The position numbers were made by a program, and so were the translations under genes. Under the pieces are notes generated by a model. It was not told the DNA's origin and made no database searches. It saw only the letters and a list, made by a program, of their open reading frames with translations. A stretch of 64,000 bases of DNA from Podarcis cretensis (taxonomy: Eukaryota), in contig OX638149.1 of the NCBI GenBank assembly GCA_951804945.1, positions 87,668,001 to 87,732,000 on the forward strand. The letters run 5' to 3'. The stretch's first letter is position 1. The number at the start of each line of letters is the position of its first letter. This document shows, one piece after another, positions 1 through 64,000 of this stretch.

Positions 1-199
1 CGTTCTTAGTAAGTTCCCATGAAATTGAGCAAGGCTTTCTTTCTAGAAAGTGTGTTTAGGGTTCAGCTTTGAACTTTTGTTCTTAAACTATTGGGCTTGG
101 ATGGGGCCATGGGATGCTGTGTCGCAGCTCCCTCTCCCTCTGGCTTCTTTTTGCTGTGTTGAATTTTAGGATTCTTTTTTCACTTTGTCTGTCTTGCAG

Positions 200-3100
200 C
201 TCCCTGGCACCACATCGAGAATCTGGACCTCTTTTTCTCTCGTATATCCTTACCTGAAGGGCAGGGATAGTTGTATCCCAGCTGTCGGGATTGGGGGTGG
301 GGGCTCGGTTGCAGCAGAGCTGGGAACCCTTTACAAGGTTCCTTGTGGCCCATTAAACACTCCAAGAGGCAAAGGACCTTTCAGTATCAGTTCAGGAACA
401 AAGGATAGCATAATAAAGAACTAGCCTCTGGAACCCATACAGGTTTACAGGCCAGACAGCAACAAAAACAATACAAGGAGATTTACAATCACCCCCTCAA
501 ATGAAATTCTTTACGGCAGAAAGTTTCTGACTCTTTCCTCCTGATGGTGGCTGATCGTGACTTAATAGCATGGCAGGTTGAACTGGAAAAGGAGATGCTT
601 CCTGCTAATGGGAAACTAGTCTCTGGTGAAACTAAGGGTACTGCAACCAATATTCTGAGCAATTCTCTTTGACTGTACCCCTCACGTCTATAACCTGCAC
701 CAGAAGAATGGCTTCACCTGTATGCTCATCAGTGAGATCTTTGAATTAATGTGAGTATGAACTCCATGTCTCTTCCCATAAAACAGGATTGGAAGTGGAC
801 ATTCATTGTATTTCCATGGGTACCTTGTCAGAGATGAAAAAAAGAGTTCTGGTTTCGTGCTGGAGCTAGTGATCCTTCCCTGGCCCCAATTCCCTGTCAT
901 TCAGGTTGATAGGAAAACAAATCCTACTCCTGATTCTCTTTATGCAAGATGTCTCTGGTATGAAGGATTTAGACAGCTGGCGCCTTTTGCTGGCCCAGAT
1001 AATTTGAAGATGGGAGCGGGGAAGGGAAGGCTGAGTGCCTCCTAGTGTGACACATCTTCTCTTCTCACAGGCAGTTCATCTTTGTTGTGGCCTTCACCAC
1101 ATTCCTTGTCAGCTGTGTTGACTACGATATCCTGTTTGCTAACAAGCTGGTGAATCACAGCCAGCATTCCAGTGACCCTGTCAAGGTGACCCTGCCAGAT
1201 GCCTTCCTGCCTCCCAATGAGTGCAGTGCCAGGTAAAGTTAGCAAGGGCTATCCTTTCCTAAATTTGACCACATCCTAGCCCATCTTGGTCGGGTCTAAA
1301 ATCCAAGAGGCCTCCTGGATGCCTACTTTGCATTTTAAGTCACACTCCATCGTAGCTGTAGGCTCGGAAATGTAGTTCTTGCAAGGTGAGCGTTGCTGTC
1401 AAAACTGCTTTCAGATGTTTACTTCTATATCTGCCAAATCTGGGGTCTCCAGTGTTAACCTAATGTCATTGATAAAGTCGGGCCCCTGACGAGCCAGCTG
1501 GACTTTTAATATACTAGACAATCTTTGGCCCCTTGTGGATTAACTGTGAGAGAAAGCTTTGAGTTCACATTTGTAGCTGTACCCATCTTCTCTCAGATTT
1601 TCCAGCCCAGTTGCCCATTAGTACAGTTTAATGCATCTCAGCACTGCATAGCCTTGCACCCACCTGAAGTGCCTGAATTCTAGCAATCTGAGAAGGAGGG
1701 GTTGGCACATGCTTTGGAAAGAACTGTAACGACCAGAAGGGAGGTGGCTGCTTCTTCCTTTTGGTGAATCCATCTTTCTCATAGGATCCAGGCCAATGGC
1801 TTTCTCATCTCTATCCTGGTGATTGCGGGGGTCTTCTGGATCCATCGGCTGATTAAATTCATCTACAATATTTGCTGCTATTGGGAAATCCACTCTTTTT
1901 ACATCAATGCTCTCAAGATTCCCATGGTAAGCTGCTGTGCTCTGGGAACTGTTAGACATGCATGCACAAATCTACACACTGTGCTATTGATAGGGAATGT
2001 TGACACCTTAGCAATATAGTTCTGATTACCTGACTACAAGCAAATCAGTACTGCCATATCCTGCCCCCACTTTTTGTTTGCAACCTTCCCTGGAGCATTT
2101 GACTGACTGTTACTGGAGACAGAATGCTGGACCAACATGACTTTTGGTTTGACCCAGAATAACATTTGGGTTGATCCTGCAATTCAGTTCTTAGTGTCTC
2201 ATGTTCTTTTCGAAGCAGTGAGAGGCCTGCAGATAATACCTATTGCTTCTTCTCCTTTAAGGGAAAAATCCTGAATCTTCCTCTGTCCCTTATTGACCTT
2301 CCTCCAGAGTTGTACACTGCTGCTGATCTTTCTGGTCTGCTGCTAATCCCATGGTTGCTCAATCTGACTTGCTTGGTTGAGTGGCAGGGCTAGTATGTTC
2401 TGCAGCTGTCATTGTCTGGTTTGCCAGTGTTTGTTATTTGGTCCTTGCCCAAGTGTGTTAGAAGTTGAGTCTCTGCATAACCAATTCCCTTCCCCTTTTT
2501 CAGGAGTGGGGAAAGTTTTTGTTTGTTAAATTTGTTAGTCACTTTGTCTTTCCCAAGACAACTCAAAGCAACAAACAAACAACCAAATGGACAAAAAAAA
2601 CCCATCCCTAGATACATCAAAACCATTGTGGGGTGGGGGGGAGAAATACATTAAAAACCTACCCACTTCTAAAAGGCCACAGATAGTTAAAGGCCGAAGG
2701 CCTGGATATGAAGGAAAGTTTTTGCCTGGCACATAAAGATATATAATGATGGCGCCAGGTGAACCACTCTCTGGAGAGCATTCCACAAATGGGGAGCCAC
2801 CAAAGAAAAGGCTCATCTTCATGTTGCTACCCTCTGGACCTCTTGTGGAGGGGGGACATGGAGAAGCACTTTAGATTATGACTGCAGGGTCCAGGTTAAT
2901 TCATATGGGAAGAGATGGTCCTTGAGGTGTTGCGGTCCTGAGATGTTTGAGGCTTTATATGTCAAAACTGGGCCCAGAAACTAATTGGCAACCAGTACAG
3001 TCAGGCCAAGATTGGTGTTACATGCTCAAACTGTCCTGCCTTGTTGAGCAACCTGGCCACTGAATCCCGCAACAGCTGAAGTTTCCGAAATGTCTCAGAA

Positions 3101-6100
3101 ACAGTCCCATGTGCATTGCAGTAATCTAACCTAGAGGTTGCCAGAGCATAGACAAGAGAAGTTAGGCTATCCCTGTCCAGTTGGGGTCACAGCTGGGCCA
3201 CCAGCCAAAGCTGATGGAAAGCACTCCATGCCACTGAGGCCACCTGAGCCTCAAGTGACACCAATGGATCCTGAATTATCCCCAAGTTGTGTACCTGCTC
3301 CTTCAGAAGGGAGTGTATCCCCATCAAGAGGATTAGCCTTGTCACAGCACTAACCTCACCATCCCTCTCTTTGCCTGCAGTCCAATTTGCCGTACTACAC
3401 ATGGCAGGAGGTGCAGGCACGGATTGTCCAAATCCAGAAGGAACACCAGATCTGCATCCATAAGAAGGAGCTGACAGAACTGGACATCTACCACCGCATC
3501 CTGCGTTTCAAGAACTACATGGTGGCCATGGTGAACAAGTCGCTATTGCCTATGCGCTTCCACCTTCCCCTATTGGGCGATACAATCTTCTATACGCGTG
3601 GCCTCAAGTACAACTTTGAGCTCATCTTCTTCTGGGGCCCTGGCTCACTCTTTGAGAATGAGTGGAGTCTCAAGGCCGAATACAAGCGAGGCAGCAACCG
3701 CCTGGAGCTGGCTGAAAAGCTGGGCACCCGCATCCTCTGGATTGGCATTGCTAATTTTCTGCTCTGTCCGCTCATCCTCATCTGGCAGATCCTCTATGCC
3801 TTCTTCAGCTACACAGAGATTCTGAAGCGAGAGCCAGGAAGCTTGGGGGCTCGTTGCTGGTCCCTCTACGGCCGCTGCTACCTGCGGCACTTCAATGAGC
3901 TGGACCACGAGTTGCACTCGCGCCTCAGCAAGGGCTACAAGCCAGCCTCCAAGTACATGAACTGCTTCATTTCACCTCTGTTCACTGTCGTGGCTAAGAA
4001 TGTGGCCTTCTTTGCTGGCTCCATCCTCGCTGTCCTCATTGCCCTCACAATTTATGATGAAGACGTGCTTGCTGTGGAGCATGTCCTCACCACAGTCACC
4101 ATCCTGGGTGTGGCTGTCACTGTCTGCAGGTGAGTTGAGATTGGCTGCGAACAGAAGGGTTTTTGTTTTTGTTCTCTGAGTCTTGGCATCAACGGGGTGG
4201 TTGTCATTATTATGAGGAGCACCCAATCAGAGAATTGACAGGTGGAAATTAAAAGCATTCTGCTGACCAAAAATTGCATTAAGCTACAAAAGTTTTTCTG
4301 CTGAGTCTCCCACTGAGGAAGTTACTGGGAGATGAATTGCATGTGCTGCCTTTTCCTTCTGTGGCAATGATAGCTAGGACACTTGAGGAAATTGATTAAG
4401 CTTAACAACCCACGTCTTTCAGCTCTGCAAAACTGGTTGCTTCCCTGGTTTAGTGATCTCAGTGATGGTGGTGCCTTGGAGTTGTTTAAACTGTGACATC
4501 TGCAATGAGAGGGCCCCTGGGATGGTTCGAGGCAAAGCGTGGTTTTTCTAGAATAGTGCAACCTTAGACTTACCTTTCAGTTTTTGCCTGGATCAAGCAA
4601 GGACTGTCCATGAAGAATGTGACAGGCACTGCTTGAAGGTAATACTCTGGGGTGAGTCACAAACTAGGGTAAGCGGACAGAAAAGGAGAAAAAGGAGTTG
4701 GAAACAGCTTGATATCTGAGAGATGAAACAACGGTGGGGGTGGTATAGCAGGTATAGCTGCTGGTTAAACAGAGTTAGCTGTCCTGTATATTGATGTGCA
4801 GTAAAAATCAACCTGATACTTCCTATGTTGTAATTGATAGTTGATCAGCTTCTGACATTTTAGATTGATGTAACCTGCCACTGACTTAATGTTGAATAGG
4901 AGTCTAAGAAATCCAGAATCTAGGGATTTGGCTGATCACTGAGTCTGTGAGGAATTGTTGCAAGGTTGCTTTAGAGGCAAACAGGCATCACACATTTTAT
5001 TACCCTTTTATCAAAGGCAGTCTGAACAGGTTTGTACTTCAAATAAGGATATAAATAAGTACATAAATGTGTGAAATTATCATCTTCCTCCACAGTGAAC
5101 CCATAAATAGTTTCTCTCACTACACTCCTCTGTGTTCATCTTTCCATGAAGAGGGAACATGGGGCTGGGGACCCCTAGAACATAAGGTGCCTGTCTGCTT
5201 GTTTTTATGAAGGAATGTAGCTCTCCTTGACACCTGTCCCATCTGTCTTGCAGATCCTTCATCCCAGACCAGCACCTGGTCTTCTGCCCAGAGCAGTTGC
5301 TTCGGGTGATTCTGGCGCACATCCACTACATGCCTGACCACTGGCAGGGCAACGCCCACCGCTATGAAACCCGAGATGAGTTCTCCCAGCTCTTCCAGTA
5401 CAAGGCGGTGAGGTGGGGCAGGGTAGGGTGGGAGGAAATCATATAAGAACTGCCCTTTGCATAAACCCTGACTAGATCCAAGCATGTATTGTCCGTAGAG
5501 TTCCCCCCAAAATGGGGGAGGTTCTCTGACCCCAGGGCATGTGGGAGGAAAGAATCACTGGTATTTCCCCCAGTTATTCTCCCCAGTGCCTGCAGTCATG
5601 TCTTGAGGCTGTGCTGTGGTTTCACAAGTGATAGACACCCGTGCAGTTGTTGAACTTAATGCCTTTGTCTCCTTTACTTAAGGTGTTCATCCTGGAAGAG
5701 CTGCTCAGCCCCATTGTGACTCCCTTGATCCTCATCTTCTGTCTGAGGCCCAAAGCTCTAGAGATAATTGATTTCTTCCGCAACTTCACTGTGGAGGTGG
5801 TGGGCGTGGGAGATACCTGCTCCTTTGCCCAGATGGACGTGCGGTGGCATGGACACCCTGCGGTAGGTCCCAGTGAGGGGCAGCATCATGGACCTGACAT
5901 GCCTTGCCTTGTCCTGGGTCACAAACACCCTGCAGTGCCCCTGTCCTGCCCCAGTAGGCAGCTGTGACGCTGCTTGCAGGTCAGGTCTGCAGTGCCCTTG
6001 TGTCTGCTGGCTGCTCCTAGTCCCACTGAGGCAGCTGCATGGTGTGCACAAAACACCCTGTCCATCTCTTGTTTTGCAGTGGATGTCAGCCGGGAAGACG

Positions 6101-9100
6101 GAGGCTTCCGTTTACCAACAAGCCGAGGATGGCAAGACGGAGCTGTCCCTCATGCACTTTGCTATCACCAACCCACACTGGCAACCTCCTCGGGAGAGCA
6201 CGGCTTTCATCGGCTTGCTTAAGGAACGTGTGCACCGCGACAGCAGCCTGGCTCTGGCCCAGCAGGCTGTCTTGCCTGACAATGCCCTCTTCACCTCCAT
6301 TCAGTCCTTGCAGTCAGAATCAGAGGTACTGGGAACTAGTGTGTGGTAGAACAGGACATAATCCTGGTTTATCATAGGGAGAGATTTGGAGTGAACTGTT
6401 TCTTTTTGGTGGGATGGGGATAATGTTTCTATGTGGGCTTCTGGGCTCTGTGGAGTCATTTGAGTGCCATGGTAGTATGGCTGCCACTGTCTCATTGTGA
6501 CCTAATTAGACTACCTTCCTCTTGCAAGCATGCTACTTCTGTCTCCTGTTATCTCTTCAGCAAAAGTTAGTCATACTCCCCTAAAAGTTGGCACCTTCAG
6601 AGTCTCCACGTTACCCATCCTCTCCCCCCACTCCTTTATTTCCCAATTCCTTTTCCTAGGATATATTATTGCTTTTCTTTCTGTATATTTTTATTGTGAA
6701 AGTCTTAAGCTTACGGAAGACTCAAAGGTTGCAAAATGGAATTGTGATGAATCAATGAGATTCCTGTTGATATGAATTGATATTGGAATCAATATTATTC
6801 AATAAGATGCACAAATAACACTCAAATGTAAATAAAGTCAGACATAAATAAGCACCATCCCTCCCACCCACCCCCAGAAGGTCCTTGGTGTCTTGTGGTT
6901 ACATTGTTTCAATTTCACTTATCCAACTGCAATCAAAAACCTAAGGTCCTTTTGTGTTTAGGATCTCTTAATGTGATTAACAATCCCCTTCTCACTGAAT
7001 CACTTGTCTTTCCTATAAGAAAGTCCCCCAACACCTGTAGCATCTTCTCTTCCAAGTGTCACCATTTAGAAAGCATTTGAATTGCTGGGGGCTGGAGATG
7101 GGTGGGCTAATTTTCCAAAATGTGGAGAGAATTCAGGATCCACACTGCAAAGGCAGAGGTGAAGTTATTTATTTTTATTACAGTATATAATTTCTAGACC
7201 GCCCTTCACCCAAGAATCACAGGGTGGTTTGCAAAGTTCAGTTGTGGTGGTGAAGTGTCAAATGTAGATAGATGGGGCAGACCTTGGATCTTCCTGCCTG
7301 GGTCACACCTCCCTCCTCTGTTCTCTCCCTGCAGCCACACAGCCTGATTGCCAATGTGATTGCAGGCTCCTCAGTCCTGGGCTACCAGGCAGTCCGTGAT
7401 GGGCAGGCCTCGCGGCATCTCTCGGCTGTGTCTGAGGTGGCATCTGCCCTGCGTTCTTTCTCTCCTCTTCAGTCAACGCAGGCGGCCCACAGGAGTTCCC
7501 ACACAGAAGGTTCCCAACATCGGGGTCCTGGCACAATGGCAGGCTCAGGGTAAGAAGCTGCATGTTGTAAGGGGCTAGAGGAAAAAGCCAAGAATTGAGC
7601 ACCTCACCAGCACTTTACCCAGAGTGCTCTGAGGACTATTTAATGAGGCTTTTCCCAGCACAGCTATACATTACTGTGTGTTAGAGCAGGAGGCAGCCTC
7701 CTAGATGTGCCTTTGAAGCAGCAGCAAGAGCTTTTTATGCCTTTTATTACCTCTCTCCTGTTGGACTCCCAGTTCCCATCAGTGCCAACTAGCATGGCCA
7801 GCGGCAAAGACTGGTCACAAGCTCCCCACCCATGGCTTGGGGTTTCCTTGTGTTTGGAGTTGAGGTTATGAGGGACAGCAGAAAGCTATCCAGTTCTGCA
7901 AGGCTCCCCAAAGATTGCTGTGTGTTCTAAACATTCACTTTTAGTTAGCAGGCTACAGCGGTGGTATGGTTGATGTCACCCTTTCTAGGCTCAGAGGGGG
8001 GAAAGCTGCTGCAATCATACTATTGGGGTGTGGAGTGGCAAGAAGGTGCCTTCTGGACTCCAAATCACTCTTTCTAACACATCTTGACTTGACTCTTCTC
8101 TCCCTTCTGGCTTGCAGGGTTGATGCCAGGACAGCTAGTTCTGGCAGTAGTGCCTGGGAGGGCCAGCTTCAGAGCCTGATCCTTTCAGAATATGCCTCTA
8201 CTGAGATGAGTCTGCATGCACTCTACATGCATGAGGTGAGCTGAGCATCAAGAATCATGCAGGCCTTTGCAATGGGCCCTGAAGGTTATGTGTAGACCTG
8301 CATCTTTAGACATGTGTACCTGAATGAGTACAGCAAAGGAGGATCGAATAAGCCTCTGTACTGTGATATAGCTCCTAACCTAAGAGAAAGGCCCTTCATT
8401 ATACAGAACTCAGGCTGGTAGCAAATGCCCCCTTCACTGGGCCATGATTTATGACAATTTGTGTATAACTGAACATGAGTGGAGAGTATATAGGCTTGCA
8501 GGATGTGAGTGACACTTGCATGGATGCAGGTGATGACTTGCATAGACCTGTGTAGAAGCATGTGAAATTTAGGCTGTAAATGTGATATTTATGTGGAGGC
8601 CTGTGATACTTGGATTGTATCAGGTCCCAAACTGGGCTTACTTGGGACACATGTCAATGTTACCATAGGGTTCTAGTTGGCTGCCCATTAATACCCCCTG
8701 CCATTCTCAGTTACACAAGCAGCATGCCCAGTTGGAGCCTGAGCGGCACTTGTGGCACCGGCGAGAGAGTGATGAGAGTGGTGAAAGCGCCCAGGAGGAG
8801 CCCGATGCTCATCAGGGCACCCCAAGCAGTGCCATTCCCCGTTCAGCCAGCTATCCTTTCACCTCACCTCGCCAGGCTGGTGATGAGACAGCTGCTCTGC
8901 AAGCCGGCATCCAGCGTCGATACGGAGGTGTCTCAGGTATGTTTCAGGAACGCCAAACTCAAAGTGCTTCCATATTCCTTAGCCAGAAAAGGCTTTATTT
9001 CCTGCCAAACCCTGCACATACACATGCTGGCATTTCTTGTTAACTACAGGGCAACGAGAGAAAAAGATTAGATATCAGTCTGACATGCTGCTTGGCAGTT

Positions 9101-11037
9101 TTGGTGAACCCTTTTGATGACATGGCCAGTGCATCATATGTAAGAGGCAAGCTTTTACCTGTGCTGCCTACACTCTCAGATTGCCTCAAGGCCAACCTCA
9201 GTGCCTTCACTCCTTGCTGATCAGCAGGTTTGTAGCACTTGCTAGCAGTGCTACAAGAGTGGCATTATGAGTTTGGGAAGTTCAAAAATCCATTTTGCTT
9301 TCATTGCTGCCGTTTCAGAAGGCACCATTTTCTCTGTGATTTGGGCTCTCATTTTCTTTAGTTTCGATTTCCAGAAGGCTCAATTTTCTTTGGTTATGAT
9401 TTTCCAGAAGGGTAACCATGTCAGTCCATGAAAGCATGTGCTACCTTAAAGACTAATTTATGCCATATTCATACCTCATCAGATGGAGTAGACTATGGTT
9501 CATAATAAATTTATTAGTCTTTAATGTGCCACAAGACTCTTCGTTGTTCTGGTCACAAAGCTATCAATATACTTATGTCTTTCAACAAGGGGCATGGCCA
9601 AAGCTGGCAGGGTAGGGTGTTGCTTAATGGACTTGTTTAGAGGAGCAGGTGGGAACAAAAAGACCAAGAATACTTGCAAGATATTATATTTCCACTTACG
9701 CCACTGCTTCCCAGCTACTGTATCTGTGTTGGGTGGCTGGTAATGGGGAACAGAGCAGACTGGAAGCCCCAAACAGATTTTGCAGCAAAATTTAACTTTG
9801 GCTACCCCATCCGGTGGTTATCTTTTCCTCTTTGTTTTCCCACAGACCCTGGCATGGTGCACAGAGCCCCATCACACTTCGCTCGGCTGCCACTTGGGGG
9901 GTGGGCTGAAGATGGCCAGACTGCTCGGCACCCAGAGCCTGTGCCAGAGGAGAGCTTGGAAGATGAGTTGCCACCTCAGATACACAAGGTACAGCCTGAT
10001 TGATACTTGGGCATTGGCAATGGCTGTGTCATGAAACCAGAGGAATCTGCAGTCTCTTCATGCAGCTATATGTATTACTGCACTATCATCACCAGGAGCT
10101 ACCTGGCCAAAGACTAGTTAGTACAAAAATAATTTGATTTTGTGTTTGGGAAGGCTCTACTGATACAAACTAGTTGGGCTTTCAGGAACTCATACACAAA
10201 GCAGACCAAATAAATCAGGCAAGGCTATCCTGTAAACTGCCCCATGCTCCTTGGTTGAAGGGAGAAATTTTAATTTATAAATTAAAGAAAGAAAGCTATG
10301 TTTGGGTAGACTCCCCCCCCCCCCCAAGTGTCATCTCAGGGTAATATTTAATGCTGTATTGTTTTTAACACTCGATTGGAAGCCGCCCAGAGTGGCTGGG
10401 GAAACTCAGCCAGATGGGCGGGGTATAAATAATAAATTATTATTATTATTATTAAGAGGGAAGAGAGTAATATGGGAAGTTGAGAGAGTAAGCCAGGCTT
10501 CCTCAACCTTGGCCCTCCAGATGTTTTTGGCCTACAACTCCCATGATCCCTAGCTAGCAGGACCAGTGGTCAGGGATGATGGGAATTGTAGTCTCAAAAC
10601 ATCTGGAGGGCCGAGGTTGAGGAAGCCTGGAGTAAGCTATGGAGGGACAGAGAGCAATGGCAGGCATTCTGTGAAAGATCTCTAGCTTCAATGTGCTAGG
10701 CACACACAAAAGAAGGCTGGGGGCATTTTCTACCTTGGAAAGGGGAATTACAGTATATGCAGCATTTCTTCCCCTCCATCAGCTGTAGCTGTCAAAATGT
10801 TCTCTTCCATATGGCTTTTAGAGGTGGAGGATCCTTATTCTCCTTTGCATGTAGTCAGCTGATATTGCTAAATGGCCTACAACGTGCTTAAAAATAAATA
10901 CTGAAAGTTTCAGGAGGCGGGATCTTTGTTTGGCACAAAATCTGGAGTATTCAGAGCTTTGCTTTGACCCAGTCTTTCTCCTCACTGTCCCCCTTCCCAA
11001 ATAACTTCCTTTGCCTTCCCAATCCCTTCAGGTGTAG
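200..11037 (+). CDS. ATG9A: Autophagy-related protein 9A (lipid scramblase), 5'-partial; coding exons 200-243, 686-750, 1071-1232, 1785-1926, 3381-4129, 5254-5407, 5683-5862, 6080-6325, 7335-7549, 8118-8235, 8711-8936, 9846-9988, 11032-11037
   Basis: Spliced translation (PWHHIENLDLFFSR/VYNLHQKNGFTCMLISEIFELM/QFIFVVAFTTFLVSCVDYDILFANK.../WQEVQARIVQIQKEHQICIHKKELTELDIYHRILRF.../EDELPPQIHK/V*) matches vertebrate ATG9A as I recall it. All phases are consistent; all introns are GT-AG except the first (AT-AC). About 34 N-terminal residues lie upstream of the window. Confidence 0.97.
244..685 (+). other. U12-type (minor spliceosome) AT-AC intron of ATG9A
   Basis: Donor ATATCCTT at 244-251, branch-point-like TTCTCTTTGAC at 663-673, 3' end CAC at 683-685. 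Removing it joins ...FFSR to VYNLHQK... in frame. Confidence 0.92.
2640..3330 (-). mobile_element. L2-clade LINE 3' fragment (degenerate) in an ATG9A intron
   Basis: Minus strand resembles the L2 ORF2 C-terminal region (frameshifted AFSVVAP-W-type segment), like the copy at 53275-53800; boundaries approximate. Confidence 0.55.
9410..9555. mobile_element. Degenerate Penelope-like element terminal fragment
   Basis: ccttaaagactaat...attagtctttaa inverted arrangement resembles the palindromic fragment at 59878; family call from recollection. Confidence 0.35.
10341..10453 (+). mobile_element. 3' tail of a lizard L2-type LINE with (ATT)n tail
   Basis: gccgcccagagtggctggggaaactcagccagatgggcggggtataaataataaattattatt; the same tail occurs in reverse at 25162-25255. 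Confidence 0.65.
10494..10629. mobile_element. hAT-type MITE, 136 bp, nearly fully palindromic
   Basis: Long TIRs CAGGCTTCCTCAACCT(T/C)GGCCCTCCAGATGTTTT; perfect 8-bp TSD GAGTAAGC at 10486-10493 and 10630-10637. Confidence 0.9.
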
Positions 11038-13765
11038 CTGTGAAGGCTGAAGATCCTGTGTGGGCTCCACATCGTGGGCCCGCCTTAGCTGGTGGGACAT
11101 TGGGTTACCCTGCCCTATAAAGTATCAGTTGGCTCAAGTCTCCATGTCAGTGGACGTCAGTGCCAGAGTAAAGAAGGTGTGAAGACAGCAGTGCCTTCAT
11201 CGTGGGCGGAACTCTATCTAGACATGCATCATGCCGGTGGCACGCTAGCTGGGCATAGGCTGGATGTGTGTGTGATTACATATATTTGTCCGTGTCTGCA
11301 TCCGTGTCGTCCATGTTGGAGAACCATCCGAGACTTGCACAGAACGCCACGGAGCACACTACAGTGCAGGAGACTGGCAGCATCCATGCTTGCCCTGCCT
11401 GAAATGTCCTGTAGCAGGAGGAGGACCTGCTGTGTGGACCCCCGTTCAGAGGCAAGGAAGAGCTGTAACACTGTCCAGACTACAGCGTGTAATTAAAGAT
11501 GCAATCAGGCGATAGATTTGGACTCAGGAAAAGAAGGGCTGCAAGAGATTATTTTTGTAAGGGGAATGGGGCACAGGCTTCCTCCAGTGGCAGAGCCTGA
11601 CTTGGATAGAAGCTTTTCACACACAAGAAGGGTGCGTATCTTCCTCCCTGCTTTACCATTCACTCACAAACTTTGAAGCCAAGCCAAAAGAGGCACTCTT
11701 GCAGTGCCATCACCACTCATGCCGCAGGATTTTGTCTTCCTGTGGGCACAAATGATTCTACTGTTTGGGGCCACGTTTATTTCGCATCCCTCTTGCAGTA
11801 TCAAAGCACAGGCTTCGCAGGGTATTGCTTCACAGCCCGTACCAGGTTTTGCTTGAGGCAATATCTGAAATGACCAAAGTCTCCTTCAAACTTACCAAAT
11901 GGCACCCAGCTCCAGACCGATGGCTCCATTCTGAGGATGCACTTTGCTCTCACCTTGTTCATCCTGCTAGGATTTAGAATCAAGTATGAGGCTCTGCCCC
12001 AGGTGCTGTACTTGTGGGTATGAGGGATGGGTGGAGGAAGGCGACACTTGTCTGCCCCCGCCCCCATCGTTCTAGTTAAATATTTCCCAGATTCCCCATA
12101 CACATCCTGTGGGCACAAATGTTTGGGTTCTTCTCCAAGCTAGTGCCGTCCTCCTTGTGATGTCTCTTTTCTACGGATGCCTTAATGGCAAACATCCAGA
12201 TCTTGTGGAAGTGCCAGCAAGAGAAGAGTTCCTATATGCCAAATATATTACCTGTCACAATCTTAAGAACTGGGGTGGGCTTCAGGTTCTTGTTGAAAGG
12301 GCTGAACCTCTCGCCTGGCTAGACAAGGCGTTCTCTTGAACAGTCTACAGAAGTTCTGCTGGTTCTACTGGTTCCCCCACTTTATTACTAAAGAACACCA
12401 TGCCATCAGCTCCACTGTCGTCCTCTAATTCTTATGGGCTATGTGGTCTTAGCACAACAGCAAACTACTTTTATGGTTTGCATAGCAAACATCACGAAGA
12501 ATACTTTCCGGACTGCCCAGTGAAAACATTGCATCCCAAGAGGGTGTGGTACAATCCAGCCAATCATTGCTTAGGGTAATGCTAGCGCTCTCATCAGAGC
12601 TACAGGTCCCAATATGTCTTGGTTAACCCTGTGGTTTTGACTCCTTTGTCTTCTCTGTGGGGCCATTTTTTATTTTTTTTTTACAGTGGCTACTGCAACC
12701 TCCAGTAGCTGTTTGTCAAAGCTCCTGTTGTACATAGGAAAAGCAGCTTGCCATTACTGTCACAGATAAAATATGCATCCTTCCTCTCTGTGGGCACAGG
12801 CCGGGTTGCATGGAGATCCCTATATGGCCTTGGAACTGACATTGTAGGTTTTGGGAGCCAGGACTCTTGGGATTTCTTTTCTTCTTTGCCCTCTTTCAGA
12901 ATTGAAGAGATTATTTGCACTCAGCAATGAATTGATTACAGCTGGTAGTTCACCTGCTCTAGAAAGGAGATTATGCCCAAAAAGTATACTGTACTTCCCC
13001 ACTCCCTAACCTAGTTTAACAAAAGGGTGGTCATTGGTGTTGTGGGGTACATGCTAAAAGGGAAGTTGGTGAGCAGCAGCTTCAAGCTGTTAGTAGTTTA
13101 GATGTATGGCTGGTGCTGGGATTTCCCCCCGTTCTTCAGATTACTGGTGCATTTTAAGGAATTCAAAACAACTGATGGTAAAATATTAATTTGCTGTCTT
13201 TCCTGCAAAATACACATCCCCTGGAGTGTAGAAAGAATAGCTTCATAGATTGCAACTTTGATTAGTGCTGGTTATGTACTGTTGGGATGGGGAACCTGTA
13301 GTTTGTGAAACTTTACTATATTACAACTATCACCCCTGACCATGGAGCATGATGGCTGGAGCTGATGGGATTTGGAGTCCAACAGCATCTGGAAAACTAC
13401 AGGGCCACAGTCCCTGCACTACAGCAATCAGCTGCAGAGCAGCCCCATTGGCAGAGATGAGCCTGCTGCATCCTAGTGGAAATGTTACTGTACCCCTGGT
13501 CTAGCAGTGAATAAAGGGAGCGTTCTCAGCTAAAACATGGGGTGGGTGGGAATTCTAGCTGTCATGTATTATGCTTGTCTTGATTTTGCCCCCATATTTT
13601 TGTGCATGGTACAGCCACCTGTGGCCTCCTGTTTTGTTTGTGACACTAGAGGCTGGCCTGTGAGTTATGTGGAGCACTGCAAGTGGTTTGTAAAACAGAG
13701 CTTATGTCTGACATCCTGTACAGTACTGTATCTACTGAATAAAGAGGGGTGTTCCATTCTTTGAT
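11038..13765 (+). other. ATG9A: ATG9A 3' UTR (about 2.7 kb, end approximate)
   Basis: Follows the TAG stop at 11035-11037; AATAAA at 13510-13515 and at 13738-13743, the latter followed by a GT/T-rich tract. Confidence 0.55.
13738..13743 (+). terminator. Probable ATG9A polyadenylation signal
   Basis: AATAAA followed about 20-60 nt later by a GT-rich element (gctgtggccgtgcctgtggaattgtatttcgttgtgtc). Confidence 0.55.
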
Positions 13766-14942
13766 GGCTGTGGCCGTGCCTGTGGAATTGTATTTCGTTG
13801 TGTCTGGTAGGATCTGGTAGGATCTTGTAGGTCTGCTACCTACAAGATGAATCCAGGGGGATCACAGGATAGTTGGCCATCATCACAATGCTTGTAGCAC
13901 TACTGGGGTAGTTACTATCTACTGGATTTTTGTACATATTGATACATGCACTGCTACAGTGCTATTTTTCAAAAGAGATATTGCAGCTCATCATGAACAC
14001 TCGTGTTCTCTTAGAATGGCAATGGCGCCCACCTGAGAGGTGCCAGAACTGTGTTCCAACAAGTTCCCTCAGAAAAAAAGCCCTAGACTGCTATAATATC
14101 CAAAGAGGCACATCTTTTCTGGCCCCACTGAATGCTGAGAAATAAGTGTGTCACGTCTAGGAACAAAAATATATTTAGCATTTACCATGTGCTTAGGAGC
14201 TGTTGTTATTTTTTTTATAGGAAACATAGCACCAGTTTGGGTACATTTAAAGGTGCGTGCTAAATACATTCTGGTACTTTTGGGTTTATAATTCTATAGC
14301 CAAATACTGCTAAGAACTCATATGTAGCAATACTTATTTTGTGTGTGAATGCAATTTTAAAATCTATTTCAATTTTTTTAAAAAAGTCAGGACGTGAGGA
14401 CAGGGAGGATCAGAGGACATCTATGCTAAATGTTTAAGAATTGTGGCCATGACTGTGGCGATGCTCTTGACCTAGACAACCTCCCTTATCCCCATCTCCA
14501 TCCTTAATCTGAAGGATTAGACTGTCTTTTCTGAGGCAAGCCACAAGAAGGCCTGCCAATATAAGGAAAGAGCTGTGCGTGGGAGTACATATACTTTGTG
14601 TCATTATTAAGATTTTAAGTTCTGACTTCTGGCTCTGGGATGCCCCTTCTTGTTGATAATCTTAATGAAACTGTCTTTGTTTATAGTTTTAACATTTGTT
14701 GTAAATTGCTGAGAGTTTTCACTCCCAGCAGTATATAAACTTTGTTAAATAAAAAGCCCATAATATCTGCAAACAATGGAACTGTAAGACAAGCTGATTT
14801 TAATACACAACTAGCAAATTAAAACAAAACAAACTAGTCATTTTTACTGCTTAAAAATAGTCCTAGGAAATCTTTGTATCAGGGTTGCATCAGGATCTAA
14901 AAAGAGGTATAACCCAATACTATGAATATCTATTCAAATTTA

Positions 14943-14971
<29 letters not shown>
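14943..14971. repeat. (AAT)n microsatellite
   Basis: Direct reading. Confidence 0.85.
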
Positions 14972-14973
<2 letters not shown>

Positions 14974-15424
14974 TTAACTAATTATTTCAGTGAAAGTTAC
15001 TGACACAATTGGGTTTGCTTATTTATTTATTACAACATTTATATCCTACTGTATACTGGTGCCAGGGCACCACTCTGCAGCTGACAGCTTAAAATTACTG
15101 GTTTCATAAAACTCAGGTAGTTAACTTGTCCAAGATAAAATTCATAATGATGGATACATACTGGGTAGTGACAGCGGCAAAAGGCACTCCTAAGGCTCTC
15201 ACGTGCACTCTGTTCCTTTCACGTCTTAGATATTTCAGAGCAGAGACTTTATGAGCCTTGGCTCAATTAAGGTTTGAATGGAATGCGACAGCTATAGTCA
15301 CAGCGGTGCCCCCATCCTTCTCTAAGCAGCTCTGCCTGATATCCTCACAACAACCTTGTGAGGCAGAGAAAAAGTGATAGACTCAAGTTCGCACACTTTC
15401 CCCCGAGGCTGCTTTTTTTTTTTT

Positions 15425-16330
15425 GCCGCCGCACCTTTCACAGCAGCGTTAGCAAACTGAACCCGGATTCAAAGCCACGCTCCGACGCACGCTCGTTTGC
15501 GATGTGTACACACAGGCTTAGGATTGTGCTGACTCATTCCAGTTCGGTATCCTTGTTTTAGACTGCGGAGGTACAAATGCGGAGGAGTGGGATCGGGGTG
15601 AAGCGCTGGCCCATGATAAATTGGAGGGCAGCATCTGCCCTCGATCGTCCCACCTTCGCAACCCGCGTCGTGCGCTCTTGCTCGGCGGGAAATAAATAAG
15701 AGCAACGGCCCGGAGCTTGAGCGCTTGTGTTGGAACGCGCGGGCGCTAGGACCCAGACGGAACCTGCCTAACAGTGTTGGGGAAAGGCGGCGCTAGGACC
15801 CCGGGTGCGCCGATCGGGCCTGCCGCGGCTCCCGAAGCTCGGCTGCGGACGCGCCGCTGCACATTGGCCGAGCCAAGCGGGCGGTGGGGAGAGTGGGTGG
15901 GCTGGACTGACGAGACCCGAGCAGGCAAGTAGACGTTGGTGGGAGAAGGGGGCAGGCGGGTGGGACAGAGGGGAAGCGGGCGGCGGCAGCCCCTTTGCTG
16001 CGTTCTCGCCGGCTGGCAGCACAGAGAGGGGGCGGGGGTAACACAGCCCCATGGCTTGATCTCCACCGCCGCCTCCTCTTCCTCCTATGCCCGAGCCCAC
16101 TGCCAAGCAGCCAGGCCTGTTGCCCAGAGTGTGGGGGGCAACAGGCGTAGGCAGCGAGGGTGGGTGCTCAGCACCGTCTCCTCCTTGCTGTGCTCCCCGG
16201 GGTGCCCTTGAAGCAGGAAGCTGGCGGCTTCTGCCTGGGAAAGTTCACCGCTTGGAAAGTGGGAACACACAGCAGCTGGACCCGGGAAGGGCAGGAATCC
16301 AAAGCGCCACTCGAGGGCGCGGAGTGTAGT
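15425..16330 (+). promoter_or_regulatory. CpG island / probable ABCB6 promoter and non-coding first exon
   Basis: Sharp rise in CpG density; GC boxes (GGGCGG near 15879, 15978, 16030) and a reverse CCAAT (ATTGG near 15863); about 2 kb upstream of the ABCB6 ATG exon, which is preceded by a splice acceptor. Confidence 0.7.
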
Positions 16331-17752
16331 CATAACAACACGGTGATGATGTGCTATTTTGATATCGTGCATCAGAAAGAACGAGTTAAAACCCACGGAG
16401 AGGTGTGGAGGAAGGCATCAGAAATATCCGCTGAGGATATTCATGGAGGAAAAGGCTATATCAGTGGCCCTTAAAAAAAGAAGACAAGTTTCTAGCATTT
16501 GGGAAAGTAGCTCAGGGTTTATTTGTGTATTAAAAGCTGTGGGGCAGAGGGAAGATAGCTGAGCAAAAACTTCAGTGCATTGCATCCATTCTAGTAGCAC
16601 CAGCACTGTAAATTACCGTATGCCAGCCAGCAAATTGATGCAAATATGTTTAATTTGTTTATTTTATCGAAGTCTCAGCTACCAAAGTCATATGGGTTGG
16701 GTTCAGAGGAGGTTAAACATTAATGGAACTCAAACCGAGGAGAAAGCAGTAAGGTGCAAAAGGTTATGGAGAGTGGCAACAAGGAGTCACACAGTGCATG
16801 TGTTCTCAGAAGTAAGCCCCACTGGGCTCAATGGGGTTAATTCCCCGGTTAATGTGCATACTTGCTACCATAGTTGACCTGTGAAACTCAATGATCTGGG
16901 ATCACGCTATTGTACGCACACAGTAGGCTTAGAGGTTTTGTTCTGTTTTTAAAGGATCAATTTCATCAGAAGAGTCTATCAACATCTACGGAACTGCCAT
17001 CCTAGAATAGACTTGTGGGGGGCCAAATGTCTTTGTGGCAACCCACAGCACTAGTGCCACACGTGACCCTGCCCCCAGTTTCATGTGGGTGACAAGGGGA
17101 AGGGGGCGTTGGGATTGCAGGAGAGGGAAAGGGGATGAACCCACCTACTGCCTGAAATAGATCCCTCTTTCCCCAAAGCAGCCCTTGACATACGCCCTTG
17201 ACATATGTAAACCCTTCCCATAAAGGAAGGCTATCTACTTGCCAGCCGATGGCAGATTATCCCAAATATTCCAGAGCACTGTGCCATAAGCACAGAACAT
17301 CTACACCACAGAAAGTGTCTGCACAAAAATTGCTGCAGAAGACTTAGGAAATTGCTGCAGAAGACTTAGGAAAGCAAGCCATGGCTACTGTAAAATCTAA
17401 AATTGTGAAAAAAATCCTACCTGACCTAAACTTGAGTAAACAGATAGGCCCTAAATATGAGCAAAATCTATCCACTATTCTGAAAAGAAAAATGTTACCA
17501 AGATACAGCTCCTCCCCAGGCAGCTGTCACTCTGATTTTAAGTGTGGCAGTTCTTGATGCCTTGTGCTAAGCAATTCCTTAAACTAGGAGGTGGGGTGAA
17601 CAACAAGGTGAGATCTCTGCCCCAGATACTGTGTGGTTTCTTTTGCATTTCCCTACAAAGTGTCTCGCCCTGCCTCTTTTGGTGGGGTGGCATATTGAGC
17701 AAGAAGGATTAAAAAAATGTCCAAGGTTGGTGGCTGCTCTCATGCCTGCATA

Positions 17753-17778
17753 GTGTGTGTGTGTGTGTGTGTGTGTGT
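17753..17778. repeat. (GT)n microsatellite
   Basis: Direct reading. Confidence 0.9.
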
Positions 17779-17892
17779 AGCACCCTGTGGTATGTTTACT
17801 TCTGCACTTGAATTTAAGCCTGTGAGAACATCATATGCCTGTGGGTTTGCATATATTATATATAACATATTTGCAGACAGCGTTGAAATATA

Positions 17893-18109
17893 AAGCCAGT
17901 GTGGCAAAGCAGTGTGTTGGACTAGGACCTGTGAGACCATGGTTTGAATCCCCACTTAGCCATGAAGCTCACTGGGGGACATTAGACCAGTCACTCATTC
18001 TTAGCCTAACCTATCTCACAGGCTTGTTGTGGAGGAGGAGGAGAATTATGTATGCCACCCTGAGCTCCTTGAAGGAAAGGCGGGATATAAATAAATAAAT
18101 AAATAAATA
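17893..18109 (+). mobile_element. tRNA-derived squamate SINE (Squam3/CORE-like) with (TAAA)n tail
   Basis: B-box-like GGTTTGAATCCC, body gccatgaagctcactggg...cagtcact...agcctaacct, tail gcgggatataaataaataaata; a related reverse copy lies at about 52740-52865. Confidence 0.7.
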
Positions 18110-18179
18110 GTAGCCCAAGCATATGTTCTAATCTCCTTGTTTCTTTCATCTGTGTTTCTGCAGTTCCCCAGCCGACAGG

Positions 18180-44027
<25,848 letters not shown>

Positions 44028-45383
44028 CCAAGCAACGAGAACAACTCAGCAGCTGACAGTGACAACAGCAAATCCTGCAAGGATGTGGCTTCGAAGCAAA
44101 AAAGGCAGCAGTTGCCACCTCTGCTGTTAGATTTCTGAACCTCCTCTGTATGGCATAAAGGGGGAAATGCTCAGGCACCCAAAGCACACACAAGTTAGCA
44201 GTGAAGCCATGGAGACCAAACTGGAGGAAGACTTCAGTCTGCGTACTGTTCCCAGCATGCAGTTCTTCATGAGCAGGACCTGCCCGTAGTGCTAGAGCAA
44301 CTTCAGAGTATATTCTCCAAGCTACTGCCAGCGTTCCTGGGAAAGCTGTTGCTTGGTGATCCAGGTGTATTATCAGGGAATTGCGAAAGGGTGGTGGGTG
44401 GGGGGAGGCAGGGACCAGGGCTGACTTGCCCCACTGTTCTCCCCAGCAAAATGTCTTCCCTTGCAAAGATGAATGGAGTGTGGAGGTGGGGGGCATGCGT
44501 GAACATTTGCCAGCACTTTGTATACAACCACAGAGGGAGAAGCCTGCAGAATGGCTGTGTGTGTGTTTTTGTAAGTTCTTATTTTGAGGTGTCCCGTTTT
44601 AATTTTCATAAACTCGAAAAAGTGTTTTCAGATCCCTGGATCCCGTTTCTAGTTTTGCCTGTGGGGGAGAATGATTCAAAAAGGGTTAGGGTAATGAACC
44701 CCATGCCCCCCTCCAGATGTTGGCAGACTACAACTCCCATCATCCTTATTAGGCCATGCTGGGAGCTTGGAGTCATGCTGACAACAACAGGTTTTCTATC
44801 TCAAAGGAGTTTTGGCTGGCAGGCAGATGGGATGGAGACCCTGCTCACTTCTGCACAACGGAGAGCACAGAGAGAAAGTGCTTCTCAAATGGGTCTGGTT
44901 TACTTGGATCCCTTGACTACAAGGACACTGAAAAACAAGAGGGGACCTGGAGTCACAGAGACAGGGTAGAAAGGAAGAGCAGGGCACAGAAAAATAATAA
45001 GAAATGTCTTTCTATCAGCCCAGGTAGCTGCTTTTCTGTTTGGTGGCTCTATGGAGGCCGCTTTCAGAAGGACCTAAATGGTTCCTACTGTAAAGCTATT
45101 CAGCTCCAGGCAGTCTTGGGTTGCGTGGGCAAGTGATGGTGGCCCTGGCCAAGACTCTGGGAATTCTGCCCCTAGATCTTTAGACAGAACTATCCATGGA
45201 CCTAGCGCTGGAGAGAGTAACAGACACAGAGGGGGAAAGGAGCCAATCCCTAGTTCTGATCAGTTTCAGCTTTATCTTTGCAGCGTCAGACATTAGTTTG
45301 TTGCCTTACTGCTTCTAACTTCAAGAAGGCACCACAACAACTTAAAACAGCAACTGAAGGAGGAAGCCAAGAACAGTGGCCCT

Positions 45384-45389
45384 TTTATT
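45384..45389 (-). terminator. Candidate polyadenylation signal of the minus-strand gene
   Basis: TTTATT on + (AATAAA on -), about 530 nt past the stop codon. Confidence 0.4.
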
Positions 45390-45917
45390 CAAGGGGCTGG
45401 TTGTTTTACAGCACATTCCCCATTCCCACAATCTTTCTCAGCAGAGGGTGCTTTAGGGTTTACATGCAAGAGTTCTTCAACTTTAGCTCCCAAGTAAAAG
45501 GGGTGGGGGGGAGGAAACTGCCATATTTCGGGGGGGGGGTGTTTGTGCAGCACAGTGTCTGCATTAGGGCAGCTGCTGTTCCCCACTTGCTCTTCCCATA
45601 CTTCTGTGGTGCTCTGACTTACTAGTCTAGCAATGATTGTCACCCTACTGCTTCCGTCCACATGCTTGGCCATATCTGAAGATGCCAGAATAGGCTTGGC
45701 TATATATATATTTATATATATGTGTGTGTGTACCTGGCTTCTTTTAGCTCTGGCTGCCGGAAGCGGCTTTTGAGGGTCCTGTGCAGCAGTTTGCACAGCA
45801 ACAATCCTGTCTGTTAGCTATCGCTAACGCCACCCATGTCCTCCGAAGCCAAGAAGAACCTCATGGGGTGTGGGGGAAGGGTCAGTGGAAAGTCCCAAGG
45901 CAGCACCCCGCTGAGGC

Positions 45918-46115
45918 TCAGTCGTCGTCCTGTTGCAGCTGCTGGTGCCTGCTCTGATACCACAACATGGTGGGGAGGTTCTGGCAGCCTTGGTAGCGGC
46001 GCTGGCGCTCCTCTTCCCCCAGGGGTGGCACAGAGTGGCAGGGTGCCCCTGCTAATGAGACGTCAAGCAGCTGTGCTGGGGTGCCCGAGCCAAAGACTGC
46101 AGACCATGGACCCAC
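45918..46115 (-). CDS. Uncharacterised gene, last coding exon 7
   Basis: Acceptor tctcgttccttgcag; VGPWSAVFGSGTPAQLLDVSLAGAPCHSVPPLGEEERQRRYQGCQNLPTMLWYQSRHQQLQQDDD then TGA. Confidence 0.78.
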   Translation of the reverse strand: MGPWSAVFGSGTPAQLLDVSLAGAPCHSVPPLGEEERQRRYQGCQNLPTMLWYQSRHQQLQQDDD

Positions 46116-49100
46116 CTGCAAGGAACGAGAGAGATTGCTTCACTTAAGTTTGCCTTGGGCCACAACTCAATCTGTCATCAGCATTAATGTTTATATAGCA
46201 CTTCCAACGCATCAGTGTTTCAGGTACATTATCTCAGTATCTTAGACAATTGGCCTGTAAGGATGGCCAGTAAAGCAAACTGAATTAAGGCTGCCTGGCT
46301 GGCTTCCACATGCTCTAAAAAATGGTAAGTTTCAGTGACTTCCTTTAGTTTGTTGCATCCAACCCTGTGCCATCACTTGGAATTAACCGATTTAGCCTGG
46401 ATCCATTGCACTTGATTAAAAAATCAGTTCAAACTACCTTGAATGTACACTCCTTTTCCTTTTAATGGCAATGGTCTGTTTTTGAGCAGTAAAACTAATT
46501 GGGTGGGATGTAATAAAACACACGTTTTTCTTTCCATATGTGCCATATTGCACATCAGAAGACTCCTTTAGTGCAAGCTACCTTCCACAAACTTCAGGTG
46601 TCATTCTCTAATTGTCATCACAGATGGCCTGTGTGTCAGTTACCTGAGCAAAGGTTGGCTCTGGCCATTTGCCAAGTTCTTGTTTTCAGCATTGCTGCCT
46701 CTACACCTAAGCATTTATTTCTCAGTCTGTTTTGCTGCCCAATTGATTCCCAACACTTTCCCTACACACAGAGGAGAAACCAAACTGGTTGCAAGATGGT
46801 GCATAAGATGGCTTGGCCTTACAAGGAGCTGTGATCTGCCCTGAACTTGCTGCACAGCACAGGCCAGTTTTCATCTATGTTAATTGGCTAAACACCAATG
46901 TCCCTACTCCCCTCTCCCCTCCCCTGGAACTGGGAGTAAAGCCCAGGGAGTGCTGCCACCCAGTTAGTGATCCTGCCACTAGAAGCAGCCACTTTGAACT
47001 GGAGAGACACCTGTTGCTAATGCCACCTGCCAAAAGCAATTTGAGGATGGGCTTCCTAGTCACTATTTTGAGCCTCCTGGTATTTATGTCCAGAACAAAC
47101 AAATGCATCCTTGCCATCTCTTGAGGGACCATAAATTGGTGGCAGAGCATATGCATGCAGAAGGTAGCAGGTTCGAAACCCGATGTCCCCAGTTAAAAGG
47201 ACCTGACAGCAGGCAACATGAAACCTGAGAGCCACTGCCAGAGTAGACAACATTGGACAATTAGCCTGACTCCATATGTTCCTATGCTCTGCAAACACCA
47301 CGCCTTGGACTCCGAACAAGCACGGCCCACCTTCCTTCCACGGCACTTACCGGCAACAAATGCTGGAGGAGGCACTGGTCAGGCTGCAGTCCGGCCCAGA
47401 ACTCGGCAAAAGCCGACCCACCGCTGGCGGTAGTGGTGGCAGTGGCGGTGGTGGTGCTACGTATGAGCACCACGTTGGGATGGCGCCGTGATGCCCGCAG
47501 CTTCTTTGTCAGTGGCCCCGGATAGCTCTGGTCAAGGAAGAGGAGAACCCGGCGAGCGTTGCAGCTCTCCAAGTCTGCTAGCAGCTCCGAGATGGGGTAC
47601 CGCTCCTTAGGATCTGCCTGTTGCAGGGAAGGGACAGCTCATCAGCACCTGCCCCTTGGTCACAGACACACAAGCACACCCCTCCCCGCTCCACAGTTGG
47701 GAGATCAAGGGGATTCCACTGCCTGGGAGTTAAAAGGAGCGGATTAAATGGGGAAGAGCAAGACAGGGCGAGCACCCACTGCAAAGGCCGGTGTTGTTTT
47801 CTCCCTGCAGGCACACATGAAAGAGCTGGACGGCCCTTTGAAGGGAACAGAGGAGAGGAGAGGGCTGCAGCCTCCACCTGCAGTTCTGTCAGCATCTCTC
47901 CTTCCTCCAGTCGGGCTTTCCAGGACATGCTGGGACAGGTGGGATGACCTCCTCCTCCTCCTTCACCCCACTGCCAAAAGTGGCTCACTTCCCTTTCCAT
48001 TTCCAGCCTAGGAAACCCCAAAGGAAACTTGGCAAATGGCCAAATGCAGGCCTTTGAGAAGGGCTGGTGCCGCTTTGTATGTGTGCACAAGCATCTTAGG
48101 CAGCTGCTCTGCATTTTCCTGCCCCAGTTGGGTTCACTTGGCACCCCGACTTCACTGCTCCCGGCAAGCAATTGATATTGGCTTACCCCCATGTGATAAA
48201 TGCATTATATCGTTAGCATCCCCATTCCCTGCTTGGCTAGGCAGGTGACATTAGCATCAATAGCCAAGGTCTTTTTTTTGGATGATCATGATGAAGTAGG
48301 ATTCATTCATTTAACAAGATGCATATACTGCTTGACTGTTGTAAAACCTCCAAGCGGTTTTACTTGTAAGTTAACCTGCTGCTGCTGTTGCTTCATTCTG
48401 CACCAACCTGTAGCTTTTCCCAACAAGCAACATTCATCAGTGCTTGGCTGACCACTGGGCAGGTGGCCTGTGGCTGTGGCTATTGTCACGGAATCAAAAG
48501 TCTACCTTTTTAAAAGTGAGGAGCAGTGAAGAACACCATGACAGGTTTCCTATTGGATTTCTATGGGTCAGCATATGGCTGTCTCAATTCACCTGGAGAC
48601 AATTCCTGGGCAGAGCCACAGACTCCTGGACAAAATAATATATTTAATAGCATTGCTCATGGGGACTAATTTAGACCATTTCCTCAATGTATTTCTTCCT
48701 CTCTTTCTTCCTCTGCCTAACTTACCTGGTGGGTTACTCCCCCCCCCCAATAAATTGGCAAGAGATGTGCCCCAAGAGATGATATCTCTGCTGTGAAATA
48801 AGCAGCCCCACTTTGTAACTTGTGCGGTACTGTATTTATTGTGCCCCCACACGTTAATTCACCTATAGAGGTTGTGCACCAGAGGAGGGGTGGGAGGGAG
48901 AGAGGGAAGAGGCACATACCCTTTTCTCCTCCTACAGTGATGTCATACCTGGATCCATCATGCCACCCCACCATCCTCTGATAATGCGCACCCCATCCAC
49001 CCTTAAGCTCTGGAGGGTTTTGGCTACACATGCAAAATTCCAGTAGGATTGGGTTGATATCAATAGTGGGGACAGAGGATGGGATAGAACCTTCCTCCTA

Positions 49101-50681
49101 TCATAGCTAAGGCCAAAGGGCTAAAAAAACTGGACCATTCCCATCATACCTGAACAATGATGATAGATCAGCTTGGCTTGGCTATTTTTAAAAAAATCCT
49201 CAAAGAAAGAAAACAACAGCAGGTTCATTTTGTCTCCTATACCCTTTTGAAATGTGGCCCTGGTGTTATTGGGTTATTGTACTTATTTTGATTTTATATA
49301 TTGTGATCTTTTCTGTGAACCACCCTGAGACCTCCAGGTATAGGGTGGTATATAAATTCAATCAATCAGTCAATACAGAAATGGCTTGTGATGTTTCATA
49401 ATGGGAGTAGAGAGACGAGTGCCTGGGACAGCCAATGCTGGCAGCTCCATGGACAAGTGCTGCCCTGCTCCTCTTAGACAGCCTCTCCCTCGCTTCCAGC
49501 CCTGACCCCCCACTTACAATGCCGTTACGGTTGGCATCCCACAGCAGCATGGTGCCATCGCTGGCTGCTGGGCTGTTGAGGTAGAGCACCAGCGAGTCGG
49601 CGCAGTGGAGGCTCCTGCAGACCAGGGCCAGGTGGGAGCGAATGGCCAGCTTCTCGGTGGCTGGGTGCACGTCGCCCATCTCCACAGTCACTGTCCAGAA
49701 AAGAAGAGGGAGAGAGGGATCTGCTAATCCCGTGTCCCAAAGGCCTGTCTCCTCCCTCCAACCCACTCCAGTCTCGTACACCAAAGCAGCAGTCTCCCCC
49801 ACAGACCACCCAATAATGATTGGTCTTGGCACACCACTTAATGTTTTTTTATGCCTGTTGTACCAATTGGAATACACCATGCTAGATGCTGCCTGATTTT
49901 TCAAGATGTATTCCGAGTCCTTATACATGTTTTATTGTGTTCTGTCGATTCAAATTGTAATGTAATAAAACACAAGGAAAGAAAAATGAAGAAGCATGAA
50001 AATACAATTGACTATTTAATGCGAACCACCTGAAAGAAGCTTGACCACAGTTTGGGAACACCTTCCCCGTGGCATCCGCATTCCTCCTACCGCCACTTGC
50101 TCGCTGCCACCACATCCTGCTCATCTGGGAAGGGGCCAGAGTTGGGAACAGCATGGGAATATTTGCTAGGCTCCCTCATTAGCCCACTCTGCAAAATGCC
50201 CCACAGGTGGTTTGGTCCACACCGTGCAGGCCTGTAATTTTTGCAGGGACATGTAACCCAAAGGCGAGATTTCACCAGGGCTAGATGCATTCACACCCAG
50301 CCTTTTCTCAACTGGGATGGACAAGTAGGGTGACACTCTGAAATGCAATACACCCCATGCAGAACCTTGGTGGCAGGGAGAAGGAAGTGCCAGGAACAGA
50401 GTCTTGCCTCTGAAGAGCAGCTCATGGCATCCAGACACCCCTGAGTAGGGCTGGGGGGATATATTGATATATCATCCAAAACCGGTTTCTGGCCACATGG
50501 TAATAACTGTTTCAAAATCAATGACCCAGCAATATATTGTGAATCATGTGTGTGTGTGTGCGCACGCGCACGCACGCACGCACACACATTATGCAAAAAT
50601 CACAATACTGGAAAAATCAGGAAACCACCCAGTGCTTCTGTGTCTCCCTGAGTTGAATGAGCAGGTGCTCTTCCCTCCCTC

Positions 50682-50736
<55 letters not shown>

Positions 50737-53700
50737 TGCGCGCGCACGCGCCTGTGTCTACACCTGGAAGCAGCCAGCAGAAAGCACAGTTTTGTGAAGC
50801 TAGCTGATGCTGAAATTTAAGGAAGTCCCTCCAGCTCGCTTGAGCAGGAGCGGCATGGGGATTTGCTCAGCTGTAGGGCCGGGTGAAGTATCTCGACTGC
50901 TTCTTTCTCCCCTCCTTATCTCTTCCTTCCTCCTTATTTTAGACATCATGATATATCAGTCTATCACAATATTTAGCTGGCGATATATCACAATGTTGAA
51001 AACCAGGTTATCGCCCAGCCCTACCTATGGGCACTGAAAAGTCACCCACCCCCCTAAGGAAACCAAGAGCCCGTCCCACCCTTGCAGCCGACAGCTAGCT
51101 CTCTTTCGTGCTGGTACCTGAGGCCTGCCCCTCACTCGCGAAGAAGGCCTTGATGTGCTCTTGGCGGAAGCCGTTCCGTCGAAGCATCTGGTAGAAGAGC
51201 AGCAGGTTCTGTGCATGGCGGGGGTAGGTGACCTGCTCCTGCCAGCCACCTGGGGGAGAAGCACAGTAAGCAATCCAGGGGGGAAAACGTGGTGGAGGAG
51301 AGGCTGAAACTGGTTGCAAGGGGCATAGGAGCACTAACACTGCCCCTCAAGGAGACAAGGGGCCCGTTAAGCTCATGCCCAGTAGAACAAAGCTGTAGCT
51401 CAGTAGCAGAGCATGTACTTGCACACAGAAAGAGCCAGGTTCAATCCTCGGCATCTCCAAGTAAGGTTGGGCATGTCCGCTGTCTGAAACCTTGGAGAGC
51501 CATTGCCAATCAGAGTGGCCAATACTCAGCTAGGTGGACCAATGGGCTAATGCAGCACAAGACTGAGCCTCCAATCAGATTCACCCTCATCCATCCGCTG
51601 GCCAAATGCAATGGCTTGCAGTGGTGTGCGGTCAGTGGACTGGGGGACTAGGCTAGTTCCCTAAATGTCCCCACTAAATTAGAATATTGAAGTATTAAAG
51701 CCTGGCACTTCCTTCCCAAAGCCCAGGAAGCTTCTGCCCGGCTTAGGGAGGGAGGCGTGATGTTCTCTCTCACACAATGTCACCCGCTCCCGCAATCGCC
51801 CTCACAAGCTGGTGCCTCTGGCCCTAACTGTTACCCTAGGAAAAAATTCACCTCACACCGCTGATGGCTTCAGATTCCCAGAACCAGCAGATCCTTGCAG
51901 CCGCCAAGCACCACTTCTTACCTGCAATCAGCACAGCATGGTCACACGTCTGGTACATGCGGCAAGACTTGTACAGTGGAAGCTGCTGCCTGTGGCATCG
52001 CCGCGTGTTCTTGTTGAGTTCGCAGTAAGCGGCTGTGGAGCTGGAGCTCGCAAGGGGCAGGGGCTCCGGGCAGGGGCTGTATCCACGGAGATCTGGGAAA
52101 GAAAAGGAAGTGTAGCAGGAAGGCAGGAGGGGAAAGAACCTCAGGCCCATGGAGCAGACCCAGACAGACCCTTGAACTGTCATGGGGGCCCCTTCGCAAC
52201 GAGGTCTGGGTAACCACTGTTATCATTTTCAATGGGGTCATTCCACAACAGATCACCACACCTTTACAACATCTGTGCTTGGGATTATTGAAATATAGAC
52301 AACAAAAAATGAATCCACTCATATGGGGTCTAAGAGACCCCTTTTTTTAAAAAAGCAATGGGGACGGAAGTTACTTCTGGGGCGCTGCCAGGATTCAGGG
52401 CCCTGAAGCTCAAACTTCATTCGTTTCAAAGTAGATCCATCTCTGGACACTGGAAATAAGAAAATGATTGGTGAGTTGAGATGCCCTAGGCCAAGGGCAA
52501 ACTTGGGACAATTAAGTTCCAGTTCTGTGGTGCTCCCTTCCAGCTGAGATTCCAACACCTCTTGAAGACCTTTTCTGTTTCAGCAGGCACTTTAAGAAAG
52601 TTTTCTGCTTTTTTACAGTTTTAACTGATTAGTGTATCTTTTTAACCTTACTGTACACCGCTTAGGGACTAAGGTGTTAAGCGGTATATAAACTGTTGAA
52701 ATAAATAAATAAAAAGGTGGTCACATTGTTCTCCCCCTTCCCATTTTGTCCTCGCAACCAGGTAGGTTAGGCTGAGAGACAGTGACTGGCCCAAGGTCAC
52801 CCTATGAGCTTCAAGGCTGAGTGGAGTCTCCCAGGTCCTAACCAGGCAATCTAACCACTGTGCCAGACTGTCATCTACCTGCTGCATCCCTTCTTCCTCC
52901 ACTGCCCACATACCAACCTTGGAACTTCCTAAATCCTGAAAGTGGGGGAGTCTCCTTTGTGGTTTACAATCCTGATCCTGTAACCCTGCCCCCCTCCACC
53001 CCACTGCCCGTCCAATCCAGGGACTTACCCACACAGTTCAGCCTTTGCAGGTGTTTGGGGTCCTGTGCCACCACTACCATGGGCAGGAAATGGATCTCAC
53101 AGAGACCGACGGGGGGCTCCTCGCGGCGGATGCGTCCCGCAGACCGCTGGCTCCTTCCCTTGCCACGGCCCGGTCGGCGCTTCAGCTGGTTCTCACAGCG
53201 GCTCCTCTGGGCTGGAATCAAGCATTCATAGCCCCCTGCAGGCAAAGAACAAACATGTCCGGAATAAAACCTGCTGAGAAAGTTCCCTATACAGGGCTGC
53301 CTTCAGGTGTCTTCTAAAAGTCAGATTGTTGTTTATTTCATTGACATCGTTCCACAGGGCGGGTGCAACTACAGAGAAGGCCCTCTGCCTGGTTCCGTGT
53401 AGCTTTGCTTCTTGCAATGAGGGAACCGTCAGAAGGCCCTTGGTGCTGGACCTCTGTGTCTGGGTTGAACGATGGGGGTGGAGATGCTCCTTTAGGTATT
53501 CTGGGCCGTGGTTGTTTAGGGCTTTAAAGGTCAGCATCAACACTTCAAATTGTGCTCAGAAATGTACCAGGAGCTAATGGAGGTCTTTCAGGACCAGTGT
53601 TATATGGCCCGGTGGCCGCTCCCAGTCACCAATCTGGCAGCCGCATACTGGATTAGTTGTAGTTTCCCCACGCAGAATACATTGCCGTAGTCCAAGTGGG

Positions 53701-56700
53701 AGATAACCAGAGCATGCACCACTCTGGCGAGACAGTGACAGGCAGGCAGGGTCTCAGCTGGCATACCAGATGGAGCTGGTAGAAAGCTGCCCTGGACACA
53801 GAATAATATATTATTATATATACATTAATATTATTTTATTTTAGTGCATGGTTTAATTTTCTTGATTTTCTTAATTTCTCCATGGGACAAGCAGAGTTCA
53901 AAAAGGTTCCAACAGATTATTAGATTCTGTGGAACAGGTGACGGGAATGAATCTTTGCTTCAGTTGTGATCAGTGAGCAGCTTATAGAGCATTCATGTGC
54001 AACACCCTCAACCCTGTGGAAAGACCAGAGAAAATATACATCTTGTTTTTCTTTATTTTGTCTTATTATATACTGTTTATGACCATTTGTCTCCTGGTTT
54101 GCTGGGGGTTCACAATATTTTTTGCATTCTTGTTTGTATATATTATCTAAAACTTCAGTAAAAATATTAAAACAACAAGCCATAATCACTTGTGCATACT
54201 ACATCTCTACTGTAAACTCTGCAGAACCAAGTCAGAATCTTGTCTCCCCAAGCAGAATAAAAGAGGATTTCCTCCTAGAGGTGTAAAGTATGGGGTATAA
54301 AACTCCCTCCAAAAATGGAGAGGATAAGAAAGGAGTTGGTTGCCAGTTAGGCTGCAATGCTTGGCCAATTAATTCACAAGGCTGATGGATTAAAACACAT
54401 TTCTAATAGGCTAAAAAAAGTTAATCATTTTAATATAATGAAGGTTAATTATTTTTAAAAGAAAGAAGATGCATTTCTCCTCTGTTGTCTCAGCCACATG
54501 AGTGAAAATGTCTTCTAATATGGGACTTGCAAAATACAGTAATATGCATAAATATATCTATTTTTAATGATGATTTTTCCCCTTTCAGAATTTTTTTATT
54601 TCCTCATTTACACAGAACAAATCAATTAATTAACTAAACATGTCTAACACACACTACTATGTCTACTCAGAAGCAAATCCTATGGAATTCAATGGAGTTT
54701 ACTCCCAGGTGAGACAGTTTAGGATTAGATAAACAATCCTACTTTTCAACATCAGCAAGAAAGACTAATGTGAAGGAAATGCTCCCTGGGCTCAGATAAA
54801 CTGTCTGTTGTTTTCAGTGCCTAAGAGCAAGGAATTCTCCTTGCACAATGTAATGCTTTCTCCCTCTCCTCCCCTTTGCACACCCCCTAAATCTGTTCTG
54901 GGTGTTCCCCTCAACCCTCTGGATCAGATTTGGGGATGGCACAGCGGGGAGGGAATCCTATTGCACTAGCACAAGTATTTGGCTGATTCCCGCCTGTCAC
55001 ATATCTTATATCACAGATTCTGGGATTCCTGTGTTCAAAGGGCTAAACCCTGATTCATACTAAGCCCTGAAAGACACCCTGAGTATTAGCCCATCAGTGA
55101 CAGTCATGCCGGAGAGATTCCACCCAACTGAGCCTCCCACCTGTCACCCTTTGCACTGCAGCACCTTCTAACTTTCCTCTACCAGACTCTTCCGCTGATG
55201 CCACCTCTGCCTTGAGATTACAGAAGCTCACTAGACTCCAGAGAGCCCCTCAAGGCTGTAGGGATGGAGTTTTCCCCAGCGCATCCCAGGATCAGGAGGG
55301 AACTGGAGATGCCCCTCCAGCAGTAGATCCTCTCTCTTGGCTATTCCAAATTCTCCAAGTAACCCCTGCAGGCTGGTCTCAGGATGCCACTGCATACAGG
55401 ACTGACACAAACACTGAGCTAGGGACAGCTTCACACACAACTCACTGATGGAAAGAAGACACTGTTGGAGCCTTGAAAGTCCCAACTGCACTTGCCAATA
55501 GCAGTTATAAAAGCATGTGTGTGGAAGGCAGAGGAGATGAGAACAGGAGCATATGTGAAAGGAGGATGCTGGAGAAGCCAGGCAGCCTTCCTTCCAGATT
55601 TCACTGGCTCATAGGATCAGAGGGAACCCAAATACCAGTCCGTAGTAAGCAGGTGCTCCTCACATCTCACACCAAACCCCCTACCCTGCTTTTAGCTCCT
55701 ACCATGGAAATCAGTGTCTGGCAAAGAAGAAGAGCCAGGATTACTGCAGAGCAGGCAACTAAATCCCTCGAGCAACTGAGACAAGTCACAAGGTGGAGAC
55801 CCCAAATCACTCCTCAGTCTTATCTGGGAGGACATCATCTTGCAACCCCAAACATTGCTCCTACACTGCGGAATGTCTCTCCCTCTGCCATACCTGAAGT
55901 ATCATCCATCAGCTGATATTCTTGAAAAGGCGCATCTTTTGGCTCAAGTGTTTCCTGAATCCCTGATTCTATAATAACTGTTTTCCTGCGTTGCTGTTTT
56001 TTAATGTTCTATCTGTTTTTAGGATACTGTCTAATTTTCTTTTTTTGTGGATTTCTGTACACTGTTTAGAGGTTTTTTTTAATATTAAGCAGCCTATAAA
56101 TGCTTTCAATCAATCAATCAAATATAAAAACTGTTTTTAATTAATTCCAGATTAGCCCATCCTCAGTGGAAACTTTATTGGACACTTTATTCCCGCCCAA
56201 CATTCTCTTCCCTGTCTTTTAAGACACTGGGGCAAAGGGCACTCTGCCCCAAGCGATGCTGAAAAAGAAGCTACAAAATATCTGAAGAGGCGTGAGGAAG
56301 AACACCAGGAGGAGGATTAAGGTGCATAAACACAGTCAGTAATTTTCGTGAGAAAAGAATGTCCCGAGGATAAGGCGGGTCACAGGGTGCAGCAGTTGGG
56401 ATACTGAATCTTGGGGAAGGGAAGGGTAGGCGCAAGTGCCTGTTTTGTAAACCAGAGGGGCACTGGGCCTCAGATATGACTATATCTCATATCTAACCAC
56501 TGTACGTTTTATTTTAAACCACCTTATTTTATGCCGGGTCATCTGATGTGGACGCCTTTACAGAGCAGAGCAGATGCTGGGGGCGGTTCTGCATATGCTT
56601 AGGATCAGGCTCCTCTATAGGATTGCTCCTTGTAGTTTAGGGTTGAAATGCGGGCAGATCTGAGCACAAATGCCAGATCTGATCTGGGTCCTGGCACCAT

Positions 56701-57300
56701 GGAACGGGAGGAAATAGGAAGCCTGGGGTGGGACGGGCGCAAGCCAATATGTTCTCTGCTGGGAGTGGTCGTCCACGGGGCGCGCGTGGCCTGAGGATGC
56801 GGCGTTCACTCACCCACGTAGAGGCTGTCGCGGCTCCGGCACCGGCGTGGGCTGACGTTGAAGTCGACATAGAAGAGCAGGAGCGGGTGGCCGAAGTTGG
56901 CGCCCGGGGTGGGGTCCAGCACGAGGATGGCGTCTTGCGCGGAGGGCGCGCCGGTGGGGCGCAGCGGGCTGCCGCTCTGGTTGCGGCCGGCCACGAAGGG
57001 CGGAGCGCCGGGTCTGTCTCCCCAGCCGTCGGGCAGCAGCGCCCGCACCTTGTGGCCCGGGCGGGCGGGCTCGGAGACATAGACGGCGGGCCCCGGCCCC
57101 TGGGAAAGGCGCGCCAGGCGCTGGCACTGCGGCCGCGGCAAGAGCCCGCCGCGCTCGGGACACTGCGCCGCCGCCACGTGCCGAAGCGCCGCCGCCGCCC
57201 AGCGCGCCACCCGCGCCTCGGAGAAGCGCTTCCCCGACGGGGCGGCCGCGCACGGCCAAGCGAGGGACGCAGCGGCCAGCGCCAACAGCAGCGGGGCCAT
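45918..57300 (-). CDS. Uncharacterised secreted protein, 544 aa, with a C-terminal degenerate legumain/caspase-like (clan CD, C13-like) domain; exons 57300-56814, 53235-53029, 52092-51922, 51249-51118, 49690-49518, 47617-47351, 46115-45918
   Basis: Seven exons with GT-AG sites, polypyrimidine tracts and consistent phases (1,1,1,1,0,0) give an open 1635-nt CDS from an ATG in a CpG island to TGA. Hydrophobic signal peptide MAPLLLALAAASLAWPCAAA. Motifs HAVLIAGGW..YPRH..FYQMLRRNGF..EHI, DSLVLYLNSP and RVLLFLDQSYPG parallel legumain motifs by eye. Confidence 0.85.
47125..47286 (+). mobile_element. Degenerate tRNA-derived SINE (Squam2-like)
   Basis: tggcagagcat..tgcatgcagaagg..caggttcgaaacc head and tgaaacc.tgagagccactgcca body, shared with 51392-51555. 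Confidence 0.55.
47351..47617 (-). CDS. Uncharacterised gene, exon 6
   Basis: Acceptor cccttccctgcaacag, donor |GTAAGT; ADPKERYPISELLADLESCNARRVLLFLDQSYPGPLTKKLRASRRHPNVVLIRSTTTATATTTASGGSAFAEFWAGLQPDQCLLQHLLP. Confidence 0.82.
49518..49690 (-). CDS. Uncharacterised gene, exon 5
   Basis: Acceptor tcttcttttctggacag, donor |GTAAGT; VTVEMGDVHPATEKLAIRSHLALVCRSLHCADSLVLYLNSPAASDGTMLLWDANRNGI. Confidence 0.82.
50685..50750. repeat. (CT)n(GT)n(GC)n compound microsatellite
   Basis: Direct reading; a second alternating purine-pyrimidine tract lies at about 50547-50588. Confidence 0.9.
51118..51249 (-). CDS. Uncharacterised gene, exon 4 (legumain-like RH motif)
   Basis: Acceptor ttctcccccag, donor G|GTACCA; GGWQEQVTYPRHAQNLLLFYQMLRRNGFRQEHIKAFFASEGQAS. 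Confidence 0.8.
51392..51555 (+). mobile_element. tRNA-derived SINE (Squam2-like)
   Basis: A-box TAGCTCAGTAGCAGAGC and B-box GGTTCAATCC, followed by a non-tRNA body ctgaaaccttggagagccattgccaatcagagt...ggaccaatgg. Confidence 0.65.
51922..52092 (-). CDS. Uncharacterised gene, exon 3
   Basis: Acceptor cttttctttcccag, donor G|GTAAGA; DLRGYSPCPEPLP...CELNKNTRRCHRQQLPLYKSCRMYQTCDHAVLIA. Confidence 0.82.
52740..52865 (-). mobile_element. Squam3/CORE-like SINE fragment
   Basis: Reverse copy related to 17893-18109 (aggttaggctgagagacagtgactggcccaaggtcacc..gagcttca). Confidence 0.6.
53029..53235 (-). CDS. Uncharacterised gene, exon 2 (Cys-containing, basic linker with RIRR)
   Basis: Acceptor ttctttgcctgcag, donor G|GTAAGT; GYECLIPAQRSRCENQLKRRPGRGKGRSQRSAGRIRREEPPVGLCEIHFLPMVVVAQDPKHLQRLNCV. 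Confidence 0.82.
53275..53800 (-). mobile_element. L2-clade LINE ORF2 3' fragment in intron 1 of the uncharacterised gene
   Basis: ORF 53226-53543 (-) contains LMLTFKALNNHGPEYLKEHL...RQRAFSVVAPALWN...FRRHLKAALY, the C-terminal L2 ORF2 signature. Confidence 0.75.
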
Positions 57301-57640
57301 GGGGCGGCTGGAGCCCTCGCCGTGCGCCCCGCAGCAGCTCCGCGCGCTCTGCCCGGCCAGCGGGGCTCCGAGTCCCCGCCCTGCCCCGACAGCAGGAGGA
57401 GGAGGAGAGACGGAGGTGGCTGCGGGTGGGGGGAGCCAAGGACTGCGTCCCTCCCAGCCCCGCGTCCCCTTTTGCTGCTTCCTGGGCAGCTCCTATTGCC
57501 CCACCCTGCTGCCCCTGCTGCTTCTCTCCGACGGGGCGGCCCGTTCCTCTCCTGTCTGCTCTCCACACGGAGAACGACGAGAATCCACCAGGACAGATTT
57601 AGACCCCCCCCCGCCCCCAGTTGGGCGCCTGCGGGTCAAG
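56740..57640 (-). promoter_or_regulatory. CpG island covering the promoter and exon 1 of the uncharacterised gene
   Basis: Very high GC and CpG content, with GC boxes (CCCGCCC near 57374 and 57609). Confidence 0.75.
56814..57300 (-). CDS. Uncharacterised gene, coding exon 1 (signal peptide plus N-terminal domain)
   Basis: ATG at 57300 (gccgccccATGG); donor G|GTGAGT at 56813; encodes MAPLLLALAAASLAWPC...DAILVLDPTPGANFGHPLLLFYVDFNV...SLYV. Confidence 0.82.
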
Positions 57641-57989
57641 AGGAAGGAGGCAACTCAAGGAAAGGCATAAGTACTTATTTTTCAAATTTCTAAACTGCCC
57701 CAGCCCTGAAAAATGTACAGCAACAATGAAGAAAAGGGCCTCCAAACGTATGCAGAGTGTGTTTGTCATCATTAACCATCGGTAGGACATGGATGAACAC
57801 CCATGAGAGTTATCCCGGTCGACCTCTCCCCACACAAAAAGGAGAGTCGATGTAGAATCTTACCCAACAATTCCCACCTGGCCCGTTGAATTTTCGAGGG
57901 TTTATATCTGAGCAGAAGTGGTAAGGCTTGTTACTGTGACTTTCCTGTTTCCCGTTCCAATTAATGGAAACATCGTTCCAAGGGACACA

Positions 57990-58960
57990 GAACTCTTGAG
58001 CATAAGCTCAGTGTGCGCACCGCCCTTTCATGCGAAGACTGGCTCCAGCTCACACCCGGAGGGGCGAGACCTCGCGGGTGGGATCCGTGTTACTAACTTC
58101 CCTCATATTAAACCTGAATTGAAATAATCCACGTTCACAGCCGGTATATACTGAACACTGCGCTTCTGAAGGCAACAACGGCCTCTTTCGTGAATGAATG
58201 AAGGTGAGCATGGCTTGGACGGAGGCGCGCCCTGGGCTAGGGAAAACCGAAGTATTTGGGTTGCCGAAAGAGCTCTCCCGACTTCATCCCCCGACGCTGT
58301 ACTGTTCCGTACATTGCTCAGTCCCTCTCTCGCTGTTGTTGCAGCCGGTGGCTGCCCCAGAGTGCGCGCGCGCGCGCGCACTCGTGGTTTTGTTATCTGC
58401 AGGCTTAATTGGGAGCTGCTGCTGCGGCTGCCTAAGAGCTTCATGCGCCGACCTGGACGCCCTACGATGGCAGCAATAGAGCCCTCCCTTCGGGTGCAGG
58501 CCCCACGTTGGACGCGTTCTGACCCGTTCCGCACCCTGATAGAGTGCAAACCCACGCGTGTTTACTCGGAAGTAAGTCCCACTGTGTCCCAAAGAACATC
58601 AGTGTGGCAGATAGGGCCGGCCGTGAGGCCAGAGTCCAATGCTTAAGGGGAGGGAGGACAAATGACCATCCCAAGAGTGGCAGATGGGGGAGCAGCAAAT
58701 AGGCCTGGCATCAGCATCTTGGACGGAAAGGAGCACGATGGAGCCCAACAGGACTCATGCTGGTTATACTCTCGAACTCGGAACGCAAGGGAGAAACGTG
58801 CTAAGAGGAAGGCAGGCTTGGCAAATCCACACCGTGATCAACTCCCGCCCGGAAACCAATGTCCCGCTGTGGAAGGACGTGTGGGTCCAAAATTGGCCTC
58901 CACAGTCACTTACGGACTCATGGTTAAAACCGTGTTTATGGAAGACAATCTTACTCGGCT
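57990..58960. promoter_or_regulatory. Second CpG-rich block (possible upstream promoter or enhancer) containing a (GC)8 palindrome
   Basis: CpG density is raised relative to the flanks; I found no convincing coding exon. Confidence 0.4.
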
Positions 58961-59877
58961 ATGAGTGATCGCCAAAGAAAGACAGGATCCTTTCGTTCTT
59001 CATACAGAAAGATAAGGGACTGCAGGCTGGGCATGCACATGATTAAAGATGCTTGGCTCATTATTATTATTCTTTAAAAACACATTATCCCTTTCTTCAA
59101 CAAAATGCTACTTATTCATGCATGAATGTGCTTACCATTTGAGAAACAGAAGTGACACCTGTTTTATTCTTGTAGTCATGATAGGGATTTAAGTGAGTCT
59201 AAAATGTGAAAAAAAATGGAGTTACCAAACTCTCTTGTGTAGGGCATCCAGGAATGTAGCCATTGTAAAGCATGGAATTAAGAGCAGTGTGCAAGAGAGG
59301 GGGAGAAATGTTTATTTCTGTTGTGATGAGTACATTAACACTTTGTTGCAGCACTGCTGGCTGCTGAGGGGGGCATTAACAAAAGTAGAACCTCGCTTTC
59401 AGAAATTGAAGGTCACCTCCAGAAATCAATAGACCAAGAGCATTTCAGCTTGACAGAACATCACAGCACAAAGGGCAATTAGGATGCAACAGGGTTGGAT
59501 TTTTTTAAAGTATCAAACTCTTTTTTTGTTGTTTAGAAAAGAACAAGTGCAGCAATGCCTCTGAAGTTAATGGTCTATTGCAAAGTGCAATGAACTTTCC
59601 GACCACAAATGCAATAAACCACTTAAGTCTCTAAAGTGAGTTGAAGGGTTCCCCCCCCCTCTTTCTTTTCACAGCAAGAGATTACCACTGATAACTGATT
59701 TATTTCTCTCAGTATTTAAAATAAAGATTAGTGGCTGTTGTTTCTGGTACAACAGAAATCAAATTATTGCTCATTAACTTAAGCATTGGATTTGAAATGT
59801 CCAGTGTTACAGTAATCAGAGTTGACCCTGTCTTCCCTTGATCTTTAATTCTCACCTTCTGATGTTGAGAAACTTGT

Positions 59878-59992
59878 CAAAACAAAATAAAAAAATTCCT
59901 TCCAGTAGCACCTTAAAGACCAACTAAGGTGCTACTGGAAGGAATTTTTTATTTTGTTTTGACTATGGCAGACCAACACGGCTACCTATCTG
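59878..59992. mobile_element. Penelope-like element remnant forming a hairpin of about 40 bp
   Basis: Inverted arms 59876-59915 and 59925-59963; flanking 12-bp direct repeats TGAGAAACTTGT at 59866-59877 and 59993-60004; ggcagaccaacacggctacct resembles squamate Penelope termini as I recall them. Confidence 0.6.
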
Positions 59993-62900
59993 TGAGAAAC
60001 TTGTGTGTGTTTATAGGCTTATCACCTTCTGCCTCTATTTAAGTAATCTGGGACAGGTGTTGGCCTAGGAAATTAGAACAATTTTGCAACCAACTTGAAA
60101 GTCCCTACAATTGTCTTTCCTGTTGGTTCAAGTAGCAATTTTCCACAATGGTTGCTGCTGCTGTTGCCACCAACATCTTATGACTTGGTCCAGTAAGTCC
60201 AGGAGGGGCCCTGCATTCAGTCACAGAATTCCTGAATGTTCCATTCACAAGTACTGCAGTAATGTGCTGAGAGCTAGATGTCCCAGCAGGCAGAGCCAGG
60301 CTGGACAATGGTCAGGGATGATGGGAACTGTAGTCAATAACATATGGAGGGCTAAATATTATTATAGAATGAACATGCGAGCAGGATTTGAACCATGGGC
60401 AACAGAAGGGATTAAAGATTATAGTAGTTTTGTTAAGGTTCAAGAGACAGAAGACAGTGCAGCAGAGGGAGAGAAACAGAAACACCAGGGAAAAGTGGGT
60501 AGGAAGTTGGGGGGGGGGAAATGGTTTTATTATGTGTGTGAATTTTTAGAAAACTTCAGAAAAAAAGAACATATGGAGGGCTACAAGTTATCTACCTATG
60601 GCGTAGAGCTATAAGGGAAGTCAGATAGGCTTTTGGATGCATAGGGGTCATCCCCCACTTCATACAGTGAGGGGGCTTTGTAGATAATGCGATGTATGAA
60701 TAGTGGTATAAGTGAATCTGGCAGCATTAGGAAGTGATGCATCAAGTGGCCAAATTGACCCCATTGCAAATATGCACTTAGTGTTCCTTTATATACAGCA
60801 CTGATGATGCACCCGACGTTAGTGTACGAATTGGACACCTCTCAACGTTTTAGGCCAAACCTGCACCATTTAAGATGCAGCCAGCCAAACACAGCCCATC
60901 AACTGCCTACTGCTGCCTCCCAAGTGTTCTGCAGCCTTCCATTTCTCCCATCTCAGGAAGGCAGGAAATACAGATTTCAGTCCTTTGAAGGTTTGCCTTG
61001 GATGGCAGGTGGGCTGGATTCAGCTTGGTGCCTGCCACGTCCTGAAGGCTTGTTTTAGCTCAAGGTCATTTTCCGTTCTCTAGGCAGATGCCCTAACTAT
61101 GCTGCAAATGACAGCTGCTGGGACCATATCCCTGCATCCGCCTGCTCCATCCTTAGATAACATTGCTACGCTATGATAGTTGCTGTAAAATATCAAAAAG
61201 CTTTTTGTTTAATCATTCCCCATTCCTGGCAATTAAAAATATTGAAAAGCTTTATTTAAATTCAATGTTTTATATATATATATATATTGGCTAAATTAAC
61301 TTTATTTTAAACAAAAAACTTGAGTTCAAAATAAAAACCTAAAATGTTCAAAGCTTACAACTAAGTTGCACCAAACACAATGGGCCAATCTAACATTGCA
61401 GTATTAAGAATGTTCTCTGTGCAAGTGTATCAGCTTGCCAGATGGAATGATCCCCCCTCTCTCACTGTTCTGGGGGTTCTCCTGACCACCTCCAGTGCTG
61501 ATTTTTGGAGGCACAGGAAGGGAACCCCATTGCTGAGAACTTCTGTTGAAGCGTTTCACTAGGTAAATCACACCCCCAGAGCTATGTAAGAAAGAAAACC
61601 AAACACAGCTGCCACCTGATACTTCAGGTGCACATCTATGTACAAAACAAATATAAAAACAAAATATTGCATTGATTATTGTGGGCTTCCTACTGGATCC
61701 AGGGTTATCTAAGGCATGAGGAGCCAAGAGATGCCATCCTAATCATCCACTGAGCCATTTTCCAACTGCATGCTATCCAACTATCTGAGCTATGCAATGT
61801 GTTCAGTTTCAAGTTATGAACATATACAACTCTACCACTGAAAGAGCATTGAGAGCTATTGCCCAAGTCCTGAATGAACCTCATCTTGCCCACTATAAGC
61901 CCTTGCTTATGAAATTTTAGAAGGCCCTTGCAGCCCGATACTATCCATGCCCTTTTGTTCAATTCTAAAATTTTACTTTCAGATCAGCGTGCATCAGCCT
62001 TTAAGCAAAACATCTTCCTTAGTATCCATGCATGCGTACAGAGAGAAGAAAAAGAGAGCAAGTCTGGTCTTTCAGCATATAATATTGAGTTGCATGACCA
62101 AAGGATTTGAACTAGGCTTTTAGGTTGCATAAAGGCTCTCTTTCACTGCAAATCAATTGATTTTATTTCTTTTGGCAACCAGATAATGTGCATGCTTGTT
62201 CTGGAAGTGTATGCATTTCAAAATAGAAACTTGATTAAAAAACAAACAACTAGAAAATGTTGTTACCATAAATCATGACTTAAAAATTGCCTGGCGTGAA
62301 GTTAATCCCCCTAGACTAGTCTACACGCTTTGCCATACTACTCCTGAGCAGCACAGGGGGACAGTATGCTAGAATTGCTATTCCCACTCCCAAATGTTGA
62401 GCATTTTCTTAGAGAAATCCAAACTCCTTCCCACCCACAACCATCTGGAAAGGATGAACGTATTGTATGCTCTCCAGAAAAACAAAGAACATGAAAGCAA
62501 AGGACAAGCTGGTTCTATCTGTGACTTTATTGGCTCCCACCAGCTTTCCCACAATGCCCTGCCTTCACATCTTTCCTCCCACAACACTGGAGGTGATAAT
62601 AGCAAAGGCACAGACTGCTGGATGATGCAGTGGCCCCTGCAGAGGGAGGGACTTTAATAATTGCTGCAGAGCATACAGCTGAAGCCCAAGGCTGTAAAAA
62701 ACAAACTTTTTTTTATACATCTGGTAGAAGACAGTGCCTGATCAAAGCATGCATCAGACAGAATAAAGACATCCATGTGGTCACTGAGGTATGGGTGCAG
62801 CTTGGGGCCAGCCAGCTTTGCCAACATGCAGTCTAAGAGAAGCTGGCCGTCTACTGGAAGCAGAGATCTCCCTTCCCTAGCATTACAGGGCAGCCGGTGG

Positions 62901-63615
62901 ACGATCGGTCGGTCAAGGCTGATCTTTGGCAGACGTTCGGAGAAGGGTGCTGGCAGAAAGAGCCTTAGTCAGGAAACACAGAGAAGGGGAGAATCCTGAC
63001 ACGCCTTCTCAGCAGGGAAAGGGATTACATGGAACAGGCCCCAGAGATCTCGTCCTTTGCTCGCTGTGACTATCACGAATCCCACCTCTTCCTGGAGGAC
63101 TTGGGCGTTGCATTGTGCTTCCCATGATTTGAATGTCCCTGCTGTTGCTTCTGACGCAGCAGCAGCGCCAGTATTTGACAGAGAAACTGTGCAAGAGCAG
63201 CTTTAGAAAGACATCTCCCCACCCACAGCTTCCCCTAAACAGATAGGTAGCAAGAGGAAGCCCAGCAGCACCAAGAATAAGGTGGGGAGAAAGCTCTCTA
63301 CAAAGCGTTTAGCACCACCTACTGTCCAGCTTTGGGACTGCCACAGTGGGGGCCTCTCTTTCAAACTCCCCACAGCTGTAGGACCTTCCCCCACACAGCT
63401 GACAGTTTGAGGTTTAGCCCGACTGATGCCAATGCTGCCGGCCACCCCACTCCCCCTTTGCACTGCTGTGGCCTATGCCAGCCACGGCTCTGGTGGAAAG
63501 ACTGGGAACCCTACCCCAGGGCTACCACTTGCTCCATCCAGGGGGAGAAATACTGCCAGCTACCCCAGAAGGTGTCTGATGGTCACAGTGCAAGGTGACA
63601 ACAGCTGTGTATCAA

Positions 63616-63642
63616 TGAGAGAGAGAGAGAGAGAGAGAGAGA
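63616..63642. repeat. (GA)n microsatellite
   Basis: Direct reading. Confidence 0.85.
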
Positions 63643-64000
63643 GGGGACTATGAGGACCAGGCAGGGAGTTCAGCCTTTGGTTCATTGTTAGTAGTCCTGA
63701 GGGAGCGGCAGAAGGAGGTAACCCAGGTGGGGACAGAAGAACCATGGTGACCAGGCACGATCCACGTGCTGATAGCGTCTCATTGTGCTCAGGACAGACA
63801 GCAGTTGGAGGGCTTTGTGCTTCGAGCCTAGGAGGACACAAATATGCTGAGGGTAAGAACAGCCAGAGAGGGCAGCACATCCTTCCCTCCCTGCCCAACA
63901 AGACCGGACTGGCCATTTTCTACCAGAAGAATCTTATACCACCCCACATGCACAAAGCACACTATTTTACATTCTATGATTATATATAAAATGATGATGG

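Follow-up and report, generated by a model that had tools for sequence, protein, structure and literature searches.

Replaced catalytic residues in an ancient, putatively secreted relative of legumain encoded in the genome of Podarcis cretensis

In a 64,000-nucleotide stretch of the Podarcis cretensis genome (hereafter the window; assembly GCA_951804945.1, contig OX638149.1, positions 87,668,001 to 87,732,000 of the forward strand), we found a gene for a protein whose C-terminal ~220 residues are predicted to adopt the caspase/hemoglobinase fold and to resemble family C13 (legumain and PIGK) most. None of the three legumain catalytic positions is kept in this protein: Asn42 is replaced by Tyr297, the His148-Gly loop by Asn-Ser-Pro373-Ala, and Glu-Ala-Cys189 by Asp-Gln-Ser421, with the equivalence at the His position being good to about one residue. 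Among the explanations weighed below, we favor, with fair but not strong confidence, an ancient, selected and secreted C13 pseudo-protease that acts as a binding module.

The gene runs on the minus strand from 57300 to 45918 and consists of seven exons with 544 codons (1635 nt), GT-AG borders at all introns and a single terminal stop. The annotated Podarcis and Lacerta orthologues span all seven exons with 75-100% identity per tblastn piece (88-100% save for the exon 3 piece, which runs on into the intron), and exon 2 was placed by means of 544-aa orthologues and tblastn. Spliced contigs of related lizards (three runs, X1, X2 and X3, from two organisms and two studies) confirm the exon 3-4-5-6-7 junctions exactly, with joints at 51247/51920, 49690/51118, 47616/49517 and 46113/47349, all of them CT..AC on the plus strand, and among 14 listed differences from those lizards within exons, 13 are synonymous. 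The gene is intact and expressed, its transcription being seen in related lizards. An ABC transporter gene adjoins it. The features of the gene, in window coordinates, are as follows.

Exon 1, 56814..57300, minus strand: ATG at 57300, a signal-like hydrophobic N-terminus and the start of an N-terminal domain without a recognised fold; 98.8% identical to the proteins of Podarcis and Lacerta.
Exon 2, 53029..53235, minus strand: 207 nt, phase 1-1, with the Cys-rich segment CL..A....C.NQLKRR...C.I.FLP, which is kept in amphioxus and fish homologues.
Exon 3, 51922..52092, minus strand: its C-terminal CDHAVLIA is the first strand of the C13-like domain.
Exon 4, 51118..51249, minus strand: reads GGWQEQVTYPRHAQNLLLFYQMLRRNGFRQEHIKAFFA and carries Tyr297 and Arg299-His300.
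Exon 5, 49518..49690, minus strand: a helix, strand beta3 (SLVLYLN), NSP and the first half of the calcium-loop-like motif; its end (minus-strand translation of 49690-49518) reads ...SLVLYLNSPAASDGTMLLWDANRNGI.
Asn371-Ser372-Pro373, 49569..49577, minus strand: replaces the clan CD His-Gly after beta3; the Pro codon is CCA at 49571-49569, within LYLNSPA.
D384-A-N-R-N-G-I / A-D-P-K-E395, 47603..49538, minus strand: the 12-residue calcium-loop-like motif DxNxNGxxDxxE, lying across the exon 5/6 junction.
Exon 6, 47351..47617, minus strand: the second half of the loop, a helix, beta4 (RVLLFLD), DQS, beta5 (NVVLIRS) and a Thr/Ala-rich insert of lacertids; its start (minus-strand translation of 47617-47351) reads ADPKERYPISELLADLESCNARRVLLFLDQSYPGPL...
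Asp419-Gln420-Ser421, 47525..47533, minus strand: replaces legumain Glu-Ala-Cys189; the Ser codon is AGC at 47527-47525, within FLDQSYPG.
Exon 7, 45918..46115, minus strand: the conserved C-terminal AGAPC...GCQNLPT.LW and the TGA stop at 45920-45918.

The fold was assessed on an AlphaFold2 model of the Elgaria ortholog P0001, which is 87% identical to the window protein and was modeled with an alignment of 43 sequences; its domain blocks mostly have pLDDT values of 70-93. Foldseek matched this model to PIGK (7wld_K, E 4e-7), then to legumain, caspases and MALT1, and VIA-align gave Z 17.9 for the metacaspase AtMC4, 17.5 for human legumain (model residues 283-502 against 26-282, rmsd 2.9-3.0 Å, about 197 aligned) and 16.9 for PIGK. 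The structural neighbours in the ESM Atlas were C13 clusters, with TM 0.7-0.8 by query. The matches of the P0001 model to legumain, PIGK and the metacaspase bear out the clan CD domain that an earlier note on this DNA had proposed, and because legumain and PIGK are matched at Z about 17, we consider that the resemblance to C13 is not due to chance.

The sequence searches, in which the annotated orthologues (P0001, P0056 and others) represented the whole protein and the window exons were searched singly, gave fainter traces of the same family. Neither the window exons nor the lizard P0001 matched Pfam C13, and PF01650 was matched at E<1 by 16 of the 43 homologues, with only P0091 (23.7) and P0096 (24.0) above the 22.8-bit cut-off. 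Family profiles picked up plant legumains and asparaginyl ligases at E 0.06-1.4, the aligned region being strand 1 and helix 1; HMMER paired hAvllsgg of the family with wAVLIAGS of legumain. Single exons returned nothing significant against Pfam, NCBIfam and PDB sequences, the best match being that of exon 6 to NCBIfam caspase_w_EACC1 (E 0.12), and phmmer with the Lymnaea homologue found no clan CD match in the PDB.

The catalytic His-Gly that directly follows beta3 in the active enzymes (His148 in legumain, His164 in PIGK) is absent, the loop being N371-S372-P373-A374, and the catalytic Cys directly after beta4 (Cys189 in legumain, Cys206 in PIGK) is absent as well, with Ser421 standing there. 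Within 10 residues of Pro373 or Ser421, the window codons encode no His or Cys. The seven-exon model confirms, with the same numbering, the Pro373 and Ser421 pair 48 residues apart that had been described before. Two observations back the placement of the Ser at the nucleophile position, the register in which Pfam matches and an HMMER alignment to plant legumain: the Pfam C13 matches of four members open at profile position 149-151, with the Ser following 9-10 residues later, and HMMER, in a weak alignment to the plant legumain 9va4, pairs the SG two residues past the Ser with the SG of EACESG. These alignments support Ser421 as the probable counterpart of the catalytic Cys189. The proposed equivalence of Pro373 and the catalytic His148 stood in part: strand 369-375 is present in the ortholog model and no His occurs in the loop after beta3, but the correspondence is good to about one residue rather than exact, and the His equivalent could be Ala374, because Pro373 was assigned from the spacing of motifs and the ends of strands. 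HMMER further aligns Tyr297 with legumain Asn42, the Asn that asparaginyl ligases and legumains have in ..NYRH.., and Arg299-His300 with the conserved Arg-His motif of legumain. The Asn42 position varies within clan CD, and the His/Cys dyad is strictly conserved among clan CD proteases (PMC9604545). Because this dyad is missing, we infer that the domain lacks cysteine-protease activity on peptides.

The replacements are shared by a large family. We collected 152 homologues. Those of vertebrates come from squamates, turtles, lungfish, sharks and bony fishes, teleosts included, and those of invertebrates from amphioxus, molluscs, one insect (a mayfly) and clade I nematodes. NSP is present in 141 of the 152, Pro373 and Ser421 are each found in 148 of the 150 aligned homologues, and position 419 is D/E in 149. 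Lys346 is found in 149/149, and Asp384, Glu395, Glu401 and Asn438 are also near-invariant. The residues at the legumain Arg-His motif (R/H/Q-His) and at Glu187 (Asp/Glu) are kept in type. No His is invariant across the 152 homologues; the clade I nematodes Trichuris and Soboliphyme have one two residues before the Pro (H[GA]P) and one directly before the Ser (DHS). The Asn371-Ser372 pair is conserved and succinimide-prone. The earlier note had asked for an ortholog alignment, in which NSP and D/E-Q-S prove to be near-invariant across Bilateria, and this near-invariance across the family argues for a selected state and not for decay. The replacements at the catalytic positions are old and predate the bilaterian radiation. 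Among the best 120 matches of one search, the range over which mammals, birds, crocodilians and amphibians were considered, mammals and birds were not seen. The zebrafish ortholog is si:ch211-67e16.11, and those of other vertebrates are 'uncharacterized protein LOC...' entries; a literature search for 'ch211-67e16.11' found no paper, and general literature searches on animal C13 or clan CD pseudo-proteases yielded nothing about this family.

Two further parts of the protein bear on where and how it may work. The Cys-rich N-terminal domain (residues about 25-240, about 215 residues) gave no feature match, and none of its structural neighbours in the ESM Atlas was convincing. The signal-like N-termini, the lack of a further hydrophobic segment and the 17-22 Cys fit the extracellular location suggested earlier, and are consistent with a protein that would reside in the secretory pathway or outside the cell. 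The DxNxNGxxDxxE loop sits between the two former catalytic positions and fits the pattern D-x-[DN]-x-[DN]-G-x-x-[DE]-x-x-E of EF-hand / DxDxDG-type calcium-binding loops, with its D, N, N, G, A, D and E each kept in 126-148 of 150 homologues. In the ortholog model, a short strand (383-385) leads into the loop, which is followed by a strand (400-402) and a helix (403-409); because the entering helix is absent, the loop is not a canonical EF-hand. The insertion of these 12 residues explains the spacing of 48 residues between the two positions, compared with 41 in legumain.

Compared with legumain and PIGK (C13, PF01650), the lizard protein has the same fold (Z 16.9-17.5, rmsd about 3 Å, about 200 residues), a recognisable strand 1/helix 1 sequence (AVLIAG...RH...Y.MLRRNGF...I..F), a beta4 followed by acidic-x-nucleophile-x-(S/P)-G, the N-V opening of beta5, and the secretory pathway as its likely location. 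Unlike the two enzymes, it has no equivalents of the catalytic His, Cys and Asn42 (Pro/Ala, Ser and Tyr stand there), and it carries the extra ~215-residue N-terminal domain and the inserted DxNxNGxxDxxE loop. It also appears to have neither the long beta2-beta3 insert and the prodomain of legumain nor the membrane anchor of PIGK. Other animal clan CD domains that have lost the dyad and bind or scaffold are the pseudo-caspase of c-FLIP, the N-terminal caspase-like domain of Raptor and the pseudo-protease domain of separase; unlike the lizard protein, they are intracellular, belong to other families and are not known to have a signal peptide, multiple disulfides or a calcium-loop motif. The pseudo-orthocaspases of cyanobacteria and other bacteria (C14; PMC6426788) are also clan CD proteins in which fixed residues replace the dyad family-wide, the Cys giving way to Ser (their pair is Tyr/Ser, that of the lizard protein Pro/Ser), and they are presumed to be non-proteolytic, with a role that is not known. 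They differ in being bacterial, cytoplasmic or membrane-linked, in belonging to C14 and not C13, and in having Tyr in the His loop where the lizard protein has Asn-Ser-Pro; no evidence points to common descent of the two sets of substitutions. In Plasmodium SERA5 (PMC4671257), a secreted cysteine-protease fold has a conserved Ser for the nucleophilic Cys and a non-enzymatic role is reported, but the fold is papain-like (clan CA), the catalytic His is kept and the protein is restricted to apicomplexans.

The Ser, a Lys, several acidic residues and the pocket positions show the degree of conservation usual for active sites, and the protein could instead be a working enzyme on the C13 scaffold with a changed mechanism. 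Ser421 would then be a nucleophile aided by a further conserved residue such as Lys346 or His300, or by the calcium site, or the reaction would be Cys-independent and resemble the ligase activity of legumain. The Bilateria-wide near-invariance of Ser421, Lys346, Asp384, Glu395, Glu401 and Asn438 speaks for such an enzyme, as do the positions of the Arg-His motif and Glu187 being kept in type and the His that nematode members have beside the Ser and after beta3. On the other side, the family has no invariant His, the His loop holds a rigid Pro, and among proteins of the clan CD fold we know of none that is a serine enzyme. Legumain re-ligates cleaved substrate even when Cys189 is blocked (PMC9604545), which would suit a Cys-independent reaction, whereas SERA5, a Cys-to-Ser protein of another cysteine-protease fold, proved non-enzymatic (PMC4671257) and the Tyr/Ser pseudo-orthocaspases are presumed inactive (PMC6426788). 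On balance, we regard a working enzyme as unlikely, and its more specific form, a new extracellular, calcium-gated enzyme on the legumain scaffold using Ser421 as nucleophile or a Cys-independent ligase-like reaction, possibly via Asn371-Ser372, as somewhat more doubtful still.

A special case of the binding-module explanation is that the protein regulates an active C13 enzyme or acts as its decoy, the enzyme being either legumain or the GPI transamidase subunit PIGK; it would pair with that enzyme or compete for its partners or substrates, in the way that c-FLIP relates to caspase-8. The shared fold, the pocket positions kept in type and a likely place in the secretory pathway, where both enzymes are found, would accord with this role, but mammals and birds, in which the family was not seen among the best 120 matches, keep both legumain and PIGK, and neither enzyme has anything like the large N-terminal domain. 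We judge the decoy improbable. The lack of a significant Pfam or PDB sequence match for single exons and for the lizard protein is what would be expected of a decaying lineage-specific C13 copy or pseudogene, or of a chance likeness of motifs without a clan CD domain. We rejected both and give them almost no credence: the reading frame is intact over seven GT-AG exons, related lizards have spliced transcripts, nearly all of the listed differences from them are synonymous, the motifs are near-invariant in the 152 homologues, and the structural match reaches Z 17-18 over about 200 residues.

We therefore return to the secreted C13 pseudo-protease acting as a binding module. The domain is predicted to have a clan CD fold, it has lost the dyad, and its gene is under purifying selection; to this extent the likely pseudo-protease of the earlier note stands. 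Inactivity is to be held more cautiously: Ser421 is conserved and could serve as a nucleophile, and in clade I nematodes a His stands near both sites. Most likely, the protein would function through binding, without catalysis, either within the secretory pathway or extracellularly. The old substrate groove is probably still used for binding, which we propose because the Arg-His motif and Glu187 positions are kept in type, and calcium probably controls or stabilises the domain via the near-invariant DxNxNGxxDxxE loop. Against this explanation, a pseudoenzyme has no obvious need to keep Ser invariant at the exact nucleophile site, or Pro in the His loop, and this pattern also fits a changed catalytic mechanism.

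To our knowledge, family C13 in animals is known for two enzymes only, legumain and the GPI-transamidase subunit PIGK. The protein described here adds a third animal C13 lineage, ancient, apparently secreted and unnamed, which ranges across animals as far apart as nematodes, molluscs, fishes and reptiles. The family provides a natural test of how the clan CD scaffold functions without its dyad and with a calcium-loop motif between the former catalytic strands, and because zebrafish holds an ortholog, this function is directly testable. If Ser421 were catalytic, the family would represent a new mechanistic class, the first serine or non-thiol clan CD catalyst known.

The C13-like gene is intact, transcribed and strongly constrained. 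It comprises seven exons with GT-AG at every intron and a CDS of 1635 nt with a single terminal stop, and the whole window, which is vertebrate DNA, contains no N.

Features of the C13-like gene
57300-56814, minus strand, exon 1
53235-53029, minus strand, exon 2 (207 nt; revealed by the 544-aa orthologues)
52092-51922, minus strand, exon 3
51249-51118, minus strand, exon 4
49690-49518, minus strand, exon 5, translation ending ...HCADSLVLYLNSPAASDGTMLLWDANRNGI
47617-47351, minus strand, exon 6, translation starting ADPKERYPISELLADLESCNARRVLLFLDQSYPGPLTKKL...
46115-45918, minus strand, exon 7
47603-49538, minus strand, spliced motif DANRNGI/ADPKE, present only after exons 5 and 6 are joined

All seven exons were matched in tblastn by annotated proteins of Podarcis muralis, P. 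raffonei and Lacerta agilis, with an identity per piece of 75-100% (88-100% apart from the exon 3 piece, which extends into the intron), which marks the window as DNA of a lacertid-like lizard. Spliced contigs from public data (three runs in two studies, covering organisms A and B; one contig is 2740 nt long) match the exon 3/4, 4/5, 5/6 and 6/7 boundaries exactly and carry CT..AC intron ends on the plus strand, and because they are spliced their source cannot be genomic DNA, the RNA label of the runs being a guess; the exon 1/2 and 2/3 junctions come solely from the orthologues. The Pro codon CCA (49571-49569, residue 373) and the Ser codon AGC (47527-47525, residue 421), both on the minus strand, are 48 codons apart with a 1900-nt intron between them, and both are identical in the contigs of related lizards. 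Translation of these codons confirmed the coordinates, residues and numbering with which the earlier note had described the replacement of the catalytic His and Cys of legumain. Thirteen of the 14 listed exon differences from these contigs are synonymous. The sole non-synonymous one, Pro469Thr, falls in the region of a Thr/Ala-rich insert, STTTATATTTAS (47420-47455, minus strand, exon 6, past strand beta5), which varies in length among lacertids and is missing in other squamates.

Several other elements were noticed around these exons. Over the intronic segments 49293-49492 and 50893-51092, the summed contig depth is very high and loose ends are numerous in each of the four runs; we regard these segments as interspersed repeats rather than exons. 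In intron 4, positions 50544-50757 form a microsatellite of GA/TC and CA/TG dinucleotide runs, which the contig comparison left out as a repeat. Intron 1 also holds, immediately before exon 2, an open frame (53255-53554, minus strand; LTFKALNNHGPEYLKEHL...) that resembles the C-terminal portion of a retroposon protein from reptiles and does not belong to the gene. Convergent with the C13-like gene are the plus-strand exons of an ABC transporter (37900-44030; Walker motif, signature LSGGEKQR, Pfam ABC_tran E 1e-6 to 7e-9), which is a candidate ABCB6 by motif and synteny. Its final ORF (43900-44027, plus strand) has an acidic tandem tail, (GETEEGE)n, ahead of the stop, which may be a lineage-specific low-complexity extension. 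In Phrynosoma platyrhinos, a chimeric model (P0006, KAH0621227.1) fuses an AN1-type zinc finger (ZFAND2B-like) to exons of the C13-like gene, which suggests that the next gene along in lizards is ZFAND2B; nothing within the window matched the AN1 part.

Searches were run exon by exon, with annotated orthologues in place of a whole protein from the window, whose exons were joined solely for codon numbering. Single exons gave no match to Pfam, NCBIfam or PDB sequences. An exhaustive protein search with exon 6 returned 55 proteins, including the 544-aa Elgaria ortholog P0001 (86% identity), with which a word search found 162 relatives, none carrying a precomputed Pfam domain. These relatives, entered as 'uncharacterized protein LOC...', come from squamates (83-91%), turtles (58-68%), lungfish, bowfin, gar, sharks, rays and many teleosts; the teleost ones are named by NCBI after zebrafish si:ch211-67e16.11, a symbol for which we found no paper. 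Remote homologues occur in amphioxus, Lymnaea, Batillaria, Octopus, the mayfly Cloeon and the nematodes Trichuris and Soboliphyme, and an arthropod cluster is also present in the ESM Atlas. Mammals, birds, crocodilians and amphibians do not appear among the 120 matches listed for P0001, an absence that is suggestive only.

The C-terminal domain belongs to clan CD and is of a diverged C13 type, as the earlier note had inferred from two motifs. The structure of P0001 was predicted from a 43-sequence alignment (A1) with a mean pLDDT of 69.5 and a pTM of 0.71, blocks 280-500 being mostly at 70-93. The top Foldseek match in the PDB was PIGK of human GPI transamidase (7wld_K, E 4e-7); next came legumain, caspases, MALT1 and a metacaspase, with a probability of 1.00 throughout. 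VIA-align gave Z 17.9 for Arabidopsis metacaspase 4, 17.3-17.5 for human legumain (model 283-502 against residues 26-282, rmsd 2.9-3.0 Å over ~197 residues), ~17 for plant asparaginyl endopeptidases and ligases and 16.9 for PIGK, and in the ESM Atlas the domain has Peptidase_C13 clusters as its neighbours, both in features and in structure. Of the 43 members, 16 match Pfam PF01650 at E<1, and two of these exceed its cut-off of 22.8 bits: P0091 from lungfish, with 23.7 bits, and P0096 from Mobula, with 24.0 bits. Family profiles reached legumains and ligases among PDB sequences at E 0.06-1.4, over strand 1 and helix 1.

None of the three legumain triad residues, His, Cys and Asn, is present in this C13-fold domain. 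Three concordant lines place Ser421 at the catalytic Cys: strand RVLLFLD of the P0001 model stops one residue ahead of Gln-Ser; the Pfam C13 match of four members starts at profile position 149-151 with R-R-V-x-x-F-x-D-Q-S, so that Ser is position 159-160 in all four; and HMMER, in a weak second stretch, pairs the S-G two residues past Ser with the S-G behind Cys-Glu of plant legumain 9va4. It also pairs Tyr297 with legumain Asn42 and Arg299-His300 with the legumain Arg-His. At the His site, Asn371 is the last residue of strand SLVLYLN; a count from the conserved Tyr, as in the Y-F-T-D-H of legumain, suggests Pro373 as the equivalent, and counting back from the following Gly gives Ala374. Pro373 is therefore a probable His equivalent, to within about one residue. 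The loss of the catalytic residues holds for either count: neither Pro373 nor Ser421 has a His or Cys within 10 residues.

Conservation was counted after aligning every retrieved homologue of at least 300 aa, 152 in total. The His-loop triplet is NSP in 141 of the 152; among the 150 sequences aligned at these sites, 148 have the Pro and 148 the Ser, and the position ahead of Gln-Ser is Asp or Glu in 149. Pro is missing in two evident bad gene models (chimeric P0006 and the frameshifted Caretta P0031), and Ser in P0031 and in pipefish P0194, which has Thr. Clade I nematodes (Soboliphyme and Trichuris; P0045, P0050, P0071, P0041) have H-G-P or H-A-P and D-H-S, with His two residues ahead of the invariant Pro and directly ahead of the invariant Ser; one Coregonus protein has H-S-P in the His loop. 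Near-invariance of NSP and D/E-Q-S is the outcome named in advance for a selected pseudoenzyme, and it indicates that the replacement is older than the radiation of Bilateria and has been maintained ever since. Neither decay nor a chance motif can account for the pattern.

Between the two sites, across the exon 5/6 junction, D384-A-N-R-N-G-I-A-D-P-K-E395 matches the 12-residue calcium-loop pattern, and 126-148 of 150 sequences retain each of the positions Asp, Asn, Asn, Gly, Ala, Asp and Glu. Since the entering helix is absent in the P0001 model, we describe it as a DxDxDG-type loop, not a canonical EF-hand. This loop makes up most of the additional spacing between the sites (48 residues versus 41 in legumain). 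Asp282, Trp291, Lys346, Glu401, His436, Asn438 and many Cys are also invariant or near-invariant. Every full-length member starts with a hydrophobic N-terminus, lacks a second hydrophobic segment and contains 17-22 Cys, features that together point to a secretory protein. The N-terminal ~215 residues matched no recognised fold or family; this domain (56814-57300 and 53029-53235, minus strand) has conserved LDP.P.A.FGH...F..D and C.L.....C.N.L.R...C.I.FLP motifs, and the C-terminal segment AGAPC....PP......Y.GCQNLPT.LW (45918-46115, minus strand) is kept from nematodes to lizards.

We consider it most likely that this secretory two-domain protein, lacking the His, Cys and Asn of the triad, would be unable to act as a clan CD cysteine protease, and that the old substrate groove would serve as a binding site, next to which the putative calcium-type loop would have a structural or regulatory role. 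A special case, in which it would be a decoy or regulator towards legumain or PIGK, seems to us quite improbable. The main rival is that catalysis persists by a changed mechanism, in which Ser421 would be the nucleophile or a ligase-like reaction would proceed independently of Cys; this would accord with the strict retention of Ser, Lys346 and acidic residues and with the nematode His residues (H-G-P/H-A-P, D-H-S), but fixed-Ser precedents in cysteine-protease folds speak against it. The Tyr/Ser pseudo-orthocaspases (PMC6426788) and SERA5 (PMC4671257) both have a fixed Ser at the Cys position and point to non-enzymatic roles; we judge a changed mechanism unlikely and retain the binding reading.

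Clan CD pseudo-proteases are already a known kind. The present lineage is an unnamed, unstudied, bilaterian-wide secreted C13 group, set apart by fixed motifs of its own, by the insertion of a calcium-type loop and by a novel domain at the N-terminus.
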